Shown: piece after piece, positions 1-64,000 of the stretch
Layout of the letters: each line of letters begins with the position of its first letter
Position numbering within the stretch: position 1 is the first letter of the stretch
Source of the DNA: an uncultured archaeon
GTDB taxonomy: Archaea; Asgardarchaeota; Lokiarchaeia; Sigyniarchaeales; SOKP01
Direction of reading: 5' to 3'
NCBI GenBank assembly: GCA_964632315.1
Contig: CAZWEM010000009.1
Location: 1-64,000, forward strand
DNA: 64,000 bases
Notes under the pieces: model-generated
Told to the model about the DNA's origin: nothing
The model's input: the letters and a program-made list of their open reading frames with translations, nothing else
Database searches by the model: none
Translations under genes and position numbers: made by a program

Positions 1-294
1 ACCCTCAAATAATTATAGTTTAAATTTTAATTAAAATAATTTTAGGGATAATATTCGTTATAAGATATACTTATTTTTATTTTAATTTGAAATTAACCAA
101 ATTTAATATAAAAAAATTGCTCTCGGATTTGTGATAAATCGTCAAATCAGAGAACTTTAATAATTTCATCAAGGATTTTAAAAATTATTTTCTAAGAATA
201 TGGATAAAATTTAATTAAATGCTTTTCCTAATGAATATTTATAAGAACGATTTTTAATTATAATTTTATATAGATATAGTGAGCGATATCAAAT

Positions 295-1551
295 ATGATA
301 CAAGGAATATTAACCTTCCAGTTTAAACTTAATCAAAAGGAAGATACTGGAGAAATTGACCCAGAGTTTAGTCCCATCCAATTGGTATTCCAAAACGAGG
401 ATTTTAAGGAGGAGAATTACGCAGAACTAATTGATGAGAATGATGTATTCGCAACTTTTTATCAACATACCGTTGGAATGTATGGCATGAGGTACGGATT
501 CACTAATTTTTACGAGGGACGATTAAAGGAGACGCCGTATCAAGTAATGTCTTATTTCAAGCAATTACCCGATGGAACGCAATATTTAGCCATTTCTATT
601 TTTGAATTAGACGATGAAACTGAGCTTTTCGCAGATTTGATAAAGGATATGGCTAAAAGATTAAATGATATTTTTGAACGATTAACAAAAGCAAAAAATA
701 CAAAACAGTTAGATTTAATTTCGAATGTTAACGTTCGATTAAAAAATGAATTGAAATATACTATATTCCAGATTGAACGTCTTAGTAACTTGGATAAACT
801 CCAGAAAGTTGCATTAATCTATAATAGTGATGAACGGCTCAAAATCCTGGAAATGTTAAGAGAAAGACCCGTTTCTAAAAAAGAACTCAAGAATACTGTT
901 GAAAAGATGAGACCAACAGCAAACATAGATATTTTACTCCAACCTTTCTTAGAACTTAATTTAATTAGACGGGATTGGATTAAAGGGGAGAAAGATCGAA
1001 AGACAGGAATAGTCACCAATCAAGGCGAATATTTGTTCATGGTAAAGGACATCATTTTTGCACGAGTTCCAAACGAAAATTTATTAAAGCACTTTAAGGA
1101 TACGAATAATGAACTATTTGAACCATTCAAGCAAAGGTCTATTGATTTTTTCAGTAATTACGATGCTTATGAACAACCCAGAGAAGAGATTAAAAAGCTT
1201 GCGTCAATCCTGTTGAATCCGGATATTTATGATTTCTTCATTTTGATGCGGAATAATCATTACCCGTTGGATAAAATCCCTAAAGTTTTTAGTGAATTTG
1301 CGATCACAGAGATCCTATTAGATAACTTGAAAAAATTGAATATTATTACAGAGATAAAAGATCAGAACAAAAGAGACTGGATCTTGTTACTAACCGATAT
1401 CAAACCAATAACGATATTCCCAGAATTCTTGTTGCCCAAAATCAGATCCGCTTATAGAAAAGAAGAACCCGATGGGAAAATCACCATGGAAATAGCAAAA
1501 AAGGCATTAAGCTTACTTGAAGTATCGTATCCCGAGAAAATTACTTTTTAA
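295..1551 (+). CDS. Hypothetical protein; possible longin/uDENN-like N-terminus and winged-helix segments
   Basis: 418-aa ORF; segment ERLKILEMLRERPVSKKEL...LLQPFLELNLI looks wHTH-like; fold assignment is inference. Confidence 0.5.
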   Translation: MIQGILTFQFKLNQKEDTGEIDPEFSPIQLVFQNEDFKEENYAELIDENDVFATFYQHTVGMYGMRYGFTNFYEGRLKETPYQVMSYFKQLPDGTQYLAISIFELDDETELFADLIKDMAKRLNDIFERLTKAKNTKQLDLISNVNVRLKNELKYTIFQIERLSNLDKLQKVALIYNSDERLKILEMLRERPVSKKELKNTVEKMRPTANIDILLQPFLELNLIRRDWIKGEKDRKTGIVTNQGEYLFMVKDIIFARVPNENLLKHFKDTNNELFEPFKQRSIDFFSNYDAYEQPREEIKKLASILLNPDIYDFFILMRNNHYPLDKIPKVFSEFAITEILLDNLKKLNIITEIKDQNKRDWILLLTDIKPITIFPEFLLPKIRSAYRKEEPDGKITMEIAKKALSLLEVSYPEKITF

Positions 1552-1562
1552 TAAAAAAAGAG

Positions 1563-3767
1563 TTGATAAAAAAGATGTACATGTTTAAAGATAAGGATTC
1601 AGTTGAAATACCTTATACATGTAAATTGTGTTTACAAGAACTTAAATTCACGGTGACAAAGGAAGAATACAAAGCAGTGACTAAATTTCCTATCAAGAAG
1701 GAAATAACACACGGAGATCCTAAACATATTTTAATAGCATATTTAAATCAATACCTTGAAGTCGAGAATTTTGAAATTAAAGAATTGAAAGAGAAAAAAG
1801 ATGTTGTTTATTCAAAAGATCTCACGCGCCAGGTTCTAAGCGAGTTAGATCTATCTGATGATGAGATCGAGCTTTATTTCCGAACCACTGGCCGAGAAGC
1901 AGTTTCCGTTGGAGAAATGGCCATTTTGATTAATAAATCTAAGGAACAGTGTGAAGCCATAGCAAAGAAATTCCTTCAAAAGGGGTTGTTCAAAGAAATC
2001 GTCGGAGCAAAGCCGCATTATGCCGCACTTCCTCCGTATGCTGCACTGGTTGCGCAGTTAAAAAAGTTTCATCAATACATTTCGGATATCAAGACTTCAT
2101 TACCGATTCAATTAGATCAATCATTTAAAAAACTGGAGACTACTGCTGAGCAAGCAGAAAAAGCTCCAGATTCCAGTGAATTAATGACTGAATTGAAATC
2201 CAACATGCTTAACCAGATTAAGTCACAAAAGAAAGAATTTGATGATACAATGGCAGTTATGGATCAAATTAGAGGAATAACGGATGAAATTTCTTCTCTT
2301 GAAGGGTATACCGAGGGAGTCATGAGCGATCAACTTGGCGATCTTACTAATCAGTTTCAGGATATAAACCAAAGAACTTCCTCAATCATTAAAAATCAAA
2401 TAGGTGAATTGAGAGAAGAATTTGGTAATATAAAGTCAACGATTTCTAATAATCTTCAAAAACTGCGACTTGGGGTGATCCAAAAAACTGTAGATGACGT
2501 CATTGAAAAGGTAGTGGACAGACGATTAAAGGATATTGTAGATAATATAAACGTGCAACTTAGCGTAAAGGAAGTGGCTTTTAGCGATGAGCTTAAAAAA
2601 GTTACGCAAGGGCTCAATACCGATCTCGTGAATAAAATCAAAACATCGATTCAAAGCACCCTTAAAAATCTTGACGGAATATCGGCAAAATCTGATGAGG
2701 ACAAAGAGAAAATATTTTCAAGCATTAGTGATAACTTTAATAAAGCCGTAGAAATGGCAGAAAGCAAGATTCAGGGCATTTCAGGAGGAGTTTTTGAATC
2801 ATTTGGAGATATGAAAGATATTTTTTCAAATCAGATAATTTCTACGCTTGATGGAACCTTATCAGATATCTTGAAAAGACTTGAAATTTCTGAAACGGTC
2901 ACAAATGAATTTTGGAACCAGGCTAAAACTGGAGCTGGTTTAACAATGAGAGATATTTGGTTCATCAGATCTCCAGAAAGTGCCCAAGCCCACATCAATG
3001 ATGAAATTTCTAAGGCTAAGATGAGAGTGTTAATTGTTGCTCCTACAATAAGTGACATTGATATGAATGCCCTTAAAGAGCGCCCTGCAAGGATCAATTT
3101 TAGAATCGCCGCAAGCATTGATATGGAAAATCCCGAACATGTCGCGATCATCAATCAGTTAGATCAGATGGATAATGTAGATTATAGACATCGTGCGTTG
3201 CAAAACCTATGGGGTATTAATCGTGACTACGAAGAAGTAATTGTATGCGTGCTTTCAAAAACAGAAATAAAGGACGGGCTGGCTACTGAAATTGCTGGAA
3301 TTGGGAGTATCATTCAGGAGCATATCAAAATATTTGTCCCGATACTGGAGGAAGCCTGGATGTCTGCAAGGAAGGAAGTAGTTCATTCGATTAAGGCTAG
3401 TATGACAACAAATGCTGAAACACCTATAGAACCAGAAAATATAACTCCCGTGGAAGTCACTCCAGAAATTAAACCGCCAGAACCAAAACCTCAACCAGCA
3501 ACGGGAGGAACCGTATCGAAAGTTCTTTTAGGAAAGCAATTTGACTTAGTATTTAATAGTGTTGACTCATTAACTGGAGTCGAGATAGCAGCCGCATTAG
3601 AGAAGTTCCAAAGCGAATACGTGAAAACGCAAGGATACAGTAGCGTGCTTAAAAACATGAGAAACACGGGGGACGAATTAAAAGCGAAACCCTACGTATT
3701 AAGTCAGTCAGAACAACAAGATCTTAAAGTTAAGATGAAATTTTGGAAACAAAAACTCAATTTTTAA
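1563..3767 (+). CDS. TrmB-like HTH, long coiled-coil and PLD-like effector domain protein
   Basis: 734 aa; LDLSDDEIELY...GLFKEIVGAKPHYAALPP resembles a TrmB HTH; heptad-rich middle; AHINDEISKAKMRVLIVAP resembles TrmB/PLD-like domains; 11 nt after the previous gene. Confidence 0.55.
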   Translation: MIKKMYMFKDKDSVEIPYTCKLCLQELKFTVTKEEYKAVTKFPIKKEITHGDPKHILIAYLNQYLEVENFEIKELKEKKDVVYSKDLTRQVLSELDLSDDEIELYFRTTGREAVSVGEMAILINKSKEQCEAIAKKFLQKGLFKEIVGAKPHYAALPPYAALVAQLKKFHQYISDIKTSLPIQLDQSFKKLETTAEQAEKAPDSSELMTELKSNMLNQIKSQKKEFDDTMAVMDQIRGITDEISSLEGYTEGVMSDQLGDLTNQFQDINQRTSSIIKNQIGELREEFGNIKSTISNNLQKLRLGVIQKTVDDVIEKVVDRRLKDIVDNINVQLSVKEVAFSDELKKVTQGLNTDLVNKIKTSIQSTLKNLDGISAKSDEDKEKIFSSISDNFNKAVEMAESKIQGISGGVFESFGDMKDIFSNQIISTLDGTLSDILKRLEISETVTNEFWNQAKTGAGLTMRDIWFIRSPESAQAHINDEISKAKMRVLIVAPTISDIDMNALKERPARINFRIAASIDMENPEHVAIINQLDQMDNVDYRHRALQNLWGINRDYEEVIVCVLSKTEIKDGLATEIAGIGSIIQEHIKIFVPILEEAWMSARKEVVHSIKASMTTNAETPIEPENITPVEVTPEIKPPEPKPQPATGGTVSKVLLGKQFDLVFNSVDSLTGVEIAAALEKFQSEYVKTQGYSSVLKNMRNTGDELKAKPYVLSQSEQQDLKVKMKFWKQKLNF

Positions 3768-3862
3768 TTTTCTTTTTATTATTCTAAATTTTTACATTCT
3801 TTATACTATTGTGAGTAAAATCTAATCAAATAATTATTAATTTAGATTTAATTTTACTTTTC

Positions 3863-4849
3863 ATGGTAAATGACGCAATAACACTTGAAACAACAAAAAT
3901 TAATGATTATTTACATCACATCGATCTAAAAGCTTATGGAAGTCCCAGGCAATTATCGGTATATCTTGCTGAATTTGATAATGCCACGGTTTTATTTGAT
4001 TGTGGTTCTTCTTTGGATGCTAAAAAAGTAATTCGTTATTGTAAGAAAAATGACATTCCTCTTTCTGCTTTTAAGTATTTAGTCACTTCCCATCATCATT
4101 TTGACCATAATGGAGGACAGTTCATTCTCTACAATGAATTAAAAAAGCATAATCCGCACGTTAAGATTCTCACTAATTCTAAAACAAAAGAATTGTTGAA
4201 TGATTTTGAAGATCATTTAACTCGTGCTAAAAGGACATATGGTAATCTTACGGGTATCATGGAAAAAATAGAAGAAGAGGCTTTTAAGATCATCGAACCA
4301 TCATCGAAATTCAATGGGAATATCGAGCCCATCGATTCATTTGAGATAAATGATACAAAGGTTCAATTAGTGATTTATAAAACTCCTGGTCACACTCCAG
4401 ATCATGTATGCCCCGCTTTTATTCGAAATGGTAAACTTGAGTTCATTTTTTGGGGTGAAGCAGTCGGGACCATTTATCATTCTACTAAATTGGTTACGAT
4501 GCCAACCAGCATGCCAATATATTATAATCATGAAGATTACATGAACACTTTAAGCAATTTAAAAAAATTTAAAGCTGAGAAAGCAGGTTTTGGACACTTT
4601 GGAGTCATAAATGGTACTGATAATGTTTCTACTATCATAAATGAGCATGAAGTCTTCATGAAAGAGTTTCGTCAAAAAATTATTGATTTTTATGCTGAAA
4701 AGCCAGAAACAAGATACGTGTTTGAAAAAATTTTACCCGATTTAACTCCACGCACAGATCTACCAATCGATTCTAATCCAGTTTTCAAGAACATTGCATT
4801 AGGCATTGTATATGGAATGATGATGGATTTAGGATATCGAAAGGATTGA
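3863..4849 (+). CDS. MBL-fold metallo-hydrolase
   Basis: SHHHFDHNGG (HxHxDH), TPGHTPDH and GFGH motifs. Confidence 0.9.
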   Translation: MVNDAITLETTKINDYLHHIDLKAYGSPRQLSVYLAEFDNATVLFDCGSSLDAKKVIRYCKKNDIPLSAFKYLVTSHHHFDHNGGQFILYNELKKHNPHVKILTNSKTKELLNDFEDHLTRAKRTYGNLTGIMEKIEEEAFKIIEPSSKFNGNIEPIDSFEINDTKVQLVIYKTPGHTPDHVCPAFIRNGKLEFIFWGEAVGTIYHSTKLVTMPTSMPIYYNHEDYMNTLSNLKKFKAEKAGFGHFGVINGTDNVSTIINEHEVFMKEFRQKIIDFYAEKPETRYVFEKILPDLTPRTDLPIDSNPVFKNIALGIVYGMMMDLGYRKD

Positions 4850-4887
4850 GAGTTAACCATTAAAAACCTCATTCTTTATTATTTATA

Positions 4888-6096
4888 ATGAATTCTGATT
4901 CCAATTTTTTCGATGTCGTGATCATTGGTGGAAGTCTCGCTGGAAACTACTTAGCTTACCTTCTTTCAGAATATAGGTTAAAGATTTTAGTTATTGAAGA
5001 ACATTCTGAAATTGGGTTACCTATGCAATGCGCTGGAATCATTTCAAAAAAATTGGGTCACTTGATAAATTTTCCTTCAAATTTAATCCTTAATAGAGTC
5101 AAAATTGCTAGATTAGTCTCTCCTTCTGGACGTGCCATTAGGTTATCTGGAGATGAGGAACCTTATATCATAGACAGAATCGGATTAGATCGGTTGTTCT
5201 ACGAGAAGATTAAAACTAAAAAAAATGTAAAATACCTTTTAGGAGAGAAATACAAATCATTCAATTATATTGCTGATTGCAATGAAAAATTGATAGAAAT
5301 TAAAACATCATCTAACGTATTTAAGGCAAATATGTTAATAGGCTGTGATGGACCTCTTTCTTCTGTTGCTAAAGGTTTTAATCAATCTAATGATATATTA
5401 TATGCTTATCAAATTCGAATTAAAGCGGATTTTGCTGAAAATGTAGCAACAATGTACTTTCATCCATATTGGAAAGAATTATTTGGATGGATTGTCCCAG
5501 AAGGGAATAGTTTATGTAGAATTGGAATTGCCACTAAAAAAAACACTGCTAAAGCCTTCCGGATATTCATGAAACTAATAGCATTAAATCCCAAGGATGC
5601 TGTTGAAAGACAAGGTGGTTTAATCCCTTATGGAATGATGAAAAAGTGCGCTTTTGACAACGTGTTATTATTAGGTGATTCTGCCTGCCAAGTTAAAGCT
5701 ACAACTGGAGGTGGAATAGTGATGCTTCTTACAGCAGCAAAAATGGCCGCTAAATGTATCAAAGAATGTTTTGAAGTACAAGATTTTTCCAGGAAATTTA
5801 TTAAAAGTCAATATGAAAGACCAATCAAAGCCATGATAGGGAATCAATTAAAAATTCATTACATTTTGAGAAAGATTTTAGAGGTAATAACGCCAAATGA
5901 ATTCGATTTGCTATTTCAAATAATCAAGAGTAATAGAATTGAAAAGTTAATTTCAATATATGGTGACATGGATTTTCCAAGAGATTTAGCTTTCAAGATA
6001 TTAAGAAATTTTCTTTTTCAAAAATTCCTCTTTAAATTTAGCATGAAACACCCACTTCTCATTATTAAGATCATTCTTATTTACATTTTTCATTAA
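4888..6096 (+). CDS. Geranylgeranyl reductase family FAD-dependent oxidoreductase
   Basis: DVVIIGGSLAG, QCAG, GCDG, FGWIVP and LLGDSACQVKATTGGGI motifs. Confidence 0.85.
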   Translation: MNSDSNFFDVVIIGGSLAGNYLAYLLSEYRLKILVIEEHSEIGLPMQCAGIISKKLGHLINFPSNLILNRVKIARLVSPSGRAIRLSGDEEPYIIDRIGLDRLFYEKIKTKKNVKYLLGEKYKSFNYIADCNEKLIEIKTSSNVFKANMLIGCDGPLSSVAKGFNQSNDILYAYQIRIKADFAENVATMYFHPYWKELFGWIVPEGNSLCRIGIATKKNTAKAFRIFMKLIALNPKDAVERQGGLIPYGMMKKCAFDNVLLLGDSACQVKATTGGGIVMLLTAAKMAAKCIKECFEVQDFSRKFIKSQYERPIKAMIGNQLKIHYILRKILEVITPNEFDLLFQIIKSNRIEKLISIYGDMDFPRDLAFKILRNFLFQKFLFKFSMKHPLLIIKIILIYIFH

Positions 6097-6176
6097 AAAT
6101 GTAGCAAAAATATAGCATTTTTATAGAAAGAACATCTATGTATCTTTATTAGAATACCTAATTCAGTGTTATTAAA

Positions 6177-7355
6177 ATGGAATGTAGAGAACGTGTAATG
6201 ACTGCATTGAATCTGGAAGTACCTGATAGGGTACCTTGCCATACAATTTTGATTGATGCAAATAACGTGGATGAAATTCTTGGGAAACCAGCAATTTCAG
6301 ATTTTGATACAGTCGATCAACTAAAAAGAGATAACCCAGATGGTTGGAGAGAAGAACTTACTAATTTAATCGATGCTGTAGAGACTTCTGTATTTTCGCG
6401 CTGCGTAGAAGCAGCAGCAACCATAGGTTTGGATGTAATGCAAGTTGGGATCATTCCTTTAAAAGCTGTGGAGATCCCGGGGGATGATCGACTTTTGATG
6501 GATGATATTTTTGGCAGGATCTGGGAGTTGCGAGATAATGAAGGAAATTTTAATCCGTATTATTTATACGGTACAATGAATAGTCCAGAAAAGTGGGAGG
6601 AGGTTAAAGCGAACATTGAAGGTCCTGCAACAGAAAAATATACTAAGATGGTTAGAAAGTTCTACAAGAGAATTAACAAAAGGCATAAAGATAAAATTTT
6701 TGTGATTGTCACAAACGATTTAGCAGGCGTTTTTGAGAGCGCTTCGCAAGGAATGGGCATAGCATACTATTCTAAGATACTTCATAAAAATCCTAAATTT
6801 ATAAAGGAAGTACATGAAGTCATAGCTAGATTTACTGCAGAATGTTATAACGCTTACATGGATGTAGGTGCTGAGGTTTTTGTCGAGTCTGGAGATCTTG
6901 CTTATCATACTGGACCCATGATGAGTCCAAAAAAGTTTAGAGAATTACTTTTGCCCGCATATCGAATCATAACTGATGCAGTGCATGAAAGAGAGCAAAA
7001 AATCGTGTTACACACGGACGGACAAGTAACTCCCTTGTTAGATTTTGTTGTAGATTGCGGATTTGATGGTTTACAAAGTCTTGAACCAACTGCGGGAGTA
7101 GATCTCGCTTTAGTCAAAAAAAAAGTTGGGGATAAATTATGTTTAATGGGTAATATCGATGTTGCTCATGATCTAGTGTATGGCACTAAAGATGAAGTCT
7201 ATAATGCGGTAAAATATGCCATAAAAACAGGAGGACCTGGTGGAGGATTTATGGTAAGCGCAGCAAACATGCATCCAGGAGTAAAGGTTGATAACTTGAA
7301 ATGGATGGTGGAAGCAACGAAGAAGTATGGAGAATATCCGTTAAAGTTAGATTAA
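6177..7355 (+). CDS. Uroporphyrinogen decarboxylase / MtaA-CmuA methyltransferase family protein
   Basis: RERVMTALNLEVPDRVP N-terminus; LHTDG, LCLMGNID, GGGFMVSAAN. Confidence 0.8.
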   Translation: MECRERVMTALNLEVPDRVPCHTILIDANNVDEILGKPAISDFDTVDQLKRDNPDGWREELTNLIDAVETSVFSRCVEAAATIGLDVMQVGIIPLKAVEIPGDDRLLMDDIFGRIWELRDNEGNFNPYYLYGTMNSPEKWEEVKANIEGPATEKYTKMVRKFYKRINKRHKDKIFVIVTNDLAGVFESASQGMGIAYYSKILHKNPKFIKEVHEVIARFTAECYNAYMDVGAEVFVESGDLAYHTGPMMSPKKFRELLLPAYRIITDAVHEREQKIVLHTDGQVTPLLDFVVDCGFDGLQSLEPTAGVDLALVKKKVGDKLCLMGNIDVAHDLVYGTKDEVYNAVKYAIKTGGPGGGFMVSAANMHPGVKVDNLKWMVEATKKYGEYPLKLD

Positions 7356-7720
7356 ATTGGAGATACCATTGAAAAGAATGGTATTTGGTGAAAAATTAAA
7401 AGCCAAACTATCATGAAAGCTATTACTACTATAACTGTAATGAGCCCAAAATAAGAAACTCCCTTTGGAATTCCTAAGTCTTCATTTTTTCTTTGAATTA
7501 TTGCGCGAACCATCGCAACAAGGTAAATTAGTGTAATTATCAAGGAAACTATCCATAAAAATAGCATGAATAAAGTTAAAGTATAAATAGGTTCTCCGTT
7601 AAATGTTAACGCGTTTAACCATCGCCAATAAGTGACGATTAAATAGCTCGGGATTGAACCATATATCGCAGCAGTTAATAAAAAAGTAAAACTCCAAAGA
7701 TAGCCCTTGAGACTTGACAT
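7352..7720 (-). CDS. Small membrane protein (about 3 TM)
   Basis: 122 aa with hydrophobic stretches. Confidence 0.6.
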   Translation of the reverse strand: MSSLKGYLWSFTFLLTAAIYGSIPSYLIVTYWRWLNALTFNGEPIYTLTLFMLFLWIVSLIITLIYLVAMVRAIIQRKNEDLGIPKGVSYFGLITVIVVIAFMIVWLLIFHQIPFFSMVSPI

Positions 7721-7797
7721 ATTAATAGTTAATTATTCAATTCGTTTTTAATTTTTGTTTTAAAAAAATAAAGAAAAGAAATAAAAAAAAATAAAAT

Positions 7798-9495
7798 TTA
7801 ATGTAGAAACCGAGCTAAGAAAGATAGACCACTTTGAGGAGGAGACATTGTCACAATTAGAAAAGTTAGTAAGACAGATCCAATAATTGCTCCGACCAAA
7901 ATATTACCCGTTTTTTGGTACGAGATTACGCAGACTGCCGAAGTTAATAGAAACATTACCACCGAAATTGGGAGAAAGGTTCCAAAATAGAAAAAACTTC
8001 TAGTGATGAACCCTAAGACCAATAAATAAACAAAGTAGTATAAAAATGGAAACAAGAATCCGAGAAATATCACCTTGAGAAGATCTTTGAGAGAATTCGA
8101 ATATTTACGTTGAATTATGGCTTGCATTAATATGTTCTGTATCAAGAGAACGACTAATGCCATTATGAAAAAAATAGGTATCGTCCAGATCTTTTCCAAT
8201 GATGGAAGTAAACCCAAATAATTCAATCCGATTGAAGAATAAGCTATTAAGTATAATATGACTGATAAAATTGCTCCCATAATTGCATGTCTGCCGAGTT
8301 TCTTTTTATCTTTGAAGATGTTTCTGAACATATCGCGGAACTTATAATCCACTTTTTTACTGATACGCCAGAGAAGAATTACAATCCCAAAAATCTGACC
8401 ATAAAGTAACGCCATGACGAATGCTGCAACGGCCAGAGGCAATATAAGTAAAATTGGGAAAAAAATCAGTATTCCCACCGGAGCTAATATCAAAGTATAT
8501 AATATTGACTTTACGATGATGGACCCTTTTGAAATACTTTCCGTTTTTATTTCAAAATACTCTAACTTTACTTCTTTTTCATTATCTCTCCTAAATAAGA
8601 ATAGTTTTGAAAGAGGATCTATTATTAAAAAGAAAAACCCGATGCCTCCGATGACTTGAAAAAGAAGGATAAGTCCTCGGATGTTCACGTAAAAAAGATT
8701 ATCAATTACATCAATATCAAAAGAATTAATAGCCCAATCTCTTGCTTGTCTTATGAAATCATAATCCCAAGCAACTTTCAAGTGGTTACTATCCTCATCT
8801 AAGTAAATCATTGATGCATTACCTTGATTAAAACAACCGTACATTTTATTCGCGTAAATCGATGAAACGGGTAGACCTGTTCTTATGGATAAGCTTTCTT
8901 TGAGGGTTTGGAGTTGGATTGCTTCATCAAATATTGCTTGAATCATCAGAACATCTAATGGATTTGTTATTGTTCCATTTCTCAGATCAGGGTACAACCA
9001 AGTTCCTATCCCTATAAAACATTTAAAGGAATTATCTACTTGGATTAATTCTTGACCTATTCCTCCCATGCTATATCCAATATATCCTAATGAATTCATA
9101 TCAACATCTCCTCGAGATTGGAGATAATTTCGAATTGCAACAACATCTTTCGTCATGTTATCCGTTCCTCCCGAACCACTCTGTCCATGACCTCGAAAAT
9201 CAAATGGCACTGCAATGAATCCCGCTGCTGCTAATTCCAACGCATAACCCTTTACCATTTCTTTATTTACCATTGATCCATGTCCAATTAGAAATGCTGG
9301 TTTATTGGTCCCTCCTTCACGTGGCTCGAACACATTAAAAGCGATAGTAACACCGTCATCAGTGATAGTTGATAAACCATAAGCACTTTTTACTGAGATT
9401 GGTACCGTAAAAATCAACACAGTACCAACTATGTAAATACTTAGGAAAAAAATAATCAATATCGTCTGGTTTTTTGTTAAAATTTGCCTTGACAT
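7798..9495 (-). CDS. Membrane-anchored alpha/beta hydrolase with multi-TM C-terminus
   Basis: DFRGHGQS and GYSMGG nucleophile elbow; N-terminal TM and several C-terminal TMs. Confidence 0.8.
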   Translation of the reverse strand: MSRQILTKNQTILIIFFLSIYIVGTVLIFTVPISVKSAYGLSTITDDGVTIAFNVFEPREGGTNKPAFLIGHGSMVNKEMVKGYALELAAAGFIAVPFDFRGHGQSGSGGTDNMTKDVVAIRNYLQSRGDVDMNSLGYIGYSMGGIGQELIQVDNSFKCFIGIGTWLYPDLRNGTITNPLDVLMIQAIFDEAIQLQTLKESLSIRTGLPVSSIYANKMYGCFNQGNASMIYLDEDSNHLKVAWDYDFIRQARDWAINSFDIDVIDNLFYVNIRGLILLFQVIGGIGFFFLIIDPLSKLFLFRRDNEKEVKLEYFEIKTESISKGSIIVKSILYTLILAPVGILIFFPILLILPLAVAAFVMALLYGQIFGIVILLWRISKKVDYKFRDMFRNIFKDKKKLGRHAIMGAILSVILYLIAYSSIGLNYLGLLPSLEKIWTIPIFFIMALVVLLIQNILMQAIIQRKYSNSLKDLLKVIFLGFLFPFLYYFVYLLVLGFITRSFFYFGTFLPISVVMFLLTSAVCVISYQKTGNILVGAIIGSVLLTFLIVTMSPPQSGLSFLARFLH

Positions 9496-9541
9496 ATATT
9501 AATTATTCTCTCTCATATTATTTAAAGTGATTTGATAATGT

Positions 9542-9570
9542 ATCTTATCCCTTTAGACAAGGGATAAGAT
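9542..9570. promoter_or_regulatory. Perfect 12-bp inverted repeat (candidate operator)
   Basis: ATCTTATCCCTT-tagac-AAGGGATAAGAT in the divergent intergenic region, about 47 nt upstream of the hydrolase start. Confidence 0.5.
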
Positions 9571-9859
9571 GAATGGAAAAGAAAAGAATTAGGGATAATA
9601 TAACAGATTTCTTTGAGATATTTATATTTATGAGAGACCAATTTTTATTAAATGAGGTACAATATAGTCTAATTAGAGCTATGAATAAGGAAATATCCCA
9701 TTTTTATGTTGCTAATTAAATTTAAATTAACCATTTTAGCCTTGCCTAAAACTTGTACTAAGAGGAGTTTCATTAATATAATAGTAGGATTAAATTTTTA
9801 TTCGATTAAATATTCAAGCTAACAAAATCAATAAAAATTTCGAAAAATAGTGAAATTCG

Positions 9860-10423
9860 ATGGACAATGAATTAGCAAATCCGGCTCCTCTTGGACTCAT
9901 GGGATTTGGCATGACAACAGTTTTACTAAATCTACATAATGCTGGTTTTTATGCTTTAGGACCGATGATACTAAGTATGGGAATATTTTACGGGGGACTT
10001 GCTCAAATTATAGCGGGAATCATGGAATATAAAAAGGGAAATAGTTTTGGAACGCTAGCTTTTACCTCGTATGGAATATTTTGGTGGTCTCTAGTCTTTA
10101 TTAATCTCTTGCCTAATACGGATCTCTGGGCTACAGCATCTGGTGCTTCAGAAATAGGAACTTATCTCGTGATGTGGGGGATCTTTACCTTACTCATGTT
10201 TTTTGGAACATTAAAACTGAACCGAGCGTTACAAGTCGTCTTTTTGACGTTAACCATATTATTCTTTTTGTTGGCGATTGGAGACTTTACTGGTTTCACT
10301 CCAATAACAGTGATAGCTGGCTATGAAGGGATCTTATGTGGTGCTAGTGCAATGTACACGTCAATCGCAGAAATTTTGAATAGCCTCTATGGAAGAACTA
10401 TTTTGCCCATTGGCAGTAGATAA
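9860..10423 (+). CDS. satP: Acetate/succinate uptake channel, GPR1/FUN34/YaaH (SatP) family
   Basis: [11 protein letters not shown] signature; about 6 TMs. Confidence 0.9.
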
Positions 10424-10504
10424 TTCGAAATTTAACTTTTTATTTTTTTTTATATTTCAAAACGAATAAGGAAAGATTAAAGTCATTTAAAGCCAGTGTT
10501 AAAA

Positions 10505-11572
10505 TTATATTTTGGCTGAATTTACGATAAATGCCTTTAATAAATTGATTGTACTTAAAATATCTTCGAGATTTAATAAAGAAGTTGGTGAATGGATATA
10601 CCTACATGGTACTGATACTACCGTACTTGGTACTCCCTGTCTCGATTCTTGAATTTTTCCTGCATCAGTCAAACCATACATGGGTTTTTTAAATTGGAAC
10701 TTGATACCTTGCTTTTTCGCGTTTTCAGTCAATCGCTTATTAACATATCTATTGCAAATTACTGATTTATCTGCTATAGTTATGGCTGGACCTCTTCTTA
10801 GATAAGCTGGATTCTGAGATTCCCTAATTCCTGGAACATCAGCAGCTGTAGTATTTTCAACCGCGATAGCCATCGTAGGTTCTAAAGTATATGCTCCAGG
10901 AACGGTTCCAATGCGACCAAATTCTTCTTGTACGGCAAAATTAAAAACTACGGTGTCCTTTAAATCCAGGTCTTTTAATTCCATTAAGAGATTCAATAGA
11001 ACATTACAGCCAGTTCTATCATCGAATGCTTTTCCTCTCACGAAATTGTTTGGTAATTCTTGGAAAGGAGCAAATAGTGTCCCGATTGATCCAATCCTGA
11101 TTCCCACATTTTCAAGTTCTTCATTGGAAGTCATCCCAATATCAATATACATTTCGAAAACATCAACATTCTTTTTGCGCTCTCCAGGAGTTGATAAGTG
11201 AGGAGGTTTTGATCCAATCAAGCCATGATAAATCTTCCCAGAATCTGATTTTATAATTATTGATTGCCCTAATAAAATTCTTGTATCCCATCCTCCAACT
11301 GGTACAAATCGTAGAAATCCCGTTTTTTCCACGTGAGAAATCATGAATCCAATTTCATCCATATGAGCATCAAATAAAATTCGTTCTCCATCACTTTTCC
11401 CCTTTTTTTTCACTAAAACATTTCCTAGTTTATCTTTCCAAGCTTTATCTGCCAATTTTTCATCTGTGATTAACTTTATAATAAAATCACTCACATCTTC
11501 TTCATTTCCCGAAACCCCTACAATAGAACTTAATTCTTTCTGAAGATCTTTAATACTTTCAAGACTAGTCAT
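10505..11572 (-). CDS. M42 family (TET) aminopeptidase
   Basis: AHMDEIG, GKAFDDRTG, VQEE and RYIHSP motifs. Confidence 0.92.
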   Translation of the reverse strand: MTSLESIKDLQKELSSIVGVSGNEEDVSDFIIKLITDEKLADKAWKDKLGNVLVKKKGKSDGERILFDAHMDEIGFMISHVEKTGFLRFVPVGGWDTRILLGQSIIIKSDSGKIYHGLIGSKPPHLSTPGERKKNVDVFEMYIDIGMTSNEELENVGIRIGSIGTLFAPFQELPNNFVRGKAFDDRTGCNVLLNLLMELKDLDLKDTVVFNFAVQEEFGRIGTVPGAYTLEPTMAIAVENTTAADVPGIRESQNPAYLRRGPAITIADKSVICNRYVNKRLTENAKKQGIKFQFKKPMYGLTDAGKIQESRQGVPSTVVSVPCRYIHSPTSLLNLEDILSTINLLKAFIVNSAKI

Positions 11573-11689
11573 AATTTTAATTTCTGTATCAATAGTTGCT
11601 TTATATTATTTATAGATTTGAATTAGAACACTTAAAATTAATTACTTAAATGATATGAAAAAATTTCACACTTTAGTAGTGGATTAATA

Positions 11690-12235
11690 TTATAACTTTA
11701 ACTTAGATTGATGGACTAATTCTCTGATAATCGCATTAAATGCTTCTAAAACACCTTTTCCCGTTTTAGCTGAAGTGATATAATATCCAAGTAGATTTAG
11801 ATTATTAACAATATCTTGAATTTTCTGGATCTCTAAATCATTTTCCTCTACTAAATCAACCTTATTAGCAAACAACACAATTGGAATGCTTTCGCAATAC
11901 TTCTGGATCTCTTCACACCAATCTCTAATATGGTTAAAACTATCTCTACCTAAGTCATTTTCTTCTAGACTATACACTATAATGGTTGCTTTACTTTCTT
12001 TGTAAAAAATAGGTTTCAAAAAGTTGAAATCATCTTGTCCAGCAATATCCCAGAAGATTAAATTGATAATGTCATCATTAATTTCCGTATCAAACCTCGA
12101 GAACTGTGCTCCTATGGTTTTAATATAATCCCTTTCAAACGTACCCTTTGTAAATTTTTTAATTAATGATGTTTTACCGACTGCGCCGTCTCCTATTATC
12201 GTTACTTTGAACCCTAATTCCTCACGATTGCTCAT
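11690..12235 (-). CDS. Rab/Ras-like small GTPase
   Basis: GDGAVGKTS (G1), TIG, WDIAGQ (G3), NKVD (G4), TSAK (G5); no C-terminal Cys prenylation motif. Confidence 0.92.
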   Translation of the reverse strand: MSNREELGFKVTIIGDGAVGKTSLIKKFTKGTFERDYIKTIGAQFSRFDTEINDDIINLIFWDIAGQDDFNFLKPIFYKESKATIIVYSLEENDLGRDSFNHIRDWCEEIQKYCESIPIVLFANKVDLVEENDLEIQKIQDIVNNLNLLGYYITSAKTGKGVLEAFNAIIRELVHQSKLKL

Positions 12236-12339
12236 GGAATCCTAAAGTTATCTCTTATCTTTAAATTAAAATTAAAAACAGTGTAATATAAAGTTTTTCT
12301 TAGATAATTCTGAAAGAAATAGAATTTCTTGATTTAAAT

Positions 12340-14307
12340 CTATATTTTTTCAATAATAACATTTTTTTCCACAAATGTATCTACTATTAAGGTATCCAGA
12401 GGGGGAATTTCATTCATCTTGACGATTTTATTCCTTTCAACGCTTTTTATTAATTTCTGCCAGATTTCTTCTTTCTTTTGGATATTCTGCATAAAATATT
12501 TTATTCTTTGATGAGCATAATATGAATCCCCTTTAAAAATGTAAATTATAAAGAAAGGAGAAATTGATTTCATTAGAAGAGTGTATTCACCAAACATGGC
12601 ACGATCAAGACCTTCAGAAAAGACTTCCTTGATAAAATAATCTATAGTGGTTATAAAACCACCAAATATATGGGATTCAAAGGGTTTTTGTTCGATAAAG
12701 TAATGCGAAAATACAGAAGTTCCTCCCTCCGATAAAATCAATAAATTGATAGGTTCTTCATCTTTTATATGAAGAGTTTCATTTCTACGGTTTAAAATCA
12801 TATTTTCAATTTGCTTATCTAAATTAACTAATTCAAGTTTTTTGTTTATAGGGGCGTTAGCTACTGAAAGTTGCTCCCATATTTCTAAATTTCTAAGCAA
12901 AATGTCATGTTCCACAGAAATTTTACCAGCTAATAAGGTTAGATTATATTTTTCAGCCATTTCTTGGGCTTCAGTTAATATTTTTCTGGCTTTTTTCAAA
13001 TCAGCTTTCAACAAAGCTAATTTTGCTAATAAAAGATAAGTTTCAGCTAAAATCCAAAATGAACCGATTTTTTCAGCAATAATAATTAACTTATCAAGTA
13101 ATGGGTTTAATTCCTCTAAGACTTTCATGTTAAAATTAATGCGAAATTCGTCTAACAACAGGTCGCAAAGATTTAGGAGAGTTTTAAGTAATAATTCTCC
13201 TGGAAGCTTTTCAATTTGAGCTATCTCTCCAAAAATAGCTTGAGCTTTTGCTCGATTTTGAATTCTGTTACTTGATTTTAAGATGAGTGCCTCTGAAAAC
13301 CGAACGTAGAGAGGGGCTAATTCATTTTCCTCTTTCTCAGCAAATGTTTTCAATGAATTTAAGTGAACATATGCTTCTTCAATTCTACCCATTAAAACAT
13401 TTACCTCAATAATGCTTGTTATTGTTGTCATTAATATATAAGGGTTTTTCACTTTTGTAGCAAACTCAAATGCATTTTTAAGAAATTCTAATGCTTTATT
13501 GAGATCTCCTTGTTGACTATGAATCATTGCAATATTGTTAAAAATAGACATCTTGATCATTAAAATATTAGTATTATCAAGTGCTTGTTCATGAAACATT
13601 AAGGCTTGGTTAAGTTCACCCTTCATGATACATATGCAACCCAAAGTCACTAAATTTAAAGCAAGTAGAGGTTTATTATCTAATTCATATAATAGAAGTT
13701 GGCATTGTTTAGTATGATACATTGCTAAATTCAGATCTATATTAAAAAACGTATAATATGAACCTAATTGATAGTTTGATCTAGCTATGATCTGCTTATC
13801 ATTAATAGGCTCACCTATTTTTAAAGCACTTCTTGCAGATTCATAAACTTGTTCAGTCTTCCCTTGTTGAACGTATCCACATCCTCTACTAATATACAGC
13901 ATTGCTTTATACTTATTTTGCTGTTTTTCAGTGAGATCTGGAAGATTTATTAAAATATCCTCTGCTTCATCAATATATTGAAATCCTAGTTCAATGTTGC
14001 CTAACCAACTGGTTGAATATCCCATAATGAGGAGTGCTTCAAGTAGATTAGAAGTTTTTCCTTGATTACGGTATCCACGATATGATTTTTTTGCGAATTT
14101 TAATGCTTCTGGATAATCTCCTATACCATTTAATGCGGTCGCTCTATAAAGGTGGGATAAGTTTAGGTCTGATTTTGACAATTCCTCATTTGATTCAAGC
14201 TCATTTAAAAATCTAATTGCTTCTGGATATTTATATTGCTCTATCGCAAGACATACTTGCTCGAATAGCTTGTTACCCATAATAATCTTCCTTTTATTAG
14301 ATTTCAA
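12340..14307 (-). CDS. TPR-repeat protein with C-terminal longin/roadblock-like domain
   Basis: Many TPR-like helices (e.g. NNIAMIHSQQGDLNKALEFLKNA); C-terminal LLILSEGGTSVFSHYF...FGGFITTIDYF; start may be the ATG at 14280. Confidence 0.7.
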   Translation of the reverse strand: MKSNKRKIIMGNKLFEQVCLAIEQYKYPEAIRFLNELESNEELSKSDLNLSHLYRATALNGIGDYPEALKFAKKSYRGYRNQGKTSNLLEALLIMGYSTSWLGNIELGFQYIDEAEDILINLPDLTEKQQNKYKAMLYISRGCGYVQQGKTEQVYESARSALKIGEPINDKQIIARSNYQLGSYYTFFNIDLNLAMYHTKQCQLLLYELDNKPLLALNLVTLGCICIMKGELNQALMFHEQALDNTNILMIKMSIFNNIAMIHSQQGDLNKALEFLKNAFEFATKVKNPYILMTTITSIIEVNVLMGRIEEAYVHLNSLKTFAEKEENELAPLYVRFSEALILKSSNRIQNRAKAQAIFGEIAQIEKLPGELLLKTLLNLCDLLLDEFRINFNMKVLEELNPLLDKLIIIAEKIGSFWILAETYLLLAKLALLKADLKKARKILTEAQEMAEKYNLTLLAGKISVEHDILLRNLEIWEQLSVANAPINKKLELVNLDKQIENMILNRRNETLHIKDEEPINLLILSEGGTSVFSHYFIEQKPFESHIFGGFITTIDYFIKEVFSEGLDRAMFGEYTLLMKSISPFFIIYIFKGDSYYAHQRIKYFMQNIQKKEEIWQKLIKSVERNKIVKMNEIPPLDTLIVDTFVEKNVIIEKI

Positions 14308-14478
14308 TCTTAATGAATTTATGAATACTTATTCAAAAAACTTATGAAAATATAAACTTATGTTTTGGATTGAAATGGTTAATACTAAAAAACCTAGTGT
14401 AGAATTCTAATTAAACCCATACAAGTTAGTTAGATTATCATTAAAAAATATTTAAAAATAGAAATGAAAATAAAAAAA

Positions 14479-17400
14479 TTAGATAATTCTTCTTTTTTTT
14501 GTAATATGTAATAGTAGATAGACTCCTGATATTCCTACTGTAAGTAATAGCAATAAAATATCATATCCTGGAATTCCTGGTGGTGCTGTTCCACTCTCGG
14601 ACGATACAAAGACTTCTATCGTTGCTGTACAGTAATTGCCCCACGGATCATAAGCTCTAATTTCAATCGAGTAGGTTCCTACCGAAAGCGTTCCGATGCT
14701 TGTTATGAGTCCATTATTATCGATTTGAAAATTTGAAGTATCACTAATCCAATAATAATCAATCCCCGAGAGATCAGATGCGTTCACGTTATATTTAAAT
14801 GTATTCTCCATATCAATCAGTTGATCGGTTGGTAATTCGATCCAAATAGGATTTGTGGTGTCTACAACCGTGATTTTTATGATGCTATTTGTAATGAGTC
14901 CAATGGTATCATTTACACTAATTTCAAGCCAATATGTTTTAACGGTTAGATACGAGCAGTTTGTGATCAATCCATTAACATTGATATGGAAAGTGCTTGT
15001 ATCGTTAATCCAGTACGTATCGATTCCAGACGGATCCCACGCACTAACATCATAACTTAAGGATGTACCATATTCAAGATCTTGGTCTTCGGGCAAATAT
15101 ACCCAATCTGGTGGGGTTGTATCTTGGATCGTGACTTTAATTACTGTAGAATTCACATTTCCAAGAGTATCATTCACGCTTATCTTCAGCCAATAGATTC
15201 CAACAGGAATTTCAATAAGATGAGTAATTAATCCATCATTATTAATCTGAAAGTAGGTGCTATCGTTTATCCAGTATGAATCAATCCCCGAAATATCCAC
15301 CGCATTCACGCTGTAAGCAAAGTTAGTACCAAATTCATCTATTTGATTCGACGGAAGTGGGTCCCAGTTTGGAGGTAAGGATGGTTCAACGTTGATTCTT
15401 ATAGTGGTCGAAAGGAGGTTATCATAAGTATCATTAACTGATATTTCAAGCCAATATTCTCCCGCAAAGAGCGTTGTGATATTATGTATCATGCCATTTG
15501 CATCAATCATAAAATTGCTTGTATTATTGATCCAATAAGTATCAATTCCAGAAGTATCAGACGTATTTACATCATAGAAAAATGGGATTCCAAATTCGAG
15601 AGTCTGATTGCTGAGCATTTGGTCCCAGGTTGGAGGATGATTCTCACCAGGACCATCGTCCCAAATTGGATATCTGTCTTGGCTTTCTGCGCTTCCAGTG
15701 ATATTATATGGAATATCTCCGATTCCATCATCGTCTAAATCCACGCCTGAATATACGTCCCAATAATCACTCCAGTAATTCCCTATTGATCCATCATCCC
15801 ATTGATTATTTATCCCATCGTCATAAGCTTGAACTGCATTATCTATGATTTCGTTTAAGAATATTATGGTTCCATTTGTATGCAATAAATAAATACCTCT
15901 TGAGGATGAATTAAAAACAATGTTTTCAGATATAACATTTAGCGGACCTGATTCATACAAATAAATCCCGTAATACAAATTTGAGGAACAATTATTCTTT
16001 AGGATTTTATTTTTGTCCGAATATCTTAAGGAAATTCCGCGATAGATGTTCATAATGCAGTCATTTTCGGAGATTGTGTTGTTACTTGATGAAACGAATT
16101 CAATCCCTTCATGATTTAAATTACATAGATTTCCTGAAATAGTATTATTGATAGAGGAATCCAAAAAAATTCCTTTGTCATTCGAGAAACATTTGTTCTC
16201 TGAGATAATGATCATTTCTGAAGAGGCTAAAGAAATTCCATAATCTAGATTCAATGAGCAAAAGTTATTTGAAATCGTGTTTGTATTGGAGGAATGTATA
16301 AAGATACCATGATGTGAATTTGAGGAGCAGTTATTTGCCGAAATGATATTATTAGATGAGTACGATATCCTTATTCCATACCAATAATTTAAAGAGCAGT
16401 CATTATGTATGATTTCTGAATTGTTAGACCTGAATATGACAATACCTTGACTATTCGAAAAGCATGTATTTTTTGACACGGTATTATTGTTTGATAAACC
16501 TAAATTTATTGCCACATCACCATTTGAAGAGCATTCACATTCAGAAATAGTGGTAAAGTTTGAATTATACCCACTAATACCATATTCGTTTAAGGAGCAG
16601 TTATTCAATGAGATGAAATTCTCGTTTGAGTTAAGTAATCGGATCCCTTCGATTGAGTTTGAGGTGCAGTTATTTAGCGATATTATATTGTGAGGTGCAT
16701 AAAATAAATAAATTCCTCGATAGTTTAAGTAGTATGTATTCCCCACGATTGTATTATTGAGCGAATGAAATAAATCAATCCCATGATGTCCATTTAAAGA
16801 ACAAAGATTATTTGCGATGGTGTTATTATTTGAAAGATAAATATATATTCCGTGATCTTCGTTGGAGAAACAGGTGTTCCTTGAGATTGTATTATTAGTG
16901 CTCGAAGACTCCAACTCAATCCCATCATTATCATTAAATCTACAATCATTATTAGAAATCAGGCTATTATTAGAATTTACTAAATTTATTCCACTATTAT
17001 CATTTGAATAACAGTTATTCTCTGTGATTTCATTATTACTACTTATTTGAACCAAATAAATACCATCAAGGAGATTAAATGAACAATTATTCCCCAAGAC
17101 TATATTATTTTTTGTTGATTCTAATCGAATTCCATACTGTTGGTTAGAAGAACAATTATTTCTTGAGATTAGATTATAATTACTCGAGGAATATACATGT
17201 ATCCCGTGACGAATGTTAGAGGAGCAGTCATTTTCCGAGAATATGTTATTACTTGAGGAATCTAATTCAATCCCATACAGCCCATTCGAAGAACAATTGT
17301 TTCGTAAGAATCTATTATCATCATTCGATAATTTCAAATGAATTCCTACCCAATCATTTGCGGAGCAATCATTTTCAATGAATGTATTATTGCTTGAGGA

Positions 17401-20247
17401 GTACAACCGTATTCCATAACGACCATTAGCAGAGCAATTATTTCCCGAGACCGTGTTATTATGCGATTGGATCAGGTGAACTCCTGCAAAAGTGCTAGAA
17501 AATGCATTTTTATTGATTTCTCCGTTATTGCAATGATCTAAATAGACCCCTCCTCTATCAAGTTGAATACCTGAATTAAAAAGGGTGCAATTTTCAATCA
17601 CGAAAAATACGTCAGAATCCCTGATTTTAATGCAACTACTTGTACCCATTCCATCAATAGTTACGTTCGCAATCACGTAAGGATCGATTTCAGTGCCACT
17701 TCCAGAACACCATGGTTGATATGCTGCCCACGTCCAATTATGTGCTCCGACCCCCGTAGCATCACCGTCTATGAATATTGGATTCAAGACATAAAAGAAC
17801 CAGATCGGCAAATGATCAATCCCTCCACCAGTTCCACTTATTGAATATGGAGTGTCTCCAATGCCATCTAAATCAGAATCAGAACCAGTATAATCGTCCC
17901 AGTAATTTCCAATAAATCCATTATCCCAGTAATTGTCAGTTCCGTCGTCATATGCGTTTTGATCATTGTCTACTAAGTAATTCCGATAGATTGTGTTGTT
18001 ATGAACATTGGTATCGTCTAGATTAACTCCATAACGAGAGGATTTTTGAATTTCATTGGAATAAATCTCATTATAGCGACAATTATCTAATAGTCGGATC
18101 CCATCATAAGTGGTGTTGTAAATGAGGTTATCATGGATTTCACAAAATGCTGTTTGTTCCGATCGAATTCCAAAATTCCATGAATCTCTGATAATATTAT
18201 TAGTTATAATGGAATAATGCCCGTGTTTTAAACTAATCCCTATTTGGTTTGACTCAAAAATGTTACCCATAACTGTGGTATGCTCAGTAGCATGGATTCG
18301 AATCCCTGTTAAACAGCCTTGAATCGTATTATTTGAAAAAGTATTATAATTGCTATTTAAGAGATATATTGCAAAGTTTCCAGAAGAATTTGCAATCCAG
18401 TTATCAATTATGATATTATTTTCACTGGAAACTCTAATTGAAATCGCAGCATTTTGATTCTCATGCATGATATTTCCTTTTATAATATTATTATTACAAT
18501 TCTCATACAAGATAATGCCGATGTGACCATTATTTGAACAATTATTCTCAAGGATGAGGGAATTATTGACATGATCCAAATGAATAGCAGCTTTATAATC
18601 TAGGGGCGATGCGTTATATAAAGTAGAATTGCGTATTATGAACGGTACGTTGGAATTCTGGATTTCTATGCAGTTGTCAGTTCCTTGACCATCTATGATC
18701 ACGTCGCTAATGATATAAGGATCATTCCAAGTTCCACTACCTTCACACCATGGTTGATTTGCTGCCCAAGTCCAATTATGAGCACCAACGCCCGTAGCAT
18801 CATCATCTATGAATATGGGATTTAAATTGTAAAAGAACCAAATTGGAAAGTGATCAATCGCTCCACCGATACCATTTATTACATAAGGATCGTCACCAAT
18901 GCCATCTAAATCCGCATCAGAGCCAGCGTAATCATCCCAGAAATTTCCTATAAATCCATTATCCCAGTAATTATCCGTTCCATTATCGCAAGCTTGTTCG
19001 CCATTATTTAATATTTCATTTCTATAAATCGTGTTATTATGGCTATTACTGGTTTCAATTAAAATGCCAAAATTAGATGAATTTTTGATTTCATTAGAAT
19101 AGATTTCATTATGATGACTGTTTTCTATTAACTGGATTCCGTTATTAATTGAACTTAATATTTTATTTTCATAGATTTCACTATATTCAGTATTATACAA
19201 ACGAATTCCATTTTCTCCGCACAAAGAACAGTCATTGTCAACAATAGTATGATTGCTTGAGCTGTGTATATAAACCCCATGAACTCCATTGGAAGAACAG
19301 TTATTTTCCGAGACAAGATTATCGTTCGAAAAATATAATAAAATTCCTGCTTCACCGTTTGATGAGCAATCATTATCAATAATAGTGTTATAACTAGAAG
19401 GATACAAAACGAGACCTGCTCCTGCGTTTGATGAGCAATCATTCCCTGAAATCGTGGTATAATTACTTGATGAATATAACATTATGCCCTCATCAGTGTT
19501 TGAGGAGCAATCATTATCTAAAATTGTATTATTGTTTGAACCAATAACGTAAATCCCATAATTATTCAGTGAACAGTTATTTTCTATAATATTGTTACTA
19601 TCCGAAAAGTACAAATAAATCCCGTACACATTTGAGTTACAAACATTCTCTAAAACAGTATTGTTACTTGAGTAAAGTAATGCAATTCCCACTTCTCCAT
19701 AATAGGAACAATTGTTGCCAATAATAACGTTATTAATTGAAGAGTCCAAGAAAATCCCATATTGGTTATCAAATATTATATTATTCCGAAGTTCCACATT
19801 TTTGCTATTCTTCAAATAGATACCCCCATAGGGAATTGTAGTATTGAAAAGAGTGCAATTTTCAATCACTAAAAATACATTAGAGTCTTCTATCAAAATA
19901 CAGCTACTGCTACTCATTCCATCTATTTTTAAATTCATTATTACATAAGGATCTAGTTCAGTTCCACTTCCGCTACACCACGGTTGATTTACCGCCCATG
20001 ACCAGTTATGAGCACCGAACCCCGTTGCATCTCCATCAATGGCAATGGCAGTCATTGAATTACTGTAATATGCTCCCTTAAATTGAGGTTCTTGATATTG
20101 ATTTACTTCCTGTTTATTTAAAATGTTAGATTGCATTAATGGGGAGAATATCTCCAATAAACCGCATAAAAGGAGTCCTAACGCTAAAAATCGTAGTATT
20201 TTCTTTTTATTTTTTTTGTTGTAAGTTTTCATGAAAAGTTCAGTCAA
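14479..20247 (-). CDS. Large surface protein with parallel beta-helix (NosD/pectin-lyase-like) repeats, Ig/cadherin-like repeats and an IPGY-TM sorting tail
   Basis: Signal-like N-terminus, GIxLxxSxNNxIxxNxCxxN repeats, C-terminal IPGY + TM + KKRR. Confidence 0.85.
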   Translation of the reverse strand: MTELFMKTYNKKNKKKILRFLALGLLLCGLLEIFSPLMQSNILNKQEVNQYQEPQFKGAYYSNSMTAIAIDGDATGFGAHNWSWAVNQPWCSGSGTELDPYVIMNLKIDGMSSSSCILIEDSNVFLVIENCTLFNTTIPYGGIYLKNSKNVELRNNIIFDNQYGIFLDSSINNVIIGNNCSYYGEVGIALLYSSNNTVLENVCNSNVYGIYLYFSDSNNIIENNCSLNNYGIYVIGSNNNTILDNDCSSNTDEGIMLYSSSNYTTISGNDCSSNAGAGLVLYPSSYNTIIDNDCSSNGEAGILLYFSNDNLVSENNCSSNGVHGVYIHSSSNHTIVDNDCSLCGENGIRLYNTEYSEIYENKILSSINNGIQLIENSHHNEIYSNEIKNSSNFGILIETSNSHNNTIYRNEILNNGEQACDNGTDNYWDNGFIGNFWDDYAGSDADLDGIGDDPYVINGIGGAIDHFPIWFFYNLNPIFIDDDATGVGAHNWTWAANQPWCEGSGTWNDPYIISDVIIDGQGTDNCIEIQNSNVPFIIRNSTLYNASPLDYKAAIHLDHVNNSLILENNCSNNGHIGIILYENCNNNIIKGNIMHENQNAAISIRVSSENNIIIDNWIANSSGNFAIYLLNSNYNTFSNNTIQGCLTGIRIHATEHTTVMGNIFESNQIGISLKHGHYSIITNNIIRDSWNFGIRSEQTAFCEIHDNLIYNTTYDGIRLLDNCRYNEIYSNEIQKSSRYGVNLDDTNVHNNTIYRNYLVDNDQNAYDDGTDNYWDNGFIGNYWDDYTGSDSDLDGIGDTPYSISGTGGGIDHLPIWFFYVLNPIFIDGDATGVGAHNWTWAAYQPWCSGSGTEIDPYVIANVTIDGMGTSSCIKIRDSDVFFVIENCTLFNSGIQLDRGGVYLDHCNNGEINKNAFSSTFAGVHLIQSHNNTVSGNNCSANGRYGIRLYSSSNNTFIENDCSANDWVGIHLKLSNDDNRFLRNNCSSNGLYGIELDSSSNNIFSENDCSSNIRHGIHVYSSSNYNLISRNNCSSNQQYGIRLESTKNNIVLGNNCSFNLLDGIYLVQISSNNEITENNCYSNDNSGINLVNSNNSLISNNDCRFNDNDGIELESSSTNNTISRNTCFSNEDHGIYIYLSNNNTIANNLCSLNGHHGIDLFHSLNNTIVGNTYYLNYRGIYLFYAPHNIISLNNCTSNSIEGIRLLNSNENFISLNNCSLNEYGISGYNSNFTTISECECSSNGDVAINLGLSNNNTVSKNTCFSNSQGIVIFRSNNSEIIHNDCSLNYWYGIRISYSSNNIISANNCSSNSHHGIFIHSSNTNTISNNFCSLNLDYGISLASSEMIIISENKCFSNDKGIFLDSSINNTISGNLCNLNHEGIEFVSSSNNTISENDCIMNIYRGISLRYSDKNKILKNNCSSNLYYGIYLYESGPLNVISENIVFNSSSRGIYLLHTNGTIIFLNEIIDNAVQAYDDGINNQWDDGSIGNYWSDYWDVYSGVDLDDDGIGDIPYNITGSAESQDRYPIWDDGPGENHPPTWDQMLSNQTLEFGIPFFYDVNTSDTSGIDTYWINNTSNFMIDANGMIHNITTLFAGEYWLEISVNDTYDNLLSTTIRINVEPSLPPNWDPLPSNQIDEFGTNFAYSVNAVDISGIDSYWINDSTYFQINNDGLITHLIEIPVGIYWLKISVNDTLGNVNSTVIKVTIQDTTPPDWVYLPEDQDLEYGTSLSYDVSAWDPSGIDTYWINDTSTFHINVNGLITNCSYLTVKTYWLEISVNDTIGLITNSIIKITVVDTTNPIWIELPTDQLIDMENTFKYNVNASDLSGIDYYWISDTSNFQIDNNGLITSIGTLSVGTYSIEIRAYDPWGNYCTATIEVFVSSESGTAPPGIPGYDILLLLLTVGISGVYLLLHITKKRRII
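17670..20040 (-). repeat. Three internal copies of an IDxDATGxGAHNWxWAxxQPWCxGSGTxxDPY module
   Basis: Copies at about 19940-20040, 18710-18812 and 17670-17775, similar at protein and DNA level. Confidence 0.8.
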
Positions 20248-20303
20248 CTCTAAATTTTAGATTTGTGTTTGAATTTTGATTGTTGAAAAATCAACTCAGA
20301 ACC

Positions 20304-20370
20304 CTTTTATGGTTGCAGTTCCAATCATTTCATAGAAGTTTTAGCGCTTGGTGGAAGTTACCATAGAAAA
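20304..20370 (-). promoter_or_regulatory. Conserved upstream element, copy 1 (before the beta-helix gene)
   Basis: CTTTTATGGTTGCAGTTCCAATCATTTCATAGAAGTT...GGAAGTT; 32/37 identical to the copy starting at 23688. Confidence 0.7.
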
Positions 20371-20435
20371 AAAAATTTCTTAATGTTATTGGCTAACTTG
20401 TTTGAAAAACTCAAAATAAAATAAAAAAAAAATAG

Positions 20436-23400
20436 TTATTGTTTTCGTTTCTGAATTACTACTGCTCCAATAATAGAAATTATCATGAAAACCAAAAACC
20501 AATTTCCAAATGGAATTGCTGGAGGAGGTTCATCATCAGGAGGTTCCTCTTGAATTGTTATTTTTACTGTATCAGTAGCATAATTTCCAGCAAGATCAGT
20601 AAAATTAATGGTAAAGAAGTGCTCTCCTATTGATAATCCTTCTGGAATGGTATAGCTCACATCACTTCCACTGGTCCAAGAAATTGGTCCTGTTAGAATA
20701 CCATGACCTTGATGTTCTATAGTATATGTGGCAGGATGAGCATCAGTTGCTATCCATATGAGACAAACATCTGTATATCCCGAAAAGCAGCTATAATCTT
20801 CTGGAACATCAGTGATTATAGGAGTTATGGAATCACCTACAGTGAATTTGACAGTATCTGTAATGAAATTTTCAAAACTATCCGTGTAATTGATGATATA
20901 ATAATAATCTCCTATTGGAAATCCGTCTGGTATCGTATAATTAACTGCAACACCACTAGACCACGCTGTTGGTTCTACTACAACTCCAGAACCTTGAAGT
21001 TCAATAGTATAATTATACGGGTTATCATCAGTTGCATTCCATTGTAAATTGATGCCCGTGTAACCTAATTCAACAGCAATATCACTTGGAGCATCTGTAA
21101 TAATAGGATCTTCTATATCTTGGACAGTTAACTTTACAGTATCTTCGATAAAGTGTCCATAATCATCAGTGAAATTTATAGTGTAAAAATATTCTCCTAC
21201 ACTAAATCCCTCCGGGATATCATAAATAACAGATATTCCACTAGACCACCCAGTTAAATCTACAACATTTCCAGAACCTTGTAGTTCAATTGTATAATTA
21301 TAGGGATTTTCATCGGTTGCCGTCCATTGAAAAGTTTCGCCAGAATATCCTAATCCAACTATTTTATCGCTAGGAGAAAATGTAATTATGGGATTTTCTG
21401 TATCTTGAACAGTAACATTTACAGTATCAATTGCAAAATTGCCATTATCATCAGTAAAATTGATTGTGTAAGTAAAAGTACCCACTCCTAATCCATCAGG
21501 AATATCATAGGTCACTTCAACTCCACTAGACCAAGAAAATGGACCCGCTACGACTCCAGAACCTTGAAGTTCAATAGTATAATTATACGGATTATCATCA
21601 GTTGCCATCCATATGACATTTTTGTCTGTATAACCACATTCGAGAATCAAGTCACTCGGGTTTTCAGTAATGATTGGATCATCCAGATCTGCTCTCTCTC
21701 TGACTTGAACAACTACCAATCCTTCAGAACGACTAGCAACAAATGCATGATCACCAATTATATCAACTCCGATGGATAGATCTATAGTATCTGAATATAA
21801 TATTGTCGGATTGGCAATACCCACTTGCTTAATATCAATTACTGTTAATCTGTCTCCATCAGCAACGTATGCATAATCACCACTTATATCAACATCAAGA
21901 GCACATGTACCTGCAGTACTTATAGTCGTTGGAGAACTAGGACTTGTTGGATCCGATACATCGATGACAGTTAGACCCGCATTATCGTCTGCCACGTACG
22001 CATAGTCTCCTCTGACCTCTATAGCCCATGCCCAGCCATTAGTATACATTGTAGAATAAGGACCTGGACTGGTAGGGTCGCTGATGTCGAAGATCGCTAT
22101 TCCACCATCCCTATAGGCTACATATGCATAATCTCCATCGATAAAAACATCGTAAGCATCGTGATCGCCACTTTTGTCCATATATACTGGTGTCCCTGGA
22201 CTGGTAGGATCACTGATATCGATGATTGCAACCCCTGCACTACCAGAGGCCACATAAGCATAATCTCCACATACATCTATACCGTGTGCATAACCTGATG
22301 TATCCATGTATATTGGAGTTTTTGGATTTGTAGGAGAAGACACATCAATTATCGCCAATCCAGAACCACCATCAGCGATATAAGCCCAGTCCCCATCTAC
22401 CTCAACGTCATTTGAATGCCCTGCGGTATTCTCATAGATGGGTGCTGATGGGGCGAAAGGCTCAATAATAGCCATGACTGCTAGACCTGCAGTATCAGCA
22501 GCGATATATGCAAAAAAACCATCAATATCCACTTTTCTTGCCTCGCCGGCTATAGCTCGACTTGCATATATTACAGGATCTACTTCTACTGATATATCTA
22601 TTATCATTAAACCATGAGTTGTAGGAACAAATCCATAATTTCCTTCTATATCTATTCCTCTTGGATATCCATAACCATTTCCTTGAAATTCTTTATATGC
22701 AATTTCATTTGGAGAATTTGGATACATAATGTCAAAAACAGCCATTCCATAGAGTGTTGCGAGATAAGCATAATCTCCACATATAAAGACATCGTTAACA
22801 GTATAAGAATCCTCATAATCAGGAGATTGGGGATTAATAGGATTAGTCACGTCAATTATTGCCAACCCATAACTTCCATCCGCTACAAAAGCGTTACATC
22901 CATCCAAAAATATAGCTTGAGCAAAACCATCCGTATCCACGCTATAGATAGAAGCAGATGGGTCAGTGGGATTCGTAATATTAATTACTGATAATCCTTC
23001 ATAACCATCGGCAACATAGGCATAATTTCCTCTCACTTCTACACTCCAAGCCCACCCAGAAGTATCCATATAAACGGGCGTTCCTGGATTGGTAGGATCA
23101 CTGATGTCAATTACTGCTAATCCATTAATCTCATCGGCAACATAGGCATAATCACCCTTAACATATACATCCATTGCACATTCAGTATCCATATACACAG
23201 GAGCTCCGGGATTTTCGGGGTCAGAGATATCAATAATTGCCAATCCATCCTCATAGTCAGCGATATATGCATAATTTCCACTCACGTATACAGCTTGAGC
23301 ATCTCCGTATGTATTCCTATAAACTGGTGCTCCTGGATTAGTAGGATCTGTGATATCTATTATCGCTAATCCTTTCCAACCGTCTGCTATGTAAGCATAA

Positions 23401-23633
23401 TTACCACTTATATAAACGTCATAGGCAGTAGCTTCAGTTTCGCTGTAATAAATAAAAGAATCTTTAGGATTTTCATGTTCAAAATCTATTCTCTTTGCTA
23501 AAGAATCGAATTCTCCTTGAAGAAAATTTGTAAAATTGGGGAGGAGAAATATTAGTACTATTAGAATTAAAATAGTTCTTGATTTTCGTGTTTTATTTTG
23601 TGTATTTCTAATAATTATCAACTCATCTTTCAT
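20436..23633 (-). CDS. LVIVD-repeat (beta-propeller) surface protein with Ig-like repeats and an IPFG-TM tail
   Basis: About 13 VxVxGxYAYVADxxxGLxIIDISDPxxP repeats; 4 WxATDxNPxNYTI repeats; C-terminal IPFG + TM + basic tail. Confidence 0.88.
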   Translation of the reverse strand: MKDELIIIRNTQNKTRKSRTILILIVLIFLLPNFTNFLQGEFDSLAKRIDFEHENPKDSFIYYSETEATAYDVYISGNYAYIADGWKGLAIIDITDPTNPGAPVYRNTYGDAQAVYVSGNYAYIADYEDGLAIIDISDPENPGAPVYMDTECAMDVYVKGDYAYVADEINGLAVIDISDPTNPGTPVYMDTSGWAWSVEVRGNYAYVADGYEGLSVINITNPTDPSASIYSVDTDGFAQAIFLDGCNAFVADGSYGLAIIDVTNPINPQSPDYEDSYTVNDVFICGDYAYLATLYGMAVFDIMYPNSPNEIAYKEFQGNGYGYPRGIDIEGNYGFVPTTHGLMIIDISVEVDPVIYASRAIAGEARKVDIDGFFAYIAADTAGLAVMAIIEPFAPSAPIYENTAGHSNDVEVDGDWAYIADGGSGLAIIDVSSPTNPKTPIYMDTSGYAHGIDVCGDYAYVASGSAGVAIIDISDPTSPGTPVYMDKSGDHDAYDVFIDGDYAYVAYRDGGIAIFDISDPTSPGPYSTMYTNGWAWAIEVRGDYAYVADDNAGLTVIDVSDPTSPSSPTTISTAGTCALDVDISGDYAYVADGDRLTVIDIKQVGIANPTILYSDTIDLSIGVDIIGDHAFVASRSEGLVVVQVRERADLDDPIITENPSDLILECGYTDKNVIWMATDDNPYNYTIELQGSGVVAGPFSWSSGVEVTYDIPDGLGVGTFTYTINFTDDNGNFAIDTVNVTVQDTENPIITFSPSDKIVGLGYSGETFQWTATDENPYNYTIELQGSGNVVDLTGWSSGISVIYDIPEGFSVGEYFYTINFTDDYGHFIEDTVKLTVQDIEDPIITDAPSDIAVELGYTGINLQWNATDDNPYNYTIELQGSGVVVEPTAWSSGVAVNYTIPDGFPIGDYYYIINYTDSFENFITDTVKFTVGDSITPIITDVPEDYSCFSGYTDVCLIWIATDAHPATYTIEHQGHGILTGPISWTSGSDVSYTIPEGLSIGEHFFTINFTDLAGNYATDTVKITIQEEPPDDEPPPAIPFGNWFLVFMIISIIGAVVIQKRKQ

Positions 23634-23687
23634 TATAAATTGATTTTAAGCATCTATGATGCTTTTATGGATATTTGAGAGTATTTG

Positions 23688-23751
23688 CTTTTATGATTGC
23701 AGTTCCAATACTTTCATAAATGTTCCAAGAAACCACGGAAGTTCCAGAAAA
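23688..23751 (-). promoter_or_regulatory. Conserved upstream element, copy 2 (before the LVIVD gene, in the divergent region)
   Basis: CTTTTATGATTGCAGTTCCAATACTTTCATAAATGTT...GGAAGTT with the same internal spacing as copy 1. Confidence 0.7.
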
Positions 23752-23812
23752 GATATATAAATAAATAAAAAAAAGATATAATTTAGATAAAAAAATACAA
23801 CTTTCTAAAATT

Positions 23813-25726
23813 ATGGTAAATGTAAATTATCCTCCTGAAAACATTTACGACCCTTCTGGAAAAGAAAACGCTAATTATGACCACGTTATTCTCTGGATGT
23901 TGTATAATAATGAGGTTTGTAAATGGGGCGATTTTAGCAAAGAACCAATCGAAATTCCTTTAGGAACATTATCTAGACACATGGATCAGTTAAAGCGTAA
24001 GGGGTTTGTCGAAAAAATCTCAAGAGGCAGTTATAAAATTACATTAGAAGGAAAAAAAAAATTTTATGAGCAACTAACTGGAAAAGGAAAAGAGCGAAAG
24101 CTAAATTATCCGCCTGAAATTGTTTTAAACACTCGAAATTACGATCACTGGATTCTCTGGGTGCTCTATAATAATAATTACTGTAAACGATCTCACTTTC
24201 TTGAAAATCCATTAAATATAAACCAATCTTCGTTATCAAAAACCCTCAATTTATTAATTAAAAAAAGATTCATAATAAAAAATGAGGGAAAATATATTAT
24301 TACGACATTGGGAAAATCTAGATACTCAAAGATACTCAAGAATTATGATCTTGACAGACAAACAATATTGGAGGAAGAAACCAAAAGAATAGAAGAGATT
24401 AATAAAAATACAACAAATCTTTTTAATCTCTATAAAGTGAAGGACAAGGAAGTCCAATTCAATTTTCTTAATTATATTCTAAAATTGGATTATGAAAGGG
24501 TAAAATCTTTACTAAAAAATGAAGAACTATTTTATAAAATCATATTATTTTTCGCAATGAATCATCCAAATCAATATCCTCGCTTTATATCTTCAAAAGA
24601 TTTTTCAGATTTATATCGAATTAAAACTACTACGTTAGATTATTATGTTGAAGAAATCTCAGAAGGAAAAATTTATCCCACCAAATTTTTTAAATTAAAG
24701 GGACCTTCAGGGGGAAATTATTATTTTCAAAGCGATGGAAAATTAGGAAAAATGCTTGGAATTATATCTGAAACTCAAATTAACAAGCATGCATATCTGA
24801 ACAAACTCTTCTCAAATATAGAAAGTAAGACCCCAAATATAGATATAAATTTAATTATAACCAGCATCATAGATGAGAGTTGTGAATGCTTATTTCATCA
24901 GGATTTTAAGGAATCCTTAAGCAATTTTATACCTGAATTCATTAATTACTTATCTTATAAAATTGAAATTAAAAAGGAATTAAAAGATACTTACGATAAA
25001 TTAGAAGGAATCATATGGCAGGAATTGTTAATCGCATTTGATTCTCAAATTAATGTAAATTTAAAAAGCCAATATGAAGAAGAGATCGATGACATAGATA
25101 AGGAAATCGCATTAGATCCCCATAATTTAGAATTATATAAATCAAAAATACGAATTTTAATCTACTTTAACCAATACCATGAAATTTTGAAAATATTAGA
25201 CATCATGTTAGAAAAGTTCCCTGAAGAGGAAATAGATCTTATGATGAAAAGAGCATCAATTTATAGAAAAAAGAAAGATCTGAATGTAGGTTTAGAGATT
25301 ATCGAAGGCTTGATCAAAAAGTATCCTGAAAATAATGAACTTCTAAATTTTAAAGCTTTTTGGCTTCAATACATGAATAGACGAGACGAGAGCTTAGAAT
25401 TGATTGAAATGCTTATCAAAAAAGAGCCAAACATGAGTATATATTATGATAATTATGGAGAAATTCTAATGTATTTTGAAGAATATGAAGAAGCAACTAA
25501 GAAATTCTTAAAAGTCCTTCTAAAAGGGAATGAGTGGTATTATTATCAGACCTATATTAAATTAGGAATATGTTATAAAGTACTCAATAAGTTTGATTTA
25601 GCACGGAATAATCTGAAAAAAGGTATAGAATTAATTAAAAAGGAAGACTCAAATCATTCCGAGATTAAGGAAAAATGGTTAGCAATAGCTAATCTTTTTC
25701 TTGCTGAGATTCAATCAAATAAATAA
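23813..25726 (+). CDS. Tandem winged-helix + TPR protein (putative transcription regulator)
   Basis: Two repeats NYPPE...NYDHxILWxLYNN...SxxxxxLxxKxF...GxYxITxxGK; TPRs at the C-terminus. Confidence 0.7.
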   Translation: MVNVNYPPENIYDPSGKENANYDHVILWMLYNNEVCKWGDFSKEPIEIPLGTLSRHMDQLKRKGFVEKISRGSYKITLEGKKKFYEQLTGKGKERKLNYPPEIVLNTRNYDHWILWVLYNNNYCKRSHFLENPLNINQSSLSKTLNLLIKKRFIIKNEGKYIITTLGKSRYSKILKNYDLDRQTILEEETKRIEEINKNTTNLFNLYKVKDKEVQFNFLNYILKLDYERVKSLLKNEELFYKIILFFAMNHPNQYPRFISSKDFSDLYRIKTTTLDYYVEEISEGKIYPTKFFKLKGPSGGNYYFQSDGKLGKMLGIISETQINKHAYLNKLFSNIESKTPNIDINLIITSIIDESCECLFHQDFKESLSNFIPEFINYLSYKIEIKKELKDTYDKLEGIIWQELLIAFDSQINVNLKSQYEEEIDDIDKEIALDPHNLELYKSKIRILIYFNQYHEILKILDIMLEKFPEEEIDLMMKRASIYRKKKDLNVGLEIIEGLIKKYPENNELLNFKAFWLQYMNRRDESLELIEMLIKKEPNMSIYYDNYGEILMYFEEYEEATKKFLKVLLKGNEWYYYQTYIKLGICYKVLNKFDLARNNLKKGIELIKKEDSNHSEIKEKWLAIANLFLAEIQSNK

Positions 25727-25757
25727 TTAGAAAAATAAAAAGAAATAAAATATTCTA

Positions 25758-27452
25758 CTAAGTTCTTCTACGCTTTAATTCATTAATTGCTTTTTCTGCT
25801 AAAAGGATGGCATCAGTATATTTCGATTTCTCCCTTTTAAGGTTGGCTTCAAGTTCGATTGTTTTATTTTGAAGTTCCATTATAATTTCATTGCTTTCAT
25901 CCGAAGAGCCTGGTAAACTTTCTGGATTTTCCATCGTTTCCTTAAGGTAATTGTACTTTTCTTTCCACACGTTTAATTCTGTCTCTAGGTCTTCATATGC
26001 ATCGTCTCCTGTTATACTCGCGATTGATATTTCTTCGCCTTCTTTCACTTGTGATAATCTTTCTTTCAAGGTTTCGATTTCATCTTCCAAATCTTTTATT
26101 TTAACTTTAAGTTCAGCAATTTCATCTAAATAATCAGAAGAAGTTTTAGGAGCGGTAATTTCCTCATATATAGTCTTACCAGTTTCTAATTCATATGAAC
26201 TCTTTCCTCCCAATAAGCGTTCTTTTCTTTTTTGTAGTTCTTCAATGGTTTGTTTTGGTAAAAAGTCTAAAGGATTAAATCCAATTCCACCATGTTGGGT
26301 CGTTCGTTTTCTAATTTTCACAAAAAGTGGAATTCCTTTTACAGCTTCTCCACAAATTATTGCTTCACCTTTATCTAAGCCGGAAATATCATTTCTATTT
26401 CCTCTTGTTAAATCTTCAGCACTGCTTATCGTCACATCTATATCTCTTACATCAGTGAGATTATGAACGATCCACGATCCCGCTTGAGCTCGAATCGTTG
26501 TATCGAGAAGCTGTGGCCTTTGCGTACCTATTACTAAGTTTGCTCCAAATTTTCGTCCTTCCTGTGAGAATAATTTTACAGTTTCACAAGTATCTGTCCT
26601 TTTTTTACCGGCAAATAAATGTGCTTCGTCCAAGAATAGGTAAAACGGAGGGATCTTTCGTGAAGTACTTGATTGATATAACTTTTTTAACAATTTTCCC
26701 GCAATCATTTCTTGAACGCTTAAATCCATACCCCTCATGTTAACAATCGTGCATAAATTAGGTGCTACTATATCAGAAGCTTCTAGAGAGAAAAGATATT
26801 CTACATCAACATCACCACCCTTATTTATTTTCAAATCAGCAAACTCAACAATTTTATCCACAAATTCACTCTGACCTCCTTCCGATCCATCTTCAGTTGC
26901 TCCTACCTTAAGACTTCCATATTCTCCATGTCTATCTAGTATCACTACAGGAATTCCTTTCTTCATGAATTCTTCGCATAAAACGCCCATCGTATATGAT
27001 TTCCCTGACCCACTTTTTCCGGTTATGAAAATTCTCCCAAAATTTTTGACTAGAAGGTTAACATCAAAAGGATATCCAATTAACTTCCCAAGTGCGACGG
27101 ATTCTTCGGGGGGATTTAATATTCCCAACAAATTTTTAATTTGATCTTCTTTAGCCTTATAGACTTCTGCTCCTACTTCAAATGGGCGTTTTGGACGTTC
27201 TCCTAAGACAAGTAAATCAGCTATCATTCCACTAGAATCGCTATACATATCATCTATACTCAAGACATAGTGTGGTCTTTTTCCCTCTTTTTTTTCTCCA
27301 TAAATAACAAGATAAGTATTTCTGTAAACCGTTGGGTCCTCAATTTTCATTGATACTTCATATGCTGTGGTTTTTCCAAATAATCGACCAACGATTTTCT
27401 CCTCTTGGTTATGTATATTTTCACTTTTATCTAAATTATCATCATCAGCCAT
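25758..27452 (-). CDS. HerA/FtsK-family (DUF87) ATPase with C-terminal coiled coil
   Basis: GKSGSGKS Walker A, ILDRHGEY, FLDEAH, EGRKFG, TQRP; HAS-barrel-like N-terminus. Confidence 0.88.
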   Translation of the reverse strand: MADDDNLDKSENIHNQEEKIVGRLFGKTTAYEVSMKIEDPTVYRNTYLVIYGEKKEGKRPHYVLSIDDMYSDSSGMIADLLVLGERPKRPFEVGAEVYKAKEDQIKNLLGILNPPEESVALGKLIGYPFDVNLLVKNFGRIFITGKSGSGKSYTMGVLCEEFMKKGIPVVILDRHGEYGSLKVGATEDGSEGGQSEFVDKIVEFADLKINKGGDVDVEYLFSLEASDIVAPNLCTIVNMRGMDLSVQEMIAGKLLKKLYQSSTSRKIPPFYLFLDEAHLFAGKKRTDTCETVKLFSQEGRKFGANLVIGTQRPQLLDTTIRAQAGSWIVHNLTDVRDIDVTISSAEDLTRGNRNDISGLDKGEAIICGEAVKGIPLFVKIRKRTTQHGGIGFNPLDFLPKQTIEELQKRKERLLGGKSSYELETGKTIYEEITAPKTSSDYLDEIAELKVKIKDLEDEIETLKERLSQVKEGEEISIASITGDDAYEDLETELNVWKEKYNYLKETMENPESLPGSSDESNEIIMELQNKTIELEANLKREKSKYTDAILLAEKAINELKRRRT

Positions 27453-27678
27453 TATAAATCACTTACGATATCTTTCTTTAGTATAATATGTAAATTCAGA
27501 CTAATATATTAATAAGATCTAACTATTTTAGAAAATATTAAAAAAGGTATATAAATCTTGATGAGTCCCTTATTCAATGTTGTTTTGGGAAGACTATATA
27601 TTTTTTTACCATATAGATTTGTTTATATTATATTTTAACTTTTCTTAACCTCATTTAACCTGATTCAATTGTCCTATA

Positions 27679-28794
27679 TTATTCCTCATATGAATTGATT
27701 TTTTTCAAGTGAAGGTGCTTGCTAATTATCCCAATAACTATTAAAAGACTTAATATCAAGCCAAAATTATATCCTGGAATCATAAGATCATTAGGATTAT
27801 CTATGGTGAAATAATCACTATAATCGTATATTTGATAAGGATCAGAAACATCAGCCACAACGATTCTATAATCATTACCATCACTATAGGACGCAGATAC
27901 TTGCCATACATATTCACCATCATTTTCGGTAGATAAAGTAATGCATTCAACAAGAGTATCCTGATTGTATAGCTCGATCTGGACAAAAGGAATTAGTCCT
28001 GTAGTCTCCCAAGAGATTGTATAGTTCGAGTTTTTTGACACAACAGTAGAATATGTTGGGTTTAACACGGTTATACTTTTTGGAGTTTCGATCGTGAAGT
28101 GTTCACTAAAATCGTAAGCGCTAGGATATGATATGCTTGATACTTTTACATTATACTCGGTGCCATCAGGGCAATCTTGTGGTATGTGCCAAGTGTACGT
28201 TCCGTCATTGTCCGTACTTGCACTAATGGTAGTATATAATGATGAACTATTGAATAATTCGATTTCGATATTTCCTTCTACATTAATGGATGTCCATTCA
28301 ACCACAAGATCCGAATCTGCTTGATAGGAAGAACTTGAATCAGGCTCTTTAACATCAATCGTTGGTGGGCGACTATCTCCAACAAAAGAGACTTGATAAC
28401 TCACTTTCGTACAAAGACTAAAACTACTTATATCATTCCAAAATATGATGTGCCACGTATCACCATATGGAACAGACCATGTACCAGAACCACTAGATCC
28501 CGTTGATAACTGATATCCTGTAGCAAAGCCATTATAGATAAATTGTACATATTCAGAATGCTTCAGAGCCCATACATTTATGGAGATGCTGGGATTTGTA
28601 CTATAACTCCAACCAATATGATTATCAGCATATCCGTTGGCTTCAGCCCATTCATCTACACATATCTGCTGTGAGTCTGCTGTTTTTGGTAATTCTGTAT
28701 TTTCTTGCGTGATGGCATTTGAACTAAAAAAGATTATAAGGAAGGATGTCAATATAATTCCCACAATTAAACTTATTTCTATTTTACGCTTCAT
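27679..28794 (-). CDS. Secreted Ser/Thr-rich protein with two Ig-like (Kre9/GPI-anchored-family-like) domains and an IPGY-TM tail
   Basis: Signal peptide; two repeats ..W...IEL...T.NDG.Y.W...YD.S..FTI; IPGY + TM. Confidence 0.75.
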   Translation of the reverse strand: MKRKIEISLIVGIILTSFLIIFFSSNAITQENTELPKTADSQQICVDEWAEANGYADNHIGWSYSTNPSISINVWALKHSEYVQFIYNGFATGYQLSTGSSGSGTWSVPYGDTWHIIFWNDISSFSLCTKVSYQVSFVGDSRPPTIDVKEPDSSSSYQADSDLVVEWTSINVEGNIEIELFNSSSLYTTISASTDNDGTYTWHIPQDCPDGTEYNVKVSSISYPSAYDFSEHFTIETPKSITVLNPTYSTVVSKNSNYTISWETTGLIPFVQIELYNQDTLVECITLSTENDGEYVWQVSASYSDGNDYRIVVADVSDPYQIYDYSDYFTIDNPNDLMIPGYNFGLILSLLIVIGIISKHLHLKKINSYEE

Positions 28795-28872
28795 TTTAAA
28801 TACACTTTTGTCTTAAATATAGTTAACTTCAAGGCTATATAAAAACCTTTCTCAATAGGTATAACATATTCA

Positions 28873-29060
28873 CTATTTTTTAGGAAAAATAATGTATTTC
28901 TTTACCATGTGGACGTATTTATATGATTCTTTGGCTTTTCTCAAACCTTCTATTCCTAAATCTTTTTCTCGATTGATATGAGTTACTTCTAAAAAGCAAC
29001 TTTTTAAGTAAAAGAAGTAAAAATAATCTCTATAGTTCAAGTTTACTTTTTTCTTCTATT
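28873..29060 (-). pseudogene. C-terminal remnant of a DUF2156 paralog
   Basis: Reads YLKSCFLEVTHINREKDLGIEGLRKAKESYKYVHMVKKYIIFPKK*, matching the C-terminus of 29469-30389; an in-frame stop lies just upstream and no intact 5' part is seen. Confidence 0.75.
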
Positions 29061-29203
29061 TCTTAAAAAATCATTAGAGAATAATATGAAAAATAAAAAG
29101 AAAAAAATAGATTAAAGATTTTAAAAATTCAATAAACTTAACTTCTCTGTTTAATATAACAGATAATTCCAAGCAATAATATTGAAGATATTATTAAATA
29201 GCT

Positions 29204-29437
29204 TTGAATTATGCCTTGATGATCTCCCAAGTGCAAAAAAAATATATAAAAAATTTTTTAGCTTTGGCTCGAAATTGGAACGAAAAATATTATAAGCAAT
29301 ATATGAAAATACACCTTGATTTTATTAAGAAGAACATTGAATTAATAGCAGCAAAAAATAACGATCCTGAAGTGCAGGAACGCGAATATGTAGTAATGCT
29401 TTCAATATTACCATTAAAAGCCTTATATAATTTTTAA
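29204..29437 (+). CDS. Short hypothetical ORF or gene remnant
   Basis: 77 aa, TTG start, no recognised motif. Confidence 0.3.
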   Translation: MNYALMISQVQKKYIKNFLALARNWNEKYYKQYMKIHLDFIKKNIELIAAKNNDPEVQEREYVVMLSILPLKALYNF

Positions 29438-29468
29438 AAAAAAAATTGAAAGAAAAATAATACCAATT

Positions 29469-30389
29469 CTACACTTTTTTATAGATTATACTCTTTTTAT
29501 TCATTTTGATTGGCTTATAAGACTCTTTCGCCCTTCTTAAACCATCGACTCCTAAATCTTGCTCCCTATTAACGTACTTAACGTTAGGGAAGCAATTTTT
29601 CAAAAATAAATTATTGATTGCTTGGTATCCACCATGATATTTCATGTGAGCTTTTTCCACGTGAATTACAAGTGTTTCTGGGTTTAGCATCTCTCCGAAA
29701 GTATAGGCAGCACATCCACCATCGATGCAAATAACGGCCCCAGTAAATCCTAAGACTCGAAAATTATCTAAGGCTTCGTAAATTGCTTCTTGTTCTTGCT
29801 CCAAACCTTCATCCTCTTCACACTCTCTCATAATGCACCATTCTAATTGCAATTCTTTAGTTTTTTCAACGGTTTCTTCAGTTAGGGTTTGAAATTCATA
29901 ATCATAGCTTTCTAAGAATTTATTCAACCAGCGCCGGTTTTGACGATATTTATTACCAGCTAAGCTTGTAATTTCGTTCGCATCATATACGTAATCCCAA
30001 TTATCCCGATCATCTTTAATTTCAAGTTTTGCGTTAAAATAATCCTTATCAAATTGATTTATAATTGTTTCAGGAACACGATGAAATTCTACATCCATTG
30101 TCTCTTCTATGATTTGTTTTATGATTTCAGTTGGATTAGGCCCCACCGGAGGAAAGAAATATTTAGCGTTCTTATTTCCCGACGCTGGAGTTTTTCTTTT
30201 TTTTAAAAACTCATTAGAATAAATAATTAAATGAGAATTAAATTCTAAATACAATAACTCATAAAAATTCCTCCACATGAATAAATTAGTGAATGTAAAC
30301 TCAGAGTTTAGAGGAGGGAATTTTTTAAAATATTCGTCAAAAATAGCTTTATCGTCCAGTGTTAATGTATTTGCACCGTCTAAATTCAT
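29469..30389 (-). CDS. DUF2156 / phosphatidylglycerol lysyltransferase-like GNAT domain protein
   Basis: SEFTFTNLFMW, DRDNWDYVY, HVEKA, NREQDLGVDGLRRAKESY. Confidence 0.88.
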   Translation of the reverse strand: MNLDGANTLTLDDKAIFDEYFKKFPPLNSEFTFTNLFMWRNFYELLYLEFNSHLIIYSNEFLKKRKTPASGNKNAKYFFPPVGPNPTEIIKQIIEETMDVEFHRVPETIINQFDKDYFNAKLEIKDDRDNWDYVYDANEITSLAGNKYRQNRRWLNKFLESYDYEFQTLTEETVEKTKELQLEWCIMRECEEDEGLEQEQEAIYEALDNFRVLGFTGAVICIDGGCAAYTFGEMLNPETLVIHVEKAHMKYHGGYQAINNLFLKNCFPNVKYVNREQDLGVDGLRRAKESYKPIKMNKKSIIYKKV

Positions 30390-30502
30390 GAGTTATTTAA
30401 AATGAGATTGTATAAATTCCTTTCGTTTCAAATTTAAAGGAAAACTGCTTAACGAGAATTTTTTATTCTTTGACGAATAGTTTCAAATTATCCTAAAATA
30501 AG

Positions 30503-31180
30503 ATGAACCTTCTCATGATTTTTGAATCAATGCTTATTTTAAGAAATACGATGTATATTTTATTGATTATTTTGGCAATCTTTCTGTTCTACTTATTTGT
30601 TCTGCTTAAAATCATACGAAAAATACATCCATTTCCGATTCCCGCTTTTGCTACAAGGATTATTGATAATCCAATTAGAAGAAGGTTCATTCAAAAACCC
30701 GATCTTATTGCTACACGCATGAAATTTGAGCCAGGAATGCAAGTCCTTGAAATTGGTCCTGGGAAGGGCACATATACTAAAGTTGTTGCCAAGCAGATAC
30801 TACCAGATGGAAAAGTTTATGCTATTGATATCCAAGAGAGCATTATTGAAAAATTAAAGGATAGAATTAAAGGAGAAAATATTTCCAACGTCGAACCAAA
30901 AGTAGATGATGCTTATAATTTATCATTTGAAGATAAGAGTATAGATCGAATTTTTGCAGTAGCTTGTTTGCCCGAAATTCCCTCTCCTGTAAAAGTTTTG
31001 GAAGAATTCAAGCGAGTGCTTAAAAATGATGGTCTTATATCCTTATGTGAATTATTCATTGATCCAGATTATCCATTGAGAAGAACAGAAAAAAAATGGG
31101 CTATTAATGCCGGATTAATCTTTATTGAACAATTTGGGAATTTTTTCAGTTACCAGCTACACTTTGGGAAAAAAAATTGA
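30503..31180 (+). CDS. Class I SAM-dependent methyltransferase (UbiE-like)
   Basis: VLEIGPGKG, VYAIDIQ, EFKRVLKNDG; N-terminal TM. Confidence 0.85.
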   Translation: MNLLMIFESMLILRNTMYILLIILAIFLFYLFVLLKIIRKIHPFPIPAFATRIIDNPIRRRFIQKPDLIATRMKFEPGMQVLEIGPGKGTYTKVVAKQILPDGKVYAIDIQESIIEKLKDRIKGENISNVEPKVDDAYNLSFEDKSIDRIFAVACLPEIPSPVKVLEEFKRVLKNDGLISLCELFIDPDYPLRRTEKKWAINAGLIFIEQFGNFFSYQLHFGKKN

Positions 31181-31519
31181 TAGCTATACCTTTTACTCTT
31201 TAATTTTTGAGGAATTTTAATTTTACCCGAATAATTATAACCTGATCTATGAACAACTGCTATATCTCGCATTATTTTCCAATACATTTCCATAGAATTA
31301 AAAGTTTAAAGACATAGGTATGCTCCCAAAGCAACTCAACCAAAACGAGTAGTAACCATCCAAAATTCTTGAAAATTTAGTATAGAAAAGCCTCATTTTT
31401 AGTTTAGATTATTAGAAGTCACATTTATAAACACCTCTACCCAAAATGTGACTAAATCTATTCAAACGCTCGAAAATTATTTAATTAGAAAATACTTCGT
31501 TATGTGATAGGGTTAAAAG

Positions 31520-32272
31520 ATGACGGTTGCTGGCTATTTAATCGAAACCCAGAATTTAGTAAAGATTTACAAACAAGGCAATGTGAAAGCAGTAGATGGT
31601 TTAAATTTAAAGATTCATGAAGGTGAAATCTATGCATTCATTGGTGCGAATGGTTCAGGTAAAACCACTGCTATAAAAATGCTAACTGGCATGTTAGATC
31701 CAACCTCTGGCTCAATACGTGTTTTTGGTCTAAGTCAACCAAAAAATCGAAAAATTATAGCTCGAAATATTGGGATTGCTCCACAAGAGTATTCATTATA
31801 TAATGATCTAACGACTTATGAGAATATCAGATTTTTTGCGTACCTATATGGAATGGAAAAACAAGTATTTAAAACAAAATTTGATGAATTAATCCAAATT
31901 CTACATCTTGAAGATAAAAAGGAGAGTTTGGTATCAAATCTTTCGGGAGGAATGAAGCGTCGAGTTAGCATAGCATGTGCATTAATTCATTCTCCTCGGC
32001 TTGTTTTTTTTGATGAAGCCACGGTTGGAGTTGACCCAATTCTACGTAAATTCTTTTGGAAGTACTTTAATGAATTGAAGCAAAGAGGAGTTACTCTAAT
32101 TATTACTTCTCATGTCATGGATGAAGCAGAACGTGCAGATAGGATTGGTTTAATACGAGCAGGTAAATTGATTGATGAAGGAACTCCGAATAAATTAAAA
32201 ATAAAGCATGATGTCGACACGATTGAAGAGGTTTTTATTAAACTAAGTGATGAGGTGATAAGAGATGAGTGA
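31520..32272 (+). CDS. ABC-2 type transporter ATP-binding subunit
   Basis: GANGSGKT, LSGGMKRR, FFDEAT, TSH. Confidence 0.93.
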   Translation: MTVAGYLIETQNLVKIYKQGNVKAVDGLNLKIHEGEIYAFIGANGSGKTTAIKMLTGMLDPTSGSIRVFGLSQPKNRKIIARNIGIAPQEYSLYNDLTTYENIRFFAYLYGMEKQVFKTKFDELIQILHLEDKKESLVSNLSGGMKRRVSIACALIHSPRLVFFDEATVGVDPILRKFFWKYFNELKQRGVTLIITSHVMDEAERADRIGLIRAGKLIDEGTPNKLKIKHDVDTIEEVFIKLSDEVIRDE

Positions 32273-33461
32273 CGAAAGCATAGAATTTATAGAATCTCAC
32301 GAATATTATAGACCTTCAAAATTTTCCTATAAAAGAGTTTTCTTAGTGATGCGTCGCGTTTTACGTCAAATAACTAGGGATCGAAGAACATTTGGAATGA
32401 TCATAATAATGCCTTTAATAATAATGGCTGTATTTGGCTTTGCACTTGGAGGAGATATAACAAACATACCTATTATAGTAGATAACCAAGATAGTGGTTA
32501 TGTCGCAACTGTCGCTCCTGGTGTAAATGTGACCTTTGCTTTTGGTGATAACATAACATCAGCTTTGCAAAAAGATGATAAAGTCCATTATAACACGGGG
32601 GATTTTGAGAGTAACAAGAAAAATGTTGATAACGGGCTATATTATGCTGCGATTTACATACCTTCCAATTTCTCTGAAAGCATTTACAATAAAACGCAAG
32701 GTCAACCAATTAATGTGACTATTATAGTTTACATTGATGCTACCAAACCAACCATAAAAGCAACCATTTTAGTAGCATTACAAGATGCAATGCAATCAGC
32801 TATTGGAGCCAAAGGGATTACTATTGACCAAATATTCGCATTTGGTGGCGTTGAATTCACCGGATTAGACACTAGTATTCCTTCAGTTATAGCTTTTGTC
32901 ATTACCTTTCTAGTATTGCTAATTTCCCTATTAACAATAAAGCGAGAATCTATAGGAGGTACGGAAGAACGCTTGTATGCTTCACCTTTAAAAGCATCTG
33001 AAAGATTGGTAGGGTATACTCTCGCTTTAACGATTCTAGCTCTAATTATAGTGACCGCAATCTTAATAATAAGCATTTTTCTCTTTGGCGTAATCGTCCA
33101 AGGTAATTTCTTTTTATTAATAATAATGCTTATACTTTTTTCTCTACTGCACGTGTTATTAGCAGTATTTTTGTCAAATTTTGCTAAAAACGAATTGCAA
33201 GCCGTACAAATGGCTCCCCTAATCGCCCTTCCCTCCATGGCATTAAGTGGAATGTTAGTTCCTGTCAATAGTTTCCCTGTGTTTGTTCAGATCATTGCGA
33301 AATTCATTCCATTATACTATGGTAATCGAATATTCGAGGGAATCATGCTAAAAGGGTGGGATCTTTCACTATTGTGGCCGGATGTCTTAATAATTTCGAT
33401 AATGGCGTTAATTTCCTTCATTTTAGCAATGATAACGGTTAAAGATAAGATTCAAGCGTGA
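32265..33461 (+). CDS. ABC-2 type transporter permease
   Basis: RDRRT, RESIGGTEERLYASPL, multiple TMs; overlaps the ATPase stop. Confidence 0.9.
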   Translation: MSDESIEFIESHEYYRPSKFSYKRVFLVMRRVLRQITRDRRTFGMIIIMPLIIMAVFGFALGGDITNIPIIVDNQDSGYVATVAPGVNVTFAFGDNITSALQKDDKVHYNTGDFESNKKNVDNGLYYAAIYIPSNFSESIYNKTQGQPINVTIIVYIDATKPTIKATILVALQDAMQSAIGAKGITIDQIFAFGGVEFTGLDTSIPSVIAFVITFLVLLISLLTIKRESIGGTEERLYASPLKASERLVGYTLALTILALIIVTAILIISIFLFGVIVQGNFFLLIIMLILFSLLHVLLAVFLSNFAKNELQAVQMAPLIALPSMALSGMLVPVNSFPVFVQIIAKFIPLYYGNRIFEGIMLKGWDLSLLWPDVLIISIMALISFILAMITVKDKIQA

Positions 33462-33487
33462 ATAATGATTTTATCTATTAAAAATTT

Positions 33488-33652
33488 CTACGTATCTTTC
33501 GGAGCATCGTCATCAATATTAGCAAATTCATTAAATTCTTCTTGATCGTGAAAATAGCAACAACCATCAGAAATTATAAATTTATCCTCCTCATTGGCTT
33601 CTTGGGGTTCATCCCCTTTCATGAGTAATATCCTTTTCCAACGTTTCATCAT
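33488..33652 (-). CDS. Possible small acidic protein (44-54 aa)
   Basis: (MMKRWKRILL)MKGDEPQEANEEDKFIISDGCCYFHDQEEFNEFANIDDDAPKDT*; below the ORF-track cutoff. Confidence 0.35.
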   Translation of the reverse strand: MMKRWKRILLMKGDEPQEANEEDKFIISDGCCYFHDQEEFNEFANIDDDAPKDT

Positions 33653-33881
33653 TAATCAAACAAAATTGCAAAAATACACTTTTAAGGGTTCGGCTTTAGT
33701 TTGATAAATAAAGTCGTTATTAATCATTATGTTATATTATTAAATTTACAAATAAGCTCTTAACAGGCTTGAAGTGGACTTTACTATGAACCTATATATT
33801 TAAATCTAATCCTTGGAATATATCTGATAAGAATAGGTAATATTACATTAAGTTAGAACAATTTTTTAGCTAATTCCTCAT

Positions 33882-34322
33882 TCACATGAATCTCTTAATG
33901 CCTATAGTTTGATTTTTTAAATTAGCAAGTGTATCTTCCAAGATTTTGATGACTTTTTGAGTATACGATTCTTGTTTTGGAAAATCGTAAGTATAACCAT
34001 TCCATTCAGGACGTCTATGACCAATTTTGAACTTAAATCCATTCATTTTAGTCATGTAACTATCCTTATCTAATTTAGTCGCTATTTGGTCTGCAATAAT
34101 ATACCAATGAAATTTTGTGTTATTTTCTGCTCCAGAATTAAAAGGGGCTTTATGAAATCGAGTTTTAACACTATTGAATTTAAATTTCCATTGGTCTGGA
34201 CTCAATTTCTTTTCTATCCATGTACCATTATCGTAATGCCATTTATGAGTCCCACCTACTTTCATGCCCGAATATATTTGGTCACCATACCTTTTTAAAT
34301 TATTATACGTCCGTCTAATCAC
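33882..34322 (-). CDS. Hypothetical protein
   Basis: 146 aa; YSGMKVGGTHKWHYDNGTW and FHWYIIADQIATKLDKDSYMT look like a genuine protein. Confidence 0.65.
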   Translation of the reverse strand: MIRRTYNNLKRYGDQIYSGMKVGGTHKWHYDNGTWIEKKLSPDQWKFKFNSVKTRFHKAPFNSGAENNTKFHWYIIADQIATKLDKDSYMTKMNGFKFKIGHRRPEWNGYTYDFPKQESYTQKVIKILEDTLANLKNQTIGIKRFM

Positions 34323-34486
34323 CTTTTACCTTTAATTTGAAATCTTGTTAAATAATGTCGTGACTTTAAAAAGCACAAAAAGACTGATAAATTTCTGAAT
34401 AATAGATCATAAGTTTTCTACGAAAATTCTTTAAAAATATTGAAAAATAACTAAAAAAAGAATAATAAAAAAAATAGTTAAAAATT

Positions 34487-35525
34487 CTATAGTCTCTTAA
34501 TAATTAACTCAGCCATTCTATTTGAGAAGCCCCACTCGTTATCATAGTAGGAAAGTATAAATACTTCATCTTCAATGACTTTAGTCCACATAGAACTAAA
34601 TACAGAACTATGGGAGTTTCCAATAATATCATGACTCACAATAGGATCTTCCACGTAGTCTAATATTCCTTTTAAGGCACCCATGGATGCTTCTTTCATT
34701 TTAGCATTTACTTCTTCAGGAGTGGTTTTCTTTTCAACTATTGCTTTCAAGTCAACTACACTCCCATCTATGGTGGGAACTCTTATAGCAATACCGTCTA
34801 ATTTACCACTGAGTTCAGGAAATACTAAACCAATTGCCTTAGCAGCTCCAGTGGATGTAGGAATCATATTTTGAGCAGCAGCTCTGCCCCTAATCATCTT
34901 TTCAGGTGCACCTGCTCTAGCAATATCCGCTGTAGATTGATCGTTGGTGTATGAATGAATAGTTGTCATCAAACCATATTTGATGTTGAAATTTTCGTTC
35001 AGAACTTTTACAACAGGGGCTAAGCAGTTCGTCGTACATGAAGCATTTGAAATGATTTTATGCTCATCAGTTATTTTATCATCATTACATCCTAAAACAA
35101 CTGTAAAGTCGGGATTTGATGCTGGAGCGCTGATTAATACTCGTTTAGCTCCCGCAGTTAAGTGTTTAGATGCTCCATCTCTATCAGTAAATCTGCCAGT
35201 GGATTCCACTGCAACATCGATATTATTTTGACCATGTGGAAGATTTGCTGGATCTCTTTCTGCTGTTATTGGGATCTCCTTACCATCGATAACTAAAGAG
35301 TGTTCTTTAGCCTCAACTTTTCCTTTAAATTTCCCAAATACGGTATCATACTTTAATGCATAAGCTAGATATTTTGGATCGAAAAGATCATTAATCGATA
35401 CAATATCTATGTCATTCCAGTAGTTAGCGTATACTGCGCGAAAGAAGAGTCTTCCGATTCTGCCGAAGCCATGATTACTCCGTTAGCGAAGAGCTTAACG
35501 GATTTATACTGACTCGTTTCGCCAT
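34487..35525 (-). CDS. gap: Class I (bacterial/eukaryote-type) glyceraldehyde-3-phosphate dehydrogenase, split by a 31-nt intron; join(35504..35525,34487..35472), 335 aa
   Basis: Spliced N-terminus MAKRVSINGFGRIGRLFFRA...INDL...LKYDT; ESTGRF, SNASCTTNCLAP, TGAAKA, YDNEWGFS; (1039-31) nt = 336 codons. Confidence 0.93.
35473..35503 (-). other. Putative BHB-type mRNA intron in gap (31 nt)
   Basis: ATCCGTTAAGCTCTTCGCTAACGGAGTAATC; hairpin plus 4+3/4+3 BHB geometry; removal restores INGFG. Confidence 0.85.
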
Positions 35526-35814
35526 TTTATTTTTTCACCTTTTAAATTATTTAATGTTATTTTTTGTTTTTATGAATTTTCAATTTAAAATTGCATGCTA
35601 GTATGTTTTCGATAGTTTTTTAATTTTCTAGTTATAAATTTTATATTTGATCTCTTCTACCTATACACTTTACTGTTAAAAGTATTGTATTTGGTGTTTT
35701 GATCCATCAAAATTTATCTCTTAATTTAAGAAAATTAGACGCAAGTTTTAATTACTTTTAATTTCAGTTTAAATTCAATTTTTAAATTAAAATTACATTA
35801 AAAAAGAAAAAATT

Positions 35815-37236
35815 ATGACTCAAGAAGATAAAAAAGAAGTAGAAGTTAAAATCCCCGGTAGACGTGGGACTCAGGCAACGATAAACTTAGCAAATATTAT
35901 CGATAACTCCGATCAACAATTATTTTCTTCAGTATTTCCTCAAGTTCAAAGTTCGCTTGGTATTAGTATAGAGCAGGGAGGCTTTTTAACGGGTGTAAGG
36001 ACCATTCTTCAAGCGGTTTCAAGCCCAATTTGGGGATGGTGGAGCGATAGACATTCTAGAAGGCTAACTCTCGCAATAGGTTGCTTCCTTTGGGCATTAT
36101 TTACCATTTTAATTGCGTTTACATTTAGTTATATCGATATTTTAATTTATAGAGCCCTAACGGGGATTGGTCTTGCAGTAATTGTTCCAACAGCACAATC
36201 ACTTATCGCAGATTACTTTCCTCCGAAAACCAGAGGTAGAGCCTTCGGATGGTTAGGTCTGACAGGAGTTTTAGGTGCAGTGATTGGAGCTTTATTTGCT
36301 ACAGCCGTAGTTTCATATACATTGGTCTTTGGGATCGAAGCATGGAGATTTGTATTTATTGTTTGGGGTATTGTCAGTATCATTATTGGATTTTTAGTAC
36401 TACTTTTCTTAAAAGATCCTATTAGAGGTGAAATGGAACCTGAATTAAGAGAAGTAATTACTGCTAGAAAGGCACAAAGGTATAAAATACAACTGTCTGA
36501 TTATAAAAAAATATTCAAGAATAGAACGTTTGTTTTGATATTTCTTCAAGGAACAGCGGGTTCTATCCCATGGAGTGGACTAACAGCTTTCATGATAACT
36601 TGGTTTGAGTACATAGGATTTCCCACTTTTATCGCAGGAATAATGTTTGTCATTATAGGAGTAGGAGCAGCCTTAGGTAACCTTTTTGGAGGATGGATTG
36701 GAGATAAAGCGGCGAAATGGAATCCAAAACATGGACGACTGATTATTGCTCAGATTTCAGTATTTATTGGTATTCCCATGACTGCTGTGATATTTCTTTT
36801 AGTTCCCATGAGTATGGATTCTTTATTATTGTATCTCATACTAGGCGGATTAACAGGATTTGGCATCTCTTGGACCGCAGGAGGTTGTAATAATCCGATA
36901 TTTAGCGAGATATTTCCCCCTGAAATGAGGAGCTCTGCTTTTGCGGTAGATAGGGTTTTTGAAGGATCGTTTGGGGCATTAGGATCCATTTTTGTAGGTT
37001 TTGCCGCCGCGAGTTTCGGGTTCTTAACACCTTCTACGGAACTACAAAATATTCCCCTCAATGATCCATTGAGGATAGCTAACATGCAAGCACTCGCTTT
37101 AGGGATTTTCTTAGTTGCACTAATCCCATGGATAATTTGCTTGATAATCTATTCTTTTGTCTATCTTACTTATCCAAAAGACTATGAAAAGATGCGAGTT
37201 TTGTTGGAAACAAGAGCTCAAAAGTTGGAGGAATAA
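35815..37236 (+). CDS. MFS transporter (spinster-like)
   Basis: WGWWSDRHSRR, RALTGIG, SLIADYFPPKTRGRA; about 12 TMs. Confidence 0.9.
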   Translation: MTQEDKKEVEVKIPGRRGTQATINLANIIDNSDQQLFSSVFPQVQSSLGISIEQGGFLTGVRTILQAVSSPIWGWWSDRHSRRLTLAIGCFLWALFTILIAFTFSYIDILIYRALTGIGLAVIVPTAQSLIADYFPPKTRGRAFGWLGLTGVLGAVIGALFATAVVSYTLVFGIEAWRFVFIVWGIVSIIIGFLVLLFLKDPIRGEMEPELREVITARKAQRYKIQLSDYKKIFKNRTFVLIFLQGTAGSIPWSGLTAFMITWFEYIGFPTFIAGIMFVIIGVGAALGNLFGGWIGDKAAKWNPKHGRLIIAQISVFIGIPMTAVIFLLVPMSMDSLLLYLILGGLTGFGISWTAGGCNNPIFSEIFPPEMRSSAFAVDRVFEGSFGALGSIFVGFAAASFGFLTPSTELQNIPLNDPLRIANMQALALGIFLVALIPWIICLIIYSFVYLTYPKDYEKMRVLLETRAQKLEE

Positions 37237-37402
37237 ATCAGTATCAACTTTTTTTTAATTCTATTTCATCCATTCTAATTTTTAAAATTTTAATCACTTA
37301 AAAATCTAAACTTTACCTAACAAATTTCATTTAATTCTAGATATTTTTATTAATGTTACTACCACTTTATAAAGCATGTAGTTACCATTTTAGGAGATTA
37401 TA

Positions 37403-38623
37403 ATGAACGAGTTAGATGAGAAAATTTTACAGAAAATCGATGAAATGAAAGATGATATCATTCAATTTCACCAAAAGATGATAAGGATTCCTTCTGAAAA
37501 TCCTCCCTCTAAATATAAGGAAATCGCGAAATTTGTAGAAAAAAAAATGGATGAGATCGGGTTAAAAACTTCGATTAAGAGAAATAATGTCATTGGAGAA
37601 TATGATAATGGAGATTCCAAAACATTAATTTTTAATGGGCATTTTGATACGGTTGAGGCATTTAAAGGTTGGACTAAAGATCCATTTGAAGCTGAAATTG
37701 AGGGAGACAAAATTTATGGACGAGGGGCATCTGATGATAAATCCTCAGTAACCGCAGAACTTTTTGCGACTCAAGCATTAATCGAAGCTGGTATAGATTT
37801 AAAGGGAAAATTAATAGTTACTGCAGTTGGTGATGAAGAAACTGGCGGATTGAGAGGAGCAGATTATATAATAAGCAGTGGATTAGTGTCAGGAGATGCT
37901 TGTTTATTAGGAGATGCCGCAAATGGATATCCCTTTGGTTATTGCGGTGGAACAATGTATATCACGATTAATATTAAAGGAAAGACAGCCCATGGGTTGG
38001 CATTTCCCGACCTTCCCCCACCATATCGAAATGAGAATTCTGGGATAAATACCATTGAGCGGATGGTGAAGGTGATGAACTTTTTATTAAAATTAAAAGA
38101 AGAACTGCTACAAACAACAACTAAGTATCCTACTTCAGATGGTTGGGGATCTAATGTGAGTAGCATTAACCTCGCAGAAATCCACGGAGGTACGAAAATT
38201 ACTACCGTACCTGATCGTTGTTATCTTCATCTTAGCGTAAACACCATTCCTGAACAAGATGTCACAAGTATAAAGAAAAGATTACTAGATTTTGTCGAAG
38301 GTATGAAAGAGAAAGACCCTGATTTGAATATAACCGTTCAAATACCCGTTGCCATGGAACCGCAAGTGATCGAAGAATCGTCTCATTTCGCAAAAATTGT
38401 TTTAGATGCAGCAGAAACGATACACGGTGAAAAAAGGGAATTTAAAACCCTAATGCCTTCAACCGATGCTCATTGGTTTCAAGAGAGGGGGATTCCTACA
38501 ATTTTAGTAGGAGCTTCTGCTAAAGACAATAATATTCACGCTGAAGATGAATTCGTATATATTAAGGATCTGATCGATTTAGTTAAGATGTTTGCTTTAA
38601 CCGCTTTAAATTACTTAAAATGA
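37403..38623 (+). CDS. M20 (ArgE/DapE) family metallopeptidase/deacylase
   Basis: NGHFDTV, YGRGASDDK, DEETGG, HAEDE. Confidence 0.9.
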   Translation: MNELDEKILQKIDEMKDDIIQFHQKMIRIPSENPPSKYKEIAKFVEKKMDEIGLKTSIKRNNVIGEYDNGDSKTLIFNGHFDTVEAFKGWTKDPFEAEIEGDKIYGRGASDDKSSVTAELFATQALIEAGIDLKGKLIVTAVGDEETGGLRGADYIISSGLVSGDACLLGDAANGYPFGYCGGTMYITINIKGKTAHGLAFPDLPPPYRNENSGINTIERMVKVMNFLLKLKEELLQTTTKYPTSDGWGSNVSSINLAEIHGGTKITTVPDRCYLHLSVNTIPEQDVTSIKKRLLDFVEGMKEKDPDLNITVQIPVAMEPQVIEESSHFAKIVLDAAETIHGEKREFKTLMPSTDAHWFQERGIPTILVGASAKDNNIHAEDEFVYIKDLIDLVKMFALTALNYLK

Positions 38624-38630
38624 AGGACTG

Positions 38631-39863
38631 GTGAAGATGGCACCAACTGAAAAAAAAATTTTACAGAAAATTGATGATATGAAAGAAGAAATAATCAAAT
38701 TTCACCAACAGATCATAAGAATTCCTTCAGAAAACCCTCCTGGAAAATACAAGGCTATATCTGAATTTGTCAAGACAAAGTTTGAGGAATTGGGTCTCGA
38801 GACATTCTCCAAAAGATATAATGTAATAGGAAAAACTAAAGGCCCAGATCACCCAAAACTAATCGTTTATGCACACATGGATACTGTCCCCTCTTATGAT
38901 GGATGGAATGAAGCCAAACCATTTAGTGCCGAAATAGTTGATGATAAGATTTATGGTCGTGGTGCGTGTGATGATAAAGCTTGTGTTACTGCTGAAATCT
39001 TTGCTCTCAAGGCTTTAAAAGAATTGAATCTTGATCTTTCGGGGAAACTCACGCTACTCGCAACAATTGATGAAGAAACTGGAGGTTATAATGGTGCTAA
39101 ATACGTCCTTGATAAAAATCTTGTTTCGGGTGAAGCGTGTCTATTAGGTGATGGACGTGGACATTACCCCGTCGCATATTGTGGAGGATTTCTTCTCGTG
39201 AACTTCTTAATAAAGGGTAAGAAAGCCCATGCTTTAAGTTTTCCAGACATCCCTATTTATAGAAATGAATATTCAGGAATCAATGCAATAGAAAAGATGA
39301 AAAATATAATGAATTTTTTAACCCAACTCCAAGCAGAATTTCTCAATGTGGAAACAATGTATCCAAATTTTCCGGGTCATCCTTCCAAAGTGAATACTGT
39401 AAACATCGCAAAGATAGAAGGTGGTGAAAAACTATCTGTTGTGCCAGACAAAAGTTTAATGTATTGTCTAATAAACACGATTCCTGAACAAGATGTTGAG
39501 AGCATAAAAAAGAGAATCTTAAAGTTCATTGAACAAGCTAAAATAGAGGATCCCAATTTAGATGTAAATGTTCAATTCACGATGTCATTTGAACCTTTTA
39601 CAACGGATACCAATTCTAAAATCGCTAAGTCTGTTCAAATAGCAATAGAAACTGTCTATGGTGAAAAAAGGGAATTTAAATTATTTCAATCTGCAAATGA
39701 TGGTCACTTTTTCCATGAAAAAGGTATTGACACCATTTTAATGGGTACAGGCTCGCATGAATGCAGAGTGCACGAACCTGATGAGTTTGTTTATATCAAA
39801 GATTTGTTGGATACGACAAAAATTTTCGCACTAACAATAAAAAATTATTTAATAAACGATTAA
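38631..39863 (+). CDS. M20 (ArgE/DapE) family metallopeptidase/deacylase, tandem paralog
   Basis: AHMDTV, YGRGACDDK, DEETGG, HEPDE. Confidence 0.9.
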   Translation: MKMAPTEKKILQKIDDMKEEIIKFHQQIIRIPSENPPGKYKAISEFVKTKFEELGLETFSKRYNVIGKTKGPDHPKLIVYAHMDTVPSYDGWNEAKPFSAEIVDDKIYGRGACDDKACVTAEIFALKALKELNLDLSGKLTLLATIDEETGGYNGAKYVLDKNLVSGEACLLGDGRGHYPVAYCGGFLLVNFLIKGKKAHALSFPDIPIYRNEYSGINAIEKMKNIMNFLTQLQAEFLNVETMYPNFPGHPSKVNTVNIAKIEGGEKLSVVPDKSLMYCLINTIPEQDVESIKKRILKFIEQAKIEDPNLDVNVQFTMSFEPFTTDTNSKIAKSVQIAIETVYGEKREFKLFQSANDGHFFHEKGIDTILMGTGSHECRVHEPDEFVYIKDLLDTTKIFALTIKNYLIND

Positions 39864-39960
39864 AGCATATTTTCTTTCCTTTTTTTAAAATTAACTCTAT
39901 TCTTATTTAATGCTAAAAATCTGATAAATTATTAAAATATGAAACAAAAAGAAAAAGTTG

Positions 39961-40725
39961 TTAATCTTCTAAACTTTCCTTCCCCATTAAGCGCATGACG
40001 GAGTCTGCCAACTTATTTTGGGAACGACTTAAGATTCCTTTGATTTTTCCCTCTTTACCCAAAACTCTAAGCATGATTCCATTCCACACTGAAGAGGGAT
40101 CTCCTTTAACTTGTTTGAATCGATCGCGGAAAACTTTCACGGAGATGTTATCATAGTTTTTCGATGCGTCCGTGCATTTAAAGCACAAAATGCATTTATT
40201 CGTATCAACCTTTATTTCCTTTCCTTCTCTTGAAAGCGCTCCAACCGAACATTCATCTGCAAATGCTTCAAGAACCTTATTATCTTTCTCAGTTGACGTG
40301 ATTGTAATTGAACCGTCCACAACTTTTCGTACTTTGTTACCATTGTCTAAAGTACGCACTTCTTCTTCGAATTCAGGAAGGGAACCATTTTCTACTAACA
40401 GTACTTTATTTTCCCCATTTATTAGTAACTCAAGAGTATAACCTGGACAAATCCAAGTACAACTGCCACACCAAATGCATTTATCCGTATCTACGACGAT
40501 TTTCTTATCTGATTCAATTCTCATTTCTTCGGGGGTTCCAATAGCTGTTTTCTTGAGGGGTTCATCATAAATTGATACTGTTACTGGACATACACGATGG
40601 CAGAATCCACATTGGATGCATTTACTTTCATCGTATTGCAAAATCATCTCGTGATTAAGCATTTTATATACATAATGGGTAATATTTTCATCAATTTCGA
40701 TAGTCTTTTTAGCTGGTAATGACAT
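39961..40725 (-). CDS. 4Fe-4S dicluster (polyferredoxin-like) protein
   Basis: CIQCGFCHRVCP, CIWCGSCTWICP and a partial CILCFKC. Confidence 0.85.
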   Translation of the reverse strand: MSLPAKKTIEIDENITHYVYKMLNHEMILQYDESKCIQCGFCHRVCPVTVSIYDEPLKKTAIGTPEEMRIESDKKIVVDTDKCIWCGSCTWICPGYTLELLINGENKVLLVENGSLPEFEEEVRTLDNGNKVRKVVDGSITITSTEKDNKVLEAFADECSVGALSREGKEIKVDTNKCILCFKCTDASKNYDNISVKVFRDRFKQVKGDPSSVWNGIMLRVLGKEGKIKGILSRSQNKLADSVMRLMGKESLED

Positions 40726-40880
40726 GAGTCTTCCTTTTTAAAATGCTATTATAATATTATGTATTAATTTCTAAAAAATAAAAATCCTTTTAGTAATTTC
40801 CAAGATAGTAATTACTGGAATGGCTTTAAACTTGGGGGATTAAGGAAAATTCTCTTTAAAAATAAAAATTGGAAAAAAGA

Positions 40881-41753
40881 TTAGATCGATGATTTGGAAT
40901 CGATTTGATACATGATTTTATCATTCAACTTTAACTTTAATAATAATTTTTCTGCTCGTTTTCTATTATACGACCTAAGAGATTCAAGAATAATAATCCC
41001 AGGAAAAACAGAACCTGCTGCTATTAATGGACTTATCATTTCAATTATTATTGTCAAATCAAATCCGCTTCTTTCAACTGATGAGGAAACCCATGATATA
41101 ATCATCACGGCTAAGTTATACATAAATCCTACTCCTGCGAATCCTTTAATCACCTTATATAACGGTCTACTTGCTAAATCTGCGCTCATGAATTGAAAAC
41201 CATTGATTTTTTTTGCTTTAATTATTCCCACATCATTCATTACATATATAGGAATCACAATTAAAACAGATGGGATGGTTATTATCCATGCGATTTGCCA
41301 CAATGTTTCAATATCTGGAATATAATACGTTTCTGAAGGACTCACGCTTCTCATGAATTCAATAATAGATTTTTGACCTGCTAAGGTAAAGCACACATTT
41401 CCGACAAAGAAACCTAAAATTATAGATCTCGCCCAAATCTTGCGAAATAAGCTTGATTTACTTAATGGTTTAATTTCTACTAGTCCAATCTTGCTTTTCT
41501 TAGAGAGAAATTTTGTATATATTCTCATGAAAATTGGAGAGATGAAATATATTGCTATAATACCGAATATCGTTCCTGTTATTCCAGGCATTACGACAGC
41601 AAATATCCATTCCACTTGTACATTTCCAGGAGTAATGAAAAAACCTTCTGGGTATGTTATGGGATACGGCATTAAGGAAAACGCGATGATTGAGAGTGTT
41701 ATCAAAAAGATATATAAAATTATAAAAAATAAATAGGTCTTGTTTAGTTTCAT
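40881..41753 (-). CDS. Hypothetical membrane protein
   Basis: 290 aa, about 6 hydrophobic segments. Confidence 0.65.
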   Translation of the reverse strand: MKLNKTYLFFIILYIFLITLSIIAFSLMPYPITYPEGFFITPGNVQVEWIFAVVMPGITGTIFGIIAIYFISPIFMRIYTKFLSKKSKIGLVEIKPLSKSSLFRKIWARSIILGFFVGNVCFTLAGQKSIIEFMRSVSPSETYYIPDIETLWQIAWIITIPSVLIVIPIYVMNDVGIIKAKKINGFQFMSADLASRPLYKVIKGFAGVGFMYNLAVMIISWVSSSVERSGFDLTIIIEMISPLIAAGSVFPGIIILESLRSYNRKRAEKLLLKLKLNDKIMYQIDSKSSI

Positions 41754-41877
41754 ACATCATTGATATATTAAATTTATTTAAATTATGCCACTTAGATAAG
41801 AGATAAAGTAAATTCTTCCCTTTCCAACTTATTAAGGCAAATAAAATGAGATGATAAAAAATAGATTGGATAAAAAA

Positions 41878-43017
41878 TTAGGTCTTTTCTAATTCCATTT
41901 CCCTAATAGCTTTCCCCGATCTGAATGGGATATCTTCAACGCTTTCTCCGGCACGATACTTGAATTTCTCCTTAAAGGCATCGTTAAGCGACTGGAAGTA
42001 TAGAGATAACGGAAGGTTCATGGGGCAGTTATTATCACAATTTCCGCATTCGACACATCGATCAGCCACATGAGCGATACGTGTTAATTGATAGGTCTCT
42101 TTGTTAATCGTTTTCTCCTTTCGCTTCTTTTGTAAGATACAATCAACGCAATAGCATACAGGACAGCCTCGAATACACATTCCACACATCGTACATTTCT
42201 GTAATCGCTCAATTTTTTCTGTTTGTGAAAGTTTGTCCCATTCCTCTAAATCTTTTGCCCTCTTTGCAAGAGCTGCATCTTTAATTTCTTTGATTTTATC
42301 CACTAAATTTTGTTTAATATCGTTTGGTAAAGGTTTAGTCTTTATCTTCGATTTTTCGACTAAATCACTTCCTTTTTCAGTATAAACTTTTAAAATGATT
42401 TCATCAGAATCTATAGGCATCACTAAATCAGTGATTCCTAAATCAGCGACGACAGGAACTTTTCGGTTACATCGAGAACAATTTTCAGCTACGTTAATGG
42501 GGACTTCCTTGACCTTACCATCATCTAATTTCAGAATAAGTCCATTATCCCCAACTTTTTCTTTTACGACTTTAGCTGGATCGATATCCTTTACTTTCTT
42601 GATGTCCTTCGATGCACTTGGAATCATACCGCGATCTTCAAATGCAATGATAAAAAGATTCTCTAAATTCACCTGCCTAATTTTTGCTAATTCGATTAAA
42701 GCTCTTGTATCACATGGTCGAGCAATTACGGCAACTTTTTCATTTAAAGCTCCTTTTAAAGTTTTATGCAGATACTTCGCAGCTGAATCTGTTCTGGCAT
42801 AACCATAAGCTATCAAATTTGTTAAAGGGAATGTTTTAATGTCTTCTTCTTTTTCATAAACAGCTGGTATGACCGTAAATCGATCTTCTTCATTGGTTTT
42901 TTTATTAATTTTTGTTTCTGCACCTAATACTTTATCGACGTAGTTCTCTTTAAGAAGAGATCTTAATAAGATTGGAAAATCATCAATCTTTATGAGATAT
43001 TCTGCTAATGAATCCAT
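41878..43017 (-). CDS. FdhB/FrhB-like (F420-dependent dehydrogenase beta-type) Fe-S subunit
   Basis: KVAVIARPCDTRALIEL, NCSRC, KCTMCGMCIRGCPVCYCVDC, HVADRCVECGNCDNNCP. Confidence 0.8.
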   Translation of the reverse strand: MDSLAEYLIKIDDFPILLRSLLKENYVDKVLGAETKINKKTNEEDRFTVIPAVYEKEEDIKTFPLTNLIAYGYARTDSAAKYLHKTLKGALNEKVAVIARPCDTRALIELAKIRQVNLENLFIIAFEDRGMIPSASKDIKKVKDIDPAKVVKEKVGDNGLILKLDDGKVKEVPINVAENCSRCNRKVPVVADLGITDLVMPIDSDEIILKVYTEKGSDLVEKSKIKTKPLPNDIKQNLVDKIKEIKDAALAKRAKDLEEWDKLSQTEKIERLQKCTMCGMCIRGCPVCYCVDCILQKKRKEKTINKETYQLTRIAHVADRCVECGNCDNNCPMNLPLSLYFQSLNDAFKEKFKYRAGESVEDIPFRSGKAIREMELEKT

Positions 43018-43117
43018 GTTGTTCCAACTGGGTTTATTTAATTTTAAACTTAACTTATATTTTCTAATACTTACTATATTTTATTCTATTCTTTCTTGTA
43101 AAAAGAATTATAAATTT

Positions 43118-43190
43118 ATGTGTTGCATGGAGCTACCATTTCTTCGGTTGAGTTCTCATTTTTTTTAACTCAACTTCATCAGGAACACAT
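43118..43190 (-). promoter_or_regulatory. Eukaryote-like SECIS element in the 3' UTR of hdrA-mvhD
   Basis: ATGTGTT-CCTG-ATGAA-GTTGAGTT-AAAAAAAATGAG-AACTCAAC-CGAA...AACACAT: AUGA/GA kink-turn core, 8-bp upper stem, A-rich apical loop, 7-bp lower stem. Confidence 0.85.
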
Positions 43191-43197
43191 TAATTAT

Positions 43198-43665
43198 TCA
43201 TGTCTTGGCTTTTTTCGCTGCCGTATCAGGTCGTAAGGGACTGGGACCTAATTCACGTATGGTTTTATCAAATGCAGTCGCTTCTTGTTGAAATTTTTGG
43301 CCTTCTGCTGCGGTACAATATCCCAAGTGGATTCTATTTTCACTAAGTCCCATTGATTTGAGTACTTCCTTGGTATATTCGACTTCTCGATACGCAAAAT
43401 AATTTCCAGTCTCATAATCGCATTCTTTAGGGTATCAACCAACAACCATTACTCCATCCGCCCCTCGTCCAAAGGATCTCATTATTAAATCAGAATCGAC
43501 CCTTCCCGTACAAGGCACTAATATCACGCGAATTGAGGTTGGATATTGAGCTCTAATTGTGCCTGCCATATCTGCACTGCCATATCCTCATTTTTAGAAG
43601 ACTTTCGAGATGAAAGTCTCATTCCAACACAGGAAGGCAATGATCTTTATATCTTCTTCTGCCAT
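43198..43665 (-). CDS. mvhD: MvhD/VhuD [2Fe-2S] hydrogenase subunit, selenoprotein (U16, U67), split by a 30-nt intron; join(43622..43665,43198..43591), 145 aa
   Basis: [47 protein letters not shown]...GADGVMVVGUYPKECDYETGN...ELGPSPLR; TGA at 43588-43590 and 43435-43437 fall at Cys/Sec positions; missed by the ORF track. Confidence 0.92.
43592..43621 (-). other. Putative BHB-type mRNA intron in mvhD (30 nt)
   Basis: TGAGACTTTCATCTCGAAAGTCTTCTAAAA; 9-bp stem, central helix TTGG/CTAA, 3-nt bulges AAT and AAA; in-frame TAA. Confidence 0.88.
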
Positions 43666-43679
43666 GATTATTTACCTCT

Positions 43680-45647
43680 TTACTCCTCTATGGGTAATAA
43701 TTCATCGATTAAAGCATTATATTGTACATCCCTAAAGTAGGTCAATTCAATTGCCTTTGAGGGACAAATTGCAGCACATGTTCCACAGCCCCTGCATCTA
43801 ATTAAATCAACTACAATGTTTCCCTTTTCATTAATTGAAATTGCGGTATAGGGACAAGCTTCTATGCATTTATAACATTTAGCACACCGCTCATCCGAAG
43901 GACTAGCTCTTATTAATTCCATCATGTATTCACCTTTTCCCATTGGAATTGCTGCTGTGGATGCTGCTCCCTTAGCTTGACTAACCGCTTTATCAATTTC
44001 TTTTTGGCCTTGTGCAGAACCACAGATATAAATTCCAGGAACTTTCGTGCTAATTGGATCCAAGCGAGCATGAAATTCTTTTAAGAATCCATCTGGACTT
44101 TTTTCCATGTTTAGTACTTTAGCGATTTGATTTGTTCCCTCAGATGGTAAAGACGCTGAAGAGAGAACGACCATGTCAAATTCTTGGGTCACAATTGTAT
44201 CAGTCCCTACTGGTTCAAATTGAACGATTAAATTCTTTGTATCTGGATCTTCTTCAATTTTTCCGACAAGACCTTTAACAAAGACAACTCCAGCATCTCG
44301 AGACCGTCGATAGTATTCTTCATAATCTTTTCCTGCACATCGCATGTCGATATAAACGCATAGTATTTGCGAATCAGGATGTTCAGATTTAATTAATTTC
44401 GAATTCTTTAGTGACAGGTTACAGCAAATTACTGAACACCACGCATTTTTTGTAACATCTCTACTTCCAACACAATTTATGAATAAGATCCTTTTTGGTC
44501 TCGTAGAGTCGGAAGGACGTTTGAGGTGTCCAAACGTAGGACCATTTGGTGCTATAATTCGTTCTAATTGGATTTGTGTTATTACATTATCATAAGTTCC
44601 GTATCCATAATCAGGACCTTCGTAGAGGTCCCAACCCGTAGCGACTATAATGGTACCAACCTTTAATTCGACAACTTCATCTTGTAAGCTAAAATCAACC
44701 GCATCTTCTTCACAAGCATCAACGCATCCAAAACATTCGACGCAATATTCTCTCGCAATATCATAAACAGCGGGAACGGCTTGAGCAAAAGCGATGTCAA
44801 TACACTTTCTAGCAGAAAGACCTTCATCAAAATAATTGGATACATAAATTGGGCAAGCGTCAGTGCAAGCACTACATCCAGTACACTTATCTTCAATGAC
44901 AAAGCGAGAATGTCTTTTTACTTTCACTTCAAAATTCCCAATGTACCCATCTACTTGTTCTACTTCACTGAATGTTAAAATCTCTATATTTTCATGACGA
45001 TTAGCTTCAAGCATTTTAGGCCCGAGTATTCATATTGAACAATCATCAGTTGGAAAAGTTCTATCAAGTTGCGACATCCTCCCTCCAATGGTCGTATTCT
45101 TTTCCACCAAGTAAACTTTAAATCCTGAATCTGCTAAATCCACTGCTGCTGATAATCCAGAAATGCCCCCTCCAACCACTAATGCAGCTGGTTCTACAGG
45201 AACAGTCATGGTAGGTACGTCTTCTAATAATCTTGCTCTTGAAATTCCCGCTTTAATTAACTCTATTGCTTTTTGGAGGGCTTTCTCGCGTTCTTGTTGA
45301 TGAACAAATGAGCAATGTTCCCTAATATTTACAAACTCCAGATAGCGTGGTGGTAAACCTGCTTCTTTCAAAATTGCATGAAATACTGGTTGATGAGTTT
45401 TTGGTGTACAAGCAGCCACGACAATTCTTTCTAATTTGGCTTCTTCAATTTCTTCTTTAATGTACGCGGATCCTCCTTCTGTACACATAGAAAGATAATC
45501 AAAAGCTTTTACTCCAGGAAGTTTATTTAACTCTTCCACGATGGATGGAATGTCTAAAATTCCCGCAATATTGATACCTCAGCGACAGACGAAAACGCCA
45601 ACGACAGATAATCTGTTTTCATCATCCTTGGTCTGATTTTCAGACAA
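43680..45647 (-). CDS. hdrA: Heterodisulfide reductase subunit A, selenoprotein (U23, U206), 655 aa
   Basis: One frame from TTG at 45647: VGVFVCRUGINIAG (TGA 45579-45581)...VVAACTP...VVGGGISG...RTFPTDDCSIUILGPKM (TGA 45030-45032)...CVGSRD...two ferredoxin domains; joins ORFs 45030-45539 and 43680-45014. Confidence 0.93.
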
Positions 45648-45872
45648 GATATACACCCTTGCTATTAAATCCTCCTAATTTTTTGAAATTTAATGCTTAT
45701 TAATTGTTTAATTGATAATATTTCATTCAATTAAGTTATTGATATGTTAAATTAAGCTTTTTATTAAAGTTCAATTGTTATTCTAAATCACCAAGGTAAA
45801 AGAAGAATTTTTCAAAACATAACAATGCATTTTTCCCGAGCGATCCCCTTAATTTTTCATAAATTAAGAGTT

Positions 45873-47054
45873 TTATTTGGAATCTAATTGTAATAGCTTA
45901 CTAAGAGACTTTCGATCATTTGGTAATTGATATTCATCTAAAAGCTTTCTTAGATCGGTTCCATCTAAGCTTTCATCATCCCATAGACGTTCATTTTTAG
46001 CTAAAACTCTCAATACCATTTTTTGATGTTTATTAAGTTTTTTAAATGTCCAAGATCCTTCTTCTGGAAGTTCTGGAAATACAATCCACAATAATGAATA
46101 AATCACGTTTAAAGCCTTAGGACCTTGTAGTTTTGATAATAATTTTGATAGATCTGGAATAACTCTATCGGGAGATTGTACTGCGCAAAATTTTATGACT
46201 TCTGATATGAATCCTAATAATTCACCGTCATTCCAGGGGAATTCAAAGGGAGATAATTCGAATTCTATTATTTTTGGTATTTGCTTTAAAATATAATCTA
46301 TTGGAGTGATATCAACTTCTTCCTCTAAAATGTTAACTAACGCTATTGCTGCAGACATTTTAACTAATACTGAATCATGATCTGAAAAAAACTCCCTAAA
46401 TATTTGCTCATCTTTCTTATCTTCTAAGTAAGAATCAAGCATGGATAACGAAATTAATAAATTAACAAGAATCAACTCATTATTTTCTTTTGCTATTAAA
46501 GGTCTGATTTTATTAGCAGATTCAGATGCCGCTTCCCTAAACCAAGCAATCGCAAAAATAGCCATAATTTTTAATTCTGAATCCTTACTGTCTAAAAATT
46601 TATAATAAGTTGGTACTTCGGTCAAAGCTGATTTATAAGAATCGATAAACGCATCAATATGTTTTAACCAATCTTCATCAATTTCATCTAACTCTTCTGT
46701 TTCTTCTTCTTCTTTTAACGCTTCAGCATCAATCAACCAATCTTCTACATTCGGACCCTTTGGTAAAAATGCTTCTGGATATCCTAATGCGAGATCGACT
46801 GTAAATTTTATGAGACTTGCCTTATCAAGGACTTGAGGATCACGAATCAACTCGAAAATGAAGGGTATTGCGTAAGGAGTCGCTTCATATCTTGTTCCTT
46901 GATGAAAAATATTACCATATAGCTCCCATAATGCGTTTTTTCGTTCTTCCTTATCTTTGGAGGCTAAACTTCTTATAAGTTCGGGAACATCAGATGCTTC
47001 TCCATACGCATGCTCTAAACTCGCCCAATCCACCTTATTAAGTCCTTCTAACAT
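45873..47054 (-). CDS. HEAT-repeat protein
   Basis: VDWASLEHAYGEASDVPELIRSL...IFHQGTRYEAT N-terminus; helical repeats. Confidence 0.7.
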   Translation of the reverse strand: MLEGLNKVDWASLEHAYGEASDVPELIRSLASKDKEERKNALWELYGNIFHQGTRYEATPYAIPFIFELIRDPQVLDKASLIKFTVDLALGYPEAFLPKGPNVEDWLIDAEALKEEEETEELDEIDEDWLKHIDAFIDSYKSALTEVPTYYKFLDSKDSELKIMAIFAIAWFREAASESANKIRPLIAKENNELILVNLLISLSMLDSYLEDKKDEQIFREFFSDHDSVLVKMSAAIALVNILEEEVDITPIDYILKQIPKIIEFELSPFEFPWNDGELLGFISEVIKFCAVQSPDRVIPDLSKLLSKLQGPKALNVIYSLLWIVFPELPEEGSWTFKKLNKHQKMVLRVLAKNERLWDDESLDGTDLRKLLDEYQLPNDRKSLSKLLQLDSK

Positions 47055-47210
47055 GCAAATCCACTTGAACAGTATTTCATAATTTCTTCAGATAAATAAT
47101 TTAAATACAGCACATATTAAAATACCTAGGATTTTAAGGCTTATTTCTCTAAATCACATTAGGTAGGTCAAACATAATTAAAAATAATATCCTCTCCTTA
47201 TGTAAATATA

Positions 47211-48380
47211 ATGAACACTATTGACCCAGCAAGCATAAATCAATTAATATTACATAAGCAACACTTAACTAAAGAATCGAAAAAAGATGATATCTTTCAA
47301 ATAGTAAAAAATTTATGTGGTTTACAGGCGACGGGAACATTTGAGCCATATGTATACTTGTTTTCTAGAAAAAATGATTTCAAAAAGGAAGAATTAAACA
47401 CCCAGTTATATGCTCTTAAAAGATTGATCAAGATAAGAGCAATGAGAAACACGCTTTTTATTGTTCCCATAGAATATGCTCCAATGATGCACGCCGCTAC
47501 TAATTACCTAAAGGAAAATAGATTTGAAGGCTTTTTTACATATACTGATTTCACGCGAGATGAATATTATGACCTTGAATCAAAAATTCATGATGTATTG
47601 GTAAAAGATTCTTTAATTACTACAGAAATAAAAAAACGGATAAATACAGATCGAAACATTTCTATCATTATCTCATTAATGTGTGATAAACTCATATTAG
47701 TAAGAGATCAACCTCCAAAAGGATGGAAAGATAGGAGAAATACGTATAGTTTAATGAAAAACAACTATCCAAATTTAGATTTTGAAGGGATTGAGGAAAA
47801 AGAAGCCATTAATACCTTAGTGTATAATTACATTGATGCATACGGCCCCGTGACTGAAGATGATATTGCTTGGTGGGGAGGTTTGACAAAAACAAGCACT
47901 CGAAATGCGCTCGAATTTAATGAAAATAACATCGAGCGGTTTTCCATCTCTGAATCAGAATATTATATACTTAGTTCTGATCTTGAAAAACTGGAACAAA
48001 TAAAACCTTCAAAAGCACATATTGTAAATTTCTTAGCAAATTTGGATCCTTATCTTATGGGTTATAAGAAAAGAGAACGCTTCATTAATCCTAATACTTA
48101 CGAGTTCGTATTCGACAGTTCTGGAAATGCAACCACTACTATTCTATTAGATGGAGTGGTTATTGGCATCTGGGACTTTGAGAAAAAACCGAAACCGAAA
48201 GTAAAATTCTTATTGTTTAATCAAGTGAATGAATTGATTTTAAATGAAATAAAACAACAAGCAAAGAAGATTGGTAAATTTGTTTTGGAACAAGATTTCC
48301 AAATTCAGCAGTGTACTGATTCTCTTCCTCTCACTAAAAGATCTGCGGGAACTTTTATGAGACCTCTTAAAAATTGTTAA
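47211..48380 (+). CDS. Winged-helix DNA glycosylase AlkZ/YcaQ-like (HTH_42) protein
   Basis: LCGLQAT, AMRNTLF, YGPVTEDDIAWWGGL, LDPYLMGYKKR, ILLDGVVIGIW. Confidence 0.82.
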   Translation: MNTIDPASINQLILHKQHLTKESKKDDIFQIVKNLCGLQATGTFEPYVYLFSRKNDFKKEELNTQLYALKRLIKIRAMRNTLFIVPIEYAPMMHAATNYLKENRFEGFFTYTDFTRDEYYDLESKIHDVLVKDSLITTEIKKRINTDRNISIIISLMCDKLILVRDQPPKGWKDRRNTYSLMKNNYPNLDFEGIEEKEAINTLVYNYIDAYGPVTEDDIAWWGGLTKTSTRNALEFNENNIERFSISESEYYILSSDLEKLEQIKPSKAHIVNFLANLDPYLMGYKKRERFINPNTYEFVFDSSGNATTTILLDGVVIGIWDFEKKPKPKVKFLLFNQVNELILNEIKQQAKKIGKFVLEQDFQIQQCTDSLPLTKRSAGTFMRPLKNC

Positions 48381-48503
48381 AGATTGAAATCTTTTGTTTC
48401 AAAATTGTAGCTTCTACACTAGCTAAAATAAAAAAAGTATGCCTCTATTATACTGTTATTACTAATTCCATAAAAAAAGTAAATAAAAGAATAAAATATT
48501 TTG

Positions 48504-49061
48504 TTATTTGGTCCCAAATTCTTCTACGTTACCAAAAAGGCGTTTTACCGCTTCGATCCGAGTTTCTTCACCAATTTGTTCAACATTTTTCAATGATATC
48601 GCTTCTTTTGGACACACTGCGATGCATTGAGGTTCTTTCTTCCCAACCTCGGGATCTATGAATTCATCTTTCATGTTTTCACATAGGTCGCATACCAATG
48701 CTTTTTGATCGTTTATGTTCAGAGATATTACTCCAAAATCACAAGCTCTGACGCAAAATGCACATCCGTTACACTTATCACTGTCAACGATGATGGAACC
48801 CGTCCCTTCATCTTTTTCTAATGCCTTTTCTGGGCAAGCTCTTACACAAGGAGCATCCTCACATTTTTGGCAAGCAAGGGCAATGTTAAACACTGGTTCT
48901 ATTCTTACTCGATGTATGCGAGTGTTTATTGGGTTGAATTCAGCATCATGGACAAAACTGCACACGCTTTCACATGTCTCACATCCAGTACACAAAACAG
49001 GGTCTACAACGATGAATTGGTGCATCTTTCCTCCACGTTTCTTAGTTTTTACTGCTGACAT
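48504..49061 (-). CDS. 4Fe-4S dicluster subunit (DmsB/AorA-like) co-transcribed with AOR
   Basis: CTGCETCESVC, CQKCEDAPCVRACP, CNGCAFCVRAC, CDLC...CIAVCP; directly adjacent to aor. Confidence 0.88.
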   Translation of the reverse strand: MSAVKTKKRGGKMHQFIVVDPVLCTGCETCESVCSFVHDAEFNPINTRIHRVRIEPVFNIALACQKCEDAPCVRACPEKALEKDEGTGSIIVDSDKCNGCAFCVRACDFGVISLNINDQKALVCDLCENMKDEFIDPEVGKKEPQCIAVCPKEAISLKNVEQIGEETRIEAVKRLFGNVEEFGTK

Positions 49062-50996
49062 TTACTTTTTACCTCCTTTGGTAGTTGCAGGTTTTAACTT
49101 ACCTATCACGAAGTCTAACCCTAACCTCTTCAATGTGTCATCAGTTGGAATGCCAGTCTCCTTATCCCAGCCTCTTGCTTCATAATAACCACTCAATAAC
49201 GTCTGAAAACCATCTTCTTTGAGAGTGACTCCCTTGGCTGGACCTTTTGTATGTGCATCCTTAAAGAATTTCTCGGGTGGATGATCATCTGCTCTTGTCC
49301 ATCCTTCACGAATGTTGAAACACTTAGAGAGATTAACAATCGCTTCACCTCTGGTTAAAATGGATTCATCTGTTACTGGAATTCCAGTGACTAATTCATA
49401 TACTTTTGCCATTTCCGCATCATTTTCATAAATTCCACGAGTAAATTTACAGACAATATAGGAATCAATTATGGCATACACGTCTTCAAGCTCTTTGATT
49501 GCCTTCCCGCGCTCCAATGGCTTGTCATAACCGAATCTGTCGAATTTTCCCTTAGCATCCAAACCATATGCACCATTTCTTAAGTGACAAGCCCCACGAA
49601 TAGATACACTTTCTCCAACTGCAAATGATGACATGCCATGAAGATCAAAAGCTGGCATTTCTAAACCTTTGATATGCATTCCATAATAACTTGCATTTTT
49701 TTTACCCATTTCTTCTAGCCGTAATCCAGCCTGTTTACATCCATCACCAAACACCTCACCGGCAAATCCTTTCCCTAAGATCATCTCTTCTGTAAAACGA
49801 ACAAGATTAGTCGTGCTTCCAAATGGAAGTTCATATCCTAAGTCTTTCTTGGTGATTAGCCCCTCTTCGTAGAGCTCACATGCCATTGAGGCCGTAACGC
49901 CACCACTAATGGCATCTATGCCCAAATCATCGCAAAGTGCGACGCATTTGAACACTGTAGGCCAATCCTTACAGCCAGTATTAGATCCAAATGAATAACA
50001 CATTTCGACATCGATTGATGCGTATAGGTTTGGATATTCAGGATGCGTTTTTGGTACTTTAGCGATATGATCACATGCGATTGAACATTGAGAACATGCA
50101 ACTTTTTTCACGATCCAATCTTGATTTAATGTATCGCCTGTAAATGCACCATTGTCAATTTCTTCCCATGTACCTTCTCTATAATTCATCGTTGGGAACA
50201 TTCCAAGCTTATTATAGCTTGTTATACCCGCAGGAGTACCAAGATCCCGATATTTAGCTGTGGCAGGTCCATTTGCCACTTTTATCAGTTTTTTGGCGAT
50301 TTTATAAAATTCAGCAGGCTGAGCGACTTTAACACCCTTGGTTCCTCGAAAACAGACAGCTTTTAAATTCTTAGAGCCCATAACGGCTCCCATTCCCGTT
50401 CTTCCAGCTTGCCTATTTCGATCGTTGGTGATACAACCCATTCGACTCATTTTTTCACCAGCAGGGCCTATTGACATGACAGCTAAACGATGATCTTGAA
50501 ATTCTTCTCTTAAAAGTTCTTCAGTTTCCCAGGTTCCTTTTCCCCAAACCGTTTTTTCACACGGTACCAAATAATAGTCATCGTCATCTATGACCATATA
50601 GACTGGTTCTTCAGCCCTACCTTTAAAAACAACGGTATTGATTCCAGCGCGCCGGGCTTGAGCTCCAACGGAACCAGATGAAATTGCCATCCCAAACATT
50701 CCAGTTAGTGGAGATTTAGCAAATACACCATATTTTGAACTCGTTGGAAGTATTGTTGTTGGGAATGGACCATGAGCATAAACAAACACGTTGTCAGGAC
50801 TTAATGGATCAATACCTGGCTTCAGTTCATCCCAAAGGAGTTTTGCTCCAAAGCCATAACCACCGATCCAGTCACGCATGAACTCTTTGGATAACGTAGT
50901 CTTGTTGATTTTCCCGTTTGTTAAATCAACATCAAGTCGAACTTGACTATACCCTTTTACTTGATCGGGTACGGGAATTTCTTTAGCCTTACTCAT
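49062..50996 (-). CDS. aor: Tungsten-type aldehyde:ferredoxin oxidoreductase
   Basis: KSPLTG, SIGPAGE, AGRTGMGAVMGSKNLKA, CSQCSIAC, CDDLGID, GACH, YYEARGWD. Confidence 0.93.
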   Translation of the reverse strand: MSKAKEIPVPDQVKGYSQVRLDVDLTNGKINKTTLSKEFMRDWIGGYGFGAKLLWDELKPGIDPLSPDNVFVYAHGPFPTTILPTSSKYGVFAKSPLTGMFGMAISSGSVGAQARRAGINTVVFKGRAEEPVYMVIDDDDYYLVPCEKTVWGKGTWETEELLREEFQDHRLAVMSIGPAGEKMSRMGCITNDRNRQAGRTGMGAVMGSKNLKAVCFRGTKGVKVAQPAEFYKIAKKLIKVANGPATAKYRDLGTPAGITSYNKLGMFPTMNYREGTWEEIDNGAFTGDTLNQDWIVKKVACSQCSIACDHIAKVPKTHPEYPNLYASIDVEMCYSFGSNTGCKDWPTVFKCVALCDDLGIDAISGGVTASMACELYEEGLITKKDLGYELPFGSTTNLVRFTEEMILGKGFAGEVFGDGCKQAGLRLEEMGKKNASYYGMHIKGLEMPAFDLHGMSSFAVGESVSIRGACHLRNGAYGLDAKGKFDRFGYDKPLERGKAIKELEDVYAIIDSYIVCKFTRGIYENDAEMAKVYELVTGIPVTDESILTRGEAIVNLSKCFNIREGWTRADDHPPEKFFKDAHTKGPAKGVTLKEDGFQTLLSGYYEARGWDKETGIPTDDTLKRLGLDFVIGKLKPATTKGGKK

Positions 50997-51517
50997 ATTT
51001 CTTCACGTATATCTGTTCAATATTTTTGATTTTTTTTAATTAAACAATTTATTATTATTAATTACTATTTATTAGCTTACCTCTTATATTGAGCAATAAG
51101 AGAGTTTTAATCTTCAACTAATAAATTAATTAAAACTCACTTTAGTTGAAAGATATTTTAACTTGGTTTTTATTCTATTTAAACTATTGATAATCGGATA
51201 ATATGAAAGCTGATAAACAATTAAATTTTAGTGACAGTTATTAAACATGGGTTTAAAGAACCTAAATTATTCTTAGTGTTGGCTCAAATGCCATTCTTAA
51301 AGCAACTTTTATTTTACTGATAAATAAATACCTTCATGTTTTATATCTCTTAAATCTACAAAGAGAAATTTTAACCTTTAAAAACGTGATCAAGTTCTGA
51401 AAAAATGATTGAAAATGTTAAAGGGAAAAAGAAAAACTCCTTTTTTACTATAATCATACTATATAAAAATTTTGTATCTCTATATTTATCAACAATAAAC
51501 ACTTAATTTGATTTATA

Positions 51518-54247
51518 ATGACTGAATCTGGAGAAATCGCAGATCAAAAAAAGGCTAAGAAAAAGATTTCAACTGAATTGTTTAGAGATGTAATTAATTC
51601 TGTGAATTATTGTTATAGTTGTAATCGATGTAACACTTCTTGTCCTGTTTCATTTTTAGGTACATTTTTTCCAAGAAATCTAATAACTGATATAAGTTTC
51701 TCATCAGTTGAAGAAGCACTAGAGAAAAATAATATTTGGAATTGCTTGACTTGTGGACAATGTGTTGAGTATTGTCCAATGTCAAAAGAAGGAACAGGTG
51801 TAAATTTTCTTGATCTCATTTTAAACCTTAGAAGTCTCGTTTCTACTTATGAACCCTTGCAACAAGAAATGAAAAGTTGTCAGCATGATAGAGAATATAC
51901 CAATATTGCCCAAATGATGGCGAATGATGAAATTGAAGTTAATGATAGGCTTGGATTTCTTAGTAGCACTAATCTAAAAATAACAGAAAAAGGTGAGATT
52001 GGATACTTCATGGGTTGTACTCCTTATATGACCTCTATTCCTCCTTGTACAGATGCCTGTCCAGCCGGAGTTGATGTTCAGGGATATGTTGCTTTGATAA
52101 AGGAAGGTAAATTTCAAGAAGCTTTAGATTTGATAAGAGAACGAAATCCTTTACCAATCGTATGTGGTAGAGTATGTACCCATCCCTGTGAAGAAAATTG
52201 TAATCGGGAAGAGATCGACAATCCTATTGCAATACGTGCCCTTAAAAGATTCGTCTCAGATTGGGAAATCCAAAATAAAGGACATTCAAGATTTAAATCT
52301 GTTGATCAGAAAAAGGAGAAGGTTGCTATTATTGGTGCAGGACCTGCAGGTTTGTCAGCAGCATTTTATCTGGCATTAAAAGGCTATAGACCAACAATAT
52401 TTGAAGAATCGGCTTTTAAAGGAGGTAAATTAAGAAGTGGGATTCCTGAATATCGCTTACCTCAAGAAGTTTTGGATTATGAAATTGAGTTTATTGAAAA
52501 AATGGGAGTGGAAATAAGGACTAATACACCAATTGGTCCGAACCTGACTTTTAGTGATCTTAAAAAACAAGGTTATAAAGCGATTTTTATAGGAGTTGGA
52601 TTAGGTGAAAGTCGTGGTATGGGAATAGAAGGAGAAGATTTAGATGATGTTATTCATGGTTTACAATTTTTAGAAGATGTAAATATTAATAACAAATCTT
52701 ACGATTTTAAAGGCAAGGTTATCGGCGTTGTAGGTGGAGGAAATGTAGCCATTGACTCCGCCCGCACTGCTTTAAGATTAGGTGCTAAAAAAGTAATGGT
52801 AATTTACAGGAGATCTGAAAATGAAATGCCTGCTTTAAACGAGGAAGTTGAAGATGCTAAACGTGAAGGCATTGAATTCCAATTTTTAACTAATCCAATT
52901 CATTTGATTAGTGGAGAATCGGGTAGTTGTGAGGAAGCAGAATGCATTCAAATGGAATTAGGTGAACCTGACGCTTCGGGGAGAAGAAGACCTGTTGAAA
53001 TCGAAGGTTCTCAATTCAAAATTAAAATAGATGCAATTATCCTCGCAATCGGTCAAATTGCCAATTTTAAACTTATCAAAGCTGCAGAAGATGAATTAGA
53101 GATTGATAAGCGGGGGCATATAAAATATGATAAACAAACTTTAGAAACTAATATTCCAGGAGTCTTTGCTGGAGGAGATATATTGGCGCAAAAAGGAATT
53201 GCTATCAATGCCATCGCTAATGGATATGAAGTAGCAATATCAATTGATCGATACTTAAGAGGTCAAGATCTAAGAAAAGATAGAGTTAATAGAGCTGATT
53301 TTAAAATATCCCCAATTCCGAAAAAGAGAATTAATGAAAAAGCGAGAAATAACATGCAAGAATTAAGCATTGAAAAAAGAGTCAGCTCTTTTGATGAGGT
53401 AGAGCAAGGATTAACTGAAGCAATTGCAATCACAGAAGCAAATCGCTGTTTAAACTGTGCAAGTTGCAACAATATCGATCAGCGTATTAACGATCCCACA
53501 GGAAAAGTAAACTACGGTAAAAATCCCACTGTCCCTCTTTATAAAACTCTTGATTATTTAGAAATTCCAAAAACCGTTATTGGACTACTCAACCATAAAG
53601 AAATAACTCCAGTAGTTTTAAGAGAAGAGAAATGTTGTGGACATGACAGTTTGTGGAAAGGAGATGTAGAAACTTTCGAGAAGTTAGCAAAACATAATGT
53701 AAGAATCTATAAAGAAGCGGGGGTTAAAACCTTAGTTTTTAGTTGCGCGGAAGGATACTATACTTGGAAATATAAATATCCAGAGCTATTTGAAGATGAT
53801 TCAGAATTTGATTTTGATATATATCATATTTCAGAATACATTTTAAAAGAAAATTTACTGGATGGTTTAAAATTTCCAGTTACAAATAAATTAAAAGTAA
53901 CTTATCATGATGCGTGCCGTTTAGGAAGATTTAGTAAAATTTACGACCAACCAAGAGAAGTAATACAGTCCATACCATTCGTTCAGCTAATCGAAATGGA
54001 GAATATCAGAGAAGATGCCTTATGTTGTGGAGTAAATGCCTATATAAGTTGTAATGAATATTCGAAAACGCTTCAAAGAGATAGGATTCTAGAAGCAATA
54101 GAAACTGGAGCTGACTACTTAATAGTGAGTTGCCCAAAATGTTTAACTCACTTTAATTGTTACCTAGATGAGCACCCTGAATTAAAAGAAAAAATTAAAG
54201 TTATTGATCTTACTACTTTTCTAGGAAAATTACTCTTTCTTAATTAA
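51518..54247 (+). CDS. HdrD-like (Fe-S + CCG) protein with an inserted GltD/NfnB-like FAD/NAD(P) module
   Basis: CYSCNRCNTSCP, CLTCGQCVEYCP; YFMGC; PCTDACP...CGRVCTHPCE, GAGPAG, GGGNVAID; EKCCG, YHDAC, LCCG, SCPKC. Confidence 0.85.
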   Translation: MTESGEIADQKKAKKKISTELFRDVINSVNYCYSCNRCNTSCPVSFLGTFFPRNLITDISFSSVEEALEKNNIWNCLTCGQCVEYCPMSKEGTGVNFLDLILNLRSLVSTYEPLQQEMKSCQHDREYTNIAQMMANDEIEVNDRLGFLSSTNLKITEKGEIGYFMGCTPYMTSIPPCTDACPAGVDVQGYVALIKEGKFQEALDLIRERNPLPIVCGRVCTHPCEENCNREEIDNPIAIRALKRFVSDWEIQNKGHSRFKSVDQKKEKVAIIGAGPAGLSAAFYLALKGYRPTIFEESAFKGGKLRSGIPEYRLPQEVLDYEIEFIEKMGVEIRTNTPIGPNLTFSDLKKQGYKAIFIGVGLGESRGMGIEGEDLDDVIHGLQFLEDVNINNKSYDFKGKVIGVVGGGNVAIDSARTALRLGAKKVMVIYRRSENEMPALNEEVEDAKREGIEFQFLTNPIHLISGESGSCEEAECIQMELGEPDASGRRRPVEIEGSQFKIKIDAIILAIGQIANFKLIKAAEDELEIDKRGHIKYDKQTLETNIPGVFAGGDILAQKGIAINAIANGYEVAISIDRYLRGQDLRKDRVNRADFKISPIPKKRINEKARNNMQELSIEKRVSSFDEVEQGLTEAIAITEANRCLNCASCNNIDQRINDPTGKVNYGKNPTVPLYKTLDYLEIPKTVIGLLNHKEITPVVLREEKCCGHDSLWKGDVETFEKLAKHNVRIYKEAGVKTLVFSCAEGYYTWKYKYPELFEDDSEFDFDIYHISEYILKENLLDGLKFPVTNKLKVTYHDACRLGRFSKIYDQPREVIQSIPFVQLIEMENIREDALCCGVNAYISCNEYSKTLQRDRILEAIETGADYLIVSCPKCLTHFNCYLDEHPELKEKIKVIDLTTFLGKLLFLN

Positions 54248-54396
54248 AGGTTTTATAAATTTCTTGATTAAAAAAATTATTTTCTTTTTACAATGCTTTA
54301 CATTTTTATAATAATCAATTTAAAAATAAGTGCTTAATTTAGATTGCTTGGATATAAACATTTTAATAACAATAATTAAAATCACGTTGTTCAAGA

Positions 54397-55281
54397 ATGG
54401 CATATAAGATATTAGAGAAAAAAGAACTTGGTAGAAGTGGCATATTAATTGAAATGGTTCTACATACTCCACTGATAGCTCGAAAAGCACGTGCTGGAAA
54501 TTTTATCTTATTAAGAATAAATGAAACTGGAGAAAGGTTCCCATTAACTATAGCAGATTATGATAGAATTAAAGGAACGATAACCATTGTGTTCCAAGTT
54601 GTGGGGAAAAGTACAAAACTTTTATCAAACCAAAACATTGGAGATGAAATCCTTGATGTGGTTGGTCCTTTAGGGAATCCAATACACATTCAGAAATATG
54701 ACTATCCCGTAGTTCTTATTGGGGGTGGTGTAGGAATCGCACCTATATATCCTCAAGCCAAAGAATTGAAAGAAGCAGGAAACACAATAATTTCGATTAT
54801 GGGCGCTAGAAATACAGATTTATTGTTCTGGCGTGACAAAATGCGAAGCGTGAGTGATCAGTTAATCATATGCACCGATGATGGAACTGAAGGCATTAAA
54901 GGAGTGGTGACTGAGCCATTAAAAGAAATTATCATACATCAGAAAATAAGTATAGTGATTGCTATCGGACCATTAATAATGATGAAATATGTGTCCCTTA
55001 CCACGGATGGGAAAGGAGATTTACCCAAGGTCAAAACTTATGCATCCTTAAACACTATCATGATTGATGGAACTGGAATGTGTGGAGGGTGTAGGTTTAC
55101 CACATTAGATGGTGATGTTTATTATGCGTGTGTAGATGGTCCAGATGTTGATGCTCATGCGGTTGATTTCGATAACTTGTTAAATCGATCAAGAAGATTC
55201 ATTGATCTTGAAAAAGAATCCTTGGAGAAATATGATCACGAATGTAAAGCAATGAATAAATTTAAGAGCGAGGTTCAATAA
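54397..55281 (+). CDS. nfnA: NfnA/SudB-like FAD/NAD-binding [2Fe-2S] subunit
   Basis: GERFPLTIAD, IGGGVGIAP, SLNTIMIDGTGMCGGCR, ACVDGP. Confidence 0.88.
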   Translation: MAYKILEKKELGRSGILIEMVLHTPLIARKARAGNFILLRINETGERFPLTIADYDRIKGTITIVFQVVGKSTKLLSNQNIGDEILDVVGPLGNPIHIQKYDYPVVLIGGGVGIAPIYPQAKELKEAGNTIISIMGARNTDLLFWRDKMRSVSDQLIICTDDGTEGIKGVVTEPLKEIIIHQKISIVIAIGPLIMMKYVSLTTDGKGDLPKVKTYASLNTIMIDGTGMCGGCRFTTLDGDVYYACVDGPDVDAHAVDFDNLLNRSRRFIDLEKESLEKYDHECKAMNKFKSEVQ

Positions 55282-55282
55282 G

Positions 55283-58000
55283 ATGGAAATTCAATCCCCT
55301 TTAATTAACGTACTAAAAGAAAATGAAAACAAAATCTTAGAGAGAGGAAAATATAATAAAAGTCAGTACGATTTTTTAATTCATTCCTTAACTGAGGCAG
55401 AAAAGACGAGAATTCTAATACTCGAGAAAATCAAGGAATTAGGAAAGATTGATTATGATAAAATCCAAGCGGATTTAGGATTATCAAGTGATATATTAAA
55501 TATTAGCATCGATTATCTCAGGGAATTAGGATTATTAGCATTTCTTGGTGAACATCCTAGATTCTTCAAAGAAATAATCGAAAACTCAGACCATCCAGGA
55601 TTATTTCCAAGTACTAAATTGATAAAAGATAAAAATCTGTGTTGTGGCTGTGGATTATGCGTAGCTATCTGTCCTGTTAATGCCATAGATTATTTGGAAG
55701 GCACATTTGAAATTGATGAAGAGGTGTGTATGAATTGTGGATTGTGTTTTTCGGCTTGTCCAAGATCTTTTTTTCCAAGCCAATTAAACAAATTAAATGA
55801 TGAGGATGTTGAAATCCAATTCACAGATGAATTAAAATATTATCGTCAACTCTGTACAGCCCAAACTACGGAAGATAGGATAAGAAATGTTGCCCAAGAT
55901 GGTGGAATAGTAACAACCATGCTTAAAACTGCATTTAAAGAAGGGTATATTGATGGTACTTTTGCTGTTACCTTAGGAGATCAACCATTAAAACCCTTGC
56001 CAGTTTTTGTTGAAAATGAGGAAGAACTGCTAAAAACAGCTGGAACAAAATACACCAACGTCCCTTTACTCAAGATATTTTATGATGCTAAAGATCACAA
56101 GCGAATTGCCGTTGTAGGAACACCTTGCATAATGAAAGCTTTAAAAAAGATTTCAATGCTCCCTCTTAATAGGCCTTTCTTCGATAATATTGCCCTTAAA
56201 ATCGGTGTTTTTTGCATGGAAAGTTTTGATTATGATAAAATCGTGGAACTATTAAAAAATGAGTTTCACGTTTATCCTTCAGATATCAAGAAGATGGATA
56301 TCAATAAAGGTTCATTTATAATTTATGATCAAGAAAGTAATATTTCAAAAATTCCGATTAAAAGAATTAAAAAGTATGGAAGATTTGGATGCTTTTTCTG
56401 TGATGATTTGACTGCAGAACATGCGGATATTTCTGTAGGATCGATAGGCTCAGAACCGGGATGGTCAACTGTCATTATTCGTACCAAGAAAGGTGCAGAT
56501 TTTTGTCAGAAAGCTTTTGATATGAATTTGATTAGGAAACAAGAAATTCGAGCAGGTGATAAGAATTTTAAGAGTTTAAGTAGAATTTCCAAATCTAAAC
56601 ACAAGAGATACATCGAACAACAGAGAGTAAAAATGATTGAACAAGAACCGAGTGAAAGAATCACTAATTTTGAAGAAGTACCCCATGGATTAAGTGATGA
56701 GATGATGAAACAAGAAGCTCAGAGATGTTTACAATGCGGTTTGCCATTGTGTGTTACTGGATGTCCAGTAAACATTAGAATTCCTGAATTTATAAAACTT
56801 TTAAGGGAAGGAAAGCAAATTGAAGCACTTTACAAAATAAAATCTAGTAACCTATTACCTGCTATATGTGGGCGAGTATGTCCACAAGAAGTACAATGCG
56901 AAAACTCGTGTTTGCTTGGATCCCTTGGAGAACCAATCGCAATTGGGTATTTAGAACGATATATCGCAGATTGGGAACGTAAAAACCAATTAAAGGAATG
57001 TCCAGAATGTAAACCTCCCAACGGAATTAAAGTTGCAGTGATAGGATCCGGACCTGCTGGATTATCATGTGCAGGAGAATTAGCAATGAGAGGTTATGAC
57101 GTGACAATATTCGAAGCTTTTCATGCCGGTGGAGGAGTTTTATCATATGGAATCCCTGAATTTCGTTTACCGAAAGAGATCGTAAAAGAAGAAATTGAAA
57201 CCCTTAAGATGCTTGATGTAAAAGTAAACTATAATGCAATCATTGGGAAGACATTAACGATTGAGGATCTCAATGAAATGGGATTTAAAGCTTATTTTAT
57301 CGGTGTTGGTGCAGGTCTTCCCGCATTTTTAAATATATCCGGGTTAAATCTAAATGGAGTTTTATCAGCCAATGAATTTTTAACACGATCCAATCTTATG
57401 AAAGCATATAGATTTCCCGAATATGATACCCCTATCAAAATTGGAAAAATCGTAACAGTAATCGGTGGAGGAAATGTAGCTTTAGATTCTGCAAGAACTG
57501 CTTTAAGATTAGGTGCTGAAAAAGCTGTAATTGTATATAGAAGATCTGAAGCAGAAATGCCTGCCAGAAGAGAAGAATATCATCATGCTGTCGAGGAGGG
57601 AGTAGAATTTCAATTTTTAACTAATCCCGTGAGATTTGTTGGAGATGAAAATGGGAACGTGACGAAAATGGAAGTGGTGAAAATGAGATTAGGAGAACCG
57701 GATGATTCAGGGCGTAGACGTCCAATTGCGATTGAAAATTCAGAATACTTCATAAAGACAGACACAATAATAGTCGCAGTAGGAACAAAAGCAAATCCTG
57801 TTCTAACTAAATCGATTCCTGAATTAAATGTGAATAAGTGGGGTTACATCCAAACTAATGAAGATGGGCAGACAAATATCGAAAATATCTTCGCTGGAGG
57901 AGATATTGTCACGGGAAGTGCCACGGTAATATCAGCTATGGGTGCTGGAAAGAAAGCAGCTAAAGCAATAGATGAATATTTACAAAAAAAAATTAACTGA
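55283..58000 (+). CDS. Fusion: HTH-like N-terminus + ferredoxin + FrhB (F420-binding) domain + NfnB/SudA (GltD-like) domain
   Basis: CCGCGLCVAICP, CMNCGLCFSACP; AQDGGIVT, AGTKY, VGTPC, GVFCMESF, ADISVGSIGS; RCLQC...CVTGCPV, CGRVCPQEVQCE, GSGPAG, GGGNVALD, FAGGDIVTG. Confidence 0.88.
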   Translation: MEIQSPLINVLKENENKILERGKYNKSQYDFLIHSLTEAEKTRILILEKIKELGKIDYDKIQADLGLSSDILNISIDYLRELGLLAFLGEHPRFFKEIIENSDHPGLFPSTKLIKDKNLCCGCGLCVAICPVNAIDYLEGTFEIDEEVCMNCGLCFSACPRSFFPSQLNKLNDEDVEIQFTDELKYYRQLCTAQTTEDRIRNVAQDGGIVTTMLKTAFKEGYIDGTFAVTLGDQPLKPLPVFVENEEELLKTAGTKYTNVPLLKIFYDAKDHKRIAVVGTPCIMKALKKISMLPLNRPFFDNIALKIGVFCMESFDYDKIVELLKNEFHVYPSDIKKMDINKGSFIIYDQESNISKIPIKRIKKYGRFGCFFCDDLTAEHADISVGSIGSEPGWSTVIIRTKKGADFCQKAFDMNLIRKQEIRAGDKNFKSLSRISKSKHKRYIEQQRVKMIEQEPSERITNFEEVPHGLSDEMMKQEAQRCLQCGLPLCVTGCPVNIRIPEFIKLLREGKQIEALYKIKSSNLLPAICGRVCPQEVQCENSCLLGSLGEPIAIGYLERYIADWERKNQLKECPECKPPNGIKVAVIGSGPAGLSCAGELAMRGYDVTIFEAFHAGGGVLSYGIPEFRLPKEIVKEEIETLKMLDVKVNYNAIIGKTLTIEDLNEMGFKAYFIGVGAGLPAFLNISGLNLNGVLSANEFLTRSNLMKAYRFPEYDTPIKIGKIVTVIGGGNVALDSARTALRLGAEKAVIVYRRSEAEMPARREEYHHAVEEGVEFQFLTNPVRFVGDENGNVTKMEVVKMRLGEPDDSGRRRPIAIENSEYFIKTDTIIVAVGTKANPVLTKSIPELNVNKWGYIQTNEDGQTNIENIFAGGDIVTGSATVISAMGAGKKAAKAIDEYLQKKIN

Positions 58001-58114
58001 GAAAGGAATATAGAAGCATTCTTGTGAAATTTCTTTATTTTTTTAGAAAGAAGATTTATCAAAAATAAAGCCCTAACGTTACTTGTAATAGTTAATCTTA
58101 ATGAGAAGTCTCGA

Positions 58115-59236
58115 ATGAAAAAGCATAAACATACTCTTCAGGAAAAAATGGGACCATCACTCGGTACTTCGGTACGAAATTGGAGTAAGATGGTGATTTC
58201 AAATCGTTCCTTTTCTTTAAGATATTTTCCTAGAATTTTCTTTGTAGATTTTCTTAGTTCTATTGGAATTCCTTTCAGGATTTATGAAAGGTGGAGATAC
58301 GATAAATTAATCGATAAAATTGAGATTAAAAAGGCCCCAATCTTCATATTGGGCCACTGGAGAAGTGGAACTACTCATCTGCATAATTTATTATGCCAAG
58401 ATCCTCAATTTGGGTTCGTAACAATGTTAGAAGCAATGTTTCCCAATGCTTTCTTAGAAAATCCTTTATTCAAATTCTTTATGCGTGTATTTCTGCCGAA
58501 AAAGAGACCCATGGATAACATGGAGATGGGACTTGAAAAAGCTCAAGAGGAAGAGATGGCACTTTCCAACTTATTTCCATATACTTTCTATAATGGTTTT
58601 TACTTCCCAAAAAAGCTCAGGGAATTTTATTTCAAATACATAAGATTTGAAAATCTTCCTAAAAAAATACAGGAAAAGTGGATAGATATCTATAATTACC
58701 TCCTGAGAAAGACTACTTGGAACATGCATGGTAAACAGTTAATCTTGAAAAATCCTGCAAATACGGGAAGAATAAAATTTCTTTTGAAATTGTTCCCAGA
58801 TGCTAAATTCATACATATTTATAGGAATCCATTTGTCGTCTTTGCATCGACGAAGCGTTTTTATCAGAAAACAGTTGATGCATTTAAGTTGCAAAGAATT
58901 TCTGATGAAGAAATTGAAGGAGATATTCTCTGGATATATAAAAATATGATGAAAACTTATTTTAAAGAGAGAGAGTTGATTCCAAAAGAAAATTTAATTG
59001 AAGTAAAGTTTGAAGATTTGGAAACACAACCTCTTGTCGAGTTAGAAAAAATATATAAAAATTTGAGAATTGACGGTTTTAATAAAGCTGTTCCATTATT
59101 TTGTTCTTATTTAGATAGTCAGCATAGCTATAAGAAAAATCTTTACAAATTTTCTCGAAGAATGATTGAAAAGGTAAAATCATATTGGAGATTCACGATA
59201 GACAGATGGAAATATGATTCTCCTGAAAGCGATTAA
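58115..59236 (+). CDS. PAPS-dependent sulfotransferase
   Basis: PIFILGHWRSGTTHLHNLL, LKNP, FIHIYRNP. Confidence 0.88.
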   Translation: MKKHKHTLQEKMGPSLGTSVRNWSKMVISNRSFSLRYFPRIFFVDFLSSIGIPFRIYERWRYDKLIDKIEIKKAPIFILGHWRSGTTHLHNLLCQDPQFGFVTMLEAMFPNAFLENPLFKFFMRVFLPKKRPMDNMEMGLEKAQEEEMALSNLFPYTFYNGFYFPKKLREFYFKYIRFENLPKKIQEKWIDIYNYLLRKTTWNMHGKQLILKNPANTGRIKFLLKLFPDAKFIHIYRNPFVVFASTKRFYQKTVDAFKLQRISDEEIEGDILWIYKNMMKTYFKERELIPKENLIEVKFEDLETQPLVELEKIYKNLRIDGFNKAVPLFCSYLDSQHSYKKNLYKFSRRMIEKVKSYWRFTIDRWKYDSPESD

Positions 59237-59402
59237 GCTTTTTTCATTGAAAAAAAGTCAATAAAGACTAAATTTCTATTCTTCCCTACATAGGTACGTT
59301 TAATTTTTTCTATTATTTCCACTTTTGCAGCGCTTAGAGTTTAAAAAGACAAAACTTATACTTTTTACTTCATTTAGTAAAGATATAGAGAAAAATAGTC
59401 TT

Positions 59403-62400
59403 ATGGTTATAAATATTAAAGGTTATACTTGCCCTTTCTGTAGCAACGATTTAGAATCAAAATATTCTAAATGTTTCAATATATATTGCCAAGGCCAAGA
59501 ATTTAATATAGGAAATTTAATCAATTATAGATTTAACCTTGAATTAGGTATAGGGAGAATAATAGGGAAATTAGAAATTCCGACCTCTAAATCTCTTGAT
59601 GAAGAGGATACTCAGTATATTATTAAATATAAAGTCAGATTTGAGAATAATGTCACTAAGATAATCCATCCTATTGACTTAATTCATCATGTTTTTCAAT
59701 TGAATGAGCGAGTAGTCACTCGTAATGGAGTTGGAGTTATCAATTCCAATGATTTTCTACTAGAAAATGGAAAGATTTCATATGAAGTCCTTTATCCAAA
59801 TGGGAAACTCGATCAAGTCTCTGAATCTGATACTTTCTCCATTTATCAAGAACCAGTGAAGAAAATTTTAGAACAAAAGAAACTTGATCCGCCGAGACAA
59901 TTCCTAATTAAATATTGGGCGAATCTCTTTCATTCATTTTATACTTCGTATCAAATTAAATGTATAACAAACTCTAGACTTACTTTAATGCCACATCAAA
60001 TAAATGTCGCTCACCGATTATCAGAGGAATATTTTCCAAGAGTCATTTTAGCAGATGAGGTTGGGCTTGGAAAGACTATTGAAGCAGGAATATACGTAAA
60101 GGAAATGATGGCCAGGAACTTGGCAGAAAGAGTTTTAATCATTGTGCCAGCAACTTTAGTAAGACAATGGCAATTCGAAATGGAAAACAAATTCAACATG
60201 GAATTTGTAATCTATGATGGACAAAAAATAAAAGAACTCAAAAAAAATGGGAATATTTATAGTCAAGATAAATTAAGAAATCCTTTTTTTTACGATAATT
60301 GTATTATATGCTCACTTCAATTTGCCAGAAATCCGAAATATGCAGAACTTTTAGGTCAAGTTTCATGGGATATAATCATATTTGATGAGGCACATCATTT
60401 AAGGAGATATATTACAAATTTATCCACAGGAAATTATAGAGAAACTCTTAATTATAGTTTAGCGAGAAATTTAAGTGATAGTTGCCAGAGCTTATTATTA
60501 TTAACTGCCACCCCACTTCAACTTCATTCATTTGAATTATTTTCTTTAATCGAACTAATAAAGGGGGGTACTTTCGAGAATTTTTCTGACTTTGAGCATT
60601 TTAGGAAAAATCTACCGTTCATAAATTTACTTGTTTTTAACTTGAATAATATAAGTCATCTTAATAATTTTGAAGTAAAAAACACCATAAAATTATTAAA
60701 AAATTTAGGGTATATCAACAAGCGGGATTCCGATATTAAAATACTTGAGCATCTTAATTCAGATGATTACAAATTTGAACTCATTAAAAAGGTTGAAAAG
60801 GACCATACATTATCAAAATTTCTAATTCGCAATCGTAAAAAGAATGTATTCTTTGATGAATATTTGAATAAAAGAATTGTCCAAACTATAATGGTACATC
60901 CAAAAAACGAAGAACTTGAAATCTATAATGAAATTCGCCTTTATCTTGCAAAAATTTACAATACCTCCGTGAGTAAAACAAATGTAGGACTCGGATTTGT
61001 TATTACAACCTTGCAAAAATTACTTACTAGCTCTAAAATTGCATTTTTAAAGAGCATTGAGAGACGCCTAGATCAAATTGAGCGCTCGAAGAGCTTAAGT
61101 TCCCAAGTTGATGACATTTTTGATGAAGATCCCGAGTTTTTTGAATCTGAATTAGAAGATGAATATTTAGACTCAGAAATTTCTTTCAATTCAAATCGGG
61201 AAAAAGAACCATTGTTAAACTTAACCAACCAAGAACGAATCTTAAAGCATTTTTATGAGAAATTAATATCAATTCCATATGATTCCAAATTAGATGCTCT
61301 TTTAAACTTGATGGAATCAATTTATAGAGATAATCCAAAAGAAAAGATATTAGTTTTTACTCAATTCGTCGATACACTTTTTTATCTACGAGATCTATTA
61401 TCCAAACAAGGATATTCTACTTATATTTTTTATGGAGGGATGGATAAAGTAGAGAAACAGCATGCTGTGGAAAAATTTAGGGCAGACGAGGATTTTTCAA
61501 TTCTACTATCTACAGAAATAGGAGGAGAGGGTCGCAATTTTCAATTCTGTAGGATTCTTATGAATTATGATCTTCCATGGAACCCCATGAAGTTAGAACA
61601 GAGAATAGGACGTTTAGATAGAATTGGTCAGCAATCGAAAGAAATTTTCATTTATAATTTTTTCTTAGAAGGAACTATTGAAACAGATATAATATTTGCC
61701 TTAGATAAACGCATAAACCTATTCGAAGAATCAATTGGACAACTTGAACCGATCATAGGAAACATCGAAAAAGATATGAAGGATTTAATATTTGCCTCAG
61801 AGAAAGAAAAACGTAGAAAATTAAACGAATTCACGCGTAAGCTTGATATGGAAGTAAAAAGGGCTAAAGAAATTGAAGTTCAATTGGACGATTTAATGAT
61901 TGATAAGAAATCATTTCAAGTTGATGATTTAGTCACTTCTAGGGATAGTTGCGAAGAAGTGAAGCTTAGTCATAATGAACTTTATTTATTGATAAAATAT
62001 TTCTTCAACTTGGAAGAAGGAAAATATGGATTCTTTATTCCCGAAAAAGAAAATACAGTGAATAGTGAAGTCACGATTAAAATCTCGGAGGAATTGCGTA
62101 ATAATGAACGATTAAGATTGTTTGAGGAATATTCTGGCACATTTGGATTGAATCTTGCGCGTGAAATGGAAGAGATCGATTTTTTTGCCTTAGGTCATCC
62201 TCTCATTACGAATTTAATTGAATACTGTGAATCTAGGGCTTTCAATGGCTTATATACAATTTTATTTTTGAAGAAAAATGCACTTCCCTCAAGATTGGTA
62301 AATAAGATAAACCAGTCCAATACATTTTATCTCTTTATTTTTAGCATAAAGTTTCAAGGATATATCATTGAAAATCAATACAATGCCATTATTATTGATA

Positions 62401-62963
62401 AAAATGGTAATGAGATTGAACATTTGGCTGAATTTTGTTTAGATATAGGACAATATGACAAAATTTTTGATTTTACCAATTCAACTCCTAAAAATATAGA
62501 AGTAGATTCTCAAAAAATTGATACTTTAAGAGATCATGCTAAAAAAATCCTTAAAAGGAAAACCTCCGCATGGAAAAAGGAAATTAAGCGATTGAACGAT
62601 AAAATTTTTGAGATTGAAAGATCTAAAAAAGAGAAAATTCACCTAAATAAGAAACGATTGCTTAAATACAAAAAAGAAATTCTTTTTATAAAACTAGAGA
62701 GAAAAGAACGTCAAAGACCTACGAAACGTCAGATGCGAAATATCTATGATTTGACTGACAAGAAGAAGCAAGAAGAGAAATTAGATAATATTAACTCTTT
62801 AGAGGAAGAAATTAAGTTCATTAAAAAGGATATTGAAATTGTTGAGAGAAAATTGGATGATTTAGAGTTTCAATTCGAAGATGCGAAAAAGGACTTAAAA
62901 AAGCAAAATTTGGCGAAATTCTATACGAATATTAGTTCGTTCGCTATTATTAAGGTGCTTTAA
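59403..62963 (+). CDS. SNF2/RapA-like helicase with N-terminal Zn-finger and C-terminal coiled coil
   Basis: LADEVGLGKT, DEAH, LLLTATP, GGEGRN, YDLPWNP, EQRIGRLDRIGQ; CPFC...CFNIYC; ATG at 59403 preferred to TTG at 59325. Confidence 0.9.
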   Translation: MVINIKGYTCPFCSNDLESKYSKCFNIYCQGQEFNIGNLINYRFNLELGIGRIIGKLEIPTSKSLDEEDTQYIIKYKVRFENNVTKIIHPIDLIHHVFQLNERVVTRNGVGVINSNDFLLENGKISYEVLYPNGKLDQVSESDTFSIYQEPVKKILEQKKLDPPRQFLIKYWANLFHSFYTSYQIKCITNSRLTLMPHQINVAHRLSEEYFPRVILADEVGLGKTIEAGIYVKEMMARNLAERVLIIVPATLVRQWQFEMENKFNMEFVIYDGQKIKELKKNGNIYSQDKLRNPFFYDNCIICSLQFARNPKYAELLGQVSWDIIIFDEAHHLRRYITNLSTGNYRETLNYSLARNLSDSCQSLLLLTATPLQLHSFELFSLIELIKGGTFENFSDFEHFRKNLPFINLLVFNLNNISHLNNFEVKNTIKLLKNLGYINKRDSDIKILEHLNSDDYKFELIKKVEKDHTLSKFLIRNRKKNVFFDEYLNKRIVQTIMVHPKNEELEIYNEIRLYLAKIYNTSVSKTNVGLGFVITTLQKLLTSSKIAFLKSIERRLDQIERSKSLSSQVDDIFDEDPEFFESELEDEYLDSEISFNSNREKEPLLNLTNQERILKHFYEKLISIPYDSKLDALLNLMESIYRDNPKEKILVFTQFVDTLFYLRDLLSKQGYSTYIFYGGMDKVEKQHAVEKFRADEDFSILLSTEIGGEGRNFQFCRILMNYDLPWNPMKLEQRIGRLDRIGQQSKEIFIYNFFLEGTIETDIIFALDKRINLFEESIGQLEPIIGNIEKDMKDLIFASEKEKRRKLNEFTRKLDMEVKRAKEIEVQLDDLMIDKKSFQVDDLVTSRDSCEEVKLSHNELYLLIKYFFNLEEGKYGFFIPEKENTVNSEVTIKISEELRNNERLRLFEEYSGTFGLNLAREMEEIDFFALGHPLITNLIEYCESRAFNGLYTILFLKKNALPSRLVNKINQSNTFYLFIFSIKFQGYIIENQYNAIIIDKNGNEIEHLAEFCLDIGQYDKIFDFTNSTPKNIEVDSQKIDTLRDHAKKILKRKTSAWKKEIKRLNDKIFEIERSKKEKIHLNKKRLLKYKKEILFIKLERKERQRPTKRQMRNIYDLTDKKKQEEKLDNINSLEEEIKFIKKDIEIVERKLDDLEFQFEDAKKDLKKQNLAKFYTNISSFAIIKVL

Positions 62964-62998
62964 TTATTTCGAGTAAATATTTCTTTATTTTTTTCACC

Positions 62999-63187
62999 TT
63001 ATAACCAAGTATATTCGCTTTTATCAAGTTTCTCATGGAATTTTTTTTCTTCTTTTTTCAATTGGCTTAGTTTGTTGTTTCTTGAATATGGCTTGAATTC
63101 TTTTTGATGATGTTTCCCTTCTTTATGATGTTTATTATTTTTAAGATGATTTACTCGGTGCTCGTATTTTTCACTCATATTGATCAT
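62999..63187 (-). CDS. Small His/Lys-rich hypothetical protein
   Basis: 62-aa ORF that fills an intergenic gap. Confidence 0.4.
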   Translation of the reverse strand: MINMSEKYEHRVNHLKNNKHHKEGKHHQKEFKPYSRNNKLSQLKKEEKKFHEKLDKSEYTWL

Positions 63188-63362
63188 TAATGTTACAATA
63201 AATAGTATATTTATAGGTCTCTATAATCATTTTTTATGCTTTTCTTTATAAGTACCAAGAAATTCGAGAGTAATTCCTAATTTGACTAAATAGTCCAAGA
63301 AGATTTATATTTTGAATCATCAAATATATTGATCAATTAATTTAATAGAGGTACGAAAAAAA

Positions 63363-64000
63363 ATGGAACCACCTAAGTGGCATATTAGTGATGATCGTCC
63401 TTGGTTTAATTCTGGTTTATGGCAAGAAGGCGTGCCAAAACACCCTACATTTCCTCTAATTTCATTAGGAGACTGGTTTGATGAAAAATCTGAAGAATTT
63501 GGGAAAAATAAATATGCTTGGTTTTCGAAAACATTCATGAACTACAGAGTTTTGAGGAAGTATGTCGATTCTTTAGCAACTTCATTATCACGTCAAGGAA
63601 TTCAAAAAGGAGATGTAATTGCAATATTGCTTCCCAATAGTTTTCAATTTACAATTGGATACTTTGCTACTGTGAAATTAGGAGCAATAGTTGTTCCAAT
63701 TAATCCTACGTACAAGCCAATAGAAATTTTAAGTGTGCTGCAAAAAGTGAAAGCTAAGGCTCTAATTTGCATGGATGCGATGTATGGATTAATTAAACCC
63801 ATTAAAGAAAAGCATAACTTCGAATTTGTAATCTCCACAAATATTGTGGATTTAGCGGCAATCCCCCCTGCAATCAAGGAACAACTTATCGCAGAGGGAA
63901 CAATTCCAACTGGAGAAGTACCTGGCGCAATTAATTTTCTCGATGCTTGCCAAAAACGAGGGGAAGTGGATATTCCTGAAGTCGAGATTGATCCTCTCAA
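63363..64000 (+). CDS. Long-chain fatty acid-CoA ligase / AMP-binding enzyme (runs off the window)
   Basis: MEPPKWHISDDRPWF...GIQKGDVIAILLPNSFQF...KLGAIVVPINPTY; GAGGT upstream. Confidence 0.85.
   Translation, partial: MEPPKWHISDDRPWFNSGLWQEGVPKHPTFPLISLGDWFDEKSEEFGKNKYAWFSKTFMNYRVLRKYVDSLATSLSRQGIQKGDVIAILLPNSFQFTIGYFATVKLGAIVVPINPTYKPIEILSVLQKVKAKALICMDAMYGLIKPIKEKHNFEFVISTNIVDLAAIPPAIKEQLIAEGTIPTGEVPGAINFLDACQKRGEVDIPEVEIDPL

What the first reader, a model, noticed from the sequence alone, without database searches (positions are those of the whole stretch)
34487..43665. Candidate system: bulge-helix-bulge micro-introns in protein-coding mRNAs of an Asgard archaeon
Seen: two unrelated, otherwise intact conserved genes about 8 kb apart (gap, mvhD) each carry a 30-31 nt insert within the first 16 codons. 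Both inserts sit in an essential motif, are hairpins with a 5-nt loop (TCTTC, ATCTC), carry an in-frame TAA in the 3' strand of the central helix (GTAA, CTAA), and show the geometry exon stem / 4-nt helix / 3-nt bulge / intron stem / 4-nt helix / 3-nt bulge / exon stem. Established: archaeal EndA cuts BHB motifs after the 2nd nt of each bulge and RtcB ligates the exons; mRNA introns of this kind are rare, the crenarchaeal cbf5 intron being the classic case. Applying that rule restores both proteins exactly. Inference: this lineage splices mRNAs of core metabolic genes with the tRNA-splicing machinery. Two in 64 kb suggests more genome-wide, hidden as truncated or missing genes. This bears on non-spliceosomal mRNA splicing in the lineage closest to eukaryotes.
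Basis: partly seen in the sequence, partly recalled or inferred. Interest (0 to 1): 0.97.

Follow-up and report, generated by a model that had tools for sequence, protein, structure and literature searches.

The report
tRNA-type mini-introns in Asgard protein genes
Two otherwise intact genes of a Loki-type (Asgard) archaeon, its only detected GAPDH and a selenocysteine-containing MvhD/VhuD, are each broken by a ~30-base hairpin with the shape that the tRNA-splicing enzyme cuts; removing it at the enzyme's known cut sites restores the conserved protein exactly, so these messages almost certainly have to be spliced, which in print is known for only one archaeal protein-gene family (cbf5).

Summary
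Both fold as helix / 4-bp helix / 3-nt bulge motifs, strict in mvhD and relaxed in gap. Cutting after the 2nd nucleotide of each bulge gives exactly what intron-less orthologues encode: MAKRVSINGFGRIGR and [15 protein letters not shown].

The inserts are present in contigs from independent metagenome studies, so they are not assembly artefacts. The gap insert was found only in this species among 154 genomes of the order, and a 95%-identical relative lacks exactly these 31 nt. The mvhD site is occupied in 6 of the 154 species. Their insert sequences differ, the helices are kept, and both exons stay intact.

The genome encodes a catalytic EndA alpha subunit with the broad-specificity loop, a beta-like subunit and RtcB. 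It has no second GAPDH. I verified same-architecture inserts in TBP, LeuRS, ACS (two) and a GH38 gene.

Genome-wide motif scans show no statistical excess, so the total is probably tens, not hundreds. No RNA data exist, so splicing itself is inferred.

The scan had already flagged this phenomenon elsewhere in the same genome (TBP, histone, EF-2 and others). I found no paper reporting it.

The parts
35504..35525 (-). gap exon 1 (ATG..., MAKRVSI + first 1 nt... i.e. 22 nt ending AGTATAA)
   Evidence: It encodes MAKRVSI(N), identical to the orthologues' N-termini.
35473..35503 (-). gap micro-intron, 31 nt: 1 nt + 10-nt stem strand with a bulged A + loop UCUUC + 9-nt stem strand + GUAA + UC
   Evidence: It is absent from about 27 orthologues, from 153 other genomes of the order and from a 95%-identical relative. 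Contigs of three studies span it without gaps.
34487..35472 (-). gap exon 2 (AT + GGC TTC GGC ... stop)
   Evidence: Pfam Gp_dh_N starts at profile position 7 at the first residue, and Gp_dh_C is complete. The spliced product is 335 aa.
35466..35515 (-). gap BHB: h1 35515-35510 / 35471-35466; H 35509-35506 / H' 35478-35475; 5' bulge 35505-35503; 3' bulge 35474-35472; intron hairpin 35502-35479
   Evidence: Pairing read from the sequence. The minimum-energy fold keeps h1 and the intron stem. The motif was found by my scanner at L=31.
43622..43665 (-). mvhD/vhuD exon 1 ([14 protein letters not shown] + AA)
   Evidence: Exon 1 is conserved in all six intron-bearing species.
43592..43621 (-). mvhD micro-intron, 30 nt: U + GAGACUUUC + AUCUC + GAAAGUCUU + CUAA + AA
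   Evidence: An insert occupies the same site in 6 of 154 species. An X8 contig spans it without gaps.
43198..43591 (-). mvhD exon 2 (A + TGA(Sec) GGA TAT GGC ... ), with Sec codons at 43590-43588 and 43437-43435
   Evidence: Intron-less orthologues read [11 protein letters not shown](S/A)[10 protein letters not shown] and carry the second TGA as well.
43591..43627 (-). mvhD BHB core: H 43627-43624 (UUGG) / H' 43597-43594 (CUAA); 5' bulge 43623-43621 (AAU); 3' bulge 43593-43591 (AAA); intron hairpin 43620-43598
   Evidence: Pair counts across six species: 84% of cells paired versus 38-54% with slid partners.
43118..43187 (-). SECIS-like hairpin in the mvhD 3' UTR (UGAUGA ... A-rich apical loop ... 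CGAAG)
   Evidence: Fold. There is no Rfam hit, so the SECIS identity rests on the motif alone and is inferred.

Best explanation
Both inserts are archaeal bulge-helix-bulge (BHB) introns inside protein-coding messages.

Proposed mechanism:
1. The primary transcript folds. The last bases of the 5' exon pair with the last bases of the intron, forming the 4-bp central helix.
2. The intron's own 9-bp hairpin stacks on one side of that helix and an exon-exon helix on the other.
3. The heteromeric (alpha-beta)2 splicing endonuclease EndA cuts between the 2nd and 3rd nucleotide of each 3-nt bulge.
4. RtcB joins the exons.
5. Only the spliced mRNA encodes GAPDH with an intact INGFGRIGR NAD-binding loop, or MvhD/VhuD with its C-W-K-Sec cluster motif. 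The unspliced message yields a 16- or 23-residue peptide.

Shown here: the motif, the exact restoration of the protein, the DNA reality of the inserts, the insert-free orthologues, retention across species with structure-preserving changes, presence of the machinery, and further examples in the same genome.

Inferred: the cleavage and ligation themselves, and how the introns arrived. The gap intron is a recent gain on a terminal branch. The mvhD site is either an old intron lost many times or a pre-adapted site hit repeatedly.
For: 1. Exact restoration. Splicing at the canonical sites gives a 335-aa GAPDH and [15 protein letters not shown].
   - About 27 orthologues from the relatives search read M(A/T)KRVxINGFGRIGR without interruption; about 60 more gap 5' ends matched in the order-wide pattern search are also uninterrupted.
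   - All but three of the 30 MvhD loci inspected read (F/L/M)C(W/L/Y)K-TGA-G(Y/F)G; the three exceptions (G000, G016, G029) carry the insert.
   - A 95%-identical relative differs by a clean 31-nt gap.
   - An intron-less relative in run X1 reads CWK-TGA-GYG.
2. The cut rule is the published one (PMC2738675).
3. Pfam Gp_dh_N begins at profile position 7 at the first residue of exon 2.
4. The inserts are in DNA. Contigs of runs X1, X3 and X4 (three studies) span the gap insert with 0 gaps, and X8 spans the mvhD insert.
5. The mvhD site is occupied in G000, G016, G146, G105, G128 and G029.
   - Three of these inserts are 31 nt and shift the frame, and one has a stop.
   - Exon 1 and exon 2 are intact in all six.
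   - The helices are kept through changes such as U-A to C-G.
6. The machinery is present.
   - EndA alpha aligns to the A. pernix catalytic subunit 3p1z_B, with the Tyr/His/Lys positions and the N-terminal loop.
   - A second EndA paralogue lacks the His.
   - RtcB is present.
   - Asgard archaea are reported to have (alpha-beta)2 EndA with the L1 loop that allows relaxed motifs (PMC5829648).
7. Necessity. The genome is 99.5% complete and has one class-I gap and no type-II GAPDH.
8. Generality. Same-size, same-architecture inserts occur in TBP, LeuRS, ACS (two) and GH38. Pfam profile coordinates are contiguous across the junctions. In TBP the BHB rule yields the consensus IQNIVASGDL.
Against: There is no RNA evidence. 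No RNA run holds this sequence.

The gap central helix has only 3 of 4 pairs, and the mvhD exon helix needs a bulge or an asymmetric internal loop, so both depend on a relaxed-specificity EndA that has never been assayed for this lineage.

In G016 and G146 the 30-nt insert is open in frame, so there it could in principle be translated as 10 extra residues.

Covariation support is modest with six sequences: 4 pairs show double changes, and 29 of 500 shuffles reach the observed score.

BHB-like motifs at my thresholds are as common as in a mirrored control genome-wide. The motif alone therefore proves little. The argument rests on its coincidence with the homology-defined junctions.
Confidence: 0.8

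Rival explanations
1. The genes are pseudogenes, inactivated by insertion of a small hairpin-forming element. The BHB resemblance is accidental.
For: Read as DNA, both genes are truncated. BHB-like motifs are frequent by chance in this AT-rich genome. MvhD has 12 paralogous matches in the genome, so one copy could be dispensable.
Against: - Neither gene has any other lesion.
- gap is the only GAPDH detected.
- Inserts of the same kind sit in TBP and LeuRS.
- Six species keep both mvhD exons, the two Sec codons and the helices despite the insert.
- The insert boundaries coincide with the BHB cut sites at every locus checked.
Confidence: 0.06
2. The inserts are bypassed during translation, by ribosome hopping as in T4 gene 60 or the 'byp' elements of yeast mitochondria, or by another recoding event, without RNA splicing.
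For: The inserts are short stop-containing hairpins inside coding sequence, which is the general look of bypass elements. The mvhD insert also sits next to a recoded UGA.
Against: Matching take-off and landing codons do not give the conserved product. In gap, landing on the downstream AAU would add a His (IN-H-GFG), whereas all orthologues read INGFG. In mvhD, the downstream AAU is out of frame (read). Inserts at the same mvhD site in other species share structure but not codons. The helix geometry involving exon bases is unexplained by hopping.
Confidence: 0.04
3. EndA recognises the motif but the outcome is regulatory. Cleavage destroys or gates the mRNA, or splicing is conditional, so the element acts as a switch rather than a constitutively removed intron.
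For: Both inserts lie within the first 16 codons, where they would block translation until removed. The H. volcanii HVO_1309 5'-UTR BHB intron affects expression (PMC7714728).
Against: Other inserts in this genome are deep inside genes (LeuRS codon ~148, ACS, TBP). Exact frame restoration is not needed for a pure cleavage switch. Nothing here speaks to conditionality.
Confidence: 0.07
4. Assembly or sequencing artefact.
For: The genome is a 119-contig MAG with 8.6% estimated contamination.
Against: Independent Logan contigs from four studies carry the inserts without gaps. Related species carry homologous inserts at the mvhD site.
Confidence: 0.01

Closest known systems
cbf5 pre-mRNA intron of Crenarchaeota (Desulfurococcales/Sulfolobales); Watanabe 2002, Yoshinari 2006, Yokobori 2009 (PMC2738675)
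   Same: - A BHB or relaxed-BHB intron inside a protein-coding region.
- Predicted cuts between the 2nd and 3rd bulge nucleotides.
- Dependence on a hetero-oligomeric, relaxed-specificity EndA.
- Patchy gain and loss among relatives.
   Different: - A different phylum (Asgard/Promethearchaeota).
- Many unrelated host genes in one genome rather than one gene family.
- A stereotyped ~30-nt size (1 + 9-10 bp stem + 5-nt loop + 4 + 2).
- At least one very recent gain.
- Splicing is not yet shown experimentally here.
BHB introns of Asgard tRNA genes (bioRxiv 10.64898/2026.10.13.758758; PMC5829648)
   Same: The same predicted enzyme and motif. The same pattern of repeated, often terminal-branch gains at sites able to form the motif, with no identifiable donor copies.
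   Different: The hosts are mRNAs, so removal must be exact to the nucleotide for the reading frame and must precede translation. That preprint does not mention protein-coding hosts.
BHB intron in the 5' UTR of H. volcanii HVO_1309 mRNA (PMC7714728)
   Same: An EndA substrate in an mRNA, verified there in vivo and in vitro.
   Different: It lies in the untranslated leader, not in the coding sequence, and it is a single case in that genome.
HAC1/XBP1 unconventional splicing in eukaryotes (Ire1 cleavage, RtcB ligation)
   Same: Spliceosome-independent removal of a short mRNA intron defined by RNA stem-loops. Exon ligation is by an RtcB-type ligase (Trl1 in yeast). An intron that blocks production of the functional protein.
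   Different: The endonuclease is Ire1, not EndA/TSEN. The system is regulated by stress and acts on one dedicated substrate.
Translational bypass elements (T4 gene 60; 'byps' in Magnusiomyces mitochondria)
   Same: Short stop-containing hairpin inserts in otherwise intact coding sequences.
   Different: Those remain in the mRNA and need matched take-off and landing codons. Here no such codon pair gives the conserved product, and exon bases take part in a BHB.

Membership tests
Archaeal BHB (EndA/RtcB-dependent) intron | Two 3-nt bulges on opposite strands separated by a 4-bp helix and flanked by helices (hBHBh' or a relaxed form) at the exon-intron borders | tested here: met
   mvhD has a 4-bp UUGG/CUAA helix, bulges AAU and AAA, a 9-bp intron helix and an exon helix with one irregularity. 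gap has the same layout with 3 of 4 pairs in the central helix and a perfect 6-bp exon helix.
Archaeal BHB (EndA/RtcB-dependent) intron | Cleavage between the 2nd and 3rd bulge nucleotides yields the functional product | tested here: met
   The predicted products equal the orthologues' sequences at both loci. The rule is taken from PMC2738675. The same holds for TBP, LeuRS, ACS and GH38.
Archaeal BHB (EndA/RtcB-dependent) intron | The host encodes a splicing endonuclease able to cut relaxed motifs outside a tRNA context: (alpha-beta)2 with the Crenarchaea-type loop | tested here: met
   There are two tRNA_int_endo genes. The alpha subunit aligns to 3p1z_B, including the loop region and the Tyr/His/Lys positions. 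The second paralogue lacks the catalytic His. The literature reports Asgard EndA as (alpha-beta)2 with L1 (PMC5829648).
Archaeal BHB (EndA/RtcB-dependent) intron | RtcB-type 3'-phosphate RNA ligase present | tested here: met
   One full-length RtcB, 568 bits against PF01139.
Archaeal BHB (EndA/RtcB-dependent) intron | Structure maintained in evolution (covariation) | tested here: inconclusive
   Across six species at the mvhD site, 84% of cells are paired versus 38-54% when partners are slid, and 4 pairs change on both sides. However, 29 of 500 shuffles reach the covariation score and the sequences are related.
Archaeal BHB (EndA/RtcB-dependent) intron | Spliced RNA and excised intron exist in vivo; EndA cuts in vitro | not testable with these tools
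   No RNA run holds the sequence.
Selenoprotein MvhD/VhuD | In-frame UGA at conserved Cys positions, shared by orthologues | tested here: met
   27 of the 30 loci read ...CWK-TGA-GYG uninterrupted and the other three carry the insert before the same TGA; 26 of the 30 best-matching loci show a further TGA inside the match. In G000 the codons are at 43590-43588 and 43437-43435.
Selenoprotein MvhD/VhuD | SECIS element in the untranslated region | tested here: inconclusive
   A hairpin with UGAUGA ... A-rich loop ... GAAG lies in the 3' UTR. No Rfam family matched.

The most novel reading that the evidence does not exclude
Lokiarchaeial (Asgard) genomes are gaining introns in protein-coding genes now. 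Roughly 30-nt BHB hairpins land in any coding site whose exon bases can complete the motif, including essential single-copy genes (TBP, LeuRS, the only GAPDH). Expression of these genes then depends on EndA/RtcB mRNA splicing. Translation therefore has to wait for RNA processing in a prokaryote on the eukaryotic stem lineage. The same site (mvhD) is either hit repeatedly or retained across families, which hints at an RNA-level insertion route such as reversal of the cleavage-ligation reaction followed by copying into DNA.
Probability: 0.35. Interest if true: 0.95.

Novelty: new variant of a known kind. Interest (0 to 1): 0.82.

Why it matters
In print, protein-coding BHB introns are known for one gene family in Crenarchaeota, plus one 5'-UTR case in Haloferax. 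This one Asgard genome carries them in at least seven unrelated genes, several of them essential, and at least one gain is younger than a 5% protein divergence.

If splicing is confirmed, three things follow:
- A prokaryote close to the eukaryotic ancestor routinely expresses split protein genes through a protein-only splicing pathway whose enzymes are the ancestors of eukaryotic TSEN and RtcB.
- Translation must be held back until processing is done. That is the selective problem often invoked for the origin of the nucleus.
- Gene callers systematically truncate or miss such genes in Asgard MAGs, which biases metabolic reconstructions. Here they would report 'no GAPDH' and 'no intact VhuD'.

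The claim is directly testable with metatranscriptomes from the salt-marsh sites that hold this organism.

Tried and rejected
- RNA evidence. The look-up of sequencing runs listed no RNA holder, so nothing can be said about expression.
- Spliced-product search. A protein search with gap exon 2 found no 100%-identical 335-aa protein that could have come from a spliced transcript. The best hit is 95% identical and comes from an intron-less relative.
- Genome-wide BHB scans. I ran four designs: loose, hairpin-anchored, fixed architecture, and each combined with ORF-rescue and codon-usage filters. None showed an excess over a mirrored-geometry control (14671 vs 14697, 28938 vs 29247, 255 vs 248). 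They cannot enumerate the introns. Real cases (TBP, LeuRS, ACS x2, GH38) had to be picked out by conserved junction peptides and then checked with Pfam.
- Donor copies. blastn-short of seven intron sequences against the genome found no related copy, so these are not a repeat family in sequence terms.
- Target-site duplication. ATGAG flanks the mvhD insert in G000, G016 and G146. This is not seen in G105, G128, G029, gap or TBP, so I rejected it as a general signature.
- Ribosome hopping. Rejected on codon grounds (see rivals).
- Rfam. No hit in the window.
- In-frame TAA/TAG hits in MvhD paralogues of other genomes. Four of the five are ordinary stop codons at the gene's end and one is an in-frame TAA inside the domain (G002:C4, listed under noticed in passing); none is an intron.
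- aragorn found only 30 tRNAs, with unreliable intron calls, so I did not compare tRNA and mRNA intron sizes.
- EF-2 paralogue (C25). An in-frame TAA sits inside a hairpin, with both a 30-nt and a 27-nt solution. I could not fix the junction by homology.
- TBP-site pattern search across the order. Only G000 was clearly positive.


Full report
**What is there**

The window is contig C9 of a 4.45-Mb, 119-contig MAG. Homologues of its proteins are named Promethearchaeota, Lokiarchaeota or Thorarchaeota, and its DNA is found in salt-marsh metagenomes.

On the minus strand a class-I GAPDH gene starts at 35525 and stops at 34487.
- After 22 nt the frame runs into a 31-nt segment (35503-35473) and ends at an in-frame TAA.
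- The remaining 327 codons are open in another frame. They have no start codon before the GFGRIGR codons.
- Deleting the 31 nt gives a 335-aa protein beginning MAKRVSINGFGRIGR.

About 8 kb away an mvhD/vhuD-type gene (43665-43198, minus strand) is interrupted after 44 nt by a 30-nt segment (43621-43592) that carries an in-frame TAA.
- Deleting it gives ...[20 protein letters not shown]...
- A second in-frame TGA follows further on.
- Both TGA codons are shared by orthologues at conserved Cys positions, so this is a selenoprotein gene.

**Structure**

Each strand of each insert reads 5' to 3': outer helix, 4-nt helix strand, 3-nt bulge, next helix. This is the handedness of the archaeal BHB motif.
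- mvhD: UUGG pairs with CUAA. The bulges are AAU and AAA. The intron forms a 9-bp stem with loop AUCUC. The exons pair around it, and RNAfold extends this to UCCU/AGGA plus CAUUGCC/GGCAGUG.
- gap: a perfect 6-bp exon helix (GAGUCA/UGGCUU), a central helix GUAU/GUAA with three pairs and an outer G.A, bulges AAA and UCA, and a 9-bp stem with one bulged A and loop UCUUC.

Both regions fold better than shuffles, with z-scores of -3.0 and -3.2.

The published cut rule for BHB introns, including the cbf5 mRNA intron, places the cut between the 2nd and 3rd bulge residues (PMC2738675). Applying it gives AGT ATA AA|T GGC for gap and TGG AA|A TGA for mvhD.

**Is the junction right?**

Orthologues fix it independently.
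- gap: about 27 orthologues, from the same genus out to the order, read M(A/T)KRVxINGFGRIGR without interruption. About 60 more appeared as uninterrupted matches in a pattern search.
- gap: the closest protein in the large database is 95% identical and 335 aa long. Its contig aligns to the window with one clean 31-column gap at this spot.
- mvhD: 27 of the 30 loci inspected, each the best match in its genome, read (F/L/M)C(W/L/Y)K-TGA-G(Y/F)G; G000, G016 and G029 carry the insert at that point.
- mvhD: a diverged intron-less relative in run X1 reads CWK-TGA-GYG.
- Pfam Gp_dh_N starts at profile position 7 at the first residue of gap exon 2.

**Chance**

BHB-like motifs at permissive thresholds are common in this AT-rich genome and no more frequent than in a mirrored control. 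The motif alone is therefore weak evidence. What matters is the register. Among 31446 genomic hairpins with a 9-bp stem and 5-nt loop, 1.7% have flanks that meet H>=3/4 and h1>=4/5. Both loci meet this at the position fixed by homology.

**Artefact?**

No. Logan contigs from runs X1, X3 and X4, from three different studies, cover 35473-35503 with no gap. An X8 contig covers 43592-43621.

**Evolution**

A degenerate pattern for the mvhD site was searched in all 154 species-level genomes of the order. It found inserts in six:
- G000, G016 and G146 (same genus, 30 nt);
- G105 and G128 (another genus, 31 nt);
- G029 (another family, 31 nt, GC-rich, unrelated in sequence).

Three of these inserts shift the frame and one carries a stop. 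Exon 1, exon 2 and the Sec codons are intact in all six.

On the alignment, 84% of pair cells form standard pairs, against 38-54% when partners are slid. Four stem pairs change on both sides, for example U-A to C-G. With six related sequences this is supportive, not decisive.

In a gene tree the intron-bearing alleles need at least three changes, and the G105/G128 copies belong to a different paralogue clade. The site is therefore either ancient with many precise losses or hit repeatedly. The exon bases that build the helices encode the conserved F-L-C-W-K-U-G-Y, so the site is pre-adapted.

The gap insert is in G000 only and is younger than a 5% protein divergence. This matches what a recent preprint reports for Asgard tRNA introns: many independent, often terminal-branch gains at sites able to form a BHB, with no identified route of arrival.

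**Machinery and necessity**

- The genome has two tRNA_int_endo genes.
- One aligns end to end with the catalytic subunit of the A. pernix heterotetramer (3p1z_B). The alignment includes the N-terminal loop region and the Tyr, His and Lys positions.
- The other has lost the His and looks like a structural subunit.
- RtcB is present.
- The literature reports that Asgard archaea have (alpha-beta)2 EndA with the L1 loop that confers relaxed specificity (PMC5829648). The cbf5 intron was linked to exactly this enzyme type (PMC2738675).
- The 99.5%-complete genome holds one class-I gap and no type-II GAPDH.

**Other cases in the genome**

Earlier notes of this scan report similar inserts in TBP, histone, EF-2, Top6B, SCP2, thiolase and other genes. 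I checked TBP myself. A 30-nt insert at C18:19083-19112 has a 9-bp stem and loop AUAUC. The BHB cut rule gives ...IQNI-V-ASGDL..., the consensus, whereas a naive deletion would give F.

From my own scans I also recovered:
- LeuRS, C41:26283-26254: ...PMGYD^SFGLPAEN...
- Acetyl-CoA synthetase, C25:819-788 and C25:164-135: ...WYCTA^DIGWITGHSY... and ...AQ^PWPGM...
- A GH38 hydrolase, C4:136906-136935: ...THWDRE^WYLPF...

Pfam profile coordinates run on across the junctions: AMP-binding 211 then 215, tRNA-synt_1g 46 then 48, GH38N from position 14, and TBP repeat 2 from position 9.

All share one build: 1 nt + 9-10-bp stem + 5-nt loop + 4 nt + 2 nt, making 30-32 nt. The seven checked share no sequence with each other or with anything else in the genome.

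Because motif scans show no excess over control, the total is likely tens.

**Alternatives**

- Pseudogenes. Contradicted by the absence of other lesions, by the single-copy essential hosts and by retention across species.
- Ribosome hopping. It fails on codons. The only matching landing codon in gap would add a His, and the one in mvhD is out of frame.
- Self-splicing introns. Excluded by size.
- A regulatory, conditional use of the cut. Cannot be excluded.

**Literature**

Full-text searches found no report of BHB introns in Asgard protein-coding genes. A 2020 study still counts cbf5 and one Haloferax 5'-UTR intron as the only mRNA cases (PMC7714728).

**Verdict**

Splicing itself remains to be shown at the RNA level.

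Noticed in passing
window 43680-~45680 (-), TGA at 45581-45579 and 45032-45030: The hdrA-like gene just upstream of mvhD has two in-frame TGA codons at Cys-type positions (...FVCR-U-GINIAG... and ...TDDCSI-U-ILGPKM...). ORF callers report only the last 444 aa. It is probably a second selenoprotein in the same operon.
   Followed up: partly
window ~43118-43187 (-): The 3' UTR of mvhD folds into a hairpin with UGAUGA on the 5' side, an A-rich apical loop and GAAG on the 3' side. This looks like a kink-turn SECIS. No Rfam family matched.
   Followed up: partly
G000 C18:19083-19112 (+): The TBP gene is split by a 30-nt BHB insert with an in-frame TAA at the repeat 1/repeat 2 junction. Canonical cuts give IQNIVASGDL.
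   Followed up: yes
G000 C41:26283-26254 (-); C25:819-788 and 164-135 (-); C4:136906-136935 (+): Inserts of 30-32 nt with the same architecture lie in LeuRS, acetyl-CoA synthetase (two) and a GH38 glycosidase. Pfam profiles run on across each junction.
   Followed up: yes
G000 C25:~29394-29365 (-): An EF-2-family paralogue has one in-frame TAA inside a hairpin just before EEQERGITI. A 30-nt solution with a perfect UCAG/CUGA helix exists. I did not fix the junction by homology.
   Followed up: partly
G098:C143:7481-7531; G089:C109:146-195: Pattern searches turned up possible short inserts at the same codon positions in other species: 25 nt before GFGRIG in a second gap-like gene, and 24 nt before ASGD in a TBP-like gene. 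I did not examine them.
   Followed up: no
G000 contigs C36, C74, C80, C82, C87, C90, C103 and others: Nineteen contigs have 43-70% G+C, against about 33% for the rest. They are probably contamination of the bin, and I left them out of my later scans.
   Followed up: partly
G000 whole genome: aragorn finds only 30 tRNA genes, 19 of them with 'introns' and many calls implausible. This fits the reported difficulty of annotating heavily interrupted Asgard tRNA genes.
   Followed up: no
L097 (JGI contig of the 95%-identical relative): That relative has two GAPDH genes in tandem. G000 has a single gap next to an MFS transporter gene.
   Followed up: no
G002:C4:4358-4714 (L064): An MvhD domain fused into an ~800-aa protein carries a single in-frame TAA (...FAQVV*NFKTEL...) with no insert. 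It is either a point nonsense change or a sequencing error.
   Followed up: no

What the first reader, a model, noticed from the sequence alone, without database searches (positions are those of the whole stretch)
35473..35503. 31-nt BHB intron inside the GAPDH NAD-binding motif (I-N-G-F-G)
Minus strand reads ATG GCG AAA C[GAGTCA][GTAT][AA^A][TCCGTT-A-AGC TCTTC GCT-AACGGA][GTAA][TC^A][TGGCTT]C GGC AGA. The exon stem GAGTCA/TGGCTT pairs with two G-U pairs; the central helix has 3 of 4 pairs (one G-A mismatch, relaxed BHB); both bulges are 3 nt. Unspliced, the frame stops after 16 codons (MAKRVSINPLSSSLTE*). Spliced, it gives MAKRVSINGFGRIGR and a complete 335-aa enzyme. The ORF-track start at 35209 would lose the N-terminal Rossmann motif.
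Basis: partly seen in the sequence, partly recalled or inferred. Interest (0 to 1): 0.92.

Follow-up and report, generated by a model that had tools for sequence, protein, structure and literature searches.

The report
tRNA-type mini-intron splitting Asgard GAPDH gene
The only GAPDH gene of this Asgard archaeon is interrupted after codon 8 by a 31-base insert shaped like a tRNA intron, so the enzyme can most likely be made only after the tRNA-splicing enzymes cut and rejoin the mRNA, a process published so far for one archaeal coding sequence (cbf5).

Summary
On the minus strand, ATG(35525)-MAKRVSIN is followed by 31 nt (35503-35473). These stop the frame after 16 codons. A 327-codon GAPDH frame (GFGRIGR...) follows.

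The 31 nt are a clean insertion. It is absent from 51 of 54 fetched relatives' genes, from about 100 family genomes, and from the closest metagenomic alleles (95% identical).

It folds as h(6 bp)-bulge(3)-H(3 of 4 pairs, one G.A)-bulge(3)-h'(7 bp). Cutting after the second base of each bulge restores MAKRVSINGFGRIGR exactly. Chance of this geometry is about 1e-3 or less.

This is the genome's only GAPDH gene. dN/dS against the nearest intronless allele is 0.046, with no own-branch acceleration. The genome encodes a catalytic EndA, a His-less EndA paralog and RtcB.

A structure-blind comparison with a relative found ten further 21-33-nt inserts. They include the sole uS8 gene (shared by four species, with compensatory changes) and the sole LeuRS gene. 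All ten show the same bulge-helix-bulge at the alignment-defined junction.

Best reading: a recently gained, endonuclease-spliced mRNA intron (about 0.85). I obtained no RNA evidence. This scan has noted the same kind of intron in other Asgard genomes.

The parts
35535..35539 (-). Shine-Dalgarno-like GGTGA, 9 nt upstream of the ATG
   Evidence: The same GTGA(A/T)A element precedes the ATG in the relatives' intronless genes.
35504..35525 (-). Exon 1: ATG plus 7 codons plus the first base of the Asn codon (MAKRVSI-N)
   Evidence: Relatives encode MAKRV(A/S)IN directly fused to GFGRIGR.
35473..35503 (-). 31-nt BHB intron (ATCCGTTAAGCTCTTCGCTAACGGAGTAATC). It carries the in-frame TAA at 35475-35477.
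   Evidence: Clean 31-column gap in alignment A1 against five intronless relatives. Single copy in the genome. Geometry nH=3, h3=7, h1=6.
34487..35472 (-). Exon 2: last two bases of the Asn codon, then GFGRIGR...KRL and the stop (327 codons plus stop)
   Evidence: SCTTNC catalytic Cys and TIHSYT His motifs are present in P0001. dN/dS is 0.03-0.05.
35510..35515 (-). Outer exon-exon helix h, 5' strand GAGTCA
   Evidence: Pairs with 35466-35471 (TGGCTT): 6 pairs, two of them G-U.
35466..35471 (-). Outer exon-exon helix h, 3' strand TGGCTT
   Evidence: The minimum-free-energy fold recovers 5 of these pairs.
35506..35509 (-). Central helix H, exon strand GTAT
   Evidence: Pairs with intron GTAA (35475-35478): U-A, A-U, U-G, plus an outermost G.A mismatch. 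The conserved uS8 intron has a G.A at the same position.
35475..35478 (-). Central helix H, intron strand GTAA
35503..35505 (-). 5' bulge AA|A; predicted cut between 35504 and 35503
   Evidence: The cut after the 2nd bulge base follows the published BHB rule (PMC2738675, read).
35472..35474 (-). 3' bulge TC|A; predicted cut between 35473 and 35472
   Evidence: The cut restores AAT GGC TTC GGC = N-G-F-G.
35479..35502 (-). Intron hairpin h': 7 bp, 1-nt bulge, 2 bp, 5-nt loop TCTTC

Best explanation
The 31 nt at 35473-35503 (minus strand) are a bulge-helix-bulge (BHB) intron in the pre-mRNA of the type I GAPDH gene of an Asgard (Promethearchaeota) archaeon.

Proposed mechanism:
1. The first ~76 nt of the transcript fold so that exon 1 pairs with exon 2 (GAGUCA/UGGCUU) and with the 3' end of the intron (GUAU/GUAA), while the intron body forms a hairpin.
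2. This presents two 3-nt bulges, 4 helix positions apart, to the tRNA-splicing endonuclease.
3. The endonuclease cuts after the second base of each bulge.
4. RtcB joins the exons and probably circularises the intron.
5. The spliced message encodes the full 335-aa enzyme beginning MAKRVSINGFGRIGR. The unspliced message yields only a 16-aa peptide.

The intron was gained recently, after divergence from the nearest sampled relatives. It sits at a site whose exon sequences could already pair.

Shown: the insertion, its geometry, exact restoration of the protein, selection on the gene, presence of the enzymes, and the same kind of insert in essential genes. Inferred: that cutting and ligation take place on this RNA.
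For: Insertion and restoration:
- The insertion is clean and private to this genome. Alignment A1 shows a 31-column gap against five relatives, including the 95%- and 94%-identical metagenomic alleles.
- 51 of 54 fetched gap genes have M...IN fused in frame to GFGRIGR. None of the other full-length matches in 135 family genomes is interrupted at this site: all have open frames of 333 aa or more.
- Cutting at the canonical BHB positions gives MAKRVSINGFGRIGR. This equals the N-terminus of a relative (L005). It also makes exon 1 fill Gp_dh_N profile positions 1-6, upstream of exon 2's start at position 7.
- Geometry is H 3/4, stem 7 bp, exon helix 6 bp. Chance is 8e-4 to 9e-4 even when half of the structure is granted.

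The gene is needed and maintained:
- It is the only Gp_dh_C match in a 99.5%-complete genome.
- dN/dS is 0.046 at dS 0.64 against the nearest intronless allele. Own-branch dN is not raised, and this gene has the fewest private amino-acid changes (2) among six close sequences.
- There is no stop or frameshift in 327 codons.

Machinery:
- There are two EndA paralogs. One is closest to the Aeropyrum and Sulfolobus catalytic subunits. The other lacks the catalytic His.
- Asgard EndA is reported as the (alpha-beta)2 type with the L1 loop, associated with broad specificity (PMC5829648).
- RtcB is present.

The class exists in this lineage (structure-blind test):
- tblastn between 919 kb of relative G018 and this genome, plus one gap gene flagged for internal stops, gave 10 alignment-defined stop- or frameshift-bearing inserts of 21-33 nt.
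- All 10 have H of at least 3/4 (7 have 4/4) with 3-nt bulges at a placement that gives the alignment-defined product. H>=3 with a stem of 4 or more was met by 7/10, against 1/10 for a mirror-image decoy.
- They include the only uS8 gene and the only LeuRS gene.
- The uS8 intron is shared by four species, with two compensatory pair changes and free loops.
Against: - There is no RNA or protein evidence.
- The intron is private to one metagenome-assembled genome. This intron therefore has no covariation or population support of its own.
- The central helix has a G.A mismatch.
- A pseudogene younger than about 0.07 substitutions per site could still look intact.
- My motif-first genome scans found no excess of BHB-shaped, ORF-restoring sites over a mirror decoy. 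I attribute this to lack of power, not absence.
Confidence: 0.85

Rival explanations
1. Very young pseudogene. A 31-nt hairpin-containing insertion has just inactivated gap and only resembles a BHB by chance. The cell would then rely on other routes, such as non-phosphorylating or ferredoxin-dependent glyceraldehyde-3-phosphate oxidation.
For: The insert is private to one genome. There is no RNA evidence. An intact downstream frame is compatible with an age below roughly 0.07 substitutions per site (my estimate from stop-creating mutation rates). The central helix is imperfect.
Against: The BHB geometry at exactly the restoring cut sites has a chance of about 1e-3 or less. This is the only GAPDH gene in the genome. 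There is no relaxation of constraint on the own branch. Inserts of the same size and shape sit in the sole uS8 and LeuRS genes, which cannot be pseudogenes. The insert is not a repeat or mobile-element footprint: it is single copy.
Confidence: 0.1
2. Assembly or sequencing artefact, or a minority allele fixed in the consensus of the metagenome-assembled genome.
For: The genome is a 119-contig assembly with 8.6% estimated contamination. No independent assembly of this species could be fetched.
Against: An artefact would not create a 31-nt hairpin with exon-complementary ends at the one position that restores the frame. Equivalent inserts occur in independent assemblies of other species: G075, G018, G016, G143, G004, G003.
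Confidence: 0.03
3. Translational bypassing. Ribosomes take off at AAU (Asn8) and land on the AAU 28 nt downstream, as in phage T4 gene 60, with no RNA splicing.
For: A matching AAU codon lies at 35474-35476, and a hairpin with a stop lies between the two AAU codons.
Against: Landing there would give ...SIN-H-GFGRIGR, with one extra residue inside the conserved I-N-G-F-G motif. None of 51 relatives has it. In uS8 the analogous hop would delete two conserved residues, whereas BHB cutting restores YIGEFERYDDGR exactly. Bypassing is not known in archaea (my own knowledge).
Confidence: 0.02

Closest known systems
BHB intron in the cbf5 (pseudouridine synthase) pre-mRNA of Crenarchaeota (Watanabe 2002; Yoshinari 2006; Yokobori 2009, PMC2738675)
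   Same: It is an intron inside a protein-coding sequence with a (relaxed) bulge-helix-bulge at the exon-intron borders. Cuts fall between the 2nd and 3rd bulge residues. The host has a hetero-oligomeric EndA of broad specificity. Gain and loss are lineage-specific.
   Different: The phylum differs (Asgard/Promethearchaeota), and so does the gene (central-metabolism GAPDH). The intron is only 31 nt and sits at codon 8. It is private to one species rather than shared by orders. Here it is one of several such introns per genome, whereas cbf5 was a single case. cbf5 splicing was shown experimentally; this one was not.
[quoted passage not shown]
   Same: Same predicted enzymes and the same motif. 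The evolutionary pattern of repeated, often terminal-branch gains at sites able to form a BHB is also the same. Intron-bearing tRNA genes are predicted in this genome.
   Different: The substrate is an mRNA. The exon helices are made of codons rather than tRNA arms. The intron must be removed to the exact base to keep the reading frame, and it carries an in-frame stop. That preprint does not treat protein-coding genes.
Unconventional cytoplasmic splicing of HAC1/XBP1 mRNA in eukaryotes (Ire1 endonuclease plus tRNA ligase/RtcB)
   Same: It is spliceosome-independent removal of a short intron from an mRNA, by a protein endonuclease acting on paired stem-loops and joined by a tRNA-type ligase. 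The reading frame changes on splicing.
   Different: The endonuclease (Ire1) and the recognition motif differ. HAC1/XBP1 splicing is a regulated stress switch. Nothing here shows regulation. This comparison rests on my own knowledge and review text.
Type I (bacterial/eukaryotic-type) glyceraldehyde-3-phosphate dehydrogenase
   Same: Gp_dh_N and Gp_dh_C domains and the SCTTNC active-site motif are present. The spliced length is 335 aa, and identity to annotated Asgard type I GAPDHs is 75-95%.
   Different: The gene is interrupted. All other sampled orthologues at this site are continuous.

Membership tests
Archaeal endonuclease-spliced (BHB) intron | Two 3-nt bulges on opposite strands separated by a 4-bp helix | tested here: met
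   Bulges are AA|A and TC|A. The four helix positions are GUAU/GUAA with 3 pairs and one G.A, a slightly relaxed form. The conserved uS8 intron has the same G.A position.
Archaeal endonuclease-spliced (BHB) intron | Flanking helices h (exon-exon) and h' (intron-intron) | tested here: met
   h is 6 bp and h' is 7 bp plus 2 bp.
Archaeal endonuclease-spliced (BHB) intron | Cutting after the 2nd base of each bulge yields the functional mature RNA | tested here: met
   The product MAKRVSINGFGRIGR... is collinear with 51 intronless orthologues.
Archaeal endonuclease-spliced (BHB) intron | Host encodes the splicing endonuclease and an RtcB-type ligase | tested here: met
   Two EndA paralogs are present: one catalytic and crenarchaeal-like, one lacking the catalytic His. 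RtcB scores 568 bits.
Archaeal endonuclease-spliced (BHB) intron | Excision seen in RNA (spliced junction, circular intron) | not testable with these tools
No spliced-form protein is in the protein collection.
Archaeal endonuclease-spliced (BHB) intron | Structure maintained in evolution (covariation) | tested here: inconclusive
   The gap intron is private to one genome, so there is nothing to compare. The sister case in uS8 shows 2 compensatory pairs in 4 species, with 98% of cells paired against 29-39% when the partners are slid.
Type I GAPDH | Gp_dh_N and Gp_dh_C domains, NAD-binding GxGxxG at the N-terminus, catalytic Cys | tested here: met
   Pfam E-values are 3e-32 and 9e-58. GFGRIGR and SCTTNC are present in P0001. 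The INGFGRIGR strand-loop is complete only after removal of the 31 nt.
Pseudogene | Relaxed constraint, further disabling mutations, or a functional copy elsewhere | tested here: not met
   dN/dS is 0.046 with no own-branch excess. There is no further stop or frameshift. There is no second GAPDH gene.
Repeat or mobile-element footprint | Other copies of the insert in the genome | tested here: not met
   blastn-short finds only chance 12-16-nt matches.

The most novel reading that the evidence does not exclude
The gap intron is one recent product of an ongoing process. In this Asgard family, protein-coding genes acquire 21-33-nt BHB micro-introns species by species, and these are removed by the tRNA-splicing machinery.
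- Density is tens per genome: at least 6 in 5 genes among 841 comparable ORFs here, not counting 5'-terminal ones such as gap.
- They occur in indispensable genes (uS8, LeuRS, topoisomerase VI subunit B).
- A gene can carry two of them around a 36-nt micro-exon.
- In this genome they are strongly 5'-biased.

That would make routine, enzyme-catalysed mRNA splicing a normal part of gene expression in the closest archaeal relatives of eukaryotes. It would also give a living system in which intron gain can be watched. A bolder, untested extension is that splicing competes with translation initiation, because the BHB starts 8 nt after the ATG, and so gates GAPDH synthesis.
Probability: 0.6. Interest if true: 0.85.

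Novelty: new member of a known kind. Interest (0 to 1): 0.7.

Why it matters
Since 2002, published work has shown endonuclease splicing of only one archaeal coding sequence (cbf5).

Here a central-metabolism gene, and by the same test the only uS8 and LeuRS genes, cannot be translated as written in an Asgard archaeon.
- Practical consequence: gene callers truncate or split such genes (gap is called from 35209 without its NAD-binding motif). Metabolic reconstructions of Asgard genomes will therefore miss or mis-annotate genes.
- Conceptual consequence: interrupted protein genes with obligatory RNA splicing, gained repeatedly and recently, exist in the lineage from which eukaryotes arose. They use enzymes (EndA/TSEN, RtcB) that eukaryotes inherited.
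- The gap intron is useful because it is young. The intronless state is preserved in close relatives, so the insertion site and the pre-existing exon complementarity can be read directly.

Tried and rejected

2. Independent assemblies of the same species. An exact look-up of the neighbouring transporter found nothing on record. The metagenome scan gave one close relative at 88% and otherwise distant GAPDHs. The protein search gave nothing above 95% identity.

3. Repeat or MITE origin. No second copy of the 31 nt or its flanks exists in the genome. Rejected.

4. Motif-first genome census. I scanned both strands for BHB geometry combined with ORF restoration and compared the result with a mirror-image decoy.
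- Thresholds of 50, 60 or 100 codons on each side.
- Support from paralogue alignments across the junction.
- A fully zipped hairpin.
- A Shine-Dalgarno-marked short first exon.
In every version real and decoy counts were about equal. Noise from gene junctions and off-frame ORFs swamps a few dozen true sites, and only 1 of 4 known sites passed the last filter. I therefore make no claim of genome-wide enrichment from these scans. I replaced them with the structure-blind, homology-first census.

5. Two census events were rejected as non-introns. C10:9454 is a natural gene boundary (stop then ATG) where the relative has a fused gene. C10:6415 and G018 C3:64157 are low-identity alignments.

6. Alternative starts. 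The ATG at 35472-35470 opens only a 21-codon off-frame ORF (read). GTG at 35209 loses the Rossmann motif.

7. Translational bypass. It would add or delete residues in conserved motifs (see rival explanations).

8. Literature. Six searches found no report of BHB introns in Asgard protein-coding genes. The library is incomplete, so this is not proof of absence.

Full report
**What is there.** On the minus strand an ATG at 35525-35523, preceded by GGTGA, opens MAKRVSIN and then runs into PLSSSLTE and a TAA. From 35470 a different frame reads GFGRIGRLFFRA... for 327 codons to a stop at 34487-34489. That product matches Pfam Gp_dh_N from profile position 7 onward and the whole of Gp_dh_C. It carries the SCTTNC and TIHSYT motifs. 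The first conventional start codon in that frame is GTG at 35209, which would give a 240-aa protein without the NAD-binding motif. Removing 35503-35473 (31 nt) joins AA to AT GGC TTC GGC and gives MAKRVSINGFGRIGR..., 335 aa.

**It is an insertion, and it is private.** I searched 41 relatives and then 135 genomes of the family with the exon-2 protein.
- All other full-length matches have open frames of 333 aa or more through the N-terminus.
- Of 54 fetched genes, 51 read M...IN fused in frame to GFGRIGR. MAKRVAIN is the commonest form, and one relative has exactly MAKRVSIN.
- The nearest sequences anywhere are metagenomic genes 95, 94 and 93% identical, all 334-335 aa.
- Aligning their DNA with the window shows a clean 31-column gap between ...ATAA and ATGG... 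(alignment A1).
- The names attached to relatives place the organism in the Promethearchaeota (Asgard).
- The insert has no second copy in the 4.45-Mb genome, so it is not a repeat or a mobile-element footprint.

**Geometry.** In BHB terms the order is: outer helix GAGUCA/UGGCUU (6 pairs), central helix GUAU/GUAA (U-A, A-U, U-G and one G.A), 5' bulge AA|A, intron hairpin (7 bp, 1-nt bulge, 2 bp, loop UCUUC), and 3' bulge UC|A.
- The published rule is cleavage between the second and third bulge residues (PMC2738675). That is exactly the placement that restores the protein.
- Three placements give the same spliced sequence because of an AT repeat, and the canonical one is among them.
- With the intron fixed and 400,000 random exon contexts from this genome, a central helix of at least 3/4 together with a 6-bp outer helix occurs at 7.8e-4.
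- With the real exons and random 31-mers, at least 3/4 together with a stem of 6 or more occurs at 9e-4.
- The exon helix already exists, in a weaker G-U-rich form, in intronless relatives (read). The site was therefore predisposed.

**Is the gene alive?**
- It is the only Gp_dh_C match in a genome estimated 99.5% complete. The same search finds both bacterial- and archaeal-type GAPDHs in all 14 control genomes.
- Against the nearest intronless allele, dS is 0.64 and dN/dS is 0.046.
- Distances to outgroups are no larger for this gene than for its sister. It has the fewest private changes at otherwise invariant columns (2, against 3-9).
- A neutral 981-nt frame in this AT-rich genome would be expected to acquire a stop within roughly 0.07 substitutions per site (my estimate). 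A pseudogene would therefore have to be very young.

**Machinery.**
- Two EndA homologues are present. The first is most similar to the catalytic subunits of the Aeropyrum, Sulfolobus and Pyrobaculum heterotetramers.
- The second aligns to the first but has Ser/Ala where the first has the catalytic His. This is the pattern of an alpha/beta pair.
- Asgard EndA has been described as (alpha-beta)2 with the L1 loop linked to broad substrate range (PMC5829648).
- RtcB is present.

**Does this lineage splice mRNAs at all?** This is what decides between a functional intron and a lucky-looking lesion, so I tested it without using the motif.

First, the family search flagged one other gap gene with internal stops (G075, another genus). 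It has 30 extra nt inside S-W-Y-D-N-E-W, with central helix GUGG/CCAU (4/4) and bulges UA|A and AU|U. The canonical cuts restore WYDNEW.

- The genome's only uS8 gene is in two frames separated by 29 nt, with GGCG/CGCA, AA|A and a 9-bp hairpin. Cutting gives YIGEFERYDDGR.
- Across the genus, 36 genomes have a continuous gene. Three others (G016, G143, G004) carry the same intron with free loop sequences and two compensatory stem changes (C-G to U-A, A-U to G-C). A fifth genome has a different 29-nt insert 6 nt upstream.
- Four sequences are too few for statistics (70 of 500 shuffles reach the observed value). But a frame-breaking insert kept in the sole uS8 gene of four species cannot be a pseudogene.

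Third, I fetched 919 kb of relative G018. I ran its 977 ORFs against this genome, and this genome's 5180 ORFs against the 919 kb. I kept collinear alignments interrupted by 10-250 extra nt or by stop-containing gaps.
- After removing a gene boundary and two low-identity alignments, six inserts in five genes remain in this genome.
- These are uS8 (29 nt), LeuRS (30 nt, within ...PMGYD^SFGLPAENAA), a molybdopterin oxidoreductase (30 nt), topoisomerase VI subunit B (29 nt), and a hydrogenase small-subunit-like gene with two inserts (31 and 29 nt) around a 36-nt micro-exon.
- Three inserts remain in G018 (30, 33 and 21 nt).
- Gene names are from Pfam. LeuRS is the only strong match to its editing domain.
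- With the G075 case, that makes ten blind inserts. All ten have a central helix of at least 3/4 (seven have 4/4) with 3-nt bulges at a placement that yields the alignment-defined product. Seven also have an uninterrupted stem of 4 or more. A mirror-image decoy passes once.
- The gap intron (3/4, stem 7, outer helix 6, 31 nt, bulge AA|A) sits squarely in this class.

**What did not work.** Four versions of a motif-first genome scan gave equal counts for true and mirror geometry. The ORF-restoration criterion is too easily met at gene junctions and in off-frames, and only one of four known sites survived the strictest filter. I draw no conclusion from these scans. No RNA data could be reached.

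**Mechanism and caveats.** The most likely course is:
1. The BHB folds co-transcriptionally within the first ~76 nt.
2. EndA cuts at both bulges.
3. RtcB ligates the exons.
4. The joined message is translated.

Because the outer helix begins 8 nt after the ATG, an initiating ribosome and the BHB probably exclude each other. This is an inference. The unspliced message ends after 16 codons at the intron's TAA. Excision on this RNA is inferred, not shown.

A very young pseudogene (about 0.10), an assembly or allele artefact (about 0.03) and ribosomal bypassing (about 0.02) remain as rivals. Bypassing would insert a His into I-N-G-F-G.

**Comparison and novelty.** The closest known case is the cbf5 pre-mRNA intron of Crenarchaeota. 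It shares the motif, the cut rule, the hetero-oligomeric enzyme and lineage-specific gain and loss.
- The differences are the phylum, the gene, the very small size, the position at codon 8, the recency, and the company of several similar introns per genome.
- The preprint on Asgard tRNA introns reports repeated terminal-branch gains at BHB-capable sites but does not treat protein genes.
- None of six literature searches found a report of such introns in Asgard coding sequences.
- Earlier notes of this scan describe the same kind of intron in other Asgard genomes. Some report spliced RNA. I did not check those.

I file this intron as a new member of a known kind. The population-level picture would be the more novel result.

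Noticed in passing
window 43592-43621 (minus strand): A second 30-nt BHB insert lies in this window, in the mvhD-like gene about 8 kb away. It has central helix TTGG/CTAA (4/4), bulges AA|T and AA|A, a 9-bp hairpin and an in-frame TAA. I verified the geometry only.
   Followed up: partly
L136 about 1252-1281 (G075 contig 90, gap gene of another genus): An independent 30-nt BHB intron sits in a gap gene at a different site, inside S-W-Y-D-N-E-W. The search tool flagged it for internal stops. The canonical cuts restore WYDNEW.
   Followed up: yes
G000 contig 35, 14462-14490 (L151); L153, L156, L168, L157: The only uS8 gene is split by a 29-nt BHB intron. The intron is shared by four species of the genus, with two compensatory stem changes. 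A fifth species has a different 29-nt insert 6 nt upstream, which suggests a second gain or intron sliding.
   Followed up: yes
G000 contig 41 ~26254-26283; contig 24 ~24131-24160; contig 47 ~22501-22529; contig 11 ~40820-40890: A structure-blind comparison found BHB micro-introns in the sole LeuRS gene, a molybdopterin oxidoreductase and topoisomerase VI subunit B. It also found two introns (31 and 29 nt) around a 36-nt micro-exon (CWGCHQSLLNAH) in a hydrogenase small-subunit-like gene.
   Followed up: yes
G018 contig 17 at about 377453, 23475 and 37246 (L193-L228): The relative has its own BHB micro-introns of 30, 33 and 21 nt. The 21-nt one has almost no intron stem (bulge-helix-loop-like) and restores the C-X5-R P-loop of a low-molecular-weight phosphatase/ArsC-like protein.
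   Followed up: partly
G000, all introns found: Strong 5' bias. The six blind introns lie after codons 12, 24, 19, 41, 47 and 87 of genes of 127-1040 codons. gap is at codon 8, mvhD at about 15 and the EF-2-family paralogue at about 75. Detection by tblastn is, if anything, biased against short first exons. The three G018 introns do not show the bias.
   Followed up: partly
G000 contig 25 ~29359-29388: An EF-2-family paralogue (one of several translational GTPase genes) has a 30-nt insert with TCAG/CTGA (4/4), bulges AT|T and AA|G, and an in-frame TAA before EQERGIT.
   Followed up: partly
L149 42-2209: The closest relative (95% identical protein) carries two tandem gap genes of 339 and 335 aa. 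This genome has one gene, with a divergently transcribed MFS transporter upstream.
   Followed up: no
window 35541-35565 versus relatives (alignment A1 columns 70-94): The 5' leader of gap has about 22 extra nt (TAACATTAAATAATTTAAAAG...) between the conserved promoter-like block and the Shine-Dalgarno-like motif. The five closest relatives lack them.
   Followed up: no

Follow-up and report, generated by a model that had tools for sequence, protein, structure and literature searches.

The bulge-helix-bulge (BHB) introns of archaeal pre-tRNAs and pre-rRNAs are built from two opposed 3-nt bulges and a 4-bp helix, with further helices in the flanking exons and in the intron (Marck and Grosjean 2003; PMC6379350, PMC5829648). 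In the literature searched, EndA-dependent splicing within an archaeal coding sequence is documented for one gene family, cbf5 of the Crenarchaeota (Desulfurococcales and Sulfolobales), whose pre-mRNA carries a BHB intron (Watanabe 2002; Yoshinari 2006; Yokobori 2009 = PMC2738675); EndA cleavage and spliced RNA have been shown experimentally for cbf5, whereas the mvhD intron proposed here is predicted from sequence. Asgard EndA is reported as a broadly specific (alpha-beta)2 enzyme that has the L1 loop (PMC5829648). Interruptions are frequent in Asgard tRNA genes (bioRxiv 10.64898/2026.10.13.758758), and in Lokiarchaeota a 31-nt intron is present in tRNA-Sec (PMC4989117). The HdrA-VhuD pairs of Lokiarchaeota are selenoproteins with two Sec codons per gene and one shared eukaryote-like lokiSECIS after the second (Mariotti 2016, PMC4989117; PMC11227280), as in the locus studied here; an intron in vhuD is unmentioned in both of these papers, and PMC4989117 uses the term intron of tRNA-Sec only. 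Spliceosome-free removal of a short mRNA intron by an endonuclease and a tRNA ligase, with a change in how the open reading frame is read, is also a feature of HAC1/XBP1 (Ire1 cleavage, with RtcB-type ligation in metazoa), but there the motif consists of two stem-loops, splicing is regulatory, and Ire1 takes the place that EndA would have in mvhD. Searches of the literature on BHB motifs and splicing endonucleases, in connection with Asgard archaea, mRNA, selenoproteins or VhuD, returned no description of an intron in vhuD/mvhD, nor of one in any other protein-coding gene of Asgard archaea.

The gene considered here lies on the minus strand of a 64,000-nt stretch of DNA (the window) from a 4.45-Mb genome, 99% complete, of the Promethearchaeota (Loki-type Asgard). 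It starts at ATG 43665-43663; exon 1 (43622..43665) runs from this ATG to the AA of a Lys codon and encodes 14 residues plus the first two bases of that codon, and both its start context and its peptide are kept in orthologues. The 30-nt insert follows at 43592..43621 and consists of T, GAGACTTTC, ATCTC, GAAAGTCTT, CTAA and AA. Exon 2 (43198..43591) extends from the third base of the Lys codon to the stop TGA at 43200-43198 and contains two Sec codons (TGA), at 43590-43588 and 43437-43435. Read along the minus strand, the region is ...ATT GCC TTC CTG TGT TGG AA / T GAG ACT TTC ATC TCG AAA GTC TTC TAA AA / A TGA GGA TAT GGC AGT, where slashes mark the borders of the insert and the in-frame TAA at 43596-43594 falls inside it. 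The insert therefore interrupts the CxxU motif one base ahead of the first Sec codon of mvhD. The part from 43593 downstream matches PF02662 (FlpD) in Pfam with an E-value of 2e-39, the first Sec of exon 2 (residue 2) aligns with Cys16 of the solved MvhD chains 9sw2_D and 5odc_D, and Cys-type FlpD paralogues have Cys at both Sec positions; together with the SECIS described below, an FlpD domain with Sec at conserved Cys positions identifies the host gene as a Sec-type mvhD/vhuD. The insert-bearing sequence, including the TAA, recurs identically on a separate JGI record, Ga0665409_0189645 (L077), which could share the sample of the metagenome-assembled genome. In exact-protein look-ups, the 51-aa C-terminal ORF of the window was on one JGI contig, with the intron present there, and the 44-aa middle ORF was not on record. 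No Rfam family matched the window at its gathering score, and ARAGORN predicted no tRNA in it.

The insert and its borders can be drawn as a BHB motif throughout. The central helix is formed by TTGG at the end of exon 1 (43624..43627) and CTAA near the end of the insert (43594..43597), giving four pairs in the order U-A, U-A, G.U and G-C, and is flanked by two 3-nt bulges, AAT (43623-43621) and AAA (43593-43591). The hairpin h' (43598..43620) has a 9-bp stem, GAGACTTTC/GAAAGTCTT, and the loop ATCTC. The outer helix h pairs exon 1 (43628..43641; ATTGCC T TCCT G TG) with exon 2 (43576..43590; TG, AGGA and GGCAGT, including the Sec codon), and its pairings TG/TG, TCCT/AGGA and ATTGCC/GGCAGT as well as the 9-bp inner stem are all within the minimum free energy (MFE) fold. 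RNAfold gave -26.1 kcal/mol for 76 nt, with z = -3.68 and none of 200 shuffles folding as well; the MFE structure differs from the canonical BHB by a 1-nt register shift (a 5-bp helix and an AUG bulge), and the canonical form scores -21.6. A looser BHB definition, with a 4-bp helix, an inner stem of at least 5 bp, an outer helix of at least 2 bp and G.U allowed, has about 350 occurrences at each intron length among the 8.9 million positions of the genome, or about 4e-5 per position and length, and a chance origin is very unlikely because the site and the length of the insert are set independently by alignment with relatives. Among the 30 tRNAs that ARAGORN called in the host genome, the introns are mostly poor BHBs, the boundaries called by the program being unreliable there. 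The original prediction had placed a frame-preserving 30-nt insert with an internal TAA in a selenoprotein mvhD and had described the TTGG/CTAA helix with one G-U, the bulges AAT and AAA, the 9-bp stem and the TCCT/AGGA and ATTGCC/GGCAGT exon pairings; every one of these statements held on re-reading, and the gene identity was borne out by the FlpD match and by the alignment of Sec with Cys of solved MvhD. Its description of the BHB as canonical stands for the window's own copy, which is the most canonical in family f1, but does not extend to five f1 relatives, which have three central-helix pairs with a G.A in the fourth and MFE folds that are not BHB.

Inserts at the same site were found in three lineages, namely the window's genus, its sister genus g12 and the distant family f20, the latter two by a pattern search that covered 400 genomes from the phylum together with a scan of metagenomes. 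In the window's genus they are 30 nt long and occur in the host genome (G000), in G268 and G271 and in a metagenome variant, L039. Two genomes of genus g12 carry 31 nt in a second Sec-type paralogue (GYGAGDMAG type) that is 74-76% identical to the C2 copy of the window's genome versus 59% to the window copy, so that the intron site is occupied in two paralogues. One variant of this 31-nt insert (G229, L029) is identical in four separate metagenome assemblies (g12 loci L028, L029 and L085-L088); by exact-protein look-up, the g12-type ORF is on five metagenome scaffolds, with the 31-nt insert in 4/4 inspected, and the G268-type ORF is not on record. Four genomes of family f20 have inserts of 22, 22, 22 and 21 nt with a G+C-rich hairpin. 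A peptide insertion cannot explain this set, since inserts of 22 or 31 nt put the codons that follow out of frame and that of the window has the TAA; the inserts of G268, G271 and L039 are open in frame, and a 10-residue insertion is formally possible in those three.

All 10 distinct variants follow a common scheme comprising an exon helix, YUGG, a bulge AAN, a 5-10-bp hairpin, a 4-nt strand, an AAA bulge and a UGAGG... helix. In an alignment of these 10 variants, in which the central helix joins columns 18-21 to columns 49-52, 88.1% of the cells are paired, versus 38-50% when the partners are slid by 1-3 columns, with values of 79-93% for the individual helices. At nine pairs both bases change among the 10 variants, which come from three lineages and are not independent samples, and the covariation score is 0.334 versus 0.176 in shuffles (0/500 reach it) and 0.04-0.09 in the slid controls, again from three lineages that are not independent. 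Five of the nine pairs in the h' stem change on both sides; for example, the inner stem CUUUC/GAAAG becomes CUCUC/GAGAG in G271. The Cys codon ends in U in family f1 and in C in f20, and this base covaries with the opposite intron base (A or G); all four f20 variants form 4/4 central-helix pairs. In exon 1, TTCCTC or TTCCTG, which pairs with GAGGA of exon 2, is present in 11/11 distinct intron-bearing sequences, and TTCCTN in 6 of 48 intronless ones. Constraint on the insert appears to act on RNA rather than on protein, because the inserts of G268 and G271 differ at 5 nt, which changes three of six codons yet leaves the stem intact. The window's insert is 70% identical to that of G268, though synonymous sites are saturated between the two genes.

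Excision of the 30 nt in silico gives TGT TGG AAA TGA GGA TAT, encoding C-W-K-U-G-Y, and the predicted spliced junction is TGTTGGAAATGAGGATAT. The insert is missing from about 48 distinct intronless orthologue or paralogue contexts, which read TGY-NNN-AAR-TGA-GGN (C-x-K-U-G) and are mostly exactly TGY TGG AAA TGA. Among related loci from species genomes, 13/14 are insert-free with TGY TGG AAA/AAG TGA GGN TAY, one of them having TAC for TGG, and 27 of the 30 loci fetched from the window's genus are intronless with the same junction pattern, the 30-nt insert being present in the host genome, G268 and G271. The genome encodes 12 FlpD paralogues in total; in the 11 others, of which three are Sec-type, CxxC or CxxU is uninterrupted, and the restored C-x-x-U aligns with the C-x-x-C of Cys-type paralogues. 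The original prediction had derived the same TGT TGG AAA TGA GGA junction (C-W-K-U-G), had argued from the TAA that the insert is not a peptide insertion, and had set orthologue alignment and stem covariation as checks. The intronless Asgard relatives do encode C-W-K-U-G-Y at the site, the frame-breaking 22- and 31-nt homologues add to the case against a peptide, and the two-sided pair changes reported above supply the covariation.

Exon 2 of mvhD is under strong purifying selection, with dN/dS of 0.058-0.073 at dS 1.1-2.0 in comparisons of the window with G268, G271, G246, G270 and G265, that is, with both intron-bearing and intronless copies, and both Sec codons are retained in relatives. 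A Loki-type SECIS hairpin of the type described for Lokiarchaeota HdrA-VhuD (PMC4989117) lies at 43142..43182 on the minus strand, some 18 nt past the mvhD stop, with AUGA, a 7-8-bp stem, an A-rich loop and GA; it is strongly conserved in 14 orthologues, over about 43125-43192, with compensatory stem changes (gttgagtt/aactcaac, accgagtt/aactcggt and gctgaatt/aattcagc), and no Rfam family reaches threshold there. The insert itself can be ruled out as a SECIS or Sec-redefinition hairpin, as it precedes the UGA and has a stop codon within it. Of the 14 orthologues, 6 (the window, L048, L050, L051, L054 and L058) end mvhD with TGA and the other 8 with TAA at a similar position; the terminal UGA, which would have to escape recoding, is only about 18 nt ahead of the SECIS that recodes the two upstream UGAs.

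Upstream in the same operon, hdrA (about 43680..45590, minus strand, 5' end approximate) has two in-frame TGA (Sec) codons and ends with TAA, and the mvhD ATG begins 13 nt after this TAA. TAA is therefore a real stop in the host, and its use as a sense codon inside the insert is ruled out. No BHB insert was found in hdrA. Its in-frame TGA codons are in the contexts VCRUGINIAG and DDCSIUILGPK, and there is no obvious ATG upstream of the first. An hdrA-mvhD pair of Promethearchaeota type, with an MvhD 77% identical to the window's, is also present on a contig labelled 'Candidatus Nanopelagicaceae bacterium' (L005, DATKTW010000168.1), which is probably mis-binned.

On this evidence, we consider the 30-nt insert to be a BHB (tRNA-type) intron in the mvhD pre-mRNA, with a probability of roughly 0.86, and the mvhD message would almost certainly have to be spliced. 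The sequence-level features by which BHB introns are recognized are found here: a central helix with its bulges, flanking helices, restoration of the mature RNA in silico, compensatory change, and genes for EndA and RtcB in the genome. The latter comprise two EndA-domain genes (PF01974; contigs C28 and C8, 103 and 70 bits) and one RtcB gene (PF01139; contig C26, 568 bits), and a pair of EndA paralogues agrees with the (alpha-beta)2 composition described for the Asgard enzyme (PMC5829648; bioRxiv 10.64898/2026.10.13.758758). From the sequence we infer cleavage and ligation, with the cut positions, as follows. After transcription, exon 1 (TTCCTGTG-TTGG) would pair both with TGAGGA... of exon 2 and with CTAA at the 3' end of the intron, and two 3-nt bulges (AAU and AAA) would form on opposite strands of the 4-bp helix, with the 9-bp intron hairpin as a cap. 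EndA, made of two paralogues and probably (alpha-beta)2, would cleave within each bulge, and RtcB would ligate the exons to UGU UGG AAA UGA GGA, by which the C-x-x-U motif would be regained and the TAA removed; both UGA codons could then be decoded as Sec with the downstream Loki-type SECIS. The A runs would make the product the same whether both bulges were cut after nt 1 or after nt 2. The choice of site is likely to reflect the Sec-type F-L...U-G codons (UUCCUC...UGAGGA), which are self-complementary and would supply the exon half of the motif, and this would also explain the confinement of the intron to Sec-type paralogues.

Like the cbf5 intron, the predicted mvhD intron is short, forms a BHB-like structure with its exon borders, occurs in a host with a hetero-oligomeric EndA and has a patchy distribution that implies gain and loss; as in cbf5, it is inside the coding sequence and interrupts the frame, by a TAA in the window and by frameshifts in the 22- and 31-nt homologues. 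On the other hand, the host gene is mvhD/FlpD and not cbf5, so that the two are similar in working without being the same orthologous intron, and the mvhD case occurs in Asgard/Promethearchaeota, in a selenoprotein, in two paralogues and in two distant families, 1 nt before a Sec UGA that forms part of the exon helix. The structure is that of archaeal pre-tRNA and pre-rRNA introns, and presumably the same enzymes (EndA and RtcB) act on both, but unlike a pre-tRNA the mvhD substrate is an mRNA without a tRNA body to aid recognition, and its product must stay in frame. Splicing of mvhD would show the tRNA-splicing machinery processing mRNA in the closest prokaryotic relatives of eukaryotes, with a core energy-metabolism selenoprotein as the host gene. 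To be expressed, mvhD would need to be spliced once and to have two UGA codons recoded, all within about 230 nt, and splicing adjoining the UGA could gate selenoprotein synthesis. In gene calling and in surveys of selenoproteins, genes of this kind will go unnoticed or come out truncated. The short motif (about 72 nt) offers a concrete substrate for the specificity of Asgard EndA, and it bears on how introns persist in coding sequence, given that half of the motif must come from the exon.

Other explanations of the insert account for less of these data. The window's mvhD might be a young pseudogene in which a 30-nt loop insertion gained a TAA and other FlpD paralogues cover the loss, which we regard as highly unlikely. 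The G268, G271 and L039 inserts, being without a stop, would suit a tolerated loop, and with 11 further FlpD paralogues, three of them Sec-type, loss of the window copy might be tolerated as well; however, such a loop would interrupt CxxU, a motif with the same spacing in every paralogue, the 22- and 31-nt inserts found at this site elsewhere cannot be peptide loops, and substitutions within the insert preserve the stem and not the peptide. A decaying gene is also at odds with a dN/dS of 0.07 at dS >1 on a pair that includes the window, with the intact Sec codons and SECIS, and with the same TAA-bearing sequence on a separate JGI record. Still less probable, in our judgment, is that the ribosome skips the insert by programmed translational bypassing of the phage T4 gene 60 type, with the hairpin promoting take-off. 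The f20 variants do have AAA both before the hairpin and after the gap, resembling matched take-off and landing codons, but only they do: the window and all family-f1 variants have AAU as the in-frame codon ahead of the gap, and the sole downstream AAU in the window lands out of frame, in a 38-aa ORF (43524-43640). There is no stop codon right after the take-off codon, and bypassing has no need for the conserved pairing in which exon 1 engages both exon 2 and the 3' end of the insert. Archaea are not known to use translational bypassing.

We assign an equally slight chance to the insert being a DNA-level mobile hairpin or a replication-slippage product that undergoes no RNA processing, its BHB-like shape being incidental. 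Its patchiness within the genus (3 of 28 orthologues, which do not form a single clade in the hdrA+mvhD tree) would be expected of such an element, and AATGAG is present at both borders of the window's insert; this repeat is not a proper target duplication, though, since its left copy is preceded by TGG and not by TGGA, and the genome holds no second copy of the 30-mer, its single 25/30 match (contig C1) lying antisense to a coding frame and being judged due to chance. Moreover, an incidental BHB, at about 4e-5 per site, would need three origins with unrelated hairpin sequences, and the gene would be dead, contrary to its dN/dS of 0.07.

A BHB intron in the mvhD pre-mRNA, which we retain as the preferred reading, would have a history of gain or loss within the genus. 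In the hdrA+mvhD tree, G268 and G271 group with the intronless G246 (100/100), and the window groups with the intronless G270 (99/97). The intronless allele of G246 (L050; compare L048 and L051) is nested in the G268/G271 clade, keeps the GCCTTCCT exon context and has AAG as its Lys codon; its loss of the intron looks recent and precise, on account of this nesting in an intron-bearing clade and the retained GCCTTCCT context. More generally, the patchiness may reflect an old intron lost many times, or repeated gain or transfer. The f20 locus of G115 has a 96% identical counterpart in the public Logan contig SRR23915746_43460 (L080), from which exactly the 21 nt are missing and which reads GCCTTCCTCTGCTGGAAATGAGG; this strain, 4% divergent, may represent an intronless allele or RNA, and the contig is compatible with splicing only in that sense.

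A second insert of this kind is present in leuS of the same genome (contig C41, L082:3255-3284, minus strand), where a canonical 30-nt BHB insert lies between ...NVLYPMGYD and SFGLPAENAAID (PMGYD / SFGLPAE). It has a TATG/CATA helix, bulges ATA and AAA, a 7-bp stem and a TAA in the loop, and the profile positions of Pfam tRNA-synt_1g on its two sides, 3-46 and 48-145, are contiguous. The leuS case suggests that BHB introns in mRNA are not confined to one gene. We tentatively propose, at slightly less than even odds, that the mvhD intron is one of many mini-introns of about 30 nt with BHB structure in coding genes of Loki-type Asgard archaea, recurrently gained or spread where the exon supplies half of the motif; if so, mRNA splicing by the tRNA machinery would be routine in Loki-type archaea. 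A genome-wide BHB scan for excisions that join ORFs gave no overall separation of real sequence from decoys (429 versus 383, and 677 versus 655); with at least 40 codons required on each side there was a small excess at 30-33 nt (24 versus about 10), of which leuS alone is trusted. A 30-nt BHB-shaped insert was also noted on contig C32 of the host genome (minus strand, near 49145), where excision joins frames of 158 and 301 codons (...FLCGFHV/TRAALRDLY...).
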